A stretch of 64,000 bases of DNA from contig JAZSIR010000001.1 of NCBI GenBank assembly GCA_045533905.1, forward strand, positions 64,001 through 128,000, given 5' to 3'. Source of the DNA: Clostridia bacterium (GTDB lineage Bacteria; Bacillota; Clostridia; UMGS1883; UMGS1540). Below are positions 1-64,000 of this stretch, one piece after another. The notes beneath the pieces were generated by a model. That model was not told the origin of the DNA and did not search any database. It saw only the letters and a list, made by a program, of their open reading frames with translations. The stretch's first letter is position 1; every line of letters starts with the position of its first letter. The position numbers and the translations under genes are program-made.

Positions 1-1559
1 TATACCTTCATGCCGGAGGTAAGAACTGTGCCCGCGAGAACAGCTGTGCCATCTTCATATTTCCAATTGAAGGTATACCCGAGGGTATCCGCAAAGGTCA
101 GACTTTCAATTACGCTGCCCTTGGCTACCTTCTTTTCCACATCGTCCACATAGATGGTAATCGGCCCGTCAATCCAGACTGCCTTTAAGGTAAGCCCTTC
201 TGTCGTAGTCAGATCTTCTGTAACGGCAAGCGCAGTTACTGGCGTACCCGAAAGTGTCTGCCAGCCGTCAAGTGCAAAGCCATCTCTCTCCACATTGTCA
301 TTTTGGGGAAGAACAATCGTGCTCTGATTTTCTACCGTGAAGCTTACGGGAGCGGTGTATCCGTCCTTATAGTAGGCAAACGGCGTTGCACCGTCCGCAT
401 CTACAAAATGCAGCGGATACACATTCAGTGCATAGTTTGTGAAAATCTTCATACCGGCGGTGAGAACGGTTTCCGGGAGAACGGGGTCCCCGTTTTCATA
501 TTTCCAGCTGAAGGTGTAACCGAGTCTGTCTTCATACGAAATGCTTTCAATCTTGCTGCCTGCGCGGACGGCTTTGGTTACGTTATCTACATAAATGGTA
601 ATCCAGGAAGAACCGGCACCGCCTGAGCCGGGCTTTGCAAGGAAGCTTGCGCGTGTTTTCTCTAAAAGACCGGTAAATACGGCTTCATCGCGGTAATTCA
701 TAAAGGGCGTTACGCCGTTTACGTTGTTTACCACAACATTTTCGCCTAAAGTTGTATTCTGAATCGTAATGGTACCACCGCGGGCTAAAAGGCGCTTTTC
801 CACCTTGATGCCTTTGAGAAGGACATCTTCATCCATCGCGCCGTCACCGATCACAAGGTCACTTGTAACAGAAAGGCCTTCGAGGGTTACATTGCCGGTG
901 CGGAGCACCACAATGCCTGCAAGGTCTTCTTTATATGTACCTTCTTCTGTGATGTAGGTACGAATGGCATTGTGCATAAACTGAGCAAATTCCTCGCGCG
1001 TGATGAGAGCGCCGGGATTTACATTGCCGAGATCGTCCCCGTTTACATAGCCGCGGGAAACAAGAGCAGCCATACCGTCCTTCGCCCAATCGGAAATCTT
1101 GGCGTTATCGCCGAACTTTGCAAGACTTTCGTGATTCGTGCTTTCCAGAACGAGGACACGGGATACTGCCGTGAACACTTCTTCTCTGGTAATATTATGG
1201 TCAGGATGCATCAGGGTCGCGCTGACGCCCTGCATAGCCCCCATCTTGACTACCTTTGCAATATAGTCATAATACCAGGCTGCGCGGCTCACATCCGAAT
1301 ACCCGGAAATATCTGCACGCGTTTCCGCCCCGAAGGCACGGACTATAATCGCGGCAAATTCTGCTCTTGTGAGCTTGCCTGTCGGTCTGATTTCTCCGTT
1401 CTCATAGCCATTCAAAAGGCCATTGTCGACGGCTGCCGTCATAGCCTCTTTTGACCAGCCGGTCGGAAAATCCACAAACGTTGCCGCCTGGACAAAGCTT
1501 GCGGGGATGAGCGATAACAAAAGTACTGTCGCTACCACTAAACTAATAAGTCGCTTCAT
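1..1559 (-). CDS. S-layer homology (SLH) domain surface protein, truncated by the window's left edge
   Basis: Manual translation from the ATG at 1559 (RBS GGGAGA): signal peptide MKRLISLVVATVLLLSLIPASFVQA, then three SLH-like repeats (…GLLNGYENGEIRPTGKLTRAEFAAII…, …HPDHNITREEVFT…, …VNPGALITREEFAQFM…). Absent from the ORF track because no stop codon lies in the window. Confidence 0.85.
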   Translation of the reverse strand, partial: MKRLISLVVATVLLLSLIPASFVQAATFVDFPTGWSKEAMTAAVDNGLLNGYENGEIRPTGKLTRAEFAAIIVRAFGAETRADISGYSDVSRAAWYYDYIAKVVKMGAMQGVSATLMHPDHNITREEVFTAVSRVLVLESTNHESLAKFGDNAKISDWAKDGMAALVSRGYVNGDDLGNVNPGALITREEFAQFMHNAIRTYITEEGTYKEDLAGIVVLRTGNVTLEGLSVTSDLVIGDGAMDEDVLLKGIKVEKRLLARGGTITIQNTTLGENVVVNNVNGVTPFMNYRDEAVFTGLLEKTRASFLAKPGSGGAGSSWITIYVDNVTKAVRAGSKIESISYEDRLGYTFSWKYENGDPVLPETVLTAGMKIFTNYALNVYPLHFVDADGATPFAYYKDGYTAPVSFTVENQSTIVLPQNDNVERDGFALDGWQTLSGTPVTALAVTEDLTTTEGLTLKAVWIDGPITIYVDDVEKKVAKGSVIESLTFADTLGYTFNWKYEDGTAVLAGTVLTSGMKV

Positions 1560-1573
1560 TGTGTTCTCCCTTC

Positions 1574-2263
1574 CTAATCCATATATCGGTTAATAAAATA
1601 TGCTTTCTTTGCTTTTTTCTCATTCAGATATGCACTTTCAAGCTTATCTGCAATGCTTTCATCCTGTCCGCTTTTCTTTGCAGCCTCGCGTACCTCTTCC
1701 AAAATGGCATATACCACAGCGTCACATTCATTTTCCCATGCTACCACCTGCGAGAGATACTGGTTCAAAAGCCTTTGCTTTGCACCTTTTTTCTCCTCCG
1801 GCGACATCGCAATGTAAAGACCTCTTACCTGTGCCTCTACCCCATCGAGTTTGCCGAGATACATATTCTTCTGTACATACAGCTTCGCGATGGCTTCGGA
1901 AACTGTCTTGTCCATCACACTCGGCGTCGGCGATGCGGTCACACCCGGTGTTGGATCCGGCCCCTCCTCTTTCGGTTCCTCCTTGGAGGTGAGCCGGTTT
2001 ACAATTTCCTCTTCCGTCATCGTGCCTTCCTCCAGCGCCTTTTGCTCTTCTGGCGTAAGGTCACGTACCACGATTTCTTTGCTGTCTATATATTCCTGCA
2101 GGTCCTCTTTTGCACCCTCCAGCTGACGGTCTATATCCTCCTGCGAATACCGGAGCGCATCGAAAAATGCCTCAATGCTGTTCCGGTTTTGATACAGAAT
2201 CCCCAGAAGAATAAGGAGTACGACCAGCAGAATGCACAGTACAATTTTCAGAGCTTTTTTCAT
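1574..2263 (-). CDS. hypothetical membrane-anchored helical protein
   Basis: ORF with an N-terminal hydrophobic anchor (IVLCILLVVLLILLGILY) and a Pro/Thr linker; AAGGAG RBS before the ATG at 2263. Confidence 0.7.
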   Translation of the reverse strand: MKKALKIVLCILLVVLLILLGILYQNRNSIEAFFDALRYSQEDIDRQLEGAKEDLQEYIDSKEIVVRDLTPEEQKALEEGTMTEEEIVNRLTSKEEPKEEGPDPTPGVTASPTPSVMDKTVSEAIAKLYVQKNMYLGKLDGVEAQVRGLYIAMSPEEKKGAKQRLLNQYLSQVVAWENECDAVVYAILEEVREAAKKSGQDESIADKLESAYLNEKKAKKAYFINRYMD

Positions 2264-2385
2264 ACTTTTCTCCTTTTTGGACACACCACTCCACTATTTA
2301 AATGTATTCCAATATATTATACAAGGTTTCCATTCAAAAGTCAAGAATAATTCTACGAATTTACGCTTTTTTTATGTTCAAAAAA

Positions 2386-2432
2386 AAGCAAATCCCTTTC
2401 CCGGAAATCCGGGCGGGATTTGCTTGTTTTTT
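2386..2432 (-). terminator. intrinsic terminator hairpin
   Basis: aagcaaatccc…gggatttgctt stem flanked by A/T runs, downstream of the F420-ligase-like gene. Confidence 0.6.
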
Positions 2433-2443
2433 TTGTATTTTTC

Positions 2444-3634
2444 TTAATCCGTAAGGTTATCAAAATAGCCCTGTACCAAAACAATCGGCGTGCCCTTATC
2501 GCCCGAGCCGCTCGTAAGGTCGCACAAGGAACCGATAAGGTCTGTAAGGCGACGCGGCGTAGTCCCCTGCGAGGCCATATTCCCGACAAGGTCGCCATCT
2601 TTTTTACGGATAGCATCGGCGATGGCATCGTTTAAGGCCTTGCCGGAAAGATTTGCAAAATCATTGTCGGCAAGATACTTGAGCTTCAGCTCGTTCGGCG
2701 TACCTTCAAGCCCCTTTGTATAGGCGGGCGACACAACCGGGTCGGCAAGCTCCCAGATTTTTCCGATCGGATCACGGAATGCACCGTCCCCGTACACCAT
2801 AACCTCTACACGCTTGCCGCTTGCGGCATACAGCTTTTCCTGGATAGTGTCTACAAGAGCAAAGCACTCCTGCGGGAAGAGCTTTACTGTGTCTTCCGTG
2901 GATTTATTCGAGCCTAAAAGCCCGTATCTTTCGTTAAAGCCGCTGCCGTCTACGGAAGTGTTCATAATTTCATCCAGGCCCAGAACCCGTTTGGCGCCTG
3001 CCGCAAGGAGGATGCGCTTTGTGCGGGCACGGGAGTGAATGTCGCAGTTTAAAACTGTATCGGTATAGCGAAGGATTACACGCGGGTCATTGGCCAGAAG
3101 GATTTCCACCTCGGCGCCGCACGCGCGGATGAGGTCTCCGTAGTAGCGGACATAATCCACACCCGTGAAAGGATGGGGATTTTCGCCAAAGAGCTCTCTG
3201 TATTTTTCTTCAGTCAGAACATCCGAATAGGGATTAATGCCGGCTTCATCAAGCTGGTCAAGCGAAACGAGTGCATTGCCGACCTCGTCGCTCGGATAGT
3301 TGAGCATCAGCACAATCTTCTTTGCGCCCTTTGCAATGCCGCGAAGGCAGATGGCGAAACGGTTACGGCTGAGAATCGGGAAGATAACGCCAATGGTTTC
3401 ACCGCCGAGCTTTGTCTTTACATCCTTTGCGATCGCTTCCACGGAAGCATAATTGCCCTGCGCGCGGGCTACGACGGATTCGGTTACGGCAACCACATCA
3501 CGGTCACGAAGAGCAAAGCCTTCGGATTCAGCCGCTTCCAAAACGCTATTTACAACGATAGAGGCAATATCATCACCCTCGCGGATAATCGGGCAACGGA
3601 CACCTCTTGAAACTGTACCAATTTTTCTTTCCAT
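2444..3634 (-). CDS. coenzyme F420-0:L-glutamate ligase (CofE)-like family protein
   Basis: N-terminal GVRCPIIREGDD…VVAVTESVVARAQG and C-terminal DLIGSLCDLTSGSGDKGTPIVLVQGY are typical of CofE-like proteins; RBS GGAGG before MERK. Confidence 0.8.
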   Translation of the reverse strand: MERKIGTVSRGVRCPIIREGDDIASIVVNSVLEAAESEGFALRDRDVVAVTESVVARAQGNYASVEAIAKDVKTKLGGETIGVIFPILSRNRFAICLRGIAKGAKKIVLMLNYPSDEVGNALVSLDQLDEAGINPYSDVLTEEKYRELFGENPHPFTGVDYVRYYGDLIRACGAEVEILLANDPRVILRYTDTVLNCDIHSRARTKRILLAAGAKRVLGLDEIMNTSVDGSGFNERYGLLGSNKSTEDTVKLFPQECFALVDTIQEKLYAASGKRVEVMVYGDGAFRDPIGKIWELADPVVSPAYTKGLEGTPNELKLKYLADNDFANLSGKALNDAIADAIRKKDGDLVGNMASQGTTPRRLTDLIGSLCDLTSGSGDKGTPIVLVQGYFDNLTD

Positions 3635-3740
3635 AAAAAATCCCTCCGACTTCTTGACATTTCTGTCTACGCTCATTATAATACAAATATAGCTATTAGT
3701 AAAGCAGATAATTTTTAGAACAGTGATAAGGAGAGCTTAT

Positions 3741-4616
3741 ATGAAAGCAAAGCCGGATGCCTACCGCATTTTTTATGAAACGGCGCGTTTTTCTTCCTTT
3801 TCTGCCGCCGCAGAGCATTTATACATCTCGCAGTCTGCCATTTCGCAGTGTATCCGTAATCTGGAAAAGGATTTGCAGACGCAGCTTTTTGTGCGCTCAA
3901 GGCGCGGTGCCGTACTCACGGCGGAGGGACAGCTTCTTTTTGAGAAGGTAGAAAGCGCGATGCAGGCGCTCGACCAGGGCGAGATGCTTCTGGCGCGCCG
4001 CCGCCATCTGGAAAGCGGCTCGCTTGTGATTGCGGCCGCCGATACAATTACAAGTCATTATCTCCTCCCCTATCTCGAAAAATTCCACGCGGCGTACCCG
4101 GGGATTCGCATTGAAATGGCAAACTCCTATTCCTCCCACATGCTGCAGCTTGTAAAAGAAGGTGCGGCTGAGCTTGCTTTCGTGAACCTACCGGCTGAGG
4201 AGGAGGCGCTTTGCATTGCCCCTTGTCTTGAAATCCATGATATTTTTGTTGCAGGTGCAGAATATGACGTGCAGGATAGCTATACCTGGGAAGAAATTGC
4301 GAAGGAGCCTCTTATTTTGCTCGAAACACATTCCTCTTCCCGCCGGTACCTTGACCATGCTTTTGCCCTTCAAAATATACCGCTCACGCCGCAAATTGAG
4401 GTGGCGGCACACGACCTTCTTATCCGTTTTGCCTCGATTCATTTAGGCGTTTCGTGTGTGGTGGAGGAATTTGCAAAAGAAAGCATCGCGCGAGGACTGA
4501 TTCGTCCCTTGCCGCTCACGCCGCCCCTTGCTCCTCGTCATATCGGCTATGCACACCTTCGAAACACGCCGCTTTCCCCTGCCGCAAAGGCTTTTTTAAA
4601 GCTGATAAAAAAATAG
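3741..4616 (+). CDS. LysR-family transcriptional regulator
   Basis: HTH SFSAAAEHLYISQSAISQCIRNLEKDL…LFVRSRRG; divergent from the CofE-like gene. Confidence 0.93.
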   Translation: MKAKPDAYRIFYETARFSSFSAAAEHLYISQSAISQCIRNLEKDLQTQLFVRSRRGAVLTAEGQLLFEKVESAMQALDQGEMLLARRRHLESGSLVIAAADTITSHYLLPYLEKFHAAYPGIRIEMANSYSSHMLQLVKEGAAELAFVNLPAEEEALCIAPCLEIHDIFVAGAEYDVQDSYTWEEIAKEPLILLETHSSSRRYLDHAFALQNIPLTPQIEVAAHDLLIRFASIHLGVSCVVEEFAKESIARGLIRPLPLTPPLAPRHIGYAHLRNTPLSPAAKAFLKLIKK

Positions 4617-4648
4617 AAAAAGCGCCAAACTTTTGTTTGGCGCTTTTG
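4617..4648. terminator. bidirectional terminator
   Basis: aaaagcgccaaac-tttt-gtttggcgctttt between convergent genes. Confidence 0.75.
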
Positions 4649-4649
4649 A

Positions 4650-6014
4650 TTATGCCGCATACATTTTTTGGAATGCTTTTTTACGAACACAAAGGAAGCA
4701 AATGTAATGCACTATAACAACAACCACCCAAGAAATCGGCCAACAGAGGAAAAGCATCTCTATAGTGTGGTGGAGAGGCAAAATGAGCGCAATCCACAAA
4801 AGACGCAGGCCGCAGGCACCCACGAGAGAGTTTACGGTGCTGAGGGTAGAATAGCCGAGACCGCGAAGCACGCCGCTCATGACCTCCATCATACCACACA
4901 GAAAATACGGAAGCCCCGTATAGATCATGCGAATAACACCGAAATCAATAGCCTCCGGCGAATCTGTGATGTAAATGCGAAGAAGCGGCCGCGCAAACAG
5001 GACGGTAATCGCACCGAGCAAGGCACCGACAACGCTTGTACACGCAAGAAGCGTGTACATGGATGTATATACGCGTTTTTCGTTTTTGGCGCCGTAGTTT
5101 TGGCCTACTGCCGTTACGGTCGCCTGCGAGAAGGCGTTCATTGCCGTATACACAAACCCTTCAATGTTGGACCCTGCGGCGCCACCTGCAATGGCAGCCT
5201 TGCCGAAGGAGTTTACGCCGGACTGAATCGTTACGTTCGCAACGGCAAACAGTGTGCTCTGAATCCCCGACGGCACCCCGATTTTGAGGATCTCCAAAAT
5301 TTCCTCCTTATAGGCGCGGATTTTAGAAAGTGTGAGTCTGTACATACCGTTTGTATGAATAAGGGCATAAATAACGGCAAACGCAGAAAGGTAATTGGAA
5401 ACGCCCGTAGCAATGGCAACGCCCACAACATCCATATGAAATACAATGACCAAAACGAGATTTAAAATTACATTTACGATGCCGGTGAGTGCCAATATGT
5501 AAAGGGGACGCTTGGTATCACCCACCCCGCGAAGAACAGAAGCACCAAAGTTATAGACAAGCGTTCCGGGAAGACACAAAAAGATAATGCGTATATACAA
5601 AACTGCGCCGTCGAAAACTCTTCCCTCGGGCGTACCCATAAGCCGAAGCATAGGGGCAGAAATCAAAAGACCTACCACAAGGGCAATCACGCCTACAGCA
5701 AGACTGAGGAATACTGTAGTATGTACAGCACGGCGAACGCCGGCCGCATCCTTCGCGCCATATTTTCTTGCCACAACAACGCCCGCTCCTATGGAAAGCC
5801 CGACGCAGAAATTGAGAACCAGTGTGTTTAGAGAGCTCGTGGCCCCTACCGATGCCATCGCATCACTTCCTGCAAAACGGCTGACCACAATAAGGTCTGC
5901 CGCATTATAGAGAAGCTGCAAAATGTTTCCCAAAATCAGGGGAATTACAAACCGAATTACATTTTCGAAAATAGAGCCCCGGGTCATATCGATTTCGCTT
6001 TTATGCTTTCGCAT
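4650..6014 (-). CDS. MATE family efflux transporter
   Basis: PLILGNILQLLYNAADLIVV, LRGVGDTKRPL, GQNYGAK motifs; about 12 TM segments. Confidence 0.93.
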   Translation of the reverse strand: MRKHKSEIDMTRGSIFENVIRFVIPLILGNILQLLYNAADLIVVSRFAGSDAMASVGATSSLNTLVLNFCVGLSIGAGVVVARKYGAKDAAGVRRAVHTTVFLSLAVGVIALVVGLLISAPMLRLMGTPEGRVFDGAVLYIRIIFLCLPGTLVYNFGASVLRGVGDTKRPLYILALTGIVNVILNLVLVIVFHMDVVGVAIATGVSNYLSAFAVIYALIHTNGMYRLTLSKIRAYKEEILEILKIGVPSGIQSTLFAVANVTIQSGVNSFGKAAIAGGAAGSNIEGFVYTAMNAFSQATVTAVGQNYGAKNEKRVYTSMYTLLACTSVVGALLGAITVLFARPLLRIYITDSPEAIDFGVIRMIYTGLPYFLCGMMEVMSGVLRGLGYSTLSTVNSLVGACGLRLLWIALILPLHHTIEMLFLCWPISWVVVVIVHYICFLCVRKKAFQKMYAA

Positions 6015-6195
6015 CTTTTGCCCCTCCAAATTCGCTTGTTACACTTATTATACACCCCAAAATCAAATATGCAAGTGAAAACACGTAAAAAAACAATGAA
6101 AACTCGCATATTTTGCGACATCTCCTGCAAAAAGACCTTGCGACGCTTTTTAAAATATGATAAAATAAATGTATACCTAAGAAAGAGGGATAAAT

Positions 6196-7074
6196 ATGAA
6201 AGAGATACGGCTTTGCGAGGCATGTATGCATTGCCTGATTAAAAAATTTACCAAAGCATATCCGGATAGCATAGACGAGCGCACAAAGCTTTCGTATATA
6301 CAGGGCGTACTCGCTTGTATCGCACGCGCCGATGTAGAAATGAGCGCGCCGGAGATTGTGCCGGAAATAGAAAAAGTCTGGGAAAAGCATTTTGGGCCGC
6401 AAAAGGAATTTGCAGAAATCAAGCGGCACTTTAATCTTTTGCTTCTCTCTATGGAAGATGCGCTTTGGAAGAAGATTTCCGAAAGTGACCGGCCCCTTCT
6501 CTCAGCTCTCCAGTATGCGATGATGGGCAATTACATTGATTTCGGCGCTGTGGAAAACGTAACAGAAGAAGCCCTTCTGGGCTTTATGGAAGACGCGGAA
6601 AACATCGTGCCGGACAAGGCTGTTTTTGAAATGCTTTTGCACGATTTGGAAAATGGGAAAAAGCTTATTTATCTTACGGATAACTGCGGCGAAATTGTAC
6701 TTGACAAGCTTTTTCTCCGCACCATTGTAGAGATATATCCGCATCTGGATGTAAAAGCGATTGTGCGCGGCTTCCCTGTTCTCAATGATGCCACGATGGA
6801 AGATGCCGAAATGATAGGTCTTTCGGATGTGGTGCCCGTTTTAGATAACGGCTCCCCCATTGCCGGCACGTGCCTCGGGAAAATTTCGAAAGAAGCGGAG
6901 AACGAGATTGAAGGTGCCGATATTATCCTTGCAAAGGGGCAGGGAAATTTCGAAACGCTTCTCCACTCGGGCAAAAATATATATTATATTTTTATGTGCA
7001 AATGTCTTTTGTTTGCCGAGAGATTTGGTGTGCCACAATATACGGGTATGCTCAAAAATGAGCGTCTTTTGTAA
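6196..7074 (+). CDS. DUF89/ARMT1-like damage-control phosphatase
   Basis: CxxC N-terminus, GNYIDFG, YLTDNCGEIVLD, LNDAT, AKGQGNFETL motifs. Confidence 0.88.
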   Translation: MKEIRLCEACMHCLIKKFTKAYPDSIDERTKLSYIQGVLACIARADVEMSAPEIVPEIEKVWEKHFGPQKEFAEIKRHFNLLLLSMEDALWKKISESDRPLLSALQYAMMGNYIDFGAVENVTEEALLGFMEDAENIVPDKAVFEMLLHDLENGKKLIYLTDNCGEIVLDKLFLRTIVEIYPHLDVKAIVRGFPVLNDATMEDAEMIGLSDVVPVLDNGSPIAGTCLGKISKEAENEIEGADIILAKGQGNFETLLHSGKNIYYIFMCKCLLFAERFGVPQYTGMLKNERLL

Positions 7075-7088
7075 AAGGAGATGACGAT

Positions 7089-8021
7089 ATGCAGGAATAT
7101 ACTTGTGATGTTCTGATTTTAGGCGGCGGGCCTGCTGGGTATACAGCTGCGCTCTATGCTGCAAGAGCCGGCCTTTCGGCCATCGTTGTGGAAAAAATGG
7201 CTGCCGGCGGGCAGATGGCCATCACGCCCGAAATTGATAACTATCCCGGATTTGATGCGGGTATTTCCGGTTTTGAGCTCGGTATGCAGATGCAAAAAGG
7301 TGCCGAGCGGTTTGGTGCGCGCACGGTGCAGGGCGAGGTTCTTTCAATAGAACTTGAAAGCACTTTGAAGGTTGCCGAAACACGCACAGCCCGTTTTGAA
7401 TCCAAAAGCGTAATTCTCGCCACGGGCGCAAGTCCCCGAAAGCTCGGCCTGCCGAATGAAGAAGCTCTTATCGGGCGTGGCGTGAGCTACTGCGCAAATT
7501 GCGATGGGATGTTCTACCGCGACAAAACCGTTGTGATTGTAGGCGGCGGCAACACCGCAGCAGAGGATGCGCTCCTCCTTTCTAAAATTTGCAAAAAGGT
7601 CATCCTTGTGCACAGACGTGACACGCTCCGTGCTTCCAAAATTTACAAAGCAGCGCTTGCAAAAGCGGAGAATGTAGAATTTTTCTGGAACAGCACCGTT
7701 TACGAAATCCTTGCAGAAGAGAGAGTCTCTGGCGTGGCGGTAGAAAGCACCGAGACAGGCAAAAAGACCAAAATCGATTGTGACGGCATCTTCATTTCCA
7801 TCGGCCGTGTGCCCGACACCGCACTGGTTTCCGAAAAAGTTACACTGGATGCGGGCGGCTATATCGTTTCGGACGAAAGCACGAAAACAAACATTCCGGG
7901 CGTATTTGCTGCCGGCGATGTCCGCACCAAAGCGCTTCGGCAGATTGTGACAGCGGCCGCCGACGGCGCCGTGGCCGCACACTTTGCCGAGGAATATATC
8001 GCAGAAAAATTTCAAAATTAA
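7089..8021 (+). CDS. trxB: thioredoxin-disulfide reductase
   Basis: GGGPAGYTAALY, GRGVSYCANCDG (CxxC), GGGNTA, GVFAAGD…QIVTAAADG. Confidence 0.95.
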   Translation: MQEYTCDVLILGGGPAGYTAALYAARAGLSAIVVEKMAAGGQMAITPEIDNYPGFDAGISGFELGMQMQKGAERFGARTVQGEVLSIELESTLKVAETRTARFESKSVILATGASPRKLGLPNEEALIGRGVSYCANCDGMFYRDKTVVIVGGGNTAAEDALLLSKICKKVILVHRRDTLRASKIYKAALAKAENVEFFWNSTVYEILAEERVSGVAVESTETGKKTKIDCDGIFISIGRVPDTALVSEKVTLDAGGYIVSDESTKTNIPGVFAAGDVRTKALRQIVTAAADGAVAAHFAEEYIAEKFQN

Positions 8022-8022
8022 C

Positions 8023-8052
8023 AAAGGAGCAAGCCACAAGGCTTGCTCCTTT
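8023..8052. terminator. bidirectional terminator
   Basis: aaaggagcaagcc-acaa-ggcttgctccttt. Confidence 0.75.
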
Positions 8053-8065
8053 CGTATACTCTTCT

Positions 8066-8260
8066 TTATTGAAGCTCCGGTTTCCCGGGCATTACGATGG
8101 CTGCTATGATATAGGCAAGAATGCCGCTTCCGCCGAGGAGTGTAAAAGCTACCCATGCAAGACGGATGACGGTGGGATCCATGTCAAAATACTCTGCAAT
8201 GCCGCCGCATACGCCGGAAAGCTTCTTTTCCGTACTCGATTTATAAATTCTCTTTTTCAT
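8066..8260 (-). CDS. PspC domain protein
   Basis: KKLSGVCGGIAEYFDMDPTVIRL…AYIIAAIVMP. Confidence 0.9.
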   Translation of the reverse strand: MKKRIYKSSTEKKLSGVCGGIAEYFDMDPTVIRLAWVAFTLLGGSGILAYIIAAIVMPGKPELQ

Positions 8261-8676
8261 ATATTTTCTCCTTTCTGCAGGGTGTTTTCCTGGTTTCTGT
8301 ACATAACAAACTTGGAAAACAAAAATTCCAGAATAAAATTAGAAAGCATTGTGACCGCCAGAATCAGATATTCAGGGATGCCTGCCACATCTGCAAGATG
8401 CCCGAGATAGGTAGACAGCGGCGTAAAGACGGCATAGAAGCCGAAAAGCTTTGCCATCGCCACCGGCACATTGGCAGCCGACTGGAAGGTATACCGCCTG
8501 TTAAACGTAAAGTTCCAGAGGATGGACAAAAGCAACGAGACAAGATACGCCGGCCAATACGGCCAGGAAAGCACGGCATCAAACACCGCAAAGGATACGA
8601 CCTGCACAATGCCTGCAGATATGGAAAACAATGTGAATTTCACCATCTGCACAACGGTATTCTTTTGCATTTTCAT
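8257..8676 (-). CDS. GtrA family membrane protein
   Basis: VKFTLFS…WNFTFNRRYTF motif; four TM segments. Confidence 0.85.
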   Translation of the reverse strand: MKMQKNTVVQMVKFTLFSISAGIVQVVSFAVFDAVLSWPYWPAYLVSLLLSILWNFTFNRRYTFQSAANVPVAMAKLFGFYAVFTPLSTYLGHLADVAGIPEYLILAVTMLSNFILEFLFSKFVMYRNQENTLQKGENI

Positions 8677-8879
8677 CCCCCACTTTCACTTTTAGTATAG
8701 CATATGCTGCCGAAAGAGTCAATAACAAAAGAATAAGGGGATGTAAAAATACTCCAGACCGCAAAAGGCAGAAACAAAGCCAAACAGAAGAGCTTATAGC
8801 TTGGTAAAACACTGAAAATTTTATATACGTTGAAAAATATCGTAATTCGGCACTATTTTTCTCTTATGAAATGCTTACT

Positions 8880-9060
8880 TCACCGCTCGCAGGCGTCGCA
8901 AATCTCACTTTTGGGCCGTTCGCTGTCGCAGAGCGTCCCTTTTCGCTCGCTTGCTCCTTTTCCCCTTAAAGTCTTACGACTTACGGGGTCCCTTTATGTA
9001 CAGCTTCGGGCATATGCAAACCGAGCTTTGCCTCGGTTTGCATTCAGTTTGCTGCTTCTG
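8880..9060. repeat. cluster of REP-like palindromes
   Basis: 12-bp stem atgcaaaccgag/ctcggtttgcat (9014-9043), aagtc-ttac-gactt hairpin and cgctcgc repeats in a non-coding gap. Confidence 0.5.
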
Positions 9061-9082
9061 AAATATTTTTCATATCTCCAAA

Positions 9083-9128
9083 AAGGGGAGTAAAAAATCC
9101 AGTTGGATTTTTTACTCCCCCCCCTTTT
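9083..9128 (-). terminator. terminator downstream of fucI
   Basis: ggggagtaaaaaatcca…tggatttttactcccc stem. Confidence 0.6.
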
Positions 9129-9134
9129 CGTTTT

Positions 9135-10940
9135 TTACTTCCGTGTATCCCTAAAGAGCGGGCCATATGCCTCGCAGGCTCTGTAATCCGCGCCTTCCTT
9201 ATCCATCCCAAAGGCGTTCCACGCGGAGGGTCTGAATATCTTTTCCTCCGGTACATTGTGCATACATACAGGGATGCGGAGCATAGAGGCGAGCGTGATA
9301 AGGTCCGCACCCACGTGACCGTAGGAAATGGCACCGTGATTTGCGCCCCAATTATTCATCACATCGTAGGCCGTTTTGAATGCACCATCGCCTTCGCAGC
9401 GCGGGGCAAACCACGTGCACGGCCACGTGTAGTCCGTGCGCTTCCAAAGCGTATCCGATACTTCTTCGGGGAGCTCTATCGTCCATCCTTCGGCAATCTG
9501 CAAAACGGGGCCAAGACCTTTCACGAGGTTTAAGCGTATCATTGTTGCCGGCATTTCGGCTCTTGTTTCAAAGCGGGACGAATATCCGCCGCCTCTGAAA
9601 TAGCCTACATCTGCATAGTTCCAGGTAGAATTGGCAAGGATGGCCTTCTGGTCTTCTTCCGTAATCTCGTACCAGGGCTTCATCACGGGATTCCCGTTTG
9701 CATCCTTTGCCGCGCCGACAGCATCGAGGCAGCAGGCGCCGGAATTGATAAGATGAATAAATCCGTCCGCGTCTTTTGCCTTTCCTTCGATGGAATAGCC
9801 CGTGGCTCTCTTTACGGCATCGCCGCTCCAGTAGGTACGGACGTCCGCAAACATCTGGGCGCGGTTTGTAAGAAGCTTTAAGAACAGCATACCAATGCCG
9901 TTTAAGACATCATTTTCCGTAGCGAGGATATACGGTTCTCTTGCGCCGTCCCAGTCAAAGGAGGTATTGAGCATCGCTTCGGGGAAATCGCAGTTCGGGT
10001 AGAAATCTGTCCACTGTCTCTGCCCCTGGAAGCCTGCCGCAATGGCGTTATGCCCCACCCTTTCCTCCTCGCAGCCTTTCGGGAGGTTCGGGTTGCCGCT
10101 CATAAGGTCTTTGATAATGACCATCATTTTAACAACAAATTCCCAGTCACGATCCTTTTCCTCACGTGTTTTCTGGAGGTGTTCGGGGTTTTTATCAAAG
10201 CCTTCTATACAGTTGGCGCGTGTCCACGCGAGGGCTCTTTTATATTCTTCCTCATCATAGATCCCTTCTGTCATACGGCGGATGATTTCCACCTCGTCCA
10301 CCGATTCCACGCGCATACCGAGGTATTCTTCAATAAATTCAGGGCTGATAATGGAGCCGCCGATACCCATACAAATCGAGCCAATCTGGAGGTACGACTT
10401 ACCGCGCATCGTTGCCGCAGCGACCGCCGCGCGTGCAAAACGCAAAAGCTTTTCCTTAACATCCTCGGGAATCCGGTTATCATTGGCTTCACAGACATCG
10501 CGGCCGTAAATGCCAAAGGCCGGAAGGCCTTTCTGGGCGTGTGTGGCCAAAACGGAGGCCAGATATACTGCGCCCGGGCGTTCTGTGCCGTTAAAGCCCC
10601 ATACGGCCTTAATGGTGTTTTTATCCATATCCATCGTTTCCGCGCCGTAGCACCAGCAAGGTGTAACGGTTATCGTGATATCCACGCCCTCTTTGCGGAA
10701 TTTTTCAGCACATGCCGCCGCTTCTGCCACGCGGCCGATTGTGGTATCTGCAATAATTACTTTGACGGGTGTACCGTCCGAATACCGGATGTTTTCGCGA
10801 AGCAGCTGCGCTGCGCTTTCTGCCATCTGCATCGTCTGCCCCTCAAGGGATTCGCGAACGCCCAAAACGCCGCGTCTGCCGTCAATTGTGGGACGGATGC
10901 CGATTACGGGGTACTCCCCTATATATCTTTTTCTTGCCAT
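9135..10940 (-). CDS. fucI: L-fucose isomerase
   Basis: [57 protein letters not shown]. Confidence 0.96.
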
Positions 10941-11050
10941 AGAATACGCCTCCTTTTGTTTTCTTTAACTATAAGTATATACTTGACTTTTCTCTTTTTC
11001 TTGTATTATAATGATAAAAAGTATAATTATTTTTAGAACGGAGGGTGTGT

Positions 11051-11893
11051 ATGGCTTATAACGAAATTGAAAGGCGCGGCACGGAAGATTTTCCCTTTGC
11101 CTTTTTCCATGTGGACGAAACGGCGCCGCGGTATGTAATGGCAGCCCACTGGCATGGCGAGCTTGAGCTCATCCGCGTTCTGGGAGGGGAGTTCCGCGTT
11201 ATACTCGGGCAGGACGCCTACACCTTAAAAAAAGGCGACTTTCTCTTTATAAACAGCGAAATCGTGCATCAGGGAACGCCTTCGGACTGCATATATGAAT
11301 GCATTGTATTCCACGCCGATTTTCTGTACAATCCTGCCTTTGACAGCCACGGTTTTCTCAAAAGCCTTCTGGACGGCGAATGTGTGCTGCATCCGTTTTA
11401 CCCTGCCGGCGAAAGCCCCCTGCATATGGCGTTAGATTCGATTTTTGACGCAACGGCAGAAGATACACGTGCACGGAAATTCCGCGTAATTGCCGCCTTT
11501 TACCACTTTTTCGGACTGGCGTTTGAAGCGGGATGTGTTATGCGTACAATCGGAAACGATACATTTTCCGAGAATCCGAATATGCGGGCTCTTAAAGAAG
11601 GCCTCGCTTTTCTTCGCCGGAATTATGATAAGCCGGTCACGCTTTCGGAGCTTTCCGCTGTGATGCATAAATCGCCGGGATACGCGGGCAGTTTTTTCAA
11701 AAATATGACCGGTAAAACGCCAATGGAATATCTCGTTTCCTACCGCATTGAAAAGGCCGGTCACAAGCTCCGGCACACGGACCTTTCGGTGACGGAAATT
11801 GCATTTTCCTCCGGGTTTTCGGATCTGAGTTATTTTATCAAGACGTTCAAAAAGCATATGGGCGTATCGCCCGGGAAATACCGGAAGCAATAA
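11051..11893 (+). CDS. AraC-family transcriptional regulator
   Basis: Cupin HWH motif plus C-terminal double HTH (IAFSSGFSDLSYFIKTFKKHMGVSPGKYR). Confidence 0.93.
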   Translation: MAYNEIERRGTEDFPFAFFHVDETAPRYVMAAHWHGELELIRVLGGEFRVILGQDAYTLKKGDFLFINSEIVHQGTPSDCIYECIVFHADFLYNPAFDSHGFLKSLLDGECVLHPFYPAGESPLHMALDSIFDATAEDTRARKFRVIAAFYHFFGLAFEAGCVMRTIGNDTFSENPNMRALKEGLAFLRRNYDKPVTLSELSAVMHKSPGYAGSFFKNMTGKTPMEYLVSYRIEKAGHKLRHTDLSVTEIAFSSGFSDLSYFIKTFKKHMGVSPGKYRKQ

Positions 11894-12029
11894 ATGCGGC
11901 TTTTGGCATTTCTGTGCAGTCTGTGCGCGGAAAACCTTTGCTTTGTCCTTGACACTGCCTCTTTTTTATGATATCATTTTGAGAGTGACAAAAAATGGTT
12001 TTTTGGAAAAATATAAGGAGAGTGTACGT

Positions 12030-12902
12030 ATGAATTTACAAGAAGCAAAGGCATATGCTGCCAAAAATATCGGAAACCGCCCCTTGGCGGAAGGCCGCCT
12101 CGGCGGAAAGATTGCCATCGTAACCGGCGGCGCACAGGGTTTTGGCTTTGGCATTGCGGAACATATGTACCGCGAAGGTGCGGCCGTAGTTCTCGCGGAT
12201 ATCAATGAAGATCTTGCCAAAACAGCGGCAGCTTCTCTCGGCGAACGCGCTGTGGGCATCCGTGCCGATGTCTCGAACCCCGAATCCGTAGAAAACCTGA
12301 TGATTCAGACGGTTGAACATTTCGGCGGTCTGGACATTCTGGTTGCCAATGCAGGCGTTGTAAAGGCAGGCAGCCTTGAAGAGCTCACACCCGAGCAGTT
12401 TGAATTTGTAACAAAGGTAAACTATGCAGGCTATTTTTACTGTGTAAAATACGCCTCTGAAATTATGAAGGCACAGCATGAGGCCGCACCGGAAAAATGG
12501 TTTGATATCGTGCAGATCAACTCCAAATCCGGTCTCACGGGTTCCAAAAACAATTTTGCCTATGCAGGCGGCAAGTTCGGCGGCATCGGTCTTACCCAGA
12601 GCTTTGCGCTTGAGCTTGTGGAATATCAGATTAAGGTTAACGCCATCTGCCCCGGGAACTTCTATGACGGTCCCCTTTGGTCCGACCCCGAAAAAGGTCT
12701 TTTTGTGCAGTATCTTGCTGCAGGCAAGGTACCCGGCGCAAAAACAGTGGAGGATGTAAAGAACTTCTACCTGTCCAAGTCCCCCATCCGCCGCGGCTGT
12801 ACGCCTCTCGATGTAGCAAAAGCGCTTTTCTACTGCGTGGAACAGTGCTACGAAACCGGGCAGGCACTCCCCGTTACCGGCGGGCAGACAATGCTGAAAT
12901 AG
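12030..12902 (+). CDS. sorbitol-6-phosphate dehydrogenase (SrlD)-like SDR
   Basis: TGGAQGFG, QINSKSG…GSKNNFAYAGGKFGGIGLTQSFALEL, LFVQYL…VPG are characteristic of the SrlD subfamily. Confidence 0.8.
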   Translation: MNLQEAKAYAAKNIGNRPLAEGRLGGKIAIVTGGAQGFGFGIAEHMYREGAAVVLADINEDLAKTAAASLGERAVGIRADVSNPESVENLMIQTVEHFGGLDILVANAGVVKAGSLEELTPEQFEFVTKVNYAGYFYCVKYASEIMKAQHEAAPEKWFDIVQINSKSGLTGSKNNFAYAGGKFGGIGLTQSFALELVEYQIKVNAICPGNFYDGPLWSDPEKGLFVQYLAAGKVPGAKTVEDVKNFYLSKSPIRRGCTPLDVAKALFYCVEQCYETGQALPVTGGQTMLK

Positions 12903-12914
12903 GAGAAAAACACT

Positions 12915-14093
12915 ATGAGTATGTATGTAGAACTGCAGGAAAAAATAGCACTTCTGAATGCGCCGACGAAGGAAGAACGCCTCGGCAACCTGGAAAAGCT
13001 TCTGGCAGAAGAGACGGAAAAACCGGTCGTACGTCCGCAGTATGCGAACAATCACATTCACACCATCTTTTCCTTCTCCCCCTACTCCCCCACGGCGGCC
13101 GTATATATGGCAAGGGCTGAAGGCCTCCAGACGGCAGGCATTATGGACCACGACAGTATCGCAGGTGCAGAAGAATTCCGGGCAGCCGGTAAAATCGCCG
13201 GCATCGGCACCACGTGCGGCATGGAATGCCGTGTAGACTTTTTCGAAACGACTCTCGCCGGAAAACGTCTTAACAACCCTGACCAGGAAGGCATTGCCTA
13301 TATGGCCATCCACAGCGTACCGGCCACCGGTTTTGACCGGTTGCAGAAAGCGTTTCAGCCTCTTCTTGAAAAAAGAAACGAGCGAAACCGCAAAATGCTC
13401 GCCAATATCAACGCCTTAATGGCTCCTTACGGCATTTGTCTTGACTTTGAGAAGGACATTGTGCCCATTTCGCAGTATACGGCGGGCGGCTCGATTACAG
13501 AGCGCCATCTTCTCTATGCGCTGAGCCTTAAGATTCTCGAGATCTGCGGCATCGAAAACTGTGTGGATTTTGTAGAAAACAAGCTGGGTATCAAGCTTTC
13601 CGAAAAGCAGACCGCGTGCCTCGGCGACCCCAAAAACCCGCACCTTTCCTACGACCTTTTAGGTGTTCTGAAGGCGCAGCTTGTAGAAAAGATTTATATT
13701 CCCGCTTCTGCGGAATGTATGACACTTCGCGAGGCGGTAAAGCTTGCGGACGAGGTTGGGGCCATTTTGTGCTACGCTTATCTCGGCGATGTTACGGATT
13801 CCGTAACCGGCGATAAAAAGGCCGCCAAATTTGAGGACGACTTCCTTGACGATCTTTTCCGTGTTCTGCAAAGTGAAGGCGTAAAAGGCATCACCTATAT
13901 GCCGGCCCGAAACACAAGTGCGCAGATCAAGAGGCTGCAGGGTCTTTGCAAAGAATTCGGTATGACAGAAATTTCCGGTGAGGATGTAAACTCCTCCCGT
14001 CAGAGTATGATTTGCAAACAGCTGGAGCTTCCCGAGTTTTCCCACCTTGTGGATATGGCCTGGAAGCTTGTAGAAAGAGAAGCCAAATTTTAA
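12915..14093 (+). CDS. PHP-domain metallo-phosphoesterase-like protein
   Basis: NNHIHTIFS, GIMDHDS, GMEC, RNERN, ITERHL motifs; 12 bp downstream of the SDR stop, so likely co-transcribed. Confidence 0.8.
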   Translation: MSMYVELQEKIALLNAPTKEERLGNLEKLLAEETEKPVVRPQYANNHIHTIFSFSPYSPTAAVYMARAEGLQTAGIMDHDSIAGAEEFRAAGKIAGIGTTCGMECRVDFFETTLAGKRLNNPDQEGIAYMAIHSVPATGFDRLQKAFQPLLEKRNERNRKMLANINALMAPYGICLDFEKDIVPISQYTAGGSITERHLLYALSLKILEICGIENCVDFVENKLGIKLSEKQTACLGDPKNPHLSYDLLGVLKAQLVEKIYIPASAECMTLREAVKLADEVGAILCYAYLGDVTDSVTGDKKAAKFEDDFLDDLFRVLQSEGVKGITYMPARNTSAQIKRLQGLCKEFGMTEISGEDVNSSRQSMICKQLELPEFSHLVDMAWKLVEREAKF

Positions 14094-14133
14094 TCGAACA
14101 TAGAGTAAGAGCTGTGTTCTTAAGGATGTTTTG

Positions 14134-14173
14134 AATAATAGGGTTACAGAAAATTTTCTGTAACCCTATTATT
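14134..14173. repeat. perfect 40-bp palindrome (probable bidirectional terminator)
   Basis: aataatagggttacagaaaattttctgtaaccctattatt is its own reverse complement. Confidence 0.85.
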
Positions 14174-14265
14174 TTTGATTTCTGTACTCTGATACCGATT
14201 CTTTTTTGAATACACGACAAAAATACTGAACTGTCCAAAAACCACAACTACATATAATGATATAG
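14169..14265 (-). pseudogene. remnant of an AraC-type HTH C-terminus
   Basis: CSCGFWTVQYFCRVFKKESVSEYRNQK resembles the AraC helix-2 signature (GF…YFxRxFKK…SEYR) and has no upstream domain. Confidence 0.5.
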
Positions 14266-14432
14266 AAAGAGCAGTAAAAAATTTGAAGAACTACGGATTG
14301 AATGCTGTTAAGGGAATGATTGAAGACTGAAATTTTCTCCGGAACTGTAACAAGCATAAAAAATGTGTACCATCTTCCGAATATGTAGGATGTCCTAAAA
14401 CCTTACTTATAAAAAATATTGCTGAATCACTA

Positions 14433-14467
14433 AAAAAGACTGAACGAAATAAATCGTTCAGTCTTTT
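14433..14467. terminator. bidirectional terminator
   Basis: aaaagactgaacga-aataaa-tcgttcagtctttt. Confidence 0.7.
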
Positions 14468-14518
14468 AATACCGTCCCGAAGAACACTCCTCATAAGCTT
14501 TTATGGCTTTTTGTTTTG

Positions 14519-15451
14519 TTAAGCCATAGGCACGAGTGCCTCTTTCTGTACAGGAAGCGAAAAACGAAATGCAGAAGGCACAATTTCAAAGCGCGCCCTT
14601 TTTGCGGCCATAATTTCGCCGTCGATACAAAGGCGCATCGAGCCATCGAGGGGCGATACAAGAATTTCTTCACATTTTCCGGTCCATATGATAGCTCCAA
14701 TGTTCCGACGCGCAAGATGCGTGCCCTTCATATACGAGGGTAAAAGCGACAAAAACCTGCATCGGGAGATGTTTTTCACGATATTGATATCCATTTTACC
14801 GTCACATACGGATGCGAGAGGATTGCTTTTAATGCCGCCGCAGAAAGAGCCGTTTGCAACAGATGTGAGAAGGAGTTTGCCGCGGTGTCGCACAAAGCCG
14901 TCCGTTATAATTTCAAGGTTTGCGCCGCGCTTTAAGAACAGCATCGCAAAAATAGAAAGGAAATAGGCGACCGAACCTGAAATAAACGGCTTCTTTTTCA
15001 TCCGCGCCGTCATATCCGCCACATTGCAGTCAAAGCCGATATTGACCATATTGGCCGCATAGCGGACGACGGAGCCCGTCTCTGTTTCCACGGTGATTTT
15101 CACAGCGTCACACCGCACGCTTTCTCCATAGACGGAAAGGCTTCCGTCATAAAAGGATGCGCCTTCGAAATTACGGCAAAAATCATTGCCCGTGCCGACG
15201 GGGATAATGCCGATTTCCGCTTCGGTGCCAATGGCGCCATTGAGAACTTCGCCGAATGTGCCGTCACCACCGCAGGCGATGAACCGCGCGGTGCCTTTTG
15301 TCTCTATGTAGTTTCGGACGTATTCTGTGGCGTCGCCCTCTCTTTGTGTGATGTAAATCTCCGCTTCCCCGCAGCGTTTCCGTATCGTCTCAGCGAGAAG
15401 GGCGGCACCCCCCTGCCCTGCACACGGGTTGACAATAAAAATAGTTTTCAT
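14519..15451 (-). CDS. YegS/BmrU diacylglycerol-kinase-family lipid kinase
   Basis: IVNPCAG, GGDGTFGEV, PVGTGNDF, NGSFCGG, IDGE. Confidence 0.92.
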   Translation of the reverse strand: MKTIFIVNPCAGQGGAALLAETIRKRCGEAEIYITQREGDATEYVRNYIETKGTARFIACGGDGTFGEVLNGAIGTEAEIGIIPVGTGNDFCRNFEGASFYDGSLSVYGESVRCDAVKITVETETGSVVRYAANMVNIGFDCNVADMTARMKKKPFISGSVAYFLSIFAMLFLKRGANLEIITDGFVRHRGKLLLTSVANGSFCGGIKSNPLASVCDGKMDINIVKNISRCRFLSLLPSYMKGTHLARRNIGAIIWTGKCEEILVSPLDGSMRLCIDGEIMAAKRARFEIVPSAFRFSLPVQKEALVPMA

Positions 15452-15520
15452 TCTTTCTCTTCCCTATGCCGTTTTCTTTTGTATACCGAAAAGCCCCGCG
15501 CCTTTTGGCGCGGGACCGAC

Positions 15521-16204
15521 TTATCTATTGAGAATTAACTTTGTAAGTTCAACCGGGTCTACGATTTCGTTGCCTTTGTAGACGCGCATATTGCCGGATG
15601 CGATTTCGTCAATCAGAATAACCTCGTCATTGTTATAGCCGAATTCGAATTTGATATCCCAAAGGTCAAGGCCGATGGAACGAAGGTCATCTGCTACAAC
15701 CTTGGTGATTTTCAGTGTCTGTTCCTTCATGCTTTCAAACATTGCCGGAGACATAACGCCAAGTGCGGCGAGGCCTTCGCCTGTTACAAGCGGATCGCCT
15801 TTTGCATCGTTTTTGAAGGTACATTCTACATAGCCACCCTCGAGCACGGTGCCATCTTCAATATATTCGCCGTATCTGCGGATGAAGCTGCCAGTTGCCA
15901 CAAGGCGGCAGATAACTTCAAGACCATGACCGAATACCTTGCCCGGAAGAACTTCCATCGTAGCATTTTCGATATCCGCACTTACATAATGTGTTTTAAT
16001 GCCGGCCTTCTTCAGAAGGTCGAAATAATAAACGGATGTTTTGAGGTTTTCCTTGCCGATACCTTCAATAGTAAGACCAACGCTGTTCTCGCCCGGGTCA
16101 AACTTGCCGTCTTTGCCGGTGCAGTCATCTTTGAACTTCAGAAGAACGTTGCCGTTTTCAAGGTTGTAAACATCCTTTGTTTTTCCTGTGTAAACCAATT
16201 CCAT
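15521..16204 (-). CDS. purC: phosphoribosylaminoimidazole-succinocarboxamide synthase
   Basis: [15 protein letters not shown]…[34 protein letters not shown]. Confidence 0.93.
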
Positions 16205-16324
16205 TGTACATTCCCCTATTCTTTCAGAATTTTCATACTATTTATTTTAGCACAAAAAATCTGTTTTGTCTCTATTTTTTTGAAATTTTTCCGATTTTTA
16301 TTTTCCTCTTCGGAATTTGCCCTC

Positions 16325-16359
16325 AAAAAAGGTCTGTTACCTAAAAACAGACCTTTTTT
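16325..16359 (-). terminator. terminator of gdhA
   Basis: aaaaaaggtctgtt…aacagaccttttt. Confidence 0.7.
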
Positions 16360-16375
16360 CGGGAACTATATTTTC

Positions 16376-17731
16376 TTATACAATACCCTGTGCCATCATA
16401 GCATTGGCAACCTTCTTGAAGCCTGCAATGTTGGCGCCCGCTACGAGGTCATAGCCGAGGCCGTATTCTTCAGCAGCTTCTACGGAAGCCTTATGGATGT
16501 TTACCATAATGTCCTTAAGCTTCGCATCAACCTCTTCCGCGCTCCAGCTGTAACGCATGGAGTTCTGGGACATTTCGAGAGCGGAAACGGATACGCCGCC
16601 GGCATTAACTGCCTTGGAGGGGCCTACAACGAGACCCTTGCTGCGAAGAAGTGCCATTGCTTCGTTTGTGGTGGGCATATTGGCAACTTCGATGTAGTAC
16701 TTGGTGCCGTTTGCGATAATCTGCTCGGCTTCTGCGATGCCGATTTCGTTCTGCGTAGCGCAGGGCATGCAGATATCAACCTTAACGCCCCACGGCTTCT
16801 GCTTTGCGAAGAATTCACAGCCGAACTTTTCTGCATAATCCTGTGCACGGTCACGACCGGAGGAACGCATTTCGAGAAGGAAATCCCACTTCTCCTTGGT
16901 GCCTACACCATTCGGATCGTATACGTAACCGTCGGGGCCGGAAATGGTAACAACCTTGCCACCGAGCTCAGTTACCTTCTGGCAAACACCCCAGGCAACA
17001 TTACCAAAGCCGGAAACGGCAACGGTCTTGCCTTCGAAGGTATCGCCTTCGTGCTTTAATACTTCATTGGCATAGTAGGAAGCGCCGAAACCGGTAGCTT
17101 CGGGACGGATGATGGAACCACCGTACTCCATACCCTTGCCTGTCAGAACGCCGTTTTCCCAGCAGCCCTTGATTCTCTTATACTGACCGTAGAGGTAGCC
17201 GATTTCTCTGCCGCCCACACCGATATCACCGGCCGGAACGTCAACATCGGGACCGATGTGTCTGTAAAGCTCCGTCATAAAGGCCTGGCAGAAGCGCATA
17301 ATTTCTGCATCGCTCTTGCCTCTGGGGTCAAAGTCAGAACCGCCCTTACCGCCGCCGATCGGAAGACCGGTAAGGCTGTTCTTGAATGTCTGTTCAAAAC
17401 CGAGGAACTTCATAATGCCGGAATATACCGACGGATGGAAGCGAAGACCGCCCTTGTAGGGACCGATTGCGCTGTTGAACTGTACACGGAAGCCTCTGTT
17501 GGAATGTACCTTGCCGTTATCGTCTACCCAGGAAACGCGGAAGGTGATCATTCTTTCCGGCTCTACAAGGCGCTCAATAAGGCCTGCAGCCTCGTATTCC
17601 GGATGCATGTTCACAACGGGTTCAATAGATTCGAAAACTTCTTCTACGGTCTGCAAGAATTCAGGTTCATTCTTATCTCTTGCTGCGACCTGTTCGAATA
17701 CCCGTTTTAAGTACTCGTTTGTAAATGCCAT
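16376..17731 (-). CDS. gdhA: NADP-specific glutamate dehydrogenase
   Basis: GPYKGGLRFH, GGGKGGSDFDP, DVPAGDIGVG, RPEATG, KAVNAGGV. Confidence 0.96.
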   Translation of the reverse strand: MAFTNEYLKRVFEQVAARDKNEPEFLQTVEEVFESIEPVVNMHPEYEAAGLIERLVEPERMITFRVSWVDDNGKVHSNRGFRVQFNSAIGPYKGGLRFHPSVYSGIMKFLGFEQTFKNSLTGLPIGGGKGGSDFDPRGKSDAEIMRFCQAFMTELYRHIGPDVDVPAGDIGVGGREIGYLYGQYKRIKGCWENGVLTGKGMEYGGSIIRPEATGFGASYYANEVLKHEGDTFEGKTVAVSGFGNVAWGVCQKVTELGGKVVTISGPDGYVYDPNGVGTKEKWDFLLEMRSSGRDRAQDYAEKFGCEFFAKQKPWGVKVDICMPCATQNEIGIAEAEQIIANGTKYYIEVANMPTTNEAMALLRSKGLVVGPSKAVNAGGVSVSALEMSQNSMRYSWSAEEVDAKLKDIMVNIHKASVEAAEEYGLGYDLVAGANIAGFKKVANAMMAQGIV

Positions 17732-17994
17732 ACCAAACACTCCTCTTTATTAAAGAATGGAATTATTATACCATACTCTTTTGGGATTTTGCAATACAAA
17801 AAGAGAAATTTTTTTACTTTTTGTGTGATTTTGTAGAAATTTGATAGATTTTTGTTGTTTCCGGCTGTTTTGCCCGTCACAATCCCTCGTATTCTACATC
17901 TCCATTACAGTATATGCACTAATCCTGTTCCACTTGCCAATATCCCCTTCATACTCAAAAGGCAGGACAGTACGGAGAATGCTCTTATTGCCTA

Positions 17995-18351
17995 CTATTT
18001 CTTCCATCTGAGAGCCGTAATCTCATATTTTTCCCCGAGGGCGGTGCCGTCGTATATTTCTTTACCGTCATACGAAACGAAGCAGTTGCCGATGTACGAC
18101 CAGTGGGCGCCGTTTACCTGCCAGGTGATATGCATCACATAATAGAAAGTGCCGTTTTGGGACGCGGAACCTGTGCAACGATAGGCAATCGGAAACCCTG
18201 TTTCCGCATCACATTCTCCCAAAACATCACGGCAAAGCGCTTCCGCTTCCTGCGCGGTGATGGTATCCTTCTGCATTGCCACATATGCGCCCAGCACCAC
18301 CGCCAGTATAACTGCCAGAAGGCAGAAAGCCAAAACCCATATTTTCTTCAT
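17995..18351 (-). CDS. hypothetical exported protein
   Basis: N-terminal signal/TM segment; AAGGGGAG RBS. Confidence 0.65.
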   Translation of the reverse strand: MKKIWVLAFCLLAVILAVVLGAYVAMQKDTITAQEAEALCRDVLGECDAETGFPIAYRCTGSASQNGTFYYVMHITWQVNGAHWSYIGNCFVSYDGKEIYDGTALGEKYEITALRWKK

Positions 18352-18376
18352 CGTTTCACTCCCTTTTCATCGTATG

Positions 18377-18760
18377 CTATCCTTTCGCGCAATAGACGTC
18401 GATGGCGTCTCGGATAAACGAAGCCGTGCCCGCCCCGTGTTTATTGATGTTCGCCCGGAAGCGTTCATCTTCCACATACATTTTCCCAAGGCCCGACAAA
18501 ATCTCATTTGTGCAGAGGTAGTAGTTTTCGGTGATATGCACCTGCAGCTTCTCTGCCAGTTTTTGTGTTTCGGGAGACTCTGCTTTTTCCCCTTTTTGCA
18601 TCAAAGCGGCAAAAGACGCGAGTATCGCATCCATTTCGAGGGCGAGTGTGGCCCACTTTTCTTTTGCATACGCCTTCGTTTTTTCTGTATGTTCTTTATA
18701 GGCGGCCGTTTCGCCCCATCTTTCTTTTATCTCTTCTTTATAAGTTTCAAACGCCTGCAT
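18377..18760 (-). CDS. stand-alone TipAS antibiotic-recognition domain protein
   Basis: YKEEIKERWGET…CTNEILSGLGKMYVEDERFRANINKHGAGTASFIRDAI; ATG overlaps the GNAT stop (TAATG). Confidence 0.85.
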   Translation of the reverse strand: MQAFETYKEEIKERWGETAAYKEHTEKTKAYAKEKWATLALEMDAILASFAALMQKGEKAESPETQKLAEKLQVHITENYYLCTNEILSGLGKMYVEDERFRANINKHGAGTASFIRDAIDVYCAKG

Positions 18761-19263
18761 TATACGTTCCTCTTCACAAGTTCGTCGGGCAATCTGTATT
18801 CCAGAATAATCGTATTTGTCCACTTTCCAAACTTATCTTGCGCAATGCGTTCTCTGTAGCCTATCGTTCTGAAGCCGCATTTCGTATGCAGCTGCAGGCT
18901 GTTTTCATTGGTCGAAAACACAGAGGCGTACAGACACCAGAAGCCTTTGCCGGGTGCCTCGTCAATTAATTTTTGCATAAGACTTGTACCCACGCCCCGG
19001 TGCCGATAGTTTTCATCGACATAGACAGACACTTCCACAACGCCACGGTACGGTTCGCGCGTCGTCGTCGGGCTCACGGCCACAAAGCCTGCCACTATGC
19101 CGTCGCACAAGGCCACATACCGGCAGTTCTTATGGTGCACGGCATCCCATTCTTCCCAGGTGGGATACGTTGTGGTAAAGGTTGCCTTACCCGAATCAAT
19201 GCCCTTCTTATATATTTCAAAAACCCGATTCCAGTCTTCCGGAATCATTTCACGAATCTGCAT
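18760..19263 (-). CDS. GNAT N-acetyltransferase (phosphinothricin/YncA-like)
   Basis: ATFTT, EVSVYV…RHRGVGTSL, NENSLQLHTKCGFR. Confidence 0.9.
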   Translation of the reverse strand: MQIREMIPEDWNRVFEIYKKGIDSGKATFTTTYPTWEEWDAVHHKNCRYVALCDGIVAGFVAVSPTTTREPYRGVVEVSVYVDENYRHRGVGTSLMQKLIDEAPGKGFWCLYASVFSTNENSLQLHTKCGFRTIGYRERIAQDKFGKWTNTIILEYRLPDELVKRNV

Positions 19264-19304
19264 TTTTTCCTCCACAGCTTTATTGTCTTTCCGGTATTCT
19301 CTGC

Positions 19305-19439
19305 CTATAAAACTGCATATATGCCCGGCAGTATACCTGTCTCGCTCTTTCGCTTTATGTTTTCGTAGGTCGAGGTGGTAATCCGGATGCAGGCAAATGC
19401 GAAAAGCAAAACCAAAATAATTATGATGCCCTTTTTCAT
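19305..19439 (-). CDS. short 44-aa ORF with a signal-peptide-like N-terminus (possibly a truncated gene)
   Basis: MKKGIIIILVLLFAFAC…; ATGA overlap with the ThuA stop. Confidence 0.4.
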   Translation of the reverse strand: MKKGIIIILVLLFAFACIRITTSTYENIKRKSETGILPGIYAVL

Positions 19440-20194
19440 CTCTCTATCCCCTTCGCGCAGTATTCTGCAGGGGCGCCTTTCCCCCGTTCTATGATGCCTG
19501 CACGTATGCATCTCAGTTCTTTTTCCCGATATGCAGGCTTTGCCCACCGCACGGCGTTCTGAATCACCTTCTGAATTTCCGGCTGATGGTAAATGGGATA
19601 TTCCTCGTGGCCGGGCTGAAAATAGAATATCTTCCCTCGGCCTCTTTGATACACACAGCCCGAGCGGAAAATCTCGCCGCTTTCGTACCAGGCAACCATT
19701 AAAAGATTGTCCGGTACCGGCACCCCGAAGGGCTCGCTGTACATTTCCTCCCTGGGGATTTCAAAATATGCGGGAAGCCCCATTGTAATGGGATGGTCGC
19801 GGTCAAGAATCCAGACGCGCTCAAATTCCCCGCCGTCACGCCACGAAAGATTGCAGGATGTGCCCATCAGAAGTTTGAAGGGCTTCGACAGATGTGCCGA
19901 GTGGAGAAAAATAGCGCCCATTCCGCGGAGAACCGCTTCCTGCACCATTTTAGCGACCTCGTCCGGCACCTTCTGATACGCCTCGTGTCCCCACCAGATC
20001 AAAACATCGGTTTCCTCGAGGATTTCGGGTGTAATACCGCAGTTTTCATCGTCTAAAGTTGCCGTTTTTACGCGAATATCGTCGCACTGCAAAAAGTTTT
20101 TTATGGTCGTATGAATCCCTTCGGGATAAATGGCCTGTACCTTTTCTTCCCGTCTCTCGTGAATGTTTTCATTCCACACCAAAACACGAATCAT
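19436..20194 (-). CDS. ThuA (trehalose utilization) domain protein
   Basis: VWNENIHE, YPEGIH, TDVLIWWGH, LHSAH, EEMYSEPF, YFQPGHE. Confidence 0.9.
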   Translation of the reverse strand: MIRVLVWNENIHERREEKVQAIYPEGIHTTIKNFLQCDDIRVKTATLDDENCGITPEILEETDVLIWWGHEAYQKVPDEVAKMVQEAVLRGMGAIFLHSAHLSKPFKLLMGTSCNLSWRDGGEFERVWILDRDHPITMGLPAYFEIPREEMYSEPFGVPVPDNLLMVAWYESGEIFRSGCVYQRGRGKIFYFQPGHEEYPIYHQPEIQKVIQNAVRWAKPAYREKELRCIRAGIIERGKGAPAEYCAKGIER

Positions 20195-20260
20195 TTTCTT
20201 CTCTCCTTTATGCGGGCAAAATCTCCCCCCCCACGTCAAAGTAAAAGCAAAACCGTGGGC

Positions 20261-21166
20261 TCAGAAAATAGTCAGCCGCACAACCTCACCTTTATTGCGG
20301 GTGCGGAGATGCCCACACTCGATGTACTCGCGGAAGGCGGACGGAATGAAGCTGTTGTCTCCCGGTTCGAAGGCTCTGAGGCGCTCTCTTGCAATCTCCT
20401 TGATTTCGTCTGCCGATTTGCCAAGTGCATAGCCTTCAAAATAGGTGGTGCAAAGCTCTACATAGTTCAGTTTTTTGTTTTTCTTCTCGGCATCATATCT
20501 CTTTTTATTCCAGTCCTCAAACACAAAGGGCGTATCAAAATCACATTCGGCAATCTCCCCGATTTCCTTCAGGAAAATCTGTGCCATCACGTGATAGCCG
20601 TAGTCTGTAGGATGGGTACGGTCGGGCTGTATAATCTCTGCTTTCCCGAGAAGCGGAAGCAGATGATCCTTAAAGTTTACAACGCGGCAGCCGTACTTTT
20701 CGGCCATTTCAAGCTGAAACGCGCACGCTCTCTCAAGGGCGGCCTGGTAGCATTTCTTTTCGGTGCCCGCTTCGGAAACTTCATCGTACGGCGTGGGCAG
20801 GCATATAATAACCTCCGCGCCCGCATTTTTGCAGCTATGGATAATTTCTTCATACGCACCTTTATGGCGCAAAAACCAGCTTTCCCGTGCCTCGGCTTCT
20901 TCATGGCTTTGCGGCGCGGCCGTTTTGTAGAGGTCTACATTCATATCGTTCATACCGAGCATCAAAACCACATAATCAGGATTATGGATAAGGCATTCCG
21001 TATGCATATATCCACGCACCTTGTCGGCAATGCTCCCGGAAACGCCGCAGTTATAACACTTTATCTTATACTTTTTCCGCAAAGTCTGGTAGACCTCTGC
21101 TTCCCAAAGCCCTTCAGCGGTGATACTGTCGCCAAGAAAACAAATAACATCTCTGTCCTTAAACAT
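20261..21166 (-). CDS. SGNH/GDSL hydrolase
   Basis: FLGDSIT, NCGVSG, GMND, DRTHP blocks. Confidence 0.88.
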   Translation of the reverse strand: MFKDRDVICFLGDSITAEGLWEAEVYQTLRKKYKIKCYNCGVSGSIADKVRGYMHTECLIHNPDYVVLMLGMNDMNVDLYKTAAPQSHEEAEARESWFLRHKGAYEEIIHSCKNAGAEVIICLPTPYDEVSEAGTEKKCYQAALERACAFQLEMAEKYGCRVVNFKDHLLPLLGKAEIIQPDRTHPTDYGYHVMAQIFLKEIGEIAECDFDTPFVFEDWNKKRYDAEKKNKKLNYVELCTTYFEGYALGKSADEIKEIARERLRAFEPGDNSFIPSAFREYIECGHLRTRNKGEVVRLTIF

Positions 21167-21182
21167 TTTTTTCTCTCCTTTT

Positions 21183-22184
21183 CTACATAAGTCCCATACA
21201 CCAGATGACAACGAGTGCCGTAAGCGTTACAAGCGTATCAATGGTGATTCCGTAAAACATCGGCGCAAGGCCTGCCTTCTTAAAATCGGCAATGCTTGTG
21301 CCAAGGCCGATGGCCGCCAGTGCCGTCACCATCAGAAACTTACTTGCGCTCTTCATAAGGCCTGAAAGTTCTGCAGGAATCATACCGACACTGTTTGCAA
21401 CCGCAAGCGCCAGAAAGCCGCCGATGAACCAGGGGATGATTTTCATAAGATTGACCTTTTTGCCACCGCTTTCGGCTTGGAGTTCTTTCTGCTTTATACG
21501 GGTGCCGATATAGGCAAACACCAAAACGGTGGGAATGATGGCGATTGTGCGGGTGAGCTTCACCATCGTGGCAAAATCGCCTGCGGCCTCCGAAAATGCA
21601 TAGCCGGAGGCAACCACGCTTGCCGTGTCATTTACCGATGTGCCTGCCCAGATGCCATAGGCAATATCGCTCATACCGAGAACTTTTCCCATAATCGGAT
21701 ACAGGGCAATCATCACCATATCGAAGAGAAAAGTAGAGGATAGTGCAAAGGCGATATCCTTATCGTCGGCGTCAATGACGGGGGCAATCGCCGCCACCGC
21801 AGAGCCGCCACAGATGCCTGTCCCTGCCGAAATCAAATTGCCGAGCTTCCAGTTGAGCCCGAAGAGCCTGCGGACAAAATAGCCGCCACCGAAGCACATT
21901 GCAAAGGTAAACAGCATTACGAAAAAAGTCATTTTGCCGACAGACATAATCGTACCGACAGAAAGGGATGCGCCGAGAAGGATGATGGCACCTTTCAAGA
22001 TTCTTTTAGAGGTGAATTTGAGCGCCGGCTTTATCCAGTCCGGATGGAAAAAGCTATTGAGGATCGTGCCCATAAACAGGGCAATGATGGATGCGCCAAG
22101 AAGCTCGCCCGGAATGATGCGCTCGAGCCAGATGGATAAAACTGCAACCAGCATACAGATTGCAATCCCCGAGATAACTACCAT
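21183..22184 (-). CDS. YeiH/putative sulfate exporter family membrane protein
   Basis: GTGICGGSAVAA, WAGTSVNDTASVVA, ATMVKLTR. Confidence 0.9.
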   Translation of the reverse strand: MVVISGIAICMLVAVLSIWLERIIPGELLGASIIALFMGTILNSFFHPDWIKPALKFTSKRILKGAIILLGASLSVGTIMSVGKMTFFVMLFTFAMCFGGGYFVRRLFGLNWKLGNLISAGTGICGGSAVAAIAPVIDADDKDIAFALSSTFLFDMVMIALYPIMGKVLGMSDIAYGIWAGTSVNDTASVVASGYAFSEAAGDFATMVKLTRTIAIIPTVLVFAYIGTRIKQKELQAESGGKKVNLMKIIPWFIGGFLALAVANSVGMIPAELSGLMKSASKFLMVTALAAIGLGTSIADFKKAGLAPMFYGITIDTLVTLTALVVIWCMGLM

Positions 22185-22231
22185 TGTTTTTTTTATTTTG
22201 TCTTCTCTCCTTTCAGCACCGGTATGTTAAT

Positions 22232-22426
22232 TCATATGCATATAAATCTTTTACTTCTGCATACATCATTTTTGAAAAGCTCTGCTCTTATAAACCGATA
22301 CAGTTTAGACCGCAAGCCTTGCGCCGGCGACCATAATATATATGTACCGGAATAAACGGAAATGGCATTTGCCATATCTGCCGCCAGATATACGCCTGCG
22401 GCACCGCTCCATCCGAAATAGACATC
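22232..22426 (-). pseudogene. 3' remnant of a serine hydrolase (beta-lactamase-like) gene
   Basis: Frame reads DVYFGWSGAAGVYLAADMANAISVYSG…LRSKLYRFIRAEL; the FGWSGA motif parallels that of the intact gene at 25954; no start codon, cut off at repeat site A (22427). Confidence 0.6.
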
Positions 22427-22469
22427 CTTTATATAAAGACTGTATAATCTGGATGCCGGTCTTTTTAGC
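22427..22469 (+). repeat. site A copy 1 (putative recombination site)
   Basis: 22427-22457 is identical to 24530-24560 (31 bp); 22431-22469 matches 40505-40543 at 35/39; internal AAAGAC…GTCTTT dyad. Confidence 0.85.
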
Positions 22470-22502
22470 TGCGGTTGTTACTACAACCACATTAGGTGTA
22501 AA

Positions 22503-24506
22503 CTATAGTTTGCCCAATATTTTTATTGCATAATATAACGCCCAGTCCTGATCGTTCGCAAAGCTATCATATTTATGACCTGATGCGACACCCGGTCTCA
22601 TATGTGCGTTCTCATATCCTGCTACGGAAGAATACTGCATTACCTTATACGGAACCAGATATCCGGCAGAAGCAAAACCATTTTCGAAATAAACGCAAAG
22701 ATTGTTCTTTACTACAGCCTCCGCATACTCCCTATACGCACTTTCAAATCCACACTTATATAGGAAATCATATGTTTCAGCAGACAATGCACATAGCCAT
22801 TGGGGCATAGTATCACCATAAGTTTTGCTTTTCCCAAACCAATACAAATCCCAGTAGCGAACAGCATTCATATTTACGTGATAATCAGGTTGCCTTGCAA
22901 AAAACGCATTTGATTTTTCGATGAATCCTGGTGCCATTTCAAGATATTTTTTATCACCTGAAAGCATATATGCCTGACACAAAATATTCACTTTGCCATT
23001 GAACATAAACTGCGTACATTTCACTTCTTCAGAAAAACATTTACTGCCGTCTCTTATAATTCTTTCTGCGTGAACAAGGGTATGATGTATAAGTCTTTCC
23101 CTGAGTTCATGCAAGCCTTCTGCCTGAAGTAATTCGCATATTTCGTATGTTCTTATGCATGGGGATTCCTGCTCTCCTCCCCGTACCTTTTCATAATACG
23201 AAACCATAGTACGCGCAGAAATTTCAAGACATTCCTTTTCTTTTGTAAGCAAATACCATTCAAGATAATACACAGCCATCCACGGATAATTATATGCACG
23301 CTTCCATTTATCATCGCGATTTACGCCGTTGTATACGGTTGCAGTGTCTTTATCAAAAATTTCCCTTTCAATGAACCTTCGGTGTTTAATCAAGGATTTC
23401 ATCATAGTTTCATCGTATCTTTTTTGCAAAGCCTGTGCCACTACAACCCCCATTGACAATCTTTCACGGCACGCATTGTTGTCCTGAAAACACTCATCAT
23501 AATATAGCTTGTCTGTGTCTCTGTCATAAATAAGGTATGCACCGTCAAGACAACTCCCCGATCTGTGATATTGTTGTTTTGTTGTGATAAACTCAGCTCT
23601 TTTTATAACAATTTCATCAAGCGGTAATAATATATTTATTTTTAACCATAATAATTTACCATTTACCGACAAATAAATCGTTCTTTCTCCAGGAGTCTTG
23701 AAGGAATGTGTCCATTTTGCTTTGTTTCCGAATTTAGTGTACTTTATTTCTTTATCTTCACATACAATTTTCAAATCATCCCAACAATCAAGACTATCAA
23801 ACTCGCATTCAACAGCTTCGTCTATAAAAGCACTGTATTTATTTGCAATTATTTTCATCCTGGAAAACTCATTCAATATTCCCTCGTCCGGAGCTATATT
23901 GTCGAAACGAAATACAAATGACAAAGTTATACTTTCTCCCGGTGCAACTACAATATCACCCGGATGCAACACTATATCACCACGGTAACTCGCGCCTACC
24001 TTTACGCGGCTCACATCGTAGCTGATGCTGTAATCAGCTATTCCTCCTTTGACTATGTTACATACAAGGTAAGGTTTTATACCGCTCGGTTTCGCTGAAT
24101 ACATCCACGCGCCATCTCCACCACACCAGACGTGTGTTATGCACGAATTATTATGCAAATTGGTTTTGTTCTCAAATGTACAGTTATAAGGAAAGTGTAT
24201 TCCCAGATTATCTTTTGTAAAAAAGTATTCAGAGCAATTATTATTTGTTATGCAGTAGCACTCTGTATATATCCCGTTTTTTACTCTTTTATTAACACAT
24301 AATTCGAGCGATTGATTTTCCGAATACACATCAATACCATCTTCTGCATTCATTACCCGATAATTCTCAAAGCCGATAACCTTTCCCCAATCTGAATTTT
24401 CTAAAATCCAGTTAAATCCATATTCATCATCCGGATTATATATCGCTGTGGTATAGCCATTAACTTCATCGAATGCAACACAAATTTTACCATCATTATA
24501 CTTCAT
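22503..24506 (-). CDS. uncharacterised six-hairpin-glycosidase-like protein
   Basis: 667 aa; RERLSMG, RAYNYPW, RYWDLYWFGK…GDTMP and ANDQDWAL motifs resemble an (alpha/alpha)6 glycosidase-like family. Confidence 0.6.
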   Translation of the reverse strand: MKYNDGKICVAFDEVNGYTTAIYNPDDEYGFNWILENSDWGKVIGFENYRVMNAEDGIDVYSENQSLELCVNKRVKNGIYTECYCITNNNCSEYFFTKDNLGIHFPYNCTFENKTNLHNNSCITHVWCGGDGAWMYSAKPSGIKPYLVCNIVKGGIADYSISYDVSRVKVGASYRGDIVLHPGDIVVAPGESITLSFVFRFDNIAPDEGILNEFSRMKIIANKYSAFIDEAVECEFDSLDCWDDLKIVCEDKEIKYTKFGNKAKWTHSFKTPGERTIYLSVNGKLLWLKINILLPLDEIVIKRAEFITTKQQYHRSGSCLDGAYLIYDRDTDKLYYDECFQDNNACRERLSMGVVVAQALQKRYDETMMKSLIKHRRFIEREIFDKDTATVYNGVNRDDKWKRAYNYPWMAVYYLEWYLLTKEKECLEISARTMVSYYEKVRGGEQESPCIRTYEICELLQAEGLHELRERLIHHTLVHAERIIRDGSKCFSEEVKCTQFMFNGKVNILCQAYMLSGDKKYLEMAPGFIEKSNAFFARQPDYHVNMNAVRYWDLYWFGKSKTYGDTMPQWLCALSAETYDFLYKCGFESAYREYAEAVVKNNLCVYFENGFASAGYLVPYKVMQYSSVAGYENAHMRPGVASGHKYDSFANDQDWALYYAIKILGKL

Positions 24507-24529
24507 ATCTATACACTCCTTTTGAAATT

Positions 24530-24560
24530 CTTTATATAAAGACTGTATAATCTGGATGCC
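24530..24560 (+). repeat. site A copy 2
   Basis: ctttatataaagactgtataatctggatgcc, identical to 22427-22457. Confidence 0.9.
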
Positions 24561-24573
24561 ACTTTTTATGTTT

Positions 24574-24600
24574 ATTGCGACACATAAGGTTTAGATGCAA
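24574..24600 (+). repeat. site B copy 1
   Basis: attgcgacacataaggtttagatgcaa; 25/27 identical to 25102-25128 and to 25146-25172. Confidence 0.85.
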
Positions 24601-24619
24601 CTTTTCAAAGGCTCCCTTG

Positions 24620-24669
24620 AGGCTCCCTTGTGTAAAGGGAGCTGTCAGCGAAGCTGACTGAGGGATTGT
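24620..24669. repeat. REP-like double hairpin, left of DUF559
   Basis: gctccctt-gtgt-aaagggagc and gtcagc-gaa-gctgac stems; inverted homolog at 25016-25069. Confidence 0.7.
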
Positions 24670-25013
24670 TTCACTACATTATCTATAAACATACAAACTC
24701 CATCAAAGTTTTTCAAAACATCAAGATTTGATATTCGGATAACTTTTATCCCATATTGTTCTAAATAAGCAGTTCTTTTTTCATCATTGAAAAGCCCGTC
24801 ATCTTCGTAGTGTTGCGAACCATCTAACTCTATAACAACATTTGCTTTTGCGCAATAGAAGTCTGCTATATATTTACCTAACACCTTTTGCCTTGTAAAC
24901 TTTATAGGATAACTTCTTAAAAAATCATACCAAAGATGTCTTTCTTCTTTAGTCATATTTTTTCTAAGTTCCTTTGCAAATGGAACTATTTTATTATTAT
25001 GTTTTCTATCCAT
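24645..25013 (-). CDS. DUF559 / Vsr-like endonuclease domain protein
   Basis: AKELRKNMTKEERHLW, FTRQ…YIADFYC…IELDGSQH, DEKRT…GIKVIRISN. Confidence 0.92.
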   Translation of the reverse strand: MDRKHNNKIVPFAKELRKNMTKEERHLWYDFLRSYPIKFTRQKVLGKYIADFYCAKANVVIELDGSQHYEDDGLFNDEKRTAYLEQYGIKVIRISNLDVLKNFDGVCMFIDNVVKQSLSQLR

Positions 25014-25015
25014 TT

Positions 25016-25069
25016 ACAACCCCTCCGAGTTTGCTTCGCAAACTCACCTCCCCTTGCACAGGGGAGGCT
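25016..25069. repeat. REP-like double hairpin, right of DUF559
   Basis: gagtttgc-ttc-gcaaactc and cctcccct-tgcac-aggggagg stems. Confidence 0.7.
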
Positions 25070-25077
25070 TTTTCCTT

Positions 25078-25094
25078 TTCGTCATATTTCGACA
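25078..25094 (-). promoter_or_regulatory. tandem Spo0A (0A)-box-like motifs
   Basis: TGTCGAA-ata-TGACGAA on the minus strand, 10-bp period. Confidence 0.5.
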
Positions 25095-25101
25095 TCTTTA
25101 C

Positions 25102-25172
25102 ATTGCGAGGCATAAGGTTTAGATGCAAGTCTTTTTAGCATAGCGAATGCGACATATAAGGTTTAGATGCAA
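25102..25172 (+). repeat. site B copies 2 and 3 (tandem)
   Basis: attgcgaggcataaggtttagatgcaa (25102-25128) and aatgcgacatataaggtttagatgcaa (25146-25172); copy 2 continues gtctttttagc, as site A does. Confidence 0.85.
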
Positions 25173-25219
25173 ACCTTTTTGGTGGCTGTTAATATCAAGA
25201 CATATAAATAAATTGGAAT

Positions 25220-25870
25220 TTACTTAACTGCCTTTAGCGTATAAGTTGCTCCCCAATGGTTCAAAACTTCGACCGCAGAAAACCCTGCTTCAAGTAATGC
25301 TTCCGTTTCATGCTTTACGGTAAGAGGTGTATCGTAATGATAGAATTCATCATCACAAATACCTTGTTCTGCTTTCAATGCTGACAAATTCCGTCTGTGC
25401 ATCTGTTCTTCTTCATCGGATAATGAAAAATAATCCGTAAGGATAAAACATCCCTTATCCTTTATTGCCGTATGTAGTTTAGAGTATAACGCAATCTTTG
25501 CTTCTTTTCTGAAATGATGCAGACTCTCCACCGATACCGCTGCATCGAATACGTTCTCGCCCAAAGGCACATTAAAATACGAGCCGAGTATCAAGGTTAT
25601 ATCCTTGCCCACGAATTTACGCTTGAGTTCGGCTAACATTCCTTGCGAGAGGTCAATTCCTGTAACCTTTGCTAACGGATTCTGCGTATAGTATTCTTGA
25701 AGTTCTAATCCCGTGCCACAGCCCAAATCAAGCACGTGGCAGTTTTCAGTGGTCGGCAATTGTTTTGCTGTAAAGGGATAGAATTCGTTTGCGGATTCGA
25801 TGTTGGTCATCATATGCTCATCGTATCCATCAAGTCTTGCTTCAAAAAAATCGCTCATTTTTTCAAGCAT
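25220..25870 (-). CDS. class I SAM-dependent methyltransferase
   Basis: VLDLGCGTG, GIDLSQGML, FDAAVSVESLHH. Confidence 0.92.
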   Translation of the reverse strand: MLEKMSDFFEARLDGYDEHMMTNIESANEFYPFTAKQLPTTENCHVLDLGCGTGLELQEYYTQNPLAKVTGIDLSQGMLAELKRKFVGKDITLILGSYFNVPLGENVFDAAVSVESLHHFRKEAKIALYSKLHTAIKDKGCFILTDYFSLSDEEEQMHRRNLSALKAEQGICDDEFYHYDTPLTVKHETEALLEAGFSAVEVLNHWGATYTLKAVK

Positions 25871-25901
25871 ACATAACCTCCTACAAATTCTTATTTATCT
25901 G

Positions 25902-25918
25902 TTCGACATTTTTCGACA
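25902..25918 (-). promoter_or_regulatory. tandem Spo0A (0A)-box-like motifs
   Basis: TGTCGAA-aaa-TGTCGAA on the minus strand upstream of the methyltransferase. Confidence 0.55.
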
Positions 25919-25953
25919 TATCAATAATACTTGCGTTAAGTTAATGGCAAAAA

Positions 25954-27078
25954 TCAATATATCATTGCATTAAATACAGCCTCTTCAAATCGACGTGCTG
26001 AACTATTTCCTGCTCCTCCATCAAATCTGGAGTTTTTCATAAATACTGCGCAAATATCATTTTTAGGATCTACCCAAAAGTGAGATCCATAAGCTCCACT
26101 CCACCCAAAACTTCCAACAGATAAATGCGGATATTCCTCATCCGTGATAACACGCACACCTAACCCCCATTTTTGATAGCCCGGCATAATTTTTTCCGAC
26201 ACATAGGCTTTTGAAAGCTTGTTGATTGCCTGTTCAGATACAATTCGATTATTGTTTATTTCCCCTTTATTTAAAAGCATTTGTGCAAAGTTTGAATAAT
26301 CATCTAGTGTGGACACCAATCCGGCACCTGCAAGCCTGTGTTCACAAGGAAATCTTTCAAACACACACCCGGAATAAGTTATACCAATATCATTTTTTTC
26401 ATCAACTTTGTTATGCATCATCATAAGCTGTTTCCATTGTTTTTCCGTTGGTGAAAAAGTTGTGTTTAACATATTGCACGGAACAAAAATTTCATTTTTC
26501 AAAAAAGTTTCATAGTCTTGTTTTGTTACATATTCAACAATCGCCGCAAGCACATCAAAAGCGGCAAACGCACTATATGCTTGCTTTGTAAATGGTTCAA
26601 AATCCAGTCCTGCGTTTATATAACACTTTACTGTATTTGAAATAGTTTCCCTATCATCCTCAGACATAGCAATAATCTTATCACTACCAAATCCGGATGT
26701 ATGTGTCAAGCAATGTAAAATTGTTACCGGTGTTTTTGTTTTTCCTAAATCTGCGCCATCGGAAGTTATAACATGTATATCTTCAAATTCAGGGATATAT
26801 TTACTAACAGGTTCATCAAGAGAAATCAATCCTCTATCAACCAAAATCAGTATTGCCACTGCTGTTATTGGTTTTGTCATCGAAGCAAGACGATATATCG
26901 TGGTGTCATCCACCTGTTCTTTACCATCAATGCTTGTATGCCCAAAATGTTTCTTCAATACCACTTCGCCATTCTGATATACAAAATAAGATGATCCAAA
27001 CAAATTATTGTTTGTTAAATCAAATGTTGCAATTTTCTCAACATTGTGTTTGAGTTTTTCTTTGTTCAACAGTCTCAT
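25954..27078 (-). CDS. serine hydrolase, beta-lactamase/esterase family
   Basis: SxxK motif (LASMTKP), LTHTSG, FGWSGAYG. Confidence 0.9.
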   Translation of the reverse strand: MRLLNKEKLKHNVEKIATFDLTNNNLFGSSYFVYQNGEVVLKKHFGHTSIDGKEQVDDTTIYRLASMTKPITAVAILILVDRGLISLDEPVSKYIPEFEDIHVITSDGADLGKTKTPVTILHCLTHTSGFGSDKIIAMSEDDRETISNTVKCYINAGLDFEPFTKQAYSAFAAFDVLAAIVEYVTKQDYETFLKNEIFVPCNMLNTTFSPTEKQWKQLMMMHNKVDEKNDIGITYSGCVFERFPCEHRLAGAGLVSTLDDYSNFAQMLLNKGEINNNRIVSEQAINKLSKAYVSEKIMPGYQKWGLGVRVITDEEYPHLSVGSFGWSGAYGSHFWVDPKNDICAVFMKNSRFDGGAGNSSARRFEEAVFNAMIY

Positions 27079-27181
27079 GTTTTGTTTCTCCTTTTATTTA
27101 CTAAAAAATGTTGTTAATAGTTCATATAAACTTATGTCTAAAAAATGTATAAACAAATTTTAAGTTATCTCCGGACATCTA

Positions 27182-28030
27182 TCAATACAGCCCCACATCC
27201 ACAAAAACCGGCGAATGATCAGACAAAGGTAGGTAATAATCCGGGGTATACCGTTCAAAACGATGCACAAAACCTGCCGGTGAAAATTTCACCATAATAT
27301 GATCTATTCCTTTTTCAAACGGTGCTCTCACATAAGGCTTGTAGCCATCGCCAAAACAATAGTGGTAGCCCCAATCCTGGTCAGCAAAATCCGTGGCAAT
27401 ATCGTGGGCGTGTGCATAACCTCTGCTTAGCGCATTTTGAATTACAGAGCTTGTGTATCTTGCGTTAAAATCGCCCACCAAAACCACAGGACAGTTGTAT
27501 ATGTTATGAAATTTCTCCAGACGGTCCATTGCCATGTTCAGTTGGTAAACTCTCGCCTCATCAGAACCTGCCTGATAGTTTTTTGAATCAGAACTACCAC
27601 TCATCCACCAAAGATGGGTAGTCATAAAAACAAGCTTTTTCCCGTCTGTTTTATCTTGAAACACAGCACAGCACCATGATTTTGTTCCGTTGTTGTTGAA
27701 TTCGCCATCCCAGCCCGGAACTTCCGTAGGGTACATCAAAAAATCAGAATCCAACAGCTCCAGTCGCTCCTGACGATACAGTACCGGAGTATCTTTACCC
27801 CACAGCAAGGCATAACAATACCCCTGCTCCAACAGCCCCTGAATAATATGATCAGACATAACATGTGACATTTCTTGGAAACCAATGATGTCGGGCTGTG
27901 TATCAGCATAAACCCGTACCATCCCCTTTGCCCTTGCAATCGCAGAACAATCTTCTCCTTTTATTTCCCATGCAGGGAGATTGTTGTCACACTTCCAAAC
28001 ATTGTGACTCATAATACGCAACTTCCCCAT
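27182..28030 (-). CDS. endonuclease/exonuclease/phosphatase (EEP) family protein
   Basis: IMSHNV, PDIIGFQE, VLVGDFN, IDHI, LSDHSPV. Confidence 0.9.
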   Translation of the reverse strand: MGKLRIMSHNVWKCDNNLPAWEIKGEDCSAIARAKGMVRVYADTQPDIIGFQEMSHVMSDHIIQGLLEQGYCYALLWGKDTPVLYRQERLELLDSDFLMYPTEVPGWDGEFNNNGTKSWCCAVFQDKTDGKKLVFMTTHLWWMSGSSDSKNYQAGSDEARVYQLNMAMDRLEKFHNIYNCPVVLVGDFNARYTSSVIQNALSRGYAHAHDIATDFADQDWGYHYCFGDGYKPYVRAPFEKGIDHIMVKFSPAGFVHRFERYTPDYYLPLSDHSPVFVDVGLY

Positions 28031-28110
28031 AAAAATTCCTCCAATAATTTTTTGATATGTGTAAAAAAACACTTTGACTTTCAATATATTTTGATATATT
28101 CACTCTATAA

Positions 28111-28124
28111 ACTCGTGTTAAGTC
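28111..28124 (+). repeat. site D (ACTCGTGTCAAGTC family)
   Basis: actcgtgttaagtc, 13/14 match to 61993-62006. Confidence 0.6.
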
Positions 28125-28258
28125 AAAAGCGAAAAACATTACCGTTCTGCATCTTCATTAAGTGTTTCAATATAAAAACTTGTCCTTCTTTCAAATCTCA
28201 CGTATGCTCAATCGGATTTTCGTATATAATTCGTGGCCGATTCAGTTGCGGGCACTTC

Positions 28259-30283
28259 TCAGCTAATAACAGCTTTTTTCAAAACAACAACTCCATAAGG
28301 TTTTATCATTTCTTCTTCGAAATTGCCGCTTATAATTTCATAACCGGCTGGCAAATTCACCTTCTTTTCCTCATTATTGAAATTCATAATAAAAATGTAA
28401 TTATTGTTTGAGGAATAGCGCATTGTTACGCTTACATTTTCAGGCGTTTCGAAAACCTTATCAGCTGATATAATGTCCTTAAGCCATTCTTTATACAATT
28501 TTATATACCCATCAGTCATTAAATCCGTAGCTATGTAATATGCCTTACCTTTGCCATATTCATTTACTGTTACGGCAGGCATATCTTTATAAAAATCTTC
28601 ACAGTATTTTCCTATTACCGTCGCTCCTTCGAGGTATGCAAGCTCGCAATATTTCTCACTTCGGTATGACGTACCAAACATTTTGACAAAATTATACTGA
28701 CCGTCATACAGCGAATCCGTTTCCTCCGTCTTTACACCAAGTAATTTTCGCAAAGGATAACACTCTTTATCAAAAAAGCTCAGACCATATTCATCCACAA
28801 CGCCTGTTCCGAAAGTGGTTACAAAAATCCCGCCGTTTTTTACATAATCCTCGATTTTTTCTTTCAGACCATTTTTTAACATAAAAAGCATCGGTGCAAT
28901 GACAACTTTATATTTCGAGAAATCGTCATTTTCAAAAACAAAATCACAGCCTATATTAAGCTGCCACAATGCTCCGTAGTTTTTCATAAGAGTATCTGAA
29001 TATCCTTTATCCTCGTCTATATTTCTGTATGCCTGCGAAATTCTCAAACTCCAGAAACTGTCGTAATCGAACAGAATCGCCACTTCATTTCGTGTAAGTG
29101 AACTTGCAATTTCTCCAATGTTTTTGAGCTCTTCTCCCACCTCTGCAACTTCTCTGAATACTCTCGTATCCTCACTGTTATCATGCCCGACAACAGCACC
29201 GTGGAACTGCTCGGACTGGCCTCTGCTTTTTCTCCACTGGAAATACTGAACGGTATTGCTGCCATGAGCAACCGCCTGCATCGATGCCAAAAGGTGCATG
29301 CCCGGGCGTCTTAACCTTGAAACCGCCTGCCAGTTTGTTGCAGAAGGTGAGCTTTCCATCAACATAAACGGCTTATCCTTTTTAAATGAGTTGAACAGCG
29401 AATGAAACAATGCAGTTTCAGCTGCCTCTTTGTATTCGTTATCACTTGAATGCCATGCCGGGTAATTATCCCAAGATATAACATCTATGCTTTTTGAAAG
29501 CTTGGCATAGTCAATTTCCCAGAATCTCATAAAATTCGTCGTAACGGGAATATCCGGATTTATTCTCTTTACTGCAGCTGCTTCGCAGTCAAGAAAATCC
29601 TGCAGCATAGAATTTTTAAACCTGACCCACTCCAGTTTAAGAGGATTGGAAGAATTTTCTCCGTGTTGCCCCGGAGGCTCAATCTGCGAAAAGCTCTGAT
29701 ATGTATGCGACCAAAACCCATTCCACCATTTTTCATTAAGGCTATCTATGGTTTTATACTTATTTTCAAGCCATTTTCTGAAATTTTCACAGCACAACGG
29801 GCAATGGCAATCCCGTACATTATATTCATTGGAAATATGCCACATCAAAATACCCGGATGATTTGAATATCTTTCAGCAAGCTTTGTGTTGATTATTCTC
29901 ACTTTTTCTCTGTATACAGGCGATGAATAGCAGTTGTTGTGACGGTTTCCGAATCTGTCTCTTATTCCGTCCTCCTGCACACGTTTTACTTCCGGATATT
30001 TTTCAGCCATCCATGCAGGCATTGCACCGGACGGTGTCGCAAGTATTGTATATATACCGTTTTCATAAAGAGTATCTATAATTTTATCAAGCCATTCGAA
30101 TTCAAAAACGCCTTCCTTCGGCTCAAGCCTGGACCATGCAAAAATCCCTACCGACATAACATTACAGCCGGACTTTTTCATCAGCTCAATATCCTTTTCA
30201 AGAACTTCAGGATAACTGAGCCATTGGTCAGGGTTATAATCACAACCGTGCCATATACCTCTTAATTTTTGATTAATGTTCAT
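28259..30283 (-). CDS. beta-galactosidase, GH42
   Basis: GCDYNPDQW, GIFAWSRLEP, WHISNEY, LMESSP, YFQWRKSRG…EQFHGAV. Confidence 0.93.
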   Translation of the reverse strand: MNINQKLRGIWHGCDYNPDQWLSYPEVLEKDIELMKKSGCNVMSVGIFAWSRLEPKEGVFEFEWLDKIIDTLYENGIYTILATPSGAMPAWMAEKYPEVKRVQEDGIRDRFGNRHNNCYSSPVYREKVRIINTKLAERYSNHPGILMWHISNEYNVRDCHCPLCCENFRKWLENKYKTIDSLNEKWWNGFWSHTYQSFSQIEPPGQHGENSSNPLKLEWVRFKNSMLQDFLDCEAAAVKRINPDIPVTTNFMRFWEIDYAKLSKSIDVISWDNYPAWHSSDNEYKEAAETALFHSLFNSFKKDKPFMLMESSPSATNWQAVSRLRRPGMHLLASMQAVAHGSNTVQYFQWRKSRGQSEQFHGAVVGHDNSEDTRVFREVAEVGEELKNIGEIASSLTRNEVAILFDYDSFWSLRISQAYRNIDEDKGYSDTLMKNYGALWQLNIGCDFVFENDDFSKYKVVIAPMLFMLKNGLKEKIEDYVKNGGIFVTTFGTGVVDEYGLSFFDKECYPLRKLLGVKTEETDSLYDGQYNFVKMFGTSYRSEKYCELAYLEGATVIGKYCEDFYKDMPAVTVNEYGKGKAYYIATDLMTDGYIKLYKEWLKDIISADKVFETPENVSVTMRYSSNNNYIFIMNFNNEEKKVNLPAGYEIISGNFEEEMIKPYGVVVLKKAVIS

Positions 30284-30368
30284 AAGTAGCACCTCATCCT
30301 ATTATTTATAAATATGTTTTATGTAATTAAGCGACAACTACGTCACCATAAATTCTCGTTGCCGTAAG

Positions 30369-30382
30369 TCTCTTATCAAGTC
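30369..30382 (+). repeat. site D, degenerate, at the right edge of island 1
   Basis: tctcttatcaagtc, 11/14 match. Confidence 0.45.
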
Positions 30383-30407
30383 AAGAGCAAAATCTAACTG
30401 CCCCAAA

Positions 30408-30995
30408 TTACAATTCGATAAGATACGCCCTCGTGGGGGCGCCGTCAAAACCTGCAAGGTTTAAAGGGGCGGCGTTTAAGAAGTATTTCCCTTCGGGCGC
30501 ATTTTTTAGGACAATGCCTTCGAGAAGCACGACGTCTGCGCCGAGGAGGATTTTATGTACTTCCATAGGCGCATCGATAGGCCCCACGGTTTGCCCTTCG
30601 TTTCCAAGGAGTAAAAGCGGCGCTTTGGCAAAAACCGCGGCGGCTTCCGCCGTGACGGTGACAGTGCCGCGAAGCAAAATGCGCTCTGCCGCGCCGTGAG
30701 CGCGCGCCTTTTCGAGGATACGCTCCGCATCCGCGGCAAAAAGCTCGCCTTTACAGTCGACAACAAAGCAGGCGCCAACAACACGAAAAAGGTCTATCTC
30801 CTCCACTGTTTTGCCGTCCTTTATAAAATGAAACGGCGCGTCGATATGTGTGCCGCTGTGCGCGCACATAGAAAAAGCAGAAAGGTTATAAAGTGCGCCC
30901 TCCTCCATCCGCATAAGCTGCGAGGCCGCGGGGCGAGGGTCACCGGGGTAAACGTCTGCGGCGAGTGCCTCCTGCGAAATATCGATAACCTTCAA
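30408..30995 (-). CDS. cyclase / kynurenine-formamidase family metal hydrolase
   Basis: YPGDP, HSGTHIDAPFHF, VHKILL…LLE, DGAPTRA; TTG start. Confidence 0.88.
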   Translation of the reverse strand: MKVIDISQEALAADVYPGDPRPAASQLMRMEEGALYNLSAFSMCAHSGTHIDAPFHFIKDGKTVEEIDLFRVVGACFVVDCKGELFAADAERILEKARAHGAAERILLRGTVTVTAEAAAVFAKAPLLLLGNEGQTVGPIDAPMEVHKILLGADVVLLEGIVLKNAPEGKYFLNAAPLNLAGFDGAPTRAYLIEL

Positions 30996-31011
30996 AGGGA
31001 TGCCCCCTTTC

Positions 31012-31662
31012 CTATACTGCAAAAAGAATGAAGCCTATTGTGTTTGTGGCAAAGTTTGCAAACATATGGATAAGCCACGAAAGATATATATTCCCGTGCT
31101 TTTCGTCACACAAATTAAATAGCAGGCCGCCGACGAAGATCCCCGCAAGGGATAAAAGCACCACGGGAAGGCTAAACCAGCCGAGCATCATCGCAATATG
31201 ATAGAGTGCAAAGGCTATGCTGCTGAAGAAAAAGGCAAATTTCCGGGAAGTGTATTTTCGAAGTGCCAGAAACGAAAATCCGCGGAAGAAAAATTCTTCC
31301 AGAAAAGAATTGACGAATGAAATATACAGCGCCACCCACAGGAAATTGGATGTATTGACGCCCGTAGTCTCGCCAAGGCTTTTGGTGAGGGCAGAAAAGT
31401 CGAACACGTTCCGGAAAATAAGGTAGCCGCCTACGATGATGGCATACACGAGGATGCCGAGGAATATGGCCATAAAAAGACCTTTTTTATCCGGTTTCAA
31501 AAACGGTTTTACCGCCCCGCGGCACCACAAAGCGGGTATGCCGAGAAACAGCACCATTTTAATGGCGGATTTTATGATATAGCCCGGCTGCCAGACAGCA
31601 TCGACAAGCCCCATCAGCGTGCAGGCTGCGAGGACAAGCACGGGAATTTTCCATTTTTTCAT
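31012..31662 (-). CDS. CPBP (CAAX) family intramembrane metalloprotease
   Basis: LEEFFFRG, FALYH, HMFAN motifs. Confidence 0.9.
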   Translation of the reverse strand: MKKWKIPVLVLAACTLMGLVDAVWQPGYIIKSAIKMVLFLGIPALWCRGAVKPFLKPDKKGLFMAIFLGILVYAIIVGGYLIFRNVFDFSALTKSLGETTGVNTSNFLWVALYISFVNSFLEEFFFRGFSFLALRKYTSRKFAFFFSSIAFALYHIAMMLGWFSLPVVLLSLAGIFVGGLLFNLCDEKHGNIYLSWLIHMFANFATNTIGFILFAV

Positions 31663-31689
31663 TCCGCCCCGCTCCTTTCTCGAGAAGGC

Positions 31690-33546
31690 TTATTTATCCT
31701 TATAGTAATCACCCAACACAATGATATCGTTTACTTCCATACTGGCCCGCACGCGTTCGCTCTGCTTTGCGATATATACCTCTTCCTCCGGCGAGAACGC
31801 GTGTTCTTCCTTCGGGATATAGTGCATACGGTCGTCCATCCAGGCAGACGTTTCAAAGTAGGCAAAGCCCGGATTTTCGGGTGCGAGCACATCGTTGCCG
31901 ATATATTTGCCGCTTTTATCAAGACCGAAGAGGTTTGCGATGGTGGGCAGCCAGTCCACCGTCATCATCGGTTTGGAAACCTCATTATTTTTCATTCCCT
32001 TCGCATAAATGAAGGCAGGCACGCGGTAGGTAATATCATCGCCCTTACATTCCGCCAGGAGCTCTGAATCGGAAAGCCCGTAGGCAAAATGGTCGGTGTA
32101 GGCGATGATGACAGTATCATCAAGAAGCCCGTCCTCCTCAAGGCGCTCTAAAAGAAGGCGGAAAAACTCATCCGTATCCTTCGCTAAAATCATCGCATTG
32201 TTTTTCTCCCGCGGCTCATTTTCGTCGATAAGCTCGGGGTAATATTCCTTGGCAAGCGCCATTTTTCCGCTTTCCGTATTGTACGGAAGGTGCGCGGAGT
32301 ACGTGATAATGAAATTACAAAACGGCGTTTTCTCCGTCATTTTAGCGTAGAGCTCGTCATTTTTCATCATACTGCTGTCCAGCTCCGCTTCCGCGGCCGG
32401 AATGCCGAAATCCGTAATCGCGTGGTACTTTTCGTACCCGAAGCTTTTATGCATAATGCCGCGGTTATAGAATTCGGGACTGTTGAAGTGGAAGGAGTTC
32501 AGCGCGTAGCCTTCTTTTTTGAAGAGATTGGCCATCGAGTAGGGAAAACTGTTCGTGCTGAAATTCGAAGCGGAAACGGCCGAAACGGGCGTGAAAAATC
32601 CCGTGTTAAAGGCAAATTCCGAGCTGAAGGTAAAGCCTGCACCGAAAAACGGTGCATTATAATTCGTAAAGTTTATGCCGCTTTGCATCATTTTATAGAG
32701 CGTGGGTGTATATTCCTTATCAATCATCCACGTATCCACACTCTCGAGCATCACGGCGATAACGTTTTTGCCCTTGAAAAGACCCGTGTATTGATTATCG
32801 CCATACTCGCCCCGTTCGGTGAAAAACATATCCACTTTTTCGAGTTCGCTTTCGTCAAGCTCGTTGCCGCCGAAAAGGATGCGCGTAATATCCCGCACGG
32901 TAAGCTGGTAGAGTCCCGCCGTCTTAAAGCTTTTATTGACATCGTTTAGGCGCTTATACACGATTCTCGGTTTGCGCCAGGAATCCCAGTCGTTCATCTT
33001 ATCCCCGTGTACTTCGGGCAGCATATAGATATGCACAGACGCGAGAAGGAGCACCGGAACAAGCAGAAGAGCCCACCATCTTCTCGGTCTTTTTACGGGC
33101 GTTTTCCACAAAACGGCCGCGGCCGTAAGACAGAGGACGGCAAGAACGGCGCTGACAATGAGGCGTGCATCCACCTGCTCGAAGACAAAGCCAAGGTAAT
33201 CCCCCACCTCGTCTGCAAGCATCACACTCTTAATCCAGAAAAACTGTTCGAAAATCTTAAAGTATATGTACTGACAGACGGCAAGGATGATAAACACCGC
33301 GTTCCAAACAATATATACGATTCTGCCCGCGGTTTTGGGAAGGACAAATACGCAGAGGATGAGAATGAACACCCCCCATAGCGCCGTAAACAGCCACGAA
33401 ACAACGGGAACATACGCCTCCCAGAACACCGATTCGGGCGTAAGCGACCGAAGAAGGGCGTCGGGCAAAAGAAGCGCGACCGCCGCAAACAGCAGAAAAT
33501 AATATTTTTTTATGCATCCGAGAATTTTTCCGCCTTTGGTTTTCAT
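31690..33546 (-). CDS. LTA synthase / sulfatase family protein
   Basis: N-terminal TM segments, KNVIAVMLES, TFSSEF, ITYSAHLPY, YTDH. Confidence 0.85.
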   Translation of the reverse strand: MKTKGGKILGCIKKYYFLLFAAVALLLPDALLRSLTPESVFWEAYVPVVSWLFTALWGVFILILCVFVLPKTAGRIVYIVWNAVFIILAVCQYIYFKIFEQFFWIKSVMLADEVGDYLGFVFEQVDARLIVSAVLAVLCLTAAAVLWKTPVKRPRRWWALLLVPVLLLASVHIYMLPEVHGDKMNDWDSWRKPRIVYKRLNDVNKSFKTAGLYQLTVRDITRILFGGNELDESELEKVDMFFTERGEYGDNQYTGLFKGKNVIAVMLESVDTWMIDKEYTPTLYKMMQSGINFTNYNAPFFGAGFTFSSEFAFNTGFFTPVSAVSASNFSTNSFPYSMANLFKKEGYALNSFHFNSPEFYNRGIMHKSFGYEKYHAITDFGIPAAEAELDSSMMKNDELYAKMTEKTPFCNFIITYSAHLPYNTESGKMALAKEYYPELIDENEPREKNNAMILAKDTDEFFRLLLERLEEDGLLDDTVIIAYTDHFAYGLSDSELLAECKGDDITYRVPAFIYAKGMKNNEVSKPMMTVDWLPTIANLFGLDKSGKYIGNDVLAPENPGFAYFETSAWMDDRMHYIPKEEHAFSPEEEVYIAKQSERVRASMEVNDIIVLGDYYKDK

Positions 33547-33592
33547 AAAACACCTTCTCTTTTGTGAATACAGCCTTACAATGGGTGAGAAG

Positions 33593-34891
33593 CTACATCC
33601 TTTTTGTTTTCATTTTTCGGGCAAAGAGCGTTAAAACAAGCAAAATGATATAAAGTGCGCCAATGGAAACGAAGATAGCCGGCCAGCCGAAGGTATCCTT
33701 CACAAAGCCGAACACAACGGCCTGAATGGCGGCACCCATATACACGGCCCAGTCCAAAACGCCAACGATAGTGGAGGAAAAGGCACGGCCGCCCATATCC
33801 CCGGCGATCGTCCAGATAACACCCGTGACCATGGCAAATACGCCCAGAACAAAGAGCATACCGGAGGCCAGCGCCTGGCTTTTGATAAACGGGAACAGGA
33901 TCATCCCGAGGAATGTGACCACCGAGGCTAAAATCAGCATCGGTTCGCGCTTTCCCTTAAAGACCTTATCCGTTATAAGCGGGAACACAAACATTGCGCA
34001 TGCCTGCCCTATGGGTAGAAGAATGGAACTGAAAATACCGTCCTTTATGGAAAGCCCAAGGGCCTCGGTGAAATATGTAGGCACCCAGGTGAGAAGGCCG
34101 TAACGGCCGATACCCGCGATAGCGGAAATGAGGCAGAAAACGAGAACCTTCGGTTCCGTGAAAAGCACCTTATACGGATATAAGAACCCTTTTCTCTGTA
34201 TTTCTTCGGATAAGGCTTCATCTCTTTCCGCTGCCTCTTTATCCGTTTCTTCAAACGGTGCAAGGCCTGCATCCTCGGGTCTTTCTTTGAAGAAGGCATA
34301 AAACGCTATGAGCATCAGAAGCATCGGCACGATGGGATAGCGGAATGCGGCGCGCCAGCCCCATTCGGGGTTCCAGTCCATACAGAGCAGAATCGTAAGA
34401 TAGGTAACAACCTGCGCAAGGCCGGAAAATGCTGTGGTGAGTCCCGAAGCAAACCCGCGTTTATCCTTCGGCCACCATTTATTCAGCACGCCAAGGCCGT
34501 TCGCCCATACGGTGGACTGAAAAAAGCCGTTGAGCCCCCACAAAACCGCAATGACCGGAATGGAGGTCTGAAAGGATATACTGATGTTGAGAACGGCCGA
34601 GGCCACAACGCCCACCATCATAAAGCGTTTATAGCCGAAGAACGCACCGAGGCGGCCATTTATCAGCTGCCCGAAGGCATAGCACCAGAAAAGCGCGGAG
34701 GACACAACGCCGAGCGCTGCAGTCGTGGAGCCGAGCTCCTCTGCCATCTGTGTCATAACAAGGTTTATGTTCTGGCGGCCGTTATAGAAGAAGAGATACA
34801 TAAGGCCAAAGCTCAGGAGCATCAGCCACCCGTGCTTCTTGAATTTTTTATAGTCGTTTTCCGGGTAACCGTACATTTTTTTCGTTTCCAT
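33593..34891 (-). CDS. MFS transporter (GlpT/OPA-like)
   Basis: YNGRQN, YAFGQLINGRL, WGLNGFFQS, KWWPKDKRG. Confidence 0.88.
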   Translation of the reverse strand: METKKMYGYPENDYKKFKKHGWLMLLSFGLMYLFFYNGRQNINLVMTQMAEELGSTTAALGVVSSALFWCYAFGQLINGRLGAFFGYKRFMMVGVVASAVLNISISFQTSIPVIAVLWGLNGFFQSTVWANGLGVLNKWWPKDKRGFASGLTTAFSGLAQVVTYLTILLCMDWNPEWGWRAAFRYPIVPMLLMLIAFYAFFKERPEDAGLAPFEETDKEAAERDEALSEEIQRKGFLYPYKVLFTEPKVLVFCLISAIAGIGRYGLLTWVPTYFTEALGLSIKDGIFSSILLPIGQACAMFVFPLITDKVFKGKREPMLILASVVTFLGMILFPFIKSQALASGMLFVLGVFAMVTGVIWTIAGDMGGRAFSSTIVGVLDWAVYMGAAIQAVVFGFVKDTFGWPAIFVSIGALYIILLVLTLFARKMKTKRM

Positions 34892-34922
34892 TTTACTTTC
34901 TCCTTTGCACAACCTCTAGTTT

Positions 34923-36053
34923 TCAAAAAGCTGTAATGTATGTAAGGAATGCGGCAAGCCGTGCTTTCTCCCCTTCCAAACCTTTCGGAAGGCCCGGAAA
35001 GGCAGAAGGCTTCTTCAGAATATGTTCTTTCAGAATTCCCTGCGCATACATCGAATCTGCAATTTCTGCCGCCTCCAAAAAGGCGCCGAAATGATTTCTG
35101 TGTGTGGGATCGAAGGCCGTGTAGTTTTTCGTTTCCATCCGCGCGTTGAAATCCGAAAGCCAGTCGGAAATGTCGCGCGGCGGGCCGAACTGGTCCGCGG
35201 CAGAATCGATGTTTGCCACATCGTTTTCTACAACGCTGAGGTTATGGAGATACGCGGCCTTTTCCTCGCCGAGTGCATCGTAAAGCGGCTTGTCGACGGA
35301 AAACACGTCAATAACAGGCACATTTTCCTCCTTGCCGAGCTGGCGAAGTGCCACGGCATACGGGAATTCGTGATGCGCATCCTTGCCGCCGCAAAGGCCG
35401 GGACGCGGCAGAAGCTTGCCGTCCGTAAACGAATGGGTCGCACCCGTAACTACGAGAATAGGATAGGCACCCTTTTCGCGGATTTTATCGATATAAAATT
35501 TGTGGTACCCTTTATACGTGGCACCCGAATCAAACGGATGATACGGATCGCCCGCCATTTCGATAAGGCCGGCGGTGGTTTCTATAATGGTCTCGATTCT
35601 CTCAGGAGAATAACCTTCCGCCCGAAGGGCTTCTTCATAGCCTTCGTCCCATCCTGTTGTGGGGCGGCGCATTTCCTCCGTCGGCACAACGGTGGGATAC
35701 ACACCGTTTGCATCCGCCTCGCCGAGCCATACGTGCTTATTCACGCGGTAGGCACAGCTTGCCGAGTCATCGTCATTACACATAAACTGGATAAGGACAT
35801 AGTCGCCCTCCCCAATCTCCGAAAGTGCAGGCCCCATATGATAGGGCGGCATTTCTTTGGTAAAGCGCCCGTCATCTACGAATCTGCCCTCGTTGAGAAA
35901 GCTCCGGCAGCTTCTGCCGCCCATCGCGTAGTTTCGTATTTCCACCGCTTCGTCAAAAAAGAAACGAAGCGGGTCTCCCCAGCCACAGTAAAATTTGCCG
36001 TGGTGCGCCATTCTGGTTTGTACAAGGGAATCTCCCAGAAGATGTATTTTCAT
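34923..36053 (-). CDS. rhamnogalacturonan-acetylesterase-like SGNH hydrolase
   Basis: LLGDS, GWG, NYAMGGRSCRSFLNEGR, QFMCND, DPTH. Confidence 0.8.
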   Translation of the reverse strand: MKIHLLGDSLVQTRMAHHGKFYCGWGDPLRFFFDEAVEIRNYAMGGRSCRSFLNEGRFVDDGRFTKEMPPYHMGPALSEIGEGDYVLIQFMCNDDDSASCAYRVNKHVWLGEADANGVYPTVVPTEEMRRPTTGWDEGYEEALRAEGYSPERIETIIETTAGLIEMAGDPYHPFDSGATYKGYHKFYIDKIREKGAYPILVVTGATHSFTDGKLLPRPGLCGGKDAHHEFPYAVALRQLGKEENVPVIDVFSVDKPLYDALGEEKAAYLHNLSVVENDVANIDSAADQFGPPRDISDWLSDFNARMETKNYTAFDPTHRNHFGAFLEAAEIADSMYAQGILKEHILKKPSAFPGLPKGLEGEKARLAAFLTYITAF

Positions 36054-36085
36054 TGTAATTCTCCTTTTGTTGTTTCGCCCCGATT

Positions 36086-38410
36086 CTAACACTGATATGT
36101 ATAGGTCTCCCCTTTTCGGAGGGTGACTTCTTTCCTGCCACCATCAAACGGCAGGTATAATTCGAAAGCGGTATCCCGGTCGGCTTCGATTGTGCCGCAG
36201 CACTCCTTTTTGGAAAGGTTCCAGTGGATGGTGACGGTGCCGCCGTAAAAATGCAGTTTTGCACTGCCTTCGCCGTATTCCATAGGACACGCGGGCAGAA
36301 TTTTCAAAGCATTCGGCAAGGCGTATAAGAGCATATCCTGTGTGACATTCACAAAGCCCATAAGAGCATCGAGCTGCACGGGCGCACGATATGCATTGCC
36401 GCTGTCATAGCCGGTAATCCCCATATCCCTATAGTCGTGCCCGAGCGTGAAAAGATTTTCCAAAAGGCATACCTTAGCCAAGGCATTCATGCAGTAAAAA
36501 ACATTTTCGCCATCTTCAAAGCGCGCGTATACCGCGCCCATATGCGGAAGCGTCCAGCCCCAGAAGGACCCTTTTGTTCGTAAATCCAGCGCCTTTTTGC
36601 AGGCAGGCATAAGATCCCGATTATCGCGGAAATTTATCTCCGTGCCCGGGAAAACGGGATACAGATGCGAAATGTGCCTATGACCATAGGCATCGCCGTG
36701 CGCCTCGCTGACCCATTCCGAAAGCGCACCGTCGCCATTGATGCGATACGGCGGCAGTTTTGCAAGAAGCGCTTTCCAGCCTTCGGCCTTTTCAGAAAGT
36801 GCCGGCCGCGTCTTGGCTTCTGCAATCAGATTTGTGAGAAGCTCGCGGAGGATAGCGATTTCTATCGTGGGATTTTCCGTTGTGGGCATACTGTGGTCTT
36901 TGGACCTATCGTGATATTCTATCGGCGAATTTTCGGGAGAAACCGCGGGATAGAGTACAAAATTGCCGTCTTTATCCTGATAGGCGAAATCCTCATAAAA
37001 TGCAGCCGCTTCCATCATAAACGGAAGTATTTTTTCTTCAAGCAGTTTTGTATCTCCCGTGCGAAGATAGTAGTTATAAAAATGCTGCGAAAGCCACCCT
37101 GCCACGCCGTTAAAATGCAGAATCACGGGCACAAACCAGGCTACAGCGGCATTTACGGGCGTGGTGTAGGTGCCGATAAAGATACCTCGTGCGCCATAGA
37201 GTTTTCGCGCGTTTTCGCGGTATTTCTCCATATTGGCAAAATAGTATTCAATAAGGCTTTTGTCAAATTCGAACAGGCCGCCTTTTTGCGTATGCCAGTA
37301 TATGCTCTGCACGTTTTCATTGGCAACGTGGTGTGTGAAGCTGCATTCATATCCGCCTACCCATAAGCCGTAAAGCGGGAAAGGAAGCCCTTCTATACTT
37401 GTGCCGCTGATGAAAAGGTAGCGGCCGAAGCGCCAGATTTTTTCTGTAAGCTCCGGAGAAAGCGTATCCTCGCGCGCCGCCGCGAGAAGCTCTTCGTTCG
37501 AATGCATTTCTTCTCCCGTATAAAGCGAAATATCGGCAGCGTTGTAGAGTCTTTGGTATTCGGGCAGATTCTCGCGGAAAATCTCGTCATATGCCGAGGG
37601 GCAGGCACAAAGTTCCTCGCATACGCGCTTTTCCCCTGTCTTCCGGTCACATTCGCCGGAGAATGCCTTTATCAGAAGAAGGGCTTTCTTGCTTTTGGTG
37701 ACGCGGATGCCCGCCCCGTCTGTAAAGGACGCCCCGTCCGCTATAACGCGGCATACAATACCGAAATACTTCCCCTCGTTTTCCGAGGAATATATGTAGC
37801 AGTCCCGGGTGGCAGAATATTCTGCCGTTTCCTTGTCCGCGAGCGCAAGATTTCTCTCCTTAACGCCTTCAAAGCTTAGGAAAAATCCGCTTGTTACCCC
37901 GAAATCCATTTCCTGTTCCGCGGTAAGCTCCACCGCAATGAGATCGCGGCTTCGGGACGCGATATAGCGCCTTCTGAAAGAATGGCCGTCAATTTTGTAG
38001 GAAACCTCGGTTTCTGCCGTATCCATATGGATAACACGGCGGTAGTGACTGTAAACGCCGTAACACGGGAGCGAGAGCTTTACACATCCGAGTGTGCGCA
38101 TATTTCCGAGCTTTGTGTTGTATCCCTTTTCGCAAAGGGCATTATACATGAGCATATTCGCTTCTTCAAAGCGGCGCGCTTCTCTGAGCGCCCGCATCTT
38201 GCCGAGGTATTCCGAAACATCCGGCAAGGTATCGTCTTCCCCACCATACCACATAGTATTTCTGTTTAGGATGACCGTCTCCGCCGAAACGCCGCCATAC
38301 AGAAGCGCACCCGTGGAGCCTGTCCCGATGGGCGAGCTGTCTCTCCACCGGTGCGGAAAGACGGATGCAGGCCGTTTCATAATACTGTCATGTATAGTAT
38401 ATTCTCGCAT
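36086..38410 (-). CDS. GH95 alpha-L-fucosidase-like protein
   Basis: PIGTG…GALLYGG, RFGRYLFIS, LYGLW, SPEN, HRHISHLYPVFPG, QLDA, ILPACP; start MREYT after a GGGGA RBS. Confidence 0.88.
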   Translation of the reverse strand: MREYTIHDSIMKRPASVFPHRWRDSSPIGTGSTGALLYGGVSAETVILNRNTMWYGGEDDTLPDVSEYLGKMRALREARRFEEANMLMYNALCEKGYNTKLGNMRTLGCVKLSLPCYGVYSHYRRVIHMDTAETEVSYKIDGHSFRRRYIASRSRDLIAVELTAEQEMDFGVTSGFFLSFEGVKERNLALADKETAEYSATRDCYIYSSENEGKYFGIVCRVIADGASFTDGAGIRVTKSKKALLLIKAFSGECDRKTGEKRVCEELCACPSAYDEIFRENLPEYQRLYNAADISLYTGEEMHSNEELLAAAREDTLSPELTEKIWRFGRYLFISGTSIEGLPFPLYGLWVGGYECSFTHHVANENVQSIYWHTQKGGLFEFDKSLIEYYFANMEKYRENARKLYGARGIFIGTYTTPVNAAVAWFVPVILHFNGVAGWLSQHFYNYYLRTGDTKLLEEKILPFMMEAAAFYEDFAYQDKDGNFVLYPAVSPENSPIEYHDRSKDHSMPTTENPTIEIAILRELLTNLIAEAKTRPALSEKAEGWKALLAKLPPYRINGDGALSEWVSEAHGDAYGHRHISHLYPVFPGTEINFRDNRDLMPACKKALDLRTKGSFWGWTLPHMGAVYARFEDGENVFYCMNALAKVCLLENLFTLGHDYRDMGITGYDSGNAYRAPVQLDALMGFVNVTQDMLLYALPNALKILPACPMEYGEGSAKLHFYGGTVTIHWNLSKKECCGTIEADRDTAFELYLPFDGGRKEVTLRKGETYTYQC

Positions 38411-38433
38411 ACTCTGTTTCCCCATGATTTGTT

Positions 38434-39804
38434 CTATATATCGTCCGCAAGGACTCTGCGTTTTTTCCATATACCGCTTAAAAAGTATATAAGGGACGGG
38501 ATGGCGTACCCGTACGGCGCAAGCGCGTACCCGAGCACAAATCCGTAAAAGCCGAAGCCGAAATAAATACCGAAAAGCCAGCTGAGGCCTATACGGAGTG
38601 CCACACCGTCTAAAATAGAAAGCACCATACCGAATTTTACATTGCCGATGCCCTGAATGAAGGCGCCTGTGCCCCGCATAATGGCAAAGGGAATAAACAT
38701 CCACACGATAGCTCTGATAAAGGTGCCGGAAAGTCCGTGTACCATCGAATCATCAGAAAAGAGCATAAACAGTGCTTTCCCGAAGCAGAGATACAGAGAC
38801 AGGAAAAGCACGGTGAAAAGCCCCGAGAAAACCCACGCCAGATGTACCACTTTTTGGGCGCGGCCGAGCTTCTTTGCGGCAATATTCTGGCTGATCATCG
38901 GAAGCGCCGCGTACTGGATGCCCATAGATATCTTATTCATAATGTCGTCAATTCTGACGCCGACGCCAAAGGTGGCCGATTCTACAACGCCGAGCGAATT
39001 AATCATGGCGTTTACATACAGCATCGAAATATTGATAAAGCCGGACTGAATCGCCATCGGCGTACCAAGGCTTAAAATCATTTTTACATATTTCAGAACG
39101 GGTTTGAAGCTTACGGGTTTGAAGTCAAAGCCAAACTCAAATTTGTTTTTGTAGAGGTAGTAGAGCGAAAACAAAAACGATACCGCCTGCCCGATGATGG
39201 TCGCCCACGCCGCACCTGCGACGCCCCAGCCCCATATGCCCGTGAAAAGAATATCGAGCACGAGATTTACAACAGAGGCAATGGCGATAAAAAGAAGCGG
39301 TCTTTTGGAGTCGCCCATCCCGCGGAGTATGGCCGATACCAGATTATACCCTGCGGTAAAAAGCATACCGGCCCCGCAAATGACAAGATAACTGTCGGAC
39401 ATCGCAACGGACTCCGGCGGAATATTCATAAGCCGGATGACCAGATTCTTGGAAAGAATAATAATGACGGAAAAGAGAAGCCCCATCGCTAAAATGACTG
39501 TAAAAAGCGTGCCGATGATGTTGTTATTTTCCTTTTTCTTATCCGCCCCGAGCGCCTGTGCGATCAGCACCTGGCCGCCGTTTGAAAAGCCGAGGCAAAC
39601 CATCGTGGCAAAATTGAGAATGGAGCTCGACTGTGATACGGCGGAAAGCCCTGCCGTGCCGACATATTTACCGACGATGATCATATCAATCGTAGAATAC
39701 AGAACCTGCAGGGCGTTGGAAAGCATAAAGGGAAACATCAGCGAGAAGAGTTGCCGCGCCAGGCTTCCGTTTGTAAAATCTTTGGTAAGTTTCGTAGTTC
39801 TCAT
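38434..39804 (-). CDS. MATE family efflux transporter
   Basis: LSNALQVLYSTIDMIIVG, LRGMGDSKRPL, WGVAGAAWATIIGQ. Confidence 0.93.
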   Translation of the reverse strand: MRTTKLTKDFTNGSLARQLFSLMFPFMLSNALQVLYSTIDMIIVGKYVGTAGLSAVSQSSSILNFATMVCLGFSNGGQVLIAQALGADKKKENNNIIGTLFTVILAMGLLFSVIIILSKNLVIRLMNIPPESVAMSDSYLVICGAGMLFTAGYNLVSAILRGMGDSKRPLLFIAIASVVNLVLDILFTGIWGWGVAGAAWATIIGQAVSFLFSLYYLYKNKFEFGFDFKPVSFKPVLKYVKMILSLGTPMAIQSGFINISMLYVNAMINSLGVVESATFGVGVRIDDIMNKISMGIQYAALPMISQNIAAKKLGRAQKVVHLAWVFSGLFTVLFLSLYLCFGKALFMLFSDDSMVHGLSGTFIRAIVWMFIPFAIMRGTGAFIQGIGNVKFGMVLSILDGVALRIGLSWLFGIYFGFGFYGFVLGYALAPYGYAIPSLIYFLSGIWKKRRVLADDI

Positions 39805-39845
39805 TCGTAAATTCGTTCTTTCTCTTCTATGTTATGTCGTTTTTT

Positions 39846-40406
39846 CTATTCCTTCCGGCAGGCGCTTAGAATCGGCGCGACCGTGCCATCACTGACATCC
39901 GTAATAACAGTGTACAGTTTATGAATTTCTTCCGTAACGGCGCCCTGCCGCACCAGATCGCAGATAAGGGCTACGAGGGTATCATAAAATCCATCCAGAT
40001 TGAGGACGACAATCGGCACATCTATTCTTTGCAGGTACCTAAGGGTCAAAACCTGAAAGAACTCATCCATTGTACCTATGCCGCCGGGTGCGATGAAGAA
40101 CACATCCGCGTGCTTTTCCATCAGGGTTTTCCGCTCGGCCATAGTATCCACCATTATGGTGTTGTCGCAATCAAAGATATCTTCAAAGGTGCTGATAAAA
40201 TCCGGCGAGATGCCCATAACGAAGCCGCCATTTTCCTTCACGCCGCGCGCAACGGCACCCATACAGCCCGTGGCACCTGCGCCATACACAAGAGAAAATC
40301 CGTTTGCCGCGATAATTCTGCCGAGTTCTTCTATTTTTTCTTTATGTTTCTCTTCGATTCTTTCGTTTGCGCCGCCGTATACACAGGCGAAATATCTTTT
40401 TGACAT
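39846..40406 (-). CDS. LOG family (TIGR00730) protein
   Basis: LVYGAGATGCMG, TMAERK, PGGIGTMDE. Confidence 0.92.
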   Translation of the reverse strand: MSKRYFACVYGGANERIEEKHKEKIEELGRIIAANGFSLVYGAGATGCMGAVARGVKENGGFVMGISPDFISTFEDIFDCDNTIMVDTMAERKTLMEKHADVFFIAPGGIGTMDEFFQVLTLRYLQRIDVPIVVLNLDGFYDTLVALICDLVRQGAVTEEIHKLYTVITDVSDGTVAPILSACRKE

Positions 40407-40504
40407 AAGGGATACCTCCTGTTCCTATTCTTTTTTATTTTATGCTTTTTTATCCCGAAAGGACATATCGGGAATGCTATGTATGACGAAGGAGTCATAG
40501 CCGC

Positions 40505-40543
40505 ATATAAAGACTGTATAATCTAGATGACAATCTTTTTAGC
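40505..40543 (+). repeat. site A copy 3, at the left edge of island 2
   Basis: atataaagactgtataatctagatgacaatctttttagc, 35/39 match to 22431-22469. Confidence 0.85.
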
Positions 40544-40547
40544 AAGA

Positions 40548-40770
40548 TTTCGTGTCAAGTCAGGCGAACAGTGAATAATAGGACCTACTACTTTTCCCTT
40601 AAATTTTCACTGTATTTTTTCTGAACAAAATCCATCAGAACCCGCAGGAATGTTAAATTTTCCTGCTCCGATAGTATATGTAAATATTTAAAATCGGCAA
40701 ACTACCATATTTAATTATATTGATTTGCACAAGCAAAAACATAATAGAATAACCTACCATGTTTGCAAAA
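40548..40770. repeat. conserved non-coding module, copy 1
   Basis: Collinear homology with 61993-62300; hairpin gcaggaa…ttcctgc at 40644-40666. Confidence 0.8.
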
Positions 40771-40787
40771 AAATACGTTTTTTGAAG

Positions 40788-42533
40788 TTATACGGCTCCT
40801 AAATCAGGTTTATCAACAAACAAAACCTCTTGTTTTCCCTTTATGCCATCTGATTCAAATAAAACTATTTCATTTTCTCCTTTTTTTAATACCGAAGCGG
40901 GAACATACAAGGTTTTCTGCGGTCCTTTGTCCCAATATCTGCCAAGATTAAAACCATTTATCATTACAAAACCTTTAGTAAAATTTTCTGTATTTAAGAA
41001 TGTATCGCATGGAACATCAACTTCAAACACTCCTCTATAAAACGCAGATGGTTCTTCCACTACATCTTTGGAATACAAAACATGGTCTATATTCTCCATA
41101 GGCAATGGATACACATCCCAGTTGAAATGAATTTTTCCATTTAGCATACATCTGCCGGCTATACCTTTTTTACGACTCATTTTAGGTCCAAAATTTGTTC
41201 TGCCCATATTTTCACAAAGAACTGTGAGCACATCCCCACGACTTGCTGTAATCTCAATTTTTAATTCTTCATCATTTATATAAACAATCCCAACAAGGTT
41301 TCTATTAATATAAATCTGTGCTCTGTCACCAAGACTTTCAAACTCTAATTTTGCACCTTTATAATCACGATTCAACCGTGTGCAATATGCAACATATCCA
41401 TATCCTTGTCCGTATTTTTCCATACACTTGGGAACTTCAGAATGTATTGGAGAAGAAAGTCTTTCTAGATTATCAAAAATACCTCCTACTTCCGTAAGCT
41501 CTACCTTTCCGTATTCTTTTTTAGGTCTGTTCGGCGGAACTTCCGGAAGAACTCCGTCAATATATTTTTTCACCACATCACGGACTGCATAATATTTAGG
41601 AGTAACATCTCCACATTCAGATAATAGTGCATCATAATCATAACTTGTCACATCAGGAGCAAACTTTTCATAATGATTTGCTCCGCTTGTAAATCCAAAA
41701 TTTGTTCCACCTATGAACATATACATATTGAGGCTTCCCTTTTTAAGCATATCTTCTACAACTTCTGCATACTTTTCTGCAGATGTGCAATGATGTTTTT
41801 CATCTCCCCAGGCATCAAACCAACCACACCACATTTCCATACACATTTTAGGCGCATCGGGAAAAAGTTCATCATGAGCCATAAAATTTTCTTCAACACG
41901 ACTGCCGAAATTAAGCGTAGCAAAGCAACCTTCTATCATTCCGTCTAAAAGGCTTTCTTTTGAACTGCCATCTGAAGTAAAAAGTGGAATGTCTATTTCC
42001 TGTTCCCGGTAAAAATCACACAAATACTTAAGATATTCCTTATCGTCACCATAGTAACCATATTCGTTTTCACACTGCATCATTATAACAGGGCCACCAT
42101 TTGTACACAGATACGGTCTTACCTCGTCAAATAGCTTCTTAAGATAATTGCTGAAACACTTTATATAATACGGATTGGAACAACGTATTTCCATTTCTTC
42201 ATTTTCCTGTATCCACCAGGGCAATCCGCCGAATTCCCATTCCGCGCAGATATATGGTCCCGGGCGTACGATAACCATAAGTCCCTCTTCACCTGCTTTT
42301 TTGATAAAATCTGATATATTGAGATTTCCTGAAAAATCAAATTCTCCTTGCTTTTTTTCATGCATATTCCATGCGCAGTATGTTTCAACACAGTTACAAC
42401 CCAAGGCTTTCATTTTTTTGAAAATATCAGTCCATGTGTCAGACATATTGCGGAAATAATGTACAGCACCTGATATTATCTTTATAGGTTTCCCATCCCT
42501 ATAAAACTGATTACCTTTAATCTCAAAAACCAT
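40788..42533 (-). CDS. beta-galactosidase, GH35
   Basis: ISGAVHYFR, RPGPYICAEWEFGGLP, QCENEYG, MEMWCGWF, YMFIGGTNFG, TSYDYDA, GPQKTLYVP. Confidence 0.95.
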   Translation of the reverse strand: MVFEIKGNQFYRDGKPIKIISGAVHYFRNMSDTWTDIFKKMKALGCNCVETYCAWNMHEKKQGEFDFSGNLNISDFIKKAGEEGLMVIVRPGPYICAEWEFGGLPWWIQENEEMEIRCSNPYYIKCFSNYLKKLFDEVRPYLCTNGGPVIMMQCENEYGYYGDDKEYLKYLCDFYREQEIDIPLFTSDGSSKESLLDGMIEGCFATLNFGSRVEENFMAHDELFPDAPKMCMEMWCGWFDAWGDEKHHCTSAEKYAEVVEDMLKKGSLNMYMFIGGTNFGFTSGANHYEKFAPDVTSYDYDALLSECGDVTPKYYAVRDVVKKYIDGVLPEVPPNRPKKEYGKVELTEVGGIFDNLERLSSPIHSEVPKCMEKYGQGYGYVAYCTRLNRDYKGAKLEFESLGDRAQIYINRNLVGIVYINDEELKIEITASRGDVLTVLCENMGRTNFGPKMSRKKGIAGRCMLNGKIHFNWDVYPLPMENIDHVLYSKDVVEEPSAFYRGVFEVDVPCDTFLNTENFTKGFVMINGFNLGRYWDKGPQKTLYVPASVLKKGENEIVLFESDGIKGKQEVLFVDKPDLGAV

Positions 42534-42599
42534 AATTTTGTCTCCTATCTTAAATCAACTATCATTTCAAATATTAAAATTTAACATAACTCACTCTTG

Positions 42600-42617
42600 G
42601 CTCATGTCAATTCAGGA
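42600..42617 (+). repeat. site D upstream of GH35
   Basis: gctcatgtcaattcagga, 15/18 match to actcgtgtcaagtcagga. Confidence 0.55.
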
Positions 42618-42670
42618 GTAAAAAATCATATAATCATTATTCAAAAGTTATCGTTTACAAGCTATTCAAA

Positions 42671-43177
42671 TTACACGATTTCTATTTGCACTGCCTTCAT
42701 AGCCTCAAGTGCTGTTTTGTGACTTTCGACACTAACTCCTGCACAGCACTTGCCATCAACAACTATTTTTGTTTCAGGAAAGCTCGCTTTTAATATCATA
42801 GCGTTTGAAATTACGCAAATATCTGTACACAATCCGCACAATTCTATTTCATCTATCTCATCGCCATAATCTTTCAGTATTCCTGGCAAATCGACACTTC
42901 CAAATGTAATTTTATTAACAACATCATTAGCATAAGCCTTAAGTTCATCACAAATCTGCCAACCATCAGTATCTTTAATACAATGCTCTACCGGAAGATT
43001 TTTGCCTTCCTGTGTCTTCATATAGTCTTCAAAATGTGTATCTCTTGTAAATATAATTTTACCATCAAAATTTTTAACCTTTTCAACTACATCCGGCACA
43101 ATTTTCTCAGCAAGCACACTACCCAGACTGCCTGTTATAAAATCATTTTGCATATCAACTACAATTAAATACTTCAT
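42671..43177 (-). CDS. isochorismatase/nicotinamidase family cysteine hydrolase
   Basis: VVDMQNDF, TRDTH, HC, K…GLCTDICV. Confidence 0.92.
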   Translation of the reverse strand: MKYLIVVDMQNDFITGSLGSVLAEKIVPDVVEKVKNFDGKIIFTRDTHFEDYMKTQEGKNLPVEHCIKDTDGWQICDELKAYANDVVNKITFGSVDLPGILKDYGDEIDEIELCGLCTDICVISNAMILKASFPETKIVVDGKCCAGVSVESHKTALEAMKAVQIEIV

Positions 43178-43273
43178 TTTCTTCTCTCCTTTTTAGGATA
43201 TAATCCGAGTTATCCAAACATCAAGTTACGAATAAAATCCAAGAAACGTATTCTGTATACGGGCAGGAAGTCT

Positions 43274-44554
43274 TTACATATGGCCACCATCGATTTCTGC
43301 CGTATTCTTTCCGTGAATTATGACCGTTTTATCCTCCGGCACATAGGCATCGGGAAAATGCACCATAATATCATCTTTTTCAAGTTCTGCCTGCAGTGCG
43401 GGAACAGAAACATCTGCGGCGTTTACGCCGTCCCGGATGGCCATACACGCGACGTGCGCCGCTGCCTGCCCCGTAATGATGGCCGGCGGAATTACGCGGA
43501 GAATATCCCAGCCGTACCCCTCGCCCGCGGCGCTTCTGCCTGCGGTGAGCATATTCGGATAGTCTTTTCTGGTGATGCAGCGCAGCGGCACCTCAAACAA
43601 ATGGTCTCTGTGTTCAAAATCGTTGATAGCACAAATGGAATCGTCAAAATGCCTATAGGCATCTCCAACTTTTAAGGCATAGTCTGCATCCAGACGGCAG
43701 GTGGTTCGAAACTGCGGCATAAACGGAAGATGTGTAATCTCGCGGCTGCATCTGTCTGTTTCTTTGAGTTTTTGAAGCACAAGCCGCTGATTCCGTATGA
43801 GATAATCCGTTACCTCCTCGACGGTAAGGCCTGACCACTTCGGAATATCCTCCGGCTGATTATCGCCAAAAAGATTTACCTCCCCGCCGTTTATATTCGT
43901 GAAAGCGTGATAAATATTCTGTGCCTTTACTGCTTTTTCGCACGATGTAAGGGTTATCATTTTGGCGCAGTAGGTGAAGAAATTCTGCCCTTTTACCACC
44001 GGCACCCCGCCGCGGCGAAGAACATCGCAGTCCCCCGTTACATCGATCAGCATCTTGCAGCCGTAATACGCGGTTGCGGATTTGCTCTCTGTAATTACGC
44101 CTTTACATACCTTCCCTTCCATAACAGGTTCCGAGGCGATGCAGTCCAACAAAATATCAGCACCGGATTTTACGATTTCTTCCGTAAGCTGCAAGGCAAA
44201 AATATCCGGAGAATATCTTTGGACATATCGAATTTCCGTAGGCTCCTTCGGTTCGCCGTTCTTCCACTCCCGCGGGATGGTGTCATACCCATACTTTGCA
44301 CTCAGCCGCGCCCACTTTTCGCACAGGCCGAAAATAATCTGTTTGCCGCGGCCGTTACACATCGGCACGAAGAGGTTAATAATGCCCAGCGTGGCAAGGC
44401 CACCTAAAATATTGGATTTTTCAAGGAGCAGCACCGAGTGGCCTTTTCCGGCGGCTGTCACAGCTGCCGCGACGCCTGCCACGCCGCCACCGCATACGAT
44501 AACATCATACCGCTTTTTCATCTGCAGTTTTTTGGTGATTGTAATGCTCTCCAT
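43274..44554 (-). CDS. FAD-dependent oxidoreductase
   Basis: DVIVCGGGVAGVAAA, LGGLAT, IDVTGD, NMLTAGRS…LRVIPP…GQAA. Confidence 0.88.
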   Translation of the reverse strand: MESITITKKLQMKKRYDVIVCGGGVAGVAAAVTAAGKGHSVLLLEKSNILGGLATLGIINLFVPMCNGRGKQIIFGLCEKWARLSAKYGYDTIPREWKNGEPKEPTEIRYVQRYSPDIFALQLTEEIVKSGADILLDCIASEPVMEGKVCKGVITESKSATAYYGCKMLIDVTGDCDVLRRGGVPVVKGQNFFTYCAKMITLTSCEKAVKAQNIYHAFTNINGGEVNLFGDNQPEDIPKWSGLTVEEVTDYLIRNQRLVLQKLKETDRCSREITHLPFMPQFRTTCRLDADYALKVGDAYRHFDDSICAINDFEHRDHLFEVPLRCITRKDYPNMLTAGRSAAGEGYGWDILRVIPPAIITGQAAAHVACMAIRDGVNAADVSVPALQAELEKDDIMVHFPDAYVPEDKTVIIHGKNTAEIDGGHM

Positions 44555-44575
44555 CGTGCCTCTCCTTTTCTGTTT

Positions 44576-45253
44576 TCAGCGAAGGTGCTCCCGCACCACA
44601 TCGAGGATTCTGGCCATGCCGCGGACGGTGGGATGGCCAGACAATTTTTCGATACTGCGAAGTTCTATAACGGTAATGCCTTTCTTCTCGGAGAATTTTT
44701 TATAGAAATCAATAATTTCGTCTTTGAGGTTTTCAATATTCAAAATGCAGTATACCTTTGCATCCGGTATTGTTTTGACGATAAGGTCCTCAAGATATGC
44801 AAAGCCGGGCAGGGCATTATATAAATCTTCCCGCTTCCAGCCCGATTCCATCGGCTCGCCGAGCGGGGAATTTACCCACGAATCGTTCGTGCCGCCGAAG
44901 AGAAACACGGTGTCAATATGATTTTCCCTGAAAAAGCCTTCTTCTATCAGTTTTTCGAAGCGGCCGATAAAGGACCGGTCGCTGACATCCATGCCGTCCT
45001 TCCCCGTATTGCAGACCGTGGTGCCTGACCAGCTGCAGTTACGGATAAGCTTGCCGTTTTCCTCGATGAGTGTATACCACCAAGTTTCTTCTACTTTCGA
45101 AACATCGTTATCACAACGCGTAAGCGTTTCATCCGCTTTCAGATAAAACGGCCCCTCCGGCGTATAATAAGCAGAATACCCTTCCGGAATGTGCCCTCTG
45201 AAGGTTGAATAGCTATCCCCCAAAATAAAAACATTACCCAGCAATTTTCTCAT
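44576..45253 (-). CDS. SGNH/GDSL hydrolase
   Basis: ILGDSYST, NCSWSG, GGTND, GHPT. Confidence 0.85.
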   Translation of the reverse strand: MRKLLGNVFILGDSYSTFRGHIPEGYSAYYTPEGPFYLKADETLTRCDNDVSKVEETWWYTLIEENGKLIRNCSWSGTTVCNTGKDGMDVSDRSFIGRFEKLIEEGFFRENHIDTVFLFGGTNDSWVNSPLGEPMESGWKREDLYNALPGFAYLEDLIVKTIPDAKVYCILNIENLKDEIIDFYKKFSEKKGITVIELRSIEKLSGHPTVRGMARILDVVREHLR

Positions 45254-45263
45254 TTCCTTTCTT

Positions 45264-46292
45264 TTACTCTTCGCGAAGTGTATATTTTTGAAGTAGCGGC
45301 AATTTATCGAGATACTTTCGGAGAATTTCCTGCGAGAAACCGTTATTCTCAATAATATCGCGGAAAAAGTAACCGCTCTTCTTAATTTTTCGTTCAAAGG
45401 TTTTAAAATTTACATCCACCAGCCCAAAGCGTGGCGCAAAGGTCCCCCACTCGTAATTATCTAAAAGTGACCAGTGCATATAGCTTCGCACATCAATACC
45501 GCTTTCGATTGCCTCGTGTATGGCATTTAAATAGAGCGTAAGGTATACGATGCGGAAATCATCATCATAACAGCTGCACCCGTTTTCCGTGATGTGTACA
45601 GGCAAATCTTTCAGGCGGCTGAGCTGATGGATAATCGTTTCCGGATACATTTCACGGTGATAAAAACCTTCCATCGGAAGCATCTTGATGTCCTTATGAT
45701 GATACGGAAATGTTTTGGCATCGTCCCGCCCTGCATCCACCATACTTCTTGTGTAGATGTTGATAGCCCAGAAATCGCAGGTGTTTCGAATTTCCGTATC
45801 GAAATAGCCCTCGAGGAAGGGGAAAACCACCTCACCCGTGCGGATGGCGTGGAAGAAAAATTCGTTCACGTAGCAATCCTTAAGGCTCGCCGCGGCGTTA
45901 TCAAACGTATCGTACTTGCGGTACGGCTCGAAAAGGATCATCGCGTGCGCCGTAGAGACAGGCGCCTTCGAATGCATCTTTATAAAATGATAGCCCAGTG
46001 CATGGTAGCGGATGACGCTCATCTTATTTTTACAAGCTTCGATAGATGTGCCGCAGTTAAATTCATTCAGCACCGTCCACATATCCACATACGGCGCAAA
46101 GATGGGAACAACCTTCGCAAGATATCTTTCAAAATAAGAAAGATTTTCGGGCGTATTCATCCCACCCTTTTCTTCGAACCAAAGCGGCAAAACGAAATGC
46201 ACAAGCGTGAGGCAAACCTTGATGCCTCGCCTCTTTAAAGCATCCAGCTCGTACAGATAATGGTCGATCGCCTCTTTTGAGAATTCACCGGA
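45264..46292 (-). pseudogene. GH1 glycoside hydrolase lacking its N-terminus
   Basis: TLVHFVLP, VLNE, ITENG, WSLLDNYEW, RFGL are present; the N-terminal GxATSxxQxEG/SxEWSRI region is absent and replaced by sequence from the upstream fragment. Confidence 0.7.
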
Positions 46293-46820
46293 ATACCCTT
46301 TCTCGAAATTTGCGGCTCGTCCGTAAAAAAGCCCCAAAACTGTTCCCAAACCGCTTATAGTACGGTTCATACGCAACTTCTATGAATTTCTGAATGACAT
46401 TTTATCGCACACATCCACATAATAGGGATTGACCTCATAATAAAACCAAAGGCCGTCCGCCGCGCCGATTTTGTTTTCCGTCGGCTCCGTATCGGTCATC
46501 CGCAAATATTTTTGCTGATATTCTATACCAAGCGCGCATACGGCACCATTTCCAAAGCCCGAAGGCCACCCATTTTCATCATATGCCCACGGAAGCATAT
46601 CGCGTGCTGCGCCTTCTTTGATTGCGGTTTCCACATTCTGAAACCATTCCTCTTCCATATAGGGCGGCATAAGACCGCCGCGCGCGTGCATGACATAGCC
46701 GCCGATACCGGCCTCCTGCATCATATGAATTTGCCGCGCCGTTTCGCTTTTTTCAAGCCTATCGTTCCAGCTCCAAAACGGCATTGCGCGATATTGGTTT
46801 GGAATTTTTTCGGAAAACAT
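46290..46820 (-). pseudogene. 5' fragment of a large GH106/GH2-like glycoside hydrolase
   Basis: PFWSWN…GIGGYVMHARGGL…WAYDENGWPSG; continues across two frameshifts as …KFIEVAYEPYYKRFG…GFFTDEPQ, then stops. Confidence 0.7.
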
Positions 46821-46903
46821 CCTCTTCCCCTCCCTATGCGGCAAATCCCCCATTTTTCCTTCTTATCATTCTACCACAAATCGCCAGAAAATGCAACGAA
46901 AAA

Positions 46904-46941
46904 CGAAAAACCTCCGAAAAATTCTTTCAGAGGTTTTTCGT
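46904..46941 (-). terminator. terminator of ald
   Basis: cgaaaaacctc…gaggtttttcg stem. Confidence 0.6.
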
Positions 46942-46993
46942 CTTTTTCTTTTTTCCGTTCAGAGGCCCGAAAGCGGCGCTTCCCTCACAAATC

Positions 46994-48106
46994 TCAGATG
47001 AGTTTTTCGATTTCGGTGTAGGTGTAGCCAAGGCTTTTGGCCACATTTTGATTGGTGCAATGATGCTTATAGATATTGACACCTGCCAGAAGACCACGGT
47101 CCGCCTTGATTGCTTTTTCAAGACCGAGATTTGCGATGCACCGTGCATAGCCGAAAGTAACATTCGAAAGGGCAACGGTGGAGGTATAAGGAACAGCGCC
47201 CGGCATATTGCCGACACAGTAGTGCACAACGCCCTCTTCCGTAAATACGGGGTCTGTGTGCGTTGTCACGTGCGAGGATTCGCAGCAGCCGCCCTGGTCA
47301 ATTGCGATATCCACAATAACGGCGCCTTTTTTCATAATGCTGAGATGCTCTCTTCTGATGAGCTTCGGCGTTTTGCCGCCCGGAATCAGCACAGAGCCGA
47401 TGACAAGATCCGCGCTTTCAAGCGCTTTCCGTATATTCGCCTCGGTGCTGTAGAGGACAGTGACGGAAGAACCGAAAATATCCTCGAGATACGAAAGGCG
47501 GTTCATATTGACATCCAAAAGGGTTACCTGCGCATCGCTACCGATAGCGGCCTTTGCGGCATACATACCGGCGACACCGCCGCCGATGATTACAATTTTG
47601 CCTCTTTCCACGCCCGGCACACCGCCGAGAAGGATGCCACGGCCACCAAAACTCCGTTCCAGATATTTAGCGCCCTCCTGAATACTGAGACGGCCTGCAA
47701 TCTGGCTCATCGGGCGAAGGCACGGGAGGTTGCCTCCGTCATCTGTAATCGTTTCGTAAGCCACGGCCGTAACACCACTCTTCAAAAGTGCCTCGCCTAA
47801 AGAAGGATTCGGGGCAAGATGAAGATATGTGAATAAAATCTGTCCCTCACGAAGATACGCATATTCACACGGTTCCGGTTCCTTGACCTTGATAATCATA
47901 TCCGCTTTTTCAAAAACTTCTGCCGGCGTTTCGATGATAACGGCCCCGGCTTCTTTATACATTTCGTCCGTAAATCCGGCCCCTTCTCCGGCACGGGTTT
48001 CTACATAAACAGAGTGGCCTTCCCCGATAAATGCAGCGGCATTATCCGGTGTTATCCCTACTCTGTACTCGTGATTTTTCAGCTCTCTTGTGGTTCCGAT
48101 TTTCAT
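46994..48106 (-). CDS. ald: alanine dehydrogenase
   Basis: ELKNHEYRV, KVKEP, FTYLHLA, MSQIAGR, GGVPGV, DIAIDQGGC, NMPGAV. Confidence 0.96.
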   Translation of the reverse strand: MKIGTTRELKNHEYRVGITPDNAAAFIGEGHSVYVETRAGEGAGFTDEMYKEAGAVIIETPAEVFEKADMIIKVKEPEPCEYAYLREGQILFTYLHLAPNPSLGEALLKSGVTAVAYETITDDGGNLPCLRPMSQIAGRLSIQEGAKYLERSFGGRGILLGGVPGVERGKIVIIGGGVAGMYAAKAAIGSDAQVTLLDVNMNRLSYLEDIFGSSVTVLYSTEANIRKALESADLVIGSVLIPGGKTPKLIRREHLSIMKKGAVIVDIAIDQGGCCESSHVTTHTDPVFTEEGVVHYCVGNMPGAVPYTSTVALSNVTFGYARCIANLGLEKAIKADRGLLAGVNIYKHHCTNQNVAKSLGYTYTEIEKLI

Positions 48107-48577
48107 ATCGTTTCCCCCTTTTATAGTTGTAGCTCCTCAATTATTTTTGCCAAAAAGCCAAAAGCAAAAAAACAATTGCATATTTCATATTTTAACAGAA
48201 TTATTTTCTTTGTCAATGGTATTTTTGCATAGTTTCAGAAAAAAATACAGTCAAAAAGCCAAAATGCAAGAAAATTTTTTCTCGTATTTTGGCTTTTTTG
48301 TATCTGTTTTCTTTTTATTTGTCGAATATAGCCACGGACGTTTATTCCGCCGACAGCGAACAGATCGCTTTGCCGAGCCCCAACACCTTTATATTGTGAT
48401 GTTAAGTTTTCTCAGATAGGTTCAGCCGCTTTCTGCCGTTTTTCAATAAGTAAGGCGTTCGAGCCCTTTTACCCATTGCACAGAGAAATTTTTCTGCCTT
48501 TTCGCAAAACTTTCCGTAATGTCGCTTCATATTTTGTTGACAAATTCAGTATGCCATAATTGCAAAATAAAAACAAC

Positions 48578-48608
48578 AAAAAAGGCGACCGTCTGATCGC
48601 CTTTTTTC
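48578..48608 (-). terminator. terminator of the NCS2 gene
   Basis: aaaaaaggcga-ccgtctga-tcgcctttttt. Confidence 0.65.
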
Positions 48609-48618
48609 ATTTGGTTTA

Positions 48619-49974
48619 TTATGCGATTGTGGTGTAGATATAGATTGCAAAGAGTGCAACAGAAATCCACATAATCGGGGAAATATCTTTTGCCTTGCCG
48701 GTGAGGAGCTTTAATACAACCCACGAAATCATAGCGAACATAATGCCGGTTGCGATGGAGTATGCGAACGGCATCATAATGATTGCCAAGAAGCCGCCGA
48801 TAGCATCTGCCACGTCGCCGTCAAAGTCCATCTTCGTTACTGCCGAAAGCATAAGCAAACCTACGAACAGCATAGCCGGTGTGGTTGCAAAGCCGGGGAT
48901 TGCGAGGAAAATCGGTGCAAACGGAATGGCAATCAAGAAGAGGATACCGGTTGTGAGAGCCGTGAGACCTGTTCTACCGCCTGCCGCTACACCTGCAGAA
49001 GATTCTACATAGCTTGTAACGGTGGAAGTGCCGAGGCATGCGCCTGCTACTGTACCTACAGCGTCTGCCATAAGTGCGCCGCCGGCTTTCGGGAGAGAAC
49101 CGTCTTCTGCTAAAAGATCACCCTTCTGTGCTACGCCGATGAGTGTACCAACGGTATCAAAGATATCGGTGTAAAGGAAGGTGAACATTACAACGGCAAA
49201 TGCCATGAAGTTTTCTGCGATGAAAGCAAAGTCAAACTGGAAGAGTGCCGGTGCGGCAAAGTTTGCCTTGATGGATTCCCAAGAAAGCGAGGGAATCAAA
49301 GAATATACACCTGCTTCAATATCTACTACGTACCAGCCAATGAGTTCGGCAAGGATGCCAAGTACCCATGTAGCCAAAATACCGATTAAGATATCGCCCT
49401 TAACCTTGTAGTGATGCAGTACACCGATGATTAAAAGGCCAACCATAGCCAGAACAACCTGCGGAGAGCCGAGGTTTCCAAGGCCTACCAAGGTGGAATC
49501 GTTATTTACCACAACGCCTGCATTGATGAGGGCAATAATTGCGATAAAGAGACCGATACCGGCTGTGATACCAAGCTTTAAGTTTTTAGGAATTTTGTTA
49601 ACGAGAGCTTCTCTGAACTTGAAGATGGAAAGAATCATAAAAATGATACCTTCAAGCAAAATAGCAGTAAGTGCTACTTTGTAAGAGTAACCCATGGTTA
49701 AACATACTGTGTAGGTAAAGAACGCGTTAAGTCCCATACCGGATGCGAGTGCTACGGGGTAGTTTGCGAAAAATGCCATACAGATTGTTGCGATTGCAGC
49801 AGAAAGTGCCGTTGCCATAAAGATGGCAGGTGCGCCCGGGCCATCCGGAATGATGCCGAGCATACCGGGGTTTACCGCCAGAATGTAGGACATTGCCAAA
49901 AAGGTTGTGATACCGGCGATAATTTCTGTCTTGACGTTGGTGCCGTGCTCTTTGAGCTTGAAAAATTTCTCCAT
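48619..49974 (-). CDS. NCS2/AzgA family purine permease
   Basis: EIIAGITTFLAMSYILAVNP, GMGLNAFF, FDTVGT, YVESSAGVAAGGRTGLT. Confidence 0.93.
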   Translation of the reverse strand: MEKFFKLKEHGTNVKTEIIAGITTFLAMSYILAVNPGMLGIIPDGPGAPAIFMATALSAAIATICMAFFANYPVALASGMGLNAFFTYTVCLTMGYSYKVALTAILLEGIIFMILSIFKFREALVNKIPKNLKLGITAGIGLFIAIIALINAGVVVNNDSTLVGLGNLGSPQVVLAMVGLLIIGVLHHYKVKGDILIGILATWVLGILAELIGWYVVDIEAGVYSLIPSLSWESIKANFAAPALFQFDFAFIAENFMAFAVVMFTFLYTDIFDTVGTLIGVAQKGDLLAEDGSLPKAGGALMADAVGTVAGACLGTSTVTSYVESSAGVAAGGRTGLTALTTGILFLIAIPFAPIFLAIPGFATTPAMLFVGLLMLSAVTKMDFDGDVADAIGGFLAIIMMPFAYSIATGIMFAMISWVVLKLLTGKAKDISPIMWISVALFAIYIYTTIA

Positions 49975-50084
49975 TTTTCTCATCCTCCGTATATAATTTT
50001 AGGTATTGCCACTTTGAGTATACCATATAAAATGGAAAAAGGCAACTCCTAAAACAGAAATTGCCTCTTTTTTTGCTATATTTT

Positions 50085-51548
50085 TTATTTTTCCTCGTAT
50101 GCCGAGAGCATCGGCTTTACATCCTCGTTCTTTACAGTTCTTGCAAGATAGTTTTTCGTAATCTTAAACACAGTGCCGGAAAGAACCAAAAGACCGATAA
50201 GGTTCGGGATTGCCATAAGGCCGTTGAAGGTATCGGAAATATCCCAGGCGAGGGAAAGGTCCATCGTTGCGCCTACCATAATGATACTGATGAAGATTGC
50301 CTTATATGCATCAGTGGTAGTTTTGCCAAAAAGGAAGTGGCAAGACTTAGAACCATAAATGAACCAACCGATAACTGTAGAAATCGCAAAGAAGAAGATT
50401 GCGATAGTTGCAAAGTATCCACCAACAACGCCGAAAGTATTTTCAAACGCTTTGGTAACCAGTACAGATGCACTGCCTTCAGCAAAGCCGGCAGCAACCA
50501 AACCGGTAGACAAGTCAATAACGCCGGAAGTAAGGATAACGAGTGCAGTAAGTGTGCAGATAACGATGGTATCCACGAATACCTCGAACACACCCCACAT
50601 ACCCTGCTTTGCAGGTTCTTTTACGTCTGCCGTAGAGTGAACAAGAGCTGATGAACCAAGACCTGCCTCGTTGGAGAATACACCACGAGCGATACCTTTC
50701 TGTGCAGCCAACATGATAGTTGCACCGATAGCACCACCGGCAATAGAATTAAAGCCAAATGCACCTTTGAAGATTGCAACAAAAGCATTACCAAGCTGAC
50801 CGAAGTTGAGTGCAACGATAACTACAGCGCCAATGATGTAGAAAATGGACATAAAAGGAACGAGGAATTCTGTGAAAGATGCAACTCTCTTCAAACCGCC
50901 AAGTGCCATAAACGCCATCAATGCCATCAGGATAACCCCTGTAACTACTACAGGGATATTGAATGTTGCATTAAAGTTTGCTGCAATTGTGTTGATCTGG
51001 CTCATATTACCGATACCGAAGGATGCAATAATGCAGAATACTGCAAAGAGAACGCCCAAGATTGAACCAACAATCTTAAGACCTTTTTTAGCAGAAAAAC
51101 CTTCCTTCAGGTAAACCATAGCTCCACCTAGCCATTCGCCGTCCGGCGTTTTTTTACGGTAGTAAAGACCGAGAACGATTTCTGCATATTTGGTCATCAT
51201 ACCAAAGAATGCAGCGAGCCACATCCAGAAAATTGCACCGGGGCCACCTGCTACAATAGCAGTTGTAACGCCGACAACATTACCAACACCAACCGTTCCG
51301 CCCAGAGCTGTGCACAATGCCTGGAATGATGAAATCGACTTTGCATCTTTGTTGGTTTTCTCACTTTTCTTAAAGAGAGTACCAAAAGTGTTCTTCATCC
51401 AGAGACCAATTTTCCCTACCTGGAAAAACTTAAGCCCGCATGTGAGGAATATACCTGTGCCTACCAGAAAAACAAGCATCACAGGGCCCCAGACCCAGCC
51501 ATTGATTGTGCCGTTAATTTTTTCAACGGCGCTCAGAAAACCTTCCAT
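50085..51548 (-). CDS. alanine/glycine:cation symporter (AGCS)
   Basis: SSFQALCTALGGTVGVGN, GGPGAIFWMW, RGVFSNEAGLGS, DTIVICTLT, LMAIPNL. Confidence 0.94.
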   Translation of the reverse strand: MEGFLSAVEKINGTINGWVWGPVMLVFLVGTGIFLTCGLKFFQVGKIGLWMKNTFGTLFKKSEKTNKDAKSISSFQALCTALGGTVGVGNVVGVTTAIVAGGPGAIFWMWLAAFFGMMTKYAEIVLGLYYRKKTPDGEWLGGAMVYLKEGFSAKKGLKIVGSILGVLFAVFCIIASFGIGNMSQINTIAANFNATFNIPVVVTGVILMALMAFMALGGLKRVASFTEFLVPFMSIFYIIGAVVIVALNFGQLGNAFVAIFKGAFGFNSIAGGAIGATIMLAAQKGIARGVFSNEAGLGSSALVHSTADVKEPAKQGMWGVFEVFVDTIVICTLTALVILTSGVIDLSTGLVAAGFAEGSASVLVTKAFENTFGVVGGYFATIAIFFFAISTVIGWFIYGSKSCHFLFGKTTTDAYKAIFISIIMVGATMDLSLAWDISDTFNGLMAIPNLIGLLVLSGTVFKITKNYLARTVKNEDVKPMLSAYEEK

Positions 51549-51661
51549 TTTTTTGCCTCCCAAAGTATATTTTTTTAATTTAACATAGTAAAAGCCACCT
51601 TGGCTTTCAAGGCGGCTCCGGATCCTTTGCATTAAAACAGCAATGCACTGACTGCTATTCC

Positions 51662-51840
51662 TTGCTCCGTCCTTTTGCCTGAGAGATTAGCCCGTAAAGA
51701 GCTTTACACCTTCGGCATCCTTTTGGCTTCTCTAAAGAAGCCGGACTTCTCCGGAGTGCTATCCACGTGCAGTCTCTACTAAAAGCGCCTGAGAGCATTA
51801 CTCCTTCGGCAAGGCTAACGCCTTTCTCCTGCACACTTCA
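51662..51840 (-). ncRNA. tandem glycine riboswitch
   Basis: Two aptamers on the minus strand: GCAGGAGA…CCGAAGGAG…CTCTCAGGC and CCGGAGA…CCGAAGG…CTCTCAGGCAAAAGGACGGAG; upstream of the AGCS gene. Confidence 0.88.
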
Positions 51841-51923
51841 CCTAGCTACAATATTAAATCGCATATTAGTATATACCGTTTTTTATGTTTTGTCAAGCAT
51901 TTTCTTGCAAAAACGGCCAAAAT

Positions 51924-52991
51924 TTATTGAAACACTTCCTGCAGCACCTTTTCAGTTCGTTCACCAAAAAGCGGACCGTTATGTATCTGGTGCGAATCCA
52001 GCTGCCCGTCATACAGATTTGCCTCAATCAAAACCGGTTCTCCGCTTTCCAGAATGGAAACATCCCAGGCTACCATACGGAAATCCGGAACCATAAGGCT
52101 CGCTTTCGTCACAAGCTCCTTTGCCTTATCAAAGGACGGGAGTGCATACCCTTCAAACACAACACCGGAAGTGGGATGCACGGAAACGAATCTTTTCTTT
52201 TCCACACAGGCTTCCTTTTTCAGCCTGCCTTCCTCGTCGATGCCGATGGTCATACCGCCACTGGAGGAATTATCCACCTTCGTTTCCCCAACGCCCATAC
52301 GCAAAATGGCCGAAAGGATGACCGTCTCCTCCTCCGTAAGAAGCGTGATGATACGAATGGTGTTGACGGAAGTGGGGTTGATTTTGCCCAGCACCTCATG
52401 CTGGCGGATGCCTCTCTGAATCGCAATATCTGCCGTGATACCGCGGATAGCATTTTCAAACTGTTCTTCCTTAAAATCGCGGCAGTCCAGATATCGTACG
52501 CCGTGCCCGCCGCCGGAGCCTTCTGCACATTTTACAAAGACCTCTTCTTCCGAAGAAAGCAACTCTACTACCTGTTCCTTACGTATGCGTTCCCCATCCC
52601 GGTACCAGAACCCGTTGATTCTGCTGGCAACCAGCTTGGGCTGCAAAATACCCGGGAACATCTGGGGATAGTAGCACTTATTGTCGAGGACTTTTGCTTT
52701 TCGATAATTGTTGAAATAAGGCTGAACGTCATTGTAATATACTTCATCCGGAATGTACTCCTTATGAAATTCGCCGTATTTCTCGGTATAAAAATTATGA
52801 TACAGCATAGGGACCTTTTTGTAGGGCGCCCAAAAACCTGCGGCTTCCTTTGCCATTTCCTTCGAAAGCACCCACTTTTCTGTCTGCACCGTTTTCAGCT
52901 TCCGTACGAGGCGCCGCATATGTACTTGTCTTATGCAAGAAAAGATGGTTTCATAAGAATTTCTGAAATTCAGTATTGCTTTTGTTTTCAT
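51924..52991 (-). CDS. sugar-transfer-associated ATP-grasp domain protein
   Basis: LDNKCYY, GGGHGV, QHEVL…INPTSVNTIRIIT, DNSSSGG, VAWDV…LIEAN. Confidence 0.85.
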   Translation of the reverse strand: MKTKAILNFRNSYETIFSCIRQVHMRRLVRKLKTVQTEKWVLSKEMAKEAAGFWAPYKKVPMLYHNFYTEKYGEFHKEYIPDEVYYNDVQPYFNNYRKAKVLDNKCYYPQMFPGILQPKLVASRINGFWYRDGERIRKEQVVELLSSEEEVFVKCAEGSGGGHGVRYLDCRDFKEEQFENAIRGITADIAIQRGIRQHEVLGKINPTSVNTIRIITLLTEEETVILSAILRMGVGETKVDNSSSGGMTIGIDEEGRLKKEACVEKKRFVSVHPTSGVVFEGYALPSFDKAKELVTKASLMVPDFRMVAWDVSILESGEPVLIEANLYDGQLDSHQIHNGPLFGERTEKVLQEVFQ

Positions 52992-53075
52992 ATTACCGGG
53001 TCCTCCTTTATTCTGTATTCCATTTATAGTATACACCTAAAAAGTACAGTTTGCAATAGCTAAATGCGTGCCGGA

Positions 53076-53798
53076 TCACAGAGCGATTTCCTTATACTTT
53101 TCGAAATATCTTCTGCCGAGTTCCCGACAGGCTCTGGAATCGAAATGCACGCCGTCCGCTTTCAGAGAAAGCTCCTCCACAGAGACAAGGCCGCATAAGG
53201 GTAGCTCTTTCCGGAGGTTTTCCAGAAGAAGATTCATTTTCCCGATACCGTCGAGCTTCCATTTCGGATCAATTTTATCCGAAATTTTGCCGATGACGAT
53301 CGGGAGGTTTTCGCCGAGTTCTCTTCGGAAACCTGCCATTACTTCGAGAAAATCCTGTCTGTACGCCTCTTCGTCAAAGGCTTGACAATCGCTTTCGCCC
53401 TGGTGCCAGAGGATGCCGCAAAGCTCTGAAGACCGCTCGGCAAACTTCGCCTCGGCGACAGCATGATCAAAAAGCACCTCGCCCGGGCGCCACTCGCAAA
53501 TCCGGCTGCCGCCATCCGCGCACGGGATGAGGCCGATTTCGTTTCCGGTATGTTTTGCAAGTGCATCCGCAAAGCTTGCGGAAAGGCCTATGCCGCTATG
53601 AAATTTCCCTTCAAATATCGCTCTGTCGGGATTTATCGGCTCGCACATCGGCTGCCATCTGCCGTTACGGAGCATAAAACAGGAAGCGTTTCGAATCGGC
53701 TCTACCTCGCCAAACTCACCGCGCCCTGCCATATTTGACTGCCCGACCAGTAAAAACGAGCGTATTTTTTCTTTTTTTGCGATACCGTCACAAATCAT
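53076..53798 (-). CDS. sialate O-acetylesterase / CE6 (DUF303) esterase
   Basis: GQSNMAGRG, PCADGGS, WHQGESD, DGVHF. Confidence 0.9.
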   Translation of the reverse strand: MICDGIAKKEKIRSFLLVGQSNMAGRGEFGEVEPIRNASCFMLRNGRWQPMCEPINPDRAIFEGKFHSGIGLSASFADALAKHTGNEIGLIPCADGGSRICEWRPGEVLFDHAVAEAKFAERSSELCGILWHQGESDCQAFDEEAYRQDFLEVMAGFRRELGENLPIVIGKISDKIDPKWKLDGIGKMNLLLENLRKELPLCGLVSVEELSLKADGVHFDSRACRELGRRYFEKYKEIAL

Positions 53799-53811
53799 TG
53801 TAATTTTCCTT

Positions 53812-54633
53812 TTACAGATACTGTTTTTCGATGTAGTCCACGATATGTTCTTCGTTGGAGCATATCTTCTCATCGGCAATTTTCAAAAGCGCCTCGCAAC
53901 CGTTCGAAACGGCAAGGCCAAGACCTGCGGCACTTATGAGACTGCTGTCATTATCGCTGTCACCTACGCCGATTGTTGCCTCTCGCGGCACGCCGAGCAT
54001 ATCCGCAAGACTGTAAAGCGCATTCCCCTTGCCTGCCTCTATGTTCATAATTTCAAGATTGTATTCGCTGACTTCCACAGCCTTCATCGTACCCGTTTGT
54101 TCGATACGCTCCCGACAACGAATTTTATCCTCGTACTTCCGGAAGAATATGGAGAAAACCTCTACATCCTCTACCTTCTGCAGATGAGAATCAAACTCCG
54201 AAAGTAACACGGCAAAGTCACGAATGACCACCTGATGCGCTTCAATCACGTTATACTTCTCAAAGGATTCTTCATTCTGGTACCTTGCATCCACGAAGCA
54301 CTCTCCGCCCTTTCGGTACGTGATATGCACATCGTACGAGGTGAAAATATCAATCGCCGTTCGCGCATCCTTTCCCGATATGCATTTCTGTATGCGGTGA
54401 CCCGTTTCTCTGTCGTACACCACCGCCCCGTTTGAATGAATCACATAGCGGCAAGAAGGAATCGCCAGGATATTCTTCGGAATCTCGGAGTAGGTACGCC
54501 CCGTGCACGGCACAAAGACAACGCCCTTCTGCAAGACGCGGTCGATGGCCGCAAGATTTTCCGCGCTTACCTCGGCGTTATTATTTAGAAGTGTGCCGTC
54601 AAGATCGCTTGCAATAATTTTATAGTTTTCCAT
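53812..54633 (-). CDS. Cof-type HAD-IIB hydrolase
   Basis: ASDLDGTLL, CTGR, SNGA, KGNAL, GDSDND. Confidence 0.93.
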   Translation of the reverse strand: MENYKIIASDLDGTLLNNNAEVSAENLAAIDRVLQKGVVFVPCTGRTYSEIPKNILAIPSCRYVIHSNGAVVYDRETGHRIQKCISGKDARTAIDIFTSYDVHITYRKGGECFVDARYQNEESFEKYNVIEAHQVVIRDFAVLLSEFDSHLQKVEDVEVFSIFFRKYEDKIRCRERIEQTGTMKAVEVSEYNLEIMNIEAGKGNALYSLADMLGVPREATIGVGDSDNDSSLISAAGLGLAVSNGCEALLKIADEKICSNEEHIVDYIEKQYL

Positions 54634-54670
54634 TTCGTCCATTCCCCTCTGTCTATTTTACCTCTTCCCT

Positions 54671-55564
54671 CTACCGGGCAGAAAACTGAATCGGATATGT
54701 GCGTAAAATTTCTTCTGCTGTCCAGAGATTAGCCTTATGTGTGTAGTGCACGTGGTCCTCTATAAAAATACCATTCCCGCTCACGTCTTGCCGATAAAGC
54801 GGGCAATTTTTAATATCGAAAAGGGATATATTTTCATACTCTGCGGCGAGCTTTTCAAAGATGCCGTTTATGTACCGCACCTTCCGGAGCATTTCACCGC
54901 TCGGATCGCGTTCCATACACCGTTCCTCCGAAGCACGAAGGTGCAAAATTACCGGCGCAATGCGGCCGATGCTTTTTGTAAAGCCTTCAAAAAGCGCTTT
55001 GTGTATATGCTCCCCCGTTTTCTCCAGCACTTCCCACGAGGCCAGCGCATCATTTTCACTGCCGCGCCAGTGGATACCCATCACTTCAAATGGCTTGCCC
55101 ATCTCCGCAAAGCTCTTTTCGAGAAGAGAAAGAATATGGTTTGTAAACGGCGTAAGCGCTATATCCACGATTCCCTGCACGCCCGGTACAAGCTTTCTTT
55201 CGTAAGCCGGATGCCACATATACCCTTCCGTTACCCCTTGCGCGCCGATGGCGATATGCACGATATATAAATCGGGCAAATTCCGGGGGTTGCCGGCATC
55301 AATTTCATCCTGCCATATGCGGGCAAGGCAATTGGCCACGGAATACGTATGGTCCTGCGCTTCGCCGAGATTCATCCCACCGCTCGTGTATCCGCTGAAG
55401 GAAAGCCGGGAAACATCGAAAGACTGGTTTTCTTTGCGGCAGAGGCCGAAAACATTCGTAAGCGGCTCTGTGATTTTATCCGCCTCGCGCATAGGAAGCG
55501 CGTGCCCCACGGCATTAGACTGGCCGAGTAATATAAACACAGCTGCTTTTTCGGTTTTGTGCAT
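54671..55564 (-). CDS. divergent SASA/CE6-like SGNH esterase
   Basis: GQSNAVG, HWRGSEND, DHVHY. Confidence 0.65.
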   Translation of the reverse strand: MHKTEKAAVFILLGQSNAVGHALPMREADKITEPLTNVFGLCRKENQSFDVSRLSFSGYTSGGMNLGEAQDHTYSVANCLARIWQDEIDAGNPRNLPDLYIVHIAIGAQGVTEGYMWHPAYERKLVPGVQGIVDIALTPFTNHILSLLEKSFAEMGKPFEVMGIHWRGSENDALASWEVLEKTGEHIHKALFEGFTKSIGRIAPVILHLRASEERCMERDPSGEMLRKVRYINGIFEKLAAEYENISLFDIKNCPLYRQDVSGNGIFIEDHVHYTHKANLWTAEEILRTYPIQFSAR

Positions 55565-55582
55565 ACTGGTTCCCCCTTCGTC

Positions 55583-57181
55583 TTACCCTTTATAAATCAC
55601 ATAGGTTGCCGGCGGAATCAGCGCTCCGCCATTGCCTTTTGTAAAATCAATTCCCTGTATGACAACTCTGTCCGCAAAAACATCCACCAATAAGCCTTGC
55701 GAAGCGGCATACTCCCGATAAAAAGTTCCTCCCCGATTCTCCTTGCGAATGTATGCGCAGGAGGGGCAATGCACCATCGTCATCGAAATTCCGGTCTGGT
55801 AGAGGTTTGGGTGTATGTACGGGGTGATGCCGTCCGGCCGCACGCCGCCTTCACGCCACAGATCATAATGCGAATGGCCGGTAAACCATATAACATTCGG
55901 GTACCTGCTTATAAGGTCTCGCATAAGAGGCATCTTATAAGCGCCGGACGTTTGAGACATCCCGTCCCCATCCACATCGTAGGTTCCGCCAAGTGGCAGA
56001 TGAAAAAATAAAAATACACGTTTTTCCTTATTTTCCTCCAGCTTTTCCGTAAGCCATGCAAGATCGGATCCCCGAAACAACTGTGCATAATGCCAGTAGT
56101 ACATAGGGACAAACAAAAACACATCGTCGCCTTCCGTGAAACTGAAACGAAGCGGCGCACCCACAATTTCTTCCCACACCGCTTCGGCGGTTTTGGTGCC
56201 GTCTCCATAGGCGTTCACGATCTGCCCCATCCCATTTTCGGCGTGAGAGTAGCCGAAAATATTGGCATCGTGGTTGCCGGTTGTAGCATACACAGGTACG
56301 CCCGGCAGGTAGGTATCCGTATAGTCCTTAAAAATCTGAAGCTCGGAAAGCCATTCCCCCGGCGCATTCCCCTCTACGGCCGTCTCACGTGTCCAACTGC
56401 TTGCAACGATATCGCCGTTTATGCAGGCAAAATCCACATCGCGGTTTTTATAAAATGTGAGTGCTCTCTCATAATCGCGCAGTGAATCAGCAACATCTTT
56501 CTTTTTTTCTGCATTTTCACCAAATGCGGTATCCTTCAGGTGGATATCCGATAAAACGCCAAACCGGTAAAGCCGCTTTTCCCAGACGGCGTAAAGTGTT
56601 ATATCGGCATTCTCCCGATATATCGCGCCCGCCGCATATTGTGCCTCGCCTGTCGGGGAATTGGACCACCCCTTCAGAATACAGCCTTCCTTGGCAGAGG
56701 ATGCAGCTTCCATCATAGCAGGGATTTCGCCATACTTTTTCTGGCTTTGCAGCTCGGTGTCTACATCCAACATATAGGTGATGCGGTATGTTTCCACAAG
56801 AGGCAGACTGCAGACCTCTGCAAGCGGCATCATCCCCGATGCCCCTGACCAGATGAACACCTTTGCCAAGGTGTTCTCCGCATCTGTTCGCGGCGTGACC
56901 GCGATTTCCGTCTCCCCACGGTATATGCGCCGTTGCGCTTCCGTCAGCATCGTACCGGAATACAAAGAAAGAATAATGCTGCTGCCGACCGGCACATTCT
57001 GCGGCACCAGTATAAATTGTTCTCCGTTCTTTTCCGTCCCGGTATATACGCTGCACTTCGCCACTTCTCCCCTGTTTGCGGAGCCGCCGGCAAGTGCCTC
57101 ACCGGCAACGCCCCAAAAAAGCAGTGCAGCCAGTATAACAGATAGTAAAGTCGCTAAAAATAATTTCCCTTTATGTCTCAC
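55583..57181 (-). CDS. secreted calcineurin-like metallophosphoesterase with an InlB B-repeat-like module
   Basis: Signal peptide; GW…ITLYAVWE repeat; LSDIH, NGD, GNHD, FFH, GHSH. Confidence 0.82.
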   Translation of the reverse strand: MRHKGKLFLATLLSVILAALLFWGVAGEALAGGSANRGEVAKCSVYTGTEKNGEQFILVPQNVPVGSSIILSLYSGTMLTEAQRRIYRGETEIAVTPRTDAENTLAKVFIWSGASGMMPLAEVCSLPLVETYRITYMLDVDTELQSQKKYGEIPAMMEAASSAKEGCILKGWSNSPTGEAQYAAGAIYRENADITLYAVWEKRLYRFGVLSDIHLKDTAFGENAEKKKDVADSLRDYERALTFYKNRDVDFACINGDIVASSWTRETAVEGNAPGEWLSELQIFKDYTDTYLPGVPVYATTGNHDANIFGYSHAENGMGQIVNAYGDGTKTAEAVWEEIVGAPLRFSFTEGDDVFLFVPMYYWHYAQLFRGSDLAWLTEKLEENKEKRVFLFFHLPLGGTYDVDGDGMSQTSGAYKMPLMRDLISRYPNVIWFTGHSHYDLWREGGVRPDGITPYIHPNLYQTGISMTMVHCPSCAYIRKENRGGTFYREYAASQGLLVDVFADRVVIQGIDFTKGNGGALIPPATYVIYKG

Positions 57182-57350
57182 TTTCTCTCCTTATCGGCTG
57201 CTTCGCCGATATAACCACCGATAATATCGCATCGTCTTTCCGCCATAGACAAGTTCATCTTTTCAAAATCAGTTTCTCTTTCTCCTCTGCCACTTCTTTG
57301 CCAAAGACGGGTAGGCGCCGAAAACAAAAACACGCACACACAACAGCGAT

Positions 57351-59252
57351 TCATTCAAATTTGACTTCTACAATAGCCGCACCCATAAGCGGCACCAAAA
57401 GCGTGAACGCATCCTCCGTTATACCAACCTCGTACCCCTTTACCTTGGTAATATCCGTTACAGACTTGATTTTTCTGCCCGTATGAATTTTGGGGCGCGT
57501 ATAATAATATTCATCGTTTGTGATGATAAAGCGCGAGGTTTTTTCGCCCGTGACAATTTCCTGCACGCGGCACTCCTCTTTCCCGTCGGAAAGGTAACAA
57601 AGGCCGTCATTTATCTCCTGCACACACTGTGCAAGCCTTTCCTCGCTCGGATCGCTGTAATACAGAGGATGCGGGAAGCCGATGCCGACGGGATTTAGTT
57701 CTTCTGAATAGTCTTTTTTATCCGTTTCGGCAGAAAGATATATTACGTTTCCGTTTTTATAGCTTTGTATCTTTTCCATCTCGTTCCGCGGCAAAAGGTG
57801 CGGATTTGTCACGAGTATATCCCCTTTTACGAAGCCCAGATTCTCTACGTGTGCTGTCTTGAAAACGGCCGCACCTCTTCGCAGAAGCAGTGTTAAAAGT
57901 CTATGGGTGGAAGGCGTTCTGTGTGCAATCAGCGCCTCGATTTCGTTTTGGTTCCTTACATCCGACCATATAACGGTTGCACCGGGAACACTTTGCACTT
58001 TCTCCACATAGGCATTATCAGCGCAAAGGCGCAGATATCTCCAATCCTCCTCACTAAGCCCGTCGCCAAGGCAGAAGGTATTGCCGGAAATGACGGGAAT
58101 CAGCCCTTCCGGCCGCCAGATAAAGCTCGAAAAAATGGCCGCGCTGTGTTTCGGCAGTGCTGTGGGCAGATGATGCACGACATCGTACTGCTCTTTTGTA
58201 TCTCTGACCGGATAGAGCGGCACCAGCTTTATATTCTGCATACAAACGCCGGTCAGCATCAGGGATGCACGAAAGGCATGATGGATTGTTTTTCGCTCCT
58301 CATAGCTTTGTGCATAGCCGGCATTTGCAGGCGTATCAATAATACAGAGCGTAGGCGCGCCGTTTTCGGCAACACATAAATCTATAGGCAAAGAGGAAAG
58401 CATTTTATATGAAATGCCATAGCGGTACGCAGCTTCCATCGGGTCCTTCGTCCATGTGCTGTTGATAGCAACCTTGAAGCCTGCATCGTGGATGCCGCAT
58501 ATAACCTTTTCCATATATTTGCCCCAACGCTTGGTGCAAAAAGAAATCCATTCACGCCTTTTATTTTTGGCGATATAGAGGGCGCGGTCTTCCCCGTCGG
58601 GAATTGTGATGCCGGCCTGCGAAAGCATATCGTCCGACATATCTGCCCACTGAAGCGGCAGCCGCGGTCGGCAAATCCCGTCCGCAAGATGTATGCCGTC
58701 AAACCCGTAATCCCCCAGAAATTTTACGGAAGCCTGCAGAAAGAAGTCTTCATAAAAAGTGCCGTCCGCAAAGCGTTTTGTCATATATACGCCTCTTTGC
58801 GGATATGCCTTTCCGTGGAGGCACATCGTTGCCCGTATCTCATCGTGATCGAACTCGCCTTTGGGGCTCATATATTCAAACATACTGATGTAGCTTTCCA
58901 CGCCGTAGGTATGAAACGCCCTCACAAGGTTTTGCAGCTGCCAGTTTGTCCAGCGTTGCCGTGCACGCTCGTCACTATACGGTCGTGCCGCATACGAACA
59001 AAAATACTCGTCAAGTGCATATTCCGTGTCCATCCCGCGGTGCGTGTTTATAATATCAATACTGGTAACCAAAAGAAAAACGCCTGCCGGAATAAAGCCG
59101 GTTTTTTGTAAAAAATCTTCCACGCCGCAGTCCGGTTTTTCCGCATCAAAACCTATAAGTTCTATCCAGACATAGTTGCCGAAGCCTTGCGGCATATGAT
59201 TCCAGAAAGTGCCTTCCTTGCCGTACATTCCGCCGGTATTATTGAGCATCAT
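57351..59252 (-). CDS. hypothetical 633-aa protein (possible TIM-barrel glycosidase-like)
   Basis: Long ORF with a GAGG RBS; GFDGIHLADG motif; no family recognised. Confidence 0.65.
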   Translation of the reverse strand: MMLNNTGGMYGKEGTFWNHMPQGFGNYVWIELIGFDAEKPDCGVEDFLQKTGFIPAGVFLLVTSIDIINTHRGMDTEYALDEYFCSYAARPYSDERARQRWTNWQLQNLVRAFHTYGVESYISMFEYMSPKGEFDHDEIRATMCLHGKAYPQRGVYMTKRFADGTFYEDFFLQASVKFLGDYGFDGIHLADGICRPRLPLQWADMSDDMLSQAGITIPDGEDRALYIAKNKRREWISFCTKRWGKYMEKVICGIHDAGFKVAINSTWTKDPMEAAYRYGISYKMLSSLPIDLCVAENGAPTLCIIDTPANAGYAQSYEERKTIHHAFRASLMLTGVCMQNIKLVPLYPVRDTKEQYDVVHHLPTALPKHSAAIFSSFIWRPEGLIPVISGNTFCLGDGLSEEDWRYLRLCADNAYVEKVQSVPGATVIWSDVRNQNEIEALIAHRTPSTHRLLTLLLRRGAAVFKTAHVENLGFVKGDILVTNPHLLPRNEMEKIQSYKNGNVIYLSAETDKKDYSEELNPVGIGFPHPLYYSDPSEERLAQCVQEINDGLCYLSDGKEECRVQEIVTGEKTSRFIITNDEYYYTRPKIHTGRKIKSVTDITKVKGYEVGITEDAFTLLVPLMGAAIVEVKFE

Positions 59253-59276
59253 AGTTGAAACCTCGCTTCTTTTTCT

Positions 59277-59786
59277 CTATAAGTCAATATGGTATTCCCC
59301 ATCTATCAGAGCATAGTTTACTTTATGTTTTTTCGCAAGCTCCAGCACGCGGGCGTTGTCCTTGAGCGTCTCGGCCATTGTATACGCCGTATCCGCAAGG
59401 CGGTTTTCGATTACATTTGCATATTTCCCGATATCGTCAAAATGTTTTTTTATGTAGCTTTCACTCATAACGAGGCAAGAGTATTGTATGTGCGGAAGAT
59501 AGTCTTCCGCAAAATCCTTTTTCCAGTCAAACGGAATATAGCAGCCTTCCACAATAAGATTCTGCGCATTCTCAATGGCCGTTTTTATCATTTCCCGCAC
59601 AATGGGCCATAAAAATTCCGTAAGTGCGGCATCGTCACTTTCCGGTGTAAGCTGTGTGTGTCCGCTCCGGATAAGTCCCATTTTCAGATGGTCTATGGAA
59701 AGATACGGATAGTTATATTTTTCTAAAAGCTTCTGCGCGAGCGCCGTTTTCCCGGTATGGGAGGCGCCTGCGATTAGAATAATCAT
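59277..59786 (-). CDS. P-loop nucleotide-kinase-like protein
   Basis: Walker A GASHTGKT, SIDHLKMG, LIVEG. Confidence 0.85.
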   Translation of the reverse strand: MIILIAGASHTGKTALAQKLLEKYNYPYLSIDHLKMGLIRSGHTQLTPESDDAALTEFLWPIVREMIKTAIENAQNLIVEGCYIPFDWKKDFAEDYLPHIQYSCLVMSESYIKKHFDDIGKYANVIENRLADTAYTMAETLKDNARVLELAKKHKVNYALIDGEYHIDL

Positions 59787-59823
59787 CTCTTTCTCCTTAC
59801 GTGGTCACCTACCGCCGATAGCC

Positions 59824-60864
59824 TTAAATCAAGCCCGAGAGAACCTCTGACACCGCTTTTGCCATAGAGGCAAAACCAAAGTCTGTGGGATGAATGTTAT
59901 CCACTGTGCCCTCTTCCTTGCAAAGCGCCGTAAGCGCTGCGCCATCGATAAAATATACATTCTTATCGCCCCGTGCCATCGCATTTTGGTACGTTTTTTC
60001 AACGATGCTACGGCGTACCTTATCCTCTTGTGCCAAGAGATGTTTCGGTCTGGGCATCATAATAACGGGCAAAAGCGGCTGCGCCTTGCGGAGGGCCAAA
60101 AACATTTTTTCGTGCGTAGCGGCCAGATGCTCGACCGAGGGAGCATTATGGTCATAGTCGTACACAAACACGGACATATTGAGATTTTTAATATAGTCTA
60201 TCATCTCGTCCTCAGCCTTTGCGCTGCCGGAAAACCCAAGATTTATGTAATCGCACGAAAGCATTCTCGAAACAATCGCCTGGTAGCTCATGCCGGGTCT
60301 TGACGCGCATCCGCCCTGGGTGATGGATGAGCCGTAATACACGATGGGCTTTTCATTTTTATACGGTGTGGCTTTTTCCAAGGTGGCATCTTCCTGAAGA
60401 CCTATGTAAAGCTCTTTCACATCGGAATAAAGGGGAAAATTGATAGTTACCTCCTTTTTCCACTCCCTGCCAAAGTTGAAAATACCTTCATAGTCATCTT
60501 GCAACGAGGACGGCGGCACATAGGTGAACATGTACGTTTTGCCGTCATACACATCAAACCCCGCGGAGCCTGAAAGCGGCATGTGGGGCATTTTGCACAC
60601 CCCGTCCATTTTTGCACGGATGGCAAGGAAGGGACTATCCGTCCGGAATCTGACTCGTCCCCCTGCTGTATTTGTGTGCAGTGCATACACACCCTCGCTC
60701 ACTTTTCGGGCTACCTCTGCGGGCATTCGTCTGTATTTTCCGTTTTCCTTGAAAATGCCGTGAATTGCAATCGGCGCCTCGTCTATTCTATAAAAACGAA
60801 TATCTTTTTTATGAAGCTTTTTTTCAACCGTAAAATTGCTATCTACCTTTGCGATTTCAGACAT
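59824..60864 (-). CDS. SGNH/GDSL hydrolase with an N-terminal GxDLY-like domain
   Basis: GFDVY, NFPLY, YGSSITQG, NLGFSG, DYDHN, DNIHP. Confidence 0.88.
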   Translation of the reverse strand: MSEIAKVDSNFTVEKKLHKKDIRFYRIDEAPIAIHGIFKENGKYRRMPAEVARKVSEGVYALHTNTAGGRVRFRTDSPFLAIRAKMDGVCKMPHMPLSGSAGFDVYDGKTYMFTYVPPSSLQDDYEGIFNFGREWKKEVTINFPLYSDVKELYIGLQEDATLEKATPYKNEKPIVYYGSSITQGGCASRPGMSYQAIVSRMLSCDYINLGFSGSAKAEDEMIDYIKNLNMSVFVYDYDHNAPSVEHLAATHEKMFLALRKAQPLLPVIMMPRPKHLLAQEDKVRRSIVEKTYQNAMARGDKNVYFIDGAALTALCKEEGTVDNIHPTDFGFASMAKAVSEVLSGLI

Positions 60865-61108
60865 ATCTCTTTTCCCCTTTTTAAAACTGTTTCCGGCCTT
60901 TCATCTGACTTCAAAGCCATGCTCTATAAAAAGCGGTAATTGTCCGCGAGCTCTTCCATAACCTCTTTTCGTTTCTGCTCGCCTGTTTCATATGTATCCA
61001 GTGCCAAGACTACACAAAAGCGCACACCGCCGCATAAAAGTAGGCATTTTTCCTTTCCTCTTTCTCTTACTCTGCAGAATTTTGCCCTGTCATGCCCCTG
61101 TTTCGGCT

Positions 61109-61950
61109 TTACTGCCGTTCCTGTTCGAGTATGGTATGTAACTTTTTCGCCAAGTGCGCAAACCCCTCGTCATTTGGATGCAGGCCGTAATCTGCAAAGA
61201 ATTTTACATCATGGGGAATTAGGTCAGAGCCGGAAATGAAAGTAATATTCGGGATAGTCTCTACCACTTCGCGTATGTCCTTCTCCACATCTTCAAAAGC
61301 GCCAAAGGCTCTTTTTTCATCCTTGTCGCTTCGCCACAGCGGAGAGATGGCGAAGATTTTCGACTCTGTATACTTCTTCGCCAAAAGGGAGAAAAAGCTT
61401 TCGCAAAGCGTTGCCACGTAGCGCTTTGCGGGGTGCAAAGCATCAAATCCCTGCGTTATGGAATCACCAAACGCCATGAGCTTCTTTTTGGGGCGCACAG
61501 CTTCGACAAACGCACCGTCATCCAGCGAAATTTCTTCTATCCATGTTTTGACCGACCACGGAAGGTGCACCACTACATGCCTTATGCCGTCTGAAAGCGT
61601 AAAACACTTTGCAAATTCGCCGTTTTCACATAGTCACGCGGCATTTCCATATGCGAGAAATTGTCAAGACTTCCTAAAAGCGTGTCATCTACCACAACGT
61701 CCACGGCAAAATACTGCCGAAGGGCAGGAATGCTCTCGGTCTTAATTTTCAGTTTCAGGGTTTTGCTGTCTGTTCTAAAGAAAAATTTCACGCCTGCGGG
61801 GCAAAGCGCCTTTTGGTACAGTCCCTCGTTTATAGCCCTATACATTTCTTCCTCCGCGGCGGTACATCTTCGAAAAGACAGTCCCGAAGCCTCTTCTATG
61901 CGTACTGCACCGAGGGTGATTTCCTTTATTTTTTCGTAATGGAGTTTCAT
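61109..61950 (-). pseudogene. SGNH hydrolase pseudogene (frameshift plus internal deletion)
   Basis: The two ORFs 61582-61950 and 61109-61573 join across a frameshift; FGDSITQG and GLHPN are retained but the central G and GxND blocks are missing. Confidence 0.7.
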
Positions 61951-61992
61951 AGTTCTACTTCCTATGCTCTTTTGCGGCAACTTATGCGTTAG

Positions 61993-62300
61993 ACTCGTGT
62001 CAAGTCAGGAGAACAGTGAATAATAAGAACCATCACGAAATATAACGAAATCAAAGATTTCTATATTTCGGAGAACCTTGATACTCGCAAGCTCGTATTA
62101 GGACCTACTAACTTTTCCCTATTTTTTCAACTGTTTTTCTTTTAACACTTTTCCTTAGAACCCGCGAGAATACTGGATTTTCTCGCTCCCGATAGTATAT
62201 ATAAATATTTAAAATCGTCAAACTAATCTTTTAAATTGTATGGACTTGACACGAGTAATTCTATTCCCAAACAACATAACCGTACCTTTGTTTCAAATAC
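61993..62300. repeat. conserved non-coding module, copy 2, with 14-bp inverted D sites
   Basis: actcgtgtcaagtc (61993-62006) and gacttgacacgagt (62243-62256) are perfect inverted repeats; homologous to 40548-40770, with a 75-nt insertion at 62026-62100. Confidence 0.85.
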
Positions 62301-62325
62301 CCTTGTTTCCCTTTAAAACAGGTCA

Positions 62326-63009
62326 TTACTCTGCAATTTTTAAGCCATCATTAAAATAATCTATAATTTGTTGTTCGTATTTTACAATATCTAACTCAGG
62401 TGATAGTTCAATAACTCTTGAGTATGAGTCAATAGATGAACTATTTAATTCGTAAATGCCATCATTTAAGTATTCCTGTAAAAGTTGGGATAATGTTTGA
62501 TACATATGCGTTAATTCACCATGAAGAACAACACCTACTTGCCATGCTTCATCTTCAGGAATATTAGAAAGTATACCATCTAGCTTTTGATCATACAAAT
62601 ATATTTGAGTAAGATACAAATTTATATTTTCATCGAAAAGAAACCGATTTTGAGAAGTAAACTGATGAAATTTAGTTGCCCATTCTCCAAATGTATTATG
62701 ATCTTTTAAAATAGTACAACAACTACTAACTGAACCATTATATCCAACTAAATTTTGTGCCAAATCAGATTCATTTGTTTGAAACACCAATATTGGCTCT
62801 TGAACAATTTCTAACAATTCAGTAGTTACATCAATCTTTTTTTCAGCAACTTTTGCTCTTAATTTTATTTGTTCGACTTTTTTTGTACTGTTAATATCAA
62901 TGATATCAGCTATATAAAAGCCAAGAAAAAGTTCTATAATAATAAGCATACAAGAAATTGTAACCTTAAAAATTTTACTATTAGCCAGAATTTCAACTAT
63001 CTTTCTCAT
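62326..63009 (-). CDS. hypothetical AT-rich membrane-anchored protein
   Basis: 227-aa ORF with an N-terminal TM segment and AAGGAG RBS; passenger gene of island 3. Confidence 0.7.
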   Translation of the reverse strand: MRKIVEILANSKIFKVTISCMLIIIELFLGFYIADIIDINSTKKVEQIKLRAKVAEKKIDVTTELLEIVQEPILVFQTNESDLAQNLVGYNGSVSSCCTILKDHNTFGEWATKFHQFTSQNRFLFDENINLYLTQIYLYDQKLDGILSNIPEDEAWQVGVVLHGELTHMYQTLSQLLQEYLNDGIYELNSSSIDSYSRVIELSPELDIVKYEQQIIDYFNDGLKIAE

Positions 63010-63052
63010 CAGTTATTTCTCCTTTTTCTTCTGAAATTTACTCTCAACATTT

Positions 63053-63084
63053 TTCGACACAATTCGACTTTTGTCAAGTCGGGA
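63053..63084 (-). promoter_or_regulatory. site D (TTGACA) overlapping tandem 0A-box-like motifs
   Basis: acttttgtcaagtcggga (63067-63084, 15/18 match to D); minus strand AGTCGAA-ttg-TGTCGAA at 63053-63069. Confidence 0.5.
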
Positions 63085-63092
63085 CTAAAAAA

Positions 63093-63419
63093 CTACTCGT
63101 TTTCCGCATCTTCATCCAGTGCTTCGAGGTAAAAACTTACGGGTCTAAATCCGTCATTGCACGAAATCATAGCCGATTTGGGGTTTTTCATCCATCCGTC
63201 GTAGAAATTCTGACCGCCATGCGCCAAAGCCATCACAAAAGGAGACATGCTTTCCCAAGCACTGTTACAAAGTCCATGAGGTTTTTCCCAGCCGTTTGCA
63301 ATAAAGACTTGTCCTTCGCTTAAATCACAGGCGTGTTCTATTGGGTTTTCATATTTTTCTATCAAATCATCATACCGTGCCATTCGGACTACGGTAATTT
63401 TACATTTCTTCATACCCAT
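63093..63419 (-). CDS. TIGR04076 family protein
   Basis: KCKITV, HAC…GQVF, PHGLCNSAW, SCNDGFRPVSF. Confidence 0.85.
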   Translation of the reverse strand: MGMKKCKITVVRMARYDDLIEKYENPIEHACDLSEGQVFIANGWEKPHGLCNSAWESMSPFVMALAHGGQNFYDGWMKNPKSAMISCNDGFRPVSFYLEALDEDAENE

Positions 63420-63455
63420 TCGCCTTCCTTAAAACTAAAATTACGGACGTTTTTC

Positions 63456-64000
63456 TTACAGTCTTCTTGTAACCTTTTCGATTTTCTCCATAAAGAAGGC
63501 TTCGTAGCGGTCTTCGTCAAGTGCGGTGCGGATTTGTTCCATAAGGTGGTTATAGAAATAGAGGTTATGGAGTACGCAAAGGCGCATACCGAGCATCTCC
63601 CCTGCGCGGAGAAGGTGACGGATATAGGCACGCGAATACCGCTGACAGGCAGGGCACTCGCACCCTTCCTCAATCGGCGCGGGATCGCGCATATATTTAG
63701 CATTATTGAGATTTATAATGCCTTCGTTTGTGAACATATAGCCGTGGCGCGCGTTTCGGCTCGGCATAACGCAGTCGAAAAAGTCGATACCGCGGCGAAC
63801 GCCTTCCAAAATATTGGCAGGTGTGCCGACGCCCATAAGATAGCGCGGACGGTCTTTCGGCATAAACGGCTCTACCGCGTCAATAATGCGGTACATATCC
63901 TCGTGGCTCTCACCAACTGCAAGACCGCCGATGGCATAGCCCGGTAAATCGAGCTTTGCAATTTCTTTCATATGTTCGACGCGAAGGTCGGCATACGTGC
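63456..64000 (-). CDS. tgt: tRNA-guanine transglycosylase (3' part; start lies outside the window)
   Basis: AIGGLAVGE, PRYLMGVG, DFFDCVMPSRNARHG, CECPAC Zn site, LHNL. Confidence 0.95.
   Translation of the reverse strand, partial: TYADLRVEHMKEIAKLDLPGYAIGGLAVGESHEDMYRIIDAVEPFMPKDRPRYLMGVGTPANILEGVRRGIDFFDCVMPSRNARHGYMFTNEGIINLNNAKYMRDPAPIEEGCECPACQRYSRAYIRHLLRAGEMLGMRLCVLHNLYFYNHLMEQIRTALDEDRYEAFFMEKIEKVTRRL

Follow-up and report, generated by a model that had tools for sequence, protein, structure and literature searches.

How did six genes come to lie together, all on the minus strand, in one AT-rich island of a Clostridia bacterium, nearly every one of them accompanied by short repeats? 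The window, i.e. the whole stretch of DNA analysed, covers 64,000 nt (assembly GCA_045533905.1, contig JAZSIR010000001.1, positions 64,001-128,000 of the forward strand). Its sole Rfam match is a glycine riboswitch located elsewhere in the window. The original prediction regarded the island as an integron-like array, with genes bracketed by repeats of classes A to D and acquired one at a time at a single hotspot. Its basic description holds: the six co-oriented genes have a GC content of 0.34-0.42 against a background of about 0.49, the A copies at 22427 and 24530 are identical over 31 bp, the B copies at 24574 and 25102 agree in 25/27 positions (with an additional third B at 25146), the C copies form an inverted pair (12/15) and a direct pair (15/18), and D is present at 28111 and 30369. 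Recurrence was found as well, of A and D at 40.5 kb and of D at 62 kb. There is very little doubt that mobile cassettes of one gene each, closed at the 3′ end by a site A, B or D, make up the island. The following features make up the three arrays of the window:

22432-22466, minus: site A with its tip at 22432, closing the 667-aa unit at the 3′ side and linking the array to the upstream region of a YeiH-family gene
22419-22448, plus: promoter-like junction, by consensus match only (11/12, 18-nt spacer), with its -10 inside A and directed back into the upstream cassette
22503-24506, minus: 667-aa cargo gene without a Pfam match
B 24574-24610 and A 24535-24569, minus: B-then-A stack closing the DUF559 unit
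24522-24551, plus: second promoter-like junction at A (11/12 consensus match)
24620-25070, minus: DUF559 gene (24645-25013) within inverted hairpin arms, a separately mobile element riding as cargo
25078-25101, minus: cassette start, 7 nt and then TGTCGAA at 25094, with a second copy at 25084
25102-25182, minus: two B sites, the one at 25146 being the end of the methyltransferase unit
25208-25222, plus: C site past the methyltransferase stop, forming the inner inverted pair with 25884-25898
25220-25870, minus: Class I SAM methyltransferase, cargo
25884-25925, minus: cassette start, then the 5′ C site, with TGTCGAA at 25918 and 25908
25926-25956, minus: D site closing the serine hydrolase unit (breakpoint 25926), overlooked in the original prediction
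25954-27078, minus: beta-lactamase-fold serine hydrolase, cargo of the unit 25926-27117
27118-27145, minus: degenerate D-like site closing the EEP unit (breakpoint 27117-27123), likewise overlooked; it falls under the relaxed PWM cut and is based on contig breakpoints and reading by eye
27153-27170, plus: C-like copy, not a boundary
27182-28084, minus: EEP-family gene, cargo of the unit 27117-28109
28110-28138, minus: D site, with a breakpoint at 28105-28109 in 6 of 8 runs
28145-28225, minus: remnant of the 108-aa gene family (cf. 63093-63419), 76-81% like 63102-63354
28259-30292, minus: GH42 beta-galactosidase, cargo, with a putative 5′ edge
30369-30396, minus: leading degenerate D, right behind the stop of a GC-normal cyclase gene
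40505-43240, minus: second array, with A at 40505, D at 40548 with a partial long element, a GH35 gene, D at 42600, an isochorismatase unit and a D-like site at about 43214-43240
61993-63419, minus: third array, with a long D element at 61995-62255 (260 bp, inverted ends), a 227-aa ORF, D at 63067 and a 108-aa ORF

Some of the boundaries had to be redrawn. Sites A, B and D are not paired brackets around genes but the 3′ ends of the preceding units. The serine hydrolase, formerly placed between direct C sites, is bounded by D at 25929-25956 and by the degenerate D-like site at about 27118-27145, while the C copy that had been taken as one edge of the EEP gene lies inside the EEP unit, where contigs cross it to reach 27117. 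The inner inverted C pair also occurs at a homologue free of A, B and D sites. In the case of DUF559, the B/B interval exists, but the gene has its own inverted hairpin arms inside it (24620-24670 and 25015-25070). Likewise, GH42 does have a D on both sides, but the 28145-28225 remnant of another gene stands between its stop and the D site. The Atlas look-alikes of the 667-aa gene are six-hairpin glycosidase clusters, which is a lead, and its relatives at 33-46% identity are found in GC-rich loci without sites. As no sites were found at 10 distant homologues of this gene, the outside test of the A/A boundaries comes from one partial contig only.

Movement of the units one by one, as originally predicted, is supported by two sets of breakpoints. 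In public contigs, the island is broken at 25926, 27117 and 28109, and the EEP unit gives way to other DNA at 28105-28109 (6/8 runs) and at 27117 (3). In run X5, the serine hydrolase is preceded by a B site, and its D is directly followed by the B of 25102 and a linker, of which 16 letters equal 25130-25145 of the window, i.e. the methyltransferase unit is absent. A joint of 25925 to 27117, without the serine hydrolase, occurs in X8 and X11, in one contig per run; one side of it is 24 letters long and 90% alike, which is a kind of match that calls for caution. The best public runs contain at most a quarter of the words, and because the flanking core genes are barely covered, these contigs probably represent other hosts and not strains of this one. 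Breakpoints outside the sites would have spoken against gene-by-gene movement; those observed, in contigs probably from other hosts, coincide with the sites. Furthermore, among 29 pairs of segments shared between genomes, 37 of the 58 ends lie within 12 nt of a site tip, compared with 14.6% of random intergenic positions, in a set where 8 of the 29 pairs represent one cassette and 21 ends are away from tips. The isochorismatase unit of the second array is 97.7% identical to a genome of another family. It was also predicted that each gene keeps its own class of site, whereas one and the same cassette was found behind A in one genome and behind D or B in another. Each of three pairs of loci (L084/L085 at 99.6%, L005/L122 at 97.7% and L042/L091 at 97.4%) represents a single cassette, placed behind D in one genome and behind A in the other, with ends at most 4 nt from the tip; junction letters were read for L055/L084 and L042/L091.

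The sites follow strict rules of distribution, order and polarity. The site A pattern is present in 33 of 87 genomes of the order and 58 of 401 of the class, and in none of the controls. PWMs trained on the fetched loci, the same loci that were used in the counts, detected 24 sites in this genome and 1 in the reversed genome. These sites form five clusters, which together with three relatives having the flanking YeiH gene and no site near it contradicts a single hotspot. When an empty site of the island was sought in relatives, gene order turned out to be lost, the YeiH orthologues in G004, G007 and G013 having other neighbours and no site. The sites do not occur equally at core genes, which would have marked them as plain promoters or operators: flanking GC is at most 0.40 at 23 of 24 sites, compared with 16% of 575 intergenic gaps. 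Genes between sites are co-oriented in 186 of 197 cases, and 142 of 205 segments between sites hold one gene while 37 hold none; hairpin repeats are frequent cargo. Sites stack in the order D, then B, then A (DA 63, BA 20, DB 20, DBA 10, AA 1, BB 1, none reversed), with end-to-end spacings mostly of 43-44 for DA and DB and 39-40 for BA. The distance from tip to TGTCGAA is 7 in 79/103 A and 17/25 B sites having the motif, and the sequence of the 7-nt spacer follows a consensus, which would not be expected of a random flank. The tip of D is ambiguous, with 15 nt to TGTCGAA in 19/30. A and B have 7-8 of 10 positions in common at bp 19-28, and they occupy both strands at none of 192 loci. An inverted A/B-like end was seen in a single case (L031), and the start end has no A/B box. 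Matches in plasmids and phages were absent or at chance level, and viral contigs gave 1 match to B and 0 to A. In the accessible literature, no description of these sites was found.

In regard to the enzyme that moves the cassettes, the best guess comes from the A junction. In IS256, according to PMC7780238, the circle junction has its -35 in the right tip (bp 1-6) and its -10 in the left end (bp 12-17), spacers measure 5-8 bp, the recipient end is bound more loosely, and variation falls mostly in the outer 14 bp. The -35 and -10 of the A junction are laid out in the same way, and a copy-out transposase is therefore the best guess. Of 220 A sites, 82 show a -35, 18 nt and a -10 on the opposite strand, exactly TCGACA and TATAAT in 62, and by sequence match this promoter is split between two ends with a spacer in the 5-8 bp range of IS256. 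Compared with a real IS256 (L357), A matches the left end in register at 14/17, and the long D element has a left end that agrees with the IS256 right end in 12/14 positions, the one place of this kind in the genome. The likeness, spotted post hoc, may be convergence on a promoter, since the subterminal motif is not shared (1-2/9 matched at bp 18-26), 14/17 is also reached elsewhere in this genome, at 7 unrelated positions, and the -10 hexamer alone accounts for 6 of the 14 matches. Terminal inverted repeats as in IS256 are not seen either, with inverted A or B at 0/192 loci. The cassettes could be moved by an IS256/Mutator-type copy-out transposase whose gene lies elsewhere, an assignment we put somewhat short of evenly balanced. 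It would act in trans on a unit extending from a start 7 nt before TGTCGAA to the tip of the 3′ end site, and would join an end tip beside another end, not into random DNA. Insertion beside its own ends is described for IS30 (PMC9333248). No target duplication was recognised by eye in 23 candidate starts, most of them behind a decayed D and none with a true empty site for comparison. This result, the spacer consensus, the ambiguous D tip, the start end without an A/B box and the single inverted A/B-like end count against the transposase.

No enzyme adjoins the array, in agreement with the predicted recombinase encoded elsewhere, and no recombinase was found among the neighbours in the window. 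Pfam searches (E 1e-6, 1e-8) on 239 cluster representatives of 346 ORFs near sites and NCBIfam searches (E 1e-15) on 136 of 190 further ORFs together gave only one serine recombinase, at L217. Those located near L020 and L027 seem to be elements of their own, and a 384-aa ORF between two A sites with a recombinase-like motif match is a BNR-repeat protein. Among the families searched, no element with these ends was found, the fetched loci having no A or B at element ends. In the 80 site-positive genomes, this applies to IS256-family (19 loci from 11 genomes, ends unlike A/B), ISLre2-type (3 genomes), IS30 (13 loci from 8 genomes, ends unlike A, B or D; the spacer here is 7) and rve-type genes (45 genomes, 30 loci read), while at 23 IS110 loci from 14 genomes the gene is not between these ends. 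One IS110 contig has an A 1.9 kb off, with two genes between. This genome has no IS256-family, ISLre2-type, IS30, rve-type or IS110 gene, no match to IS1595, IS630, IS91 or reverse transcriptase, and one broken Y1 remnant. IS91 occurs in 3/87, IS1595 in 2/87, IS630 in 0/6 and IS200 in 5/6 genomes, and the loci fetched for these families are free of sites. Twenty regions were read for an autonomous counterpart of the long D element, and every one carried ordinary cargo. MAGs often lose multi-copy elements.

Alternatively, a conservative site-specific recombinase could act in trans, either a tyrosine enzyme tolerant of heterology like IntI or a serine enzyme for which a 2-bp core is enough. A, B and D would then be alternative left half-sites, each paired with the start motif on the right. 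We consider this unlikely, even though the failure to see a target duplication and the reciprocal exchange at the D junction between X5 and the window would suit it. The A junction is palindromic and centred on TA, A ending AT|A in 214/220 sites by a pattern itself biased to it, but B lacks the final TA. The long D element can fold back on its ends (z -3.7) and sits right after stop codons like attC; however, the attC hallmark is missing, because its left end is equally complementary to the start of its own cassette and to the right flank (mean 3.5/5 each, 23 cases). No complementary covariation around A, B or D appears among the top pairs. The genome encodes five tyrosine and four serine recombinases, but none of the five tyrosine recombinases is at an array, and A or B is present at 0/25 tyrosine recombinase loci. 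IntI (TIGR02249) was above the cut-off in 0/87 genomes of the order, and also in 0/14 controls, which thus provide no positive control. One D...A segment does hold a large serine recombinase (L217), a single locus in several hundred. As far as the layout of the junction goes, a copy-out DDE transposase suits it no less well than a tyrosine or serine recombinase.

An HUH enzyme, be it a relaxase, a rolling-circle Rep or an IS91/IS200-type transposase, might instead nick the strand of the genes at each site and peel off single-stranded circles from site to site, but this is improbable. Conserved bases 5′ of the junction, fixed orientation, the failure to see a duplication, the hairpin cargo (frequent, with the 37/205 geneless segments) and a short motif in D resembling rolling-circle nick sites would agree with such a process, but the IS91-type genes, present in 3/87 genomes, have no site at their ends, the Y1 transposase loci of 4 of 5 site-rich genomes have none either, plasmids and phages gave no real match, and viral contigs gave 1 match to B and 0 to A. 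That the repeats are promoters or operators copied among accessory genes, with ordinary homologous recombination swapping the genes, is more improbable still: the A junctions are near-consensus promoters and no dedicated enzyme was found, but the promoter is directed away from the downstream gene, one cassette joins A, B or D at the same base without homology there, stack order and spacing are strict, and the sites avoid core genes.

The whole explanation, a cassette array served in trans by an IS256/Mutator-type copy-out transposase, remains tentative, slightly more so than the enzyme assignment itself. The arrays point to integron-like gene trading in gut Clostridia, likely through a transposase encoded elsewhere. 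The three site tags recur across many uncultured gut Clostridia, site A in about one in seven sampled genomes of the class, and cassettes cross family lines at at least 97% identity. Judged by Pfam labels, glycoside hydrolases, esterases and methyltransferases are among the cargo, as are toxin-antitoxin and defence-type genes, besides homologues of aminoglycoside and chloramphenicol acetyltransferase families. It is possible, with considerable reservation, that these represent a gene-cassette exchange network of an origin independent of integrons. In it, the three end classes would be equivalent to an undescribed enzyme borne by rare or unassembled elements, which would also attach new tags in a set order and pass carbohydrate, detoxification and toxin-antitoxin genes from one bacterial family to another. 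If so, a large part of the scattered AT-rich single genes of uncultured gut Clostridia would be one shared, addressable pool, an integron analogue would exist in a group in which no IntI was found, and an enzyme joining short ends without homology or duplication would be a candidate tool. With tips this well defined, both the enzyme and the circle junction are open to direct tests.

Several known systems resemble these arrays in part. pdif modules have XerC-6 bp-XerD sites in inverted pairs, and the inner C pair is similarly inverted around a gene; A, B and D, however, are direct, and in a loose scan neither a clear chromosomal dif for comparison nor a dif-like match emerged. Mobile insertion cassettes and MITEs are non-autonomous units with passenger genes, moved in trans, and the long D element has inverted ends like theirs, whereas most genes here lack a matching inverted pair and neither a duplication nor an autonomous partner was found. 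p-MULT3, ISLre2 and TnGBS insert 15-17 bp upstream of the sigmaA -35 with 8-9 bp duplications (PMC3942029), a target position and duplication that fit only imperfectly here, and their ends do not match. IS30 tandem dimers also form head-to-tail junctions by end-targeted joining, but with a 2-bp spacer (PMC9333248), and IS30 ends in these hosts are unlike A, B or D. In IS256 and ISCth4 (PMC7780238 and PMC5065196), one tip likewise supplies the -35 and bp 12-17 of the other the -10, the spacer is short and of fixed length, and the ends are variable except for a subterminal box; the IS256 tips are resembled by A and by the long D end. In contrast to this family, the cassettes have no transposase gene or TGTAAA box, no 8-bp duplication was seen, their ends are unequal, and insertion is almost only at existing ends. 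Finally, in comparison with integron cassette arrays and CALINs, as presented in PMC8618304, there is no IntI and no RYYYAAC/GTTRRRY end, so that the originally stated difference from classical attC was borne out by logos and covariation (the long element folds, with different ends); A, B and D measure 25-30 bp and show no covarying hairpin, the three classes stack in fixed order, the arrays, all short, lie scattered, and the promoter at the junction is directed backward. On the other hand, both consist of head-to-tail, co-oriented, mostly single-gene units with a 3′ site each, both occur in arrays without a nearby integrase, and both are exchanged among distant hosts of one habitat.

The AT-rich stretch at 22427-30390 does carry six genes on the minus strand, and the short repeats A, B, C and D were confirmed in the window sequence at the positions and with the identities put forward in the original prediction. 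The island also contains a third B site and two further sites that had been left unlisted, and the C copy at 27153, previously taken as a boundary, could not be upheld as one. No Pfam match was found for the 667-aa protein. The features concerned are:

22427-30390, minus strand: genes for the 667-aa protein, DUF559, a methyltransferase, a serine hydrolase, an EEP protein and GH42
25929-25956: D site, previously unlisted
~27118-27145: degenerate D-like site, previously unlisted
25926-27117: serine hydrolase unit
27117-28109: EEP unit

In our model, a cassette starts 7 nt before the motif TGTCGAA and extends through to the tip, or outermost base, of an A, B or D site. Along the gene direction, such sites directly follow a stop codon or hairpin repeat and directly precede the next ribosome-binding site. 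Segments shorter than 3.5 kb between sites (n = 205) hold one gene in 142 cases and no gene in 37, and 186 of 197 genes are co-oriented with the sites. Across 192 fetched loci the stacking order is always D, then B, then A, with near-constant spacing, and A or B was found on both strands in none of them. The A or B tip is followed by 7 nt and then by TGTCGAA, which often repeats 10 nt further on; this distance holds for 79 of 103 A and 17 of 25 B sites having the motif, TGTCGAA being absent within range from another 117 A and 40 B sites. From the D core the distance to TGTCGAA is mostly 15, and most starts apparently devoid of an upstream site come after a decayed D.

The single inverted A/B-like end seen (L031:1337, G031 C3) is located directly after a D and faces a downstream B two genes on, which would make the unit a cassette flanked by a genuine inverted pair. 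At the end of another contig (L020:7400-7461, G024 C13), the A/B box occurs in two palindromic copies, separated by 25 bp, ahead of a D-B-A stack. Site-adjoining genes at L107:1769-2563 and L192:1781-2419 have Pfam matches to aminoglycoside 3-N-acetyltransferase and chloramphenicol acetyltransferase. In the window, a glycine riboswitch aptamer (51657-51764) lies upstream of a sodium:alanine symporter.

Scanning the host genome (G000) with PWMs derived from the fetched loci returned 24 sites in five clusters (6 A, 5 B and 13 D), compared with 1 in the reversed genome used as a control. An AT-rich flank accompanies 23 of the 24, as opposed to 16% of 575 intergenic gaps. The sole site not in AT-rich DNA is an isolated A, accompanied by a hairpin repeat but by no cargo gene, between two GC-normal genes (G000 C17:54400-54600). 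Within the order, 33 of 87 genomes carry the A pattern, as do 58 of 401 within the class (0 control matches), and a long D form of 180-260 bp with inverted ends is present in 43 of the 87 order genomes; all of these are sample counts, drawn from incomplete MAGs and including related genomes that are not independent of one another. The long D form folds better than 200 of 200 shuffles. An exact A scan of GTDB contigs gave an estimate of ~250 stretches, titled nearly all as Clostridia MAGs.

Depending on the genome, one and the same cassette can stand behind differing site classes (L084/L085, 99.6%; L005/L122, 97.7%; L042/L091, 97.4%). The isochorismatase unit in the second island of the window shares 97.7% identity with a unit in a genome of another family. 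Among 29 shared-segment pairs with at least 90% identity, 37 of the 58 ends are no more than 12 nt away from a tip, in comparison with 14.6% of random intergenic positions; the remaining 21 ends lie farther away, and 8 of the 29 pairs correspond to one cassette. A YeiH-family gene, which forms a GC-normal array flank in the window, is itself a cassette with 99.5% identity across three genomes (L055, L084, L085), two of these loci being short contigs titled Alphaproteobacteria and possibly misbinned.

The EEP unit was found in contigs of eight animal-gut sequencing runs, diverging from the window at 28105-28109 in six runs and at 27117 in three. These contigs probably come from other hosts, since they hardly cover the core genes on either side. 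In run X5, a B site precedes the serine hydrolase; behind the D of this unit comes the linker of the second B, and the methyltransferase unit is absent. Runs X8 and X11 present a short joint omitting the serine hydrolase, one side of which is 24 letters long. As counter-evidence, the serine hydrolase continues into the start of the methyltransferase in some contigs of X6 and X8, just as in the window, and X11 departs from the window at 25959, ahead of the D.

DUF559 is flanked by its own hairpin arms, which are widespread without A, B or D. Its left arm opens, at window 24610-24630, with a 10-bp tandem duplication, and similar short duplications adjoin B in L158 and L175. The C pair looks like an inner, separate system, as its two copies, in inverted orientation, enclose the methyltransferase and are retained in a homologue devoid of A, B and D. 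Strict C matches number 4 in the host genome and 0 in the control. A row of small AT-rich genes with C-type sites between them, lacking A, B and D (G000 C13:113976-115980), suggests a second cassette system. A gene for a 281-aa tyrosine recombinase (G000 C11:2158-3003) has a C-like site upstream (C11:1737); downstream of it (C11:3240-3270) lies an inverted repeat that resembles dif and has a centre of 6 bp.

In regard to the enzyme, the start motif together with A matches a -35/18 nt/-10 promoter on the strand opposite to the genes. In IS256, according to excerpts of PMC7780238, one tip contributes the -35 (bp 1-6) and the other the -10 (bp 12-17), with spacers measuring 5-8 bp; the recipient end is loosely bound, and the attack occurs a set distance away from it. 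Genuine IS256 ends, taken from a plasmid entry, agree with A at 14 of 17 positions, a likeness also reached at chance positions, and with the end of the long D form at 12 of 14. A and B have a box at bp 19-28 in common but are unlike in their outer 18 bp. Because of the promoter layout, the end matches and this box, we favour, by analogy and with the case still incomplete, a copy-out DDE transposase acting in trans, which would join ends beside ends as IS30 does in the available parts of PMC9333248. However, the IS256 binding motif is absent from the sites, no target duplication was seen, and D fits less well. No autonomous element with these ends was present in the fetched loci of IS256, ISLre2, IS30, rve-type, IS110, IS91, IS1595, IS630 and Y1. 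Movement by a conservative recombinase is a close rival to the transposase. The host genome has five tyrosine recombinases, two of which we take, from sequence and context and not from a family call, to be XerC and XerD. At the head of one array (L217:3090-7738, G077 C103), the interval between a D and an A holds an ORF with a recombinase domain as well as a large serine recombinase. Homologous recombination fails to explain the same-base joins, as A, B and D are without common homology at the junction.

No description of the A, B and D sites was found in the literature, including the accessible sections of PMC3942029, PMC5065196 and PMC12084326. Functionally, the island array resembles integron cassette arrays and CALINs, as far as these are described in excerpts of PMC8618304, but it falls outside both, as no IntI was found in the 87 genomes searched and the sites are without attC ends. 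IS256-type ends are similar in their tips, whereas their defining repeats are missing here. New in our analysis are a revised map of the units, the finding that three end classes interchange and stack, the contig breakpoints within the island and the junction-promoter layout, and we tentatively raise the possibility that these arrays represent a separate class of cassette system.
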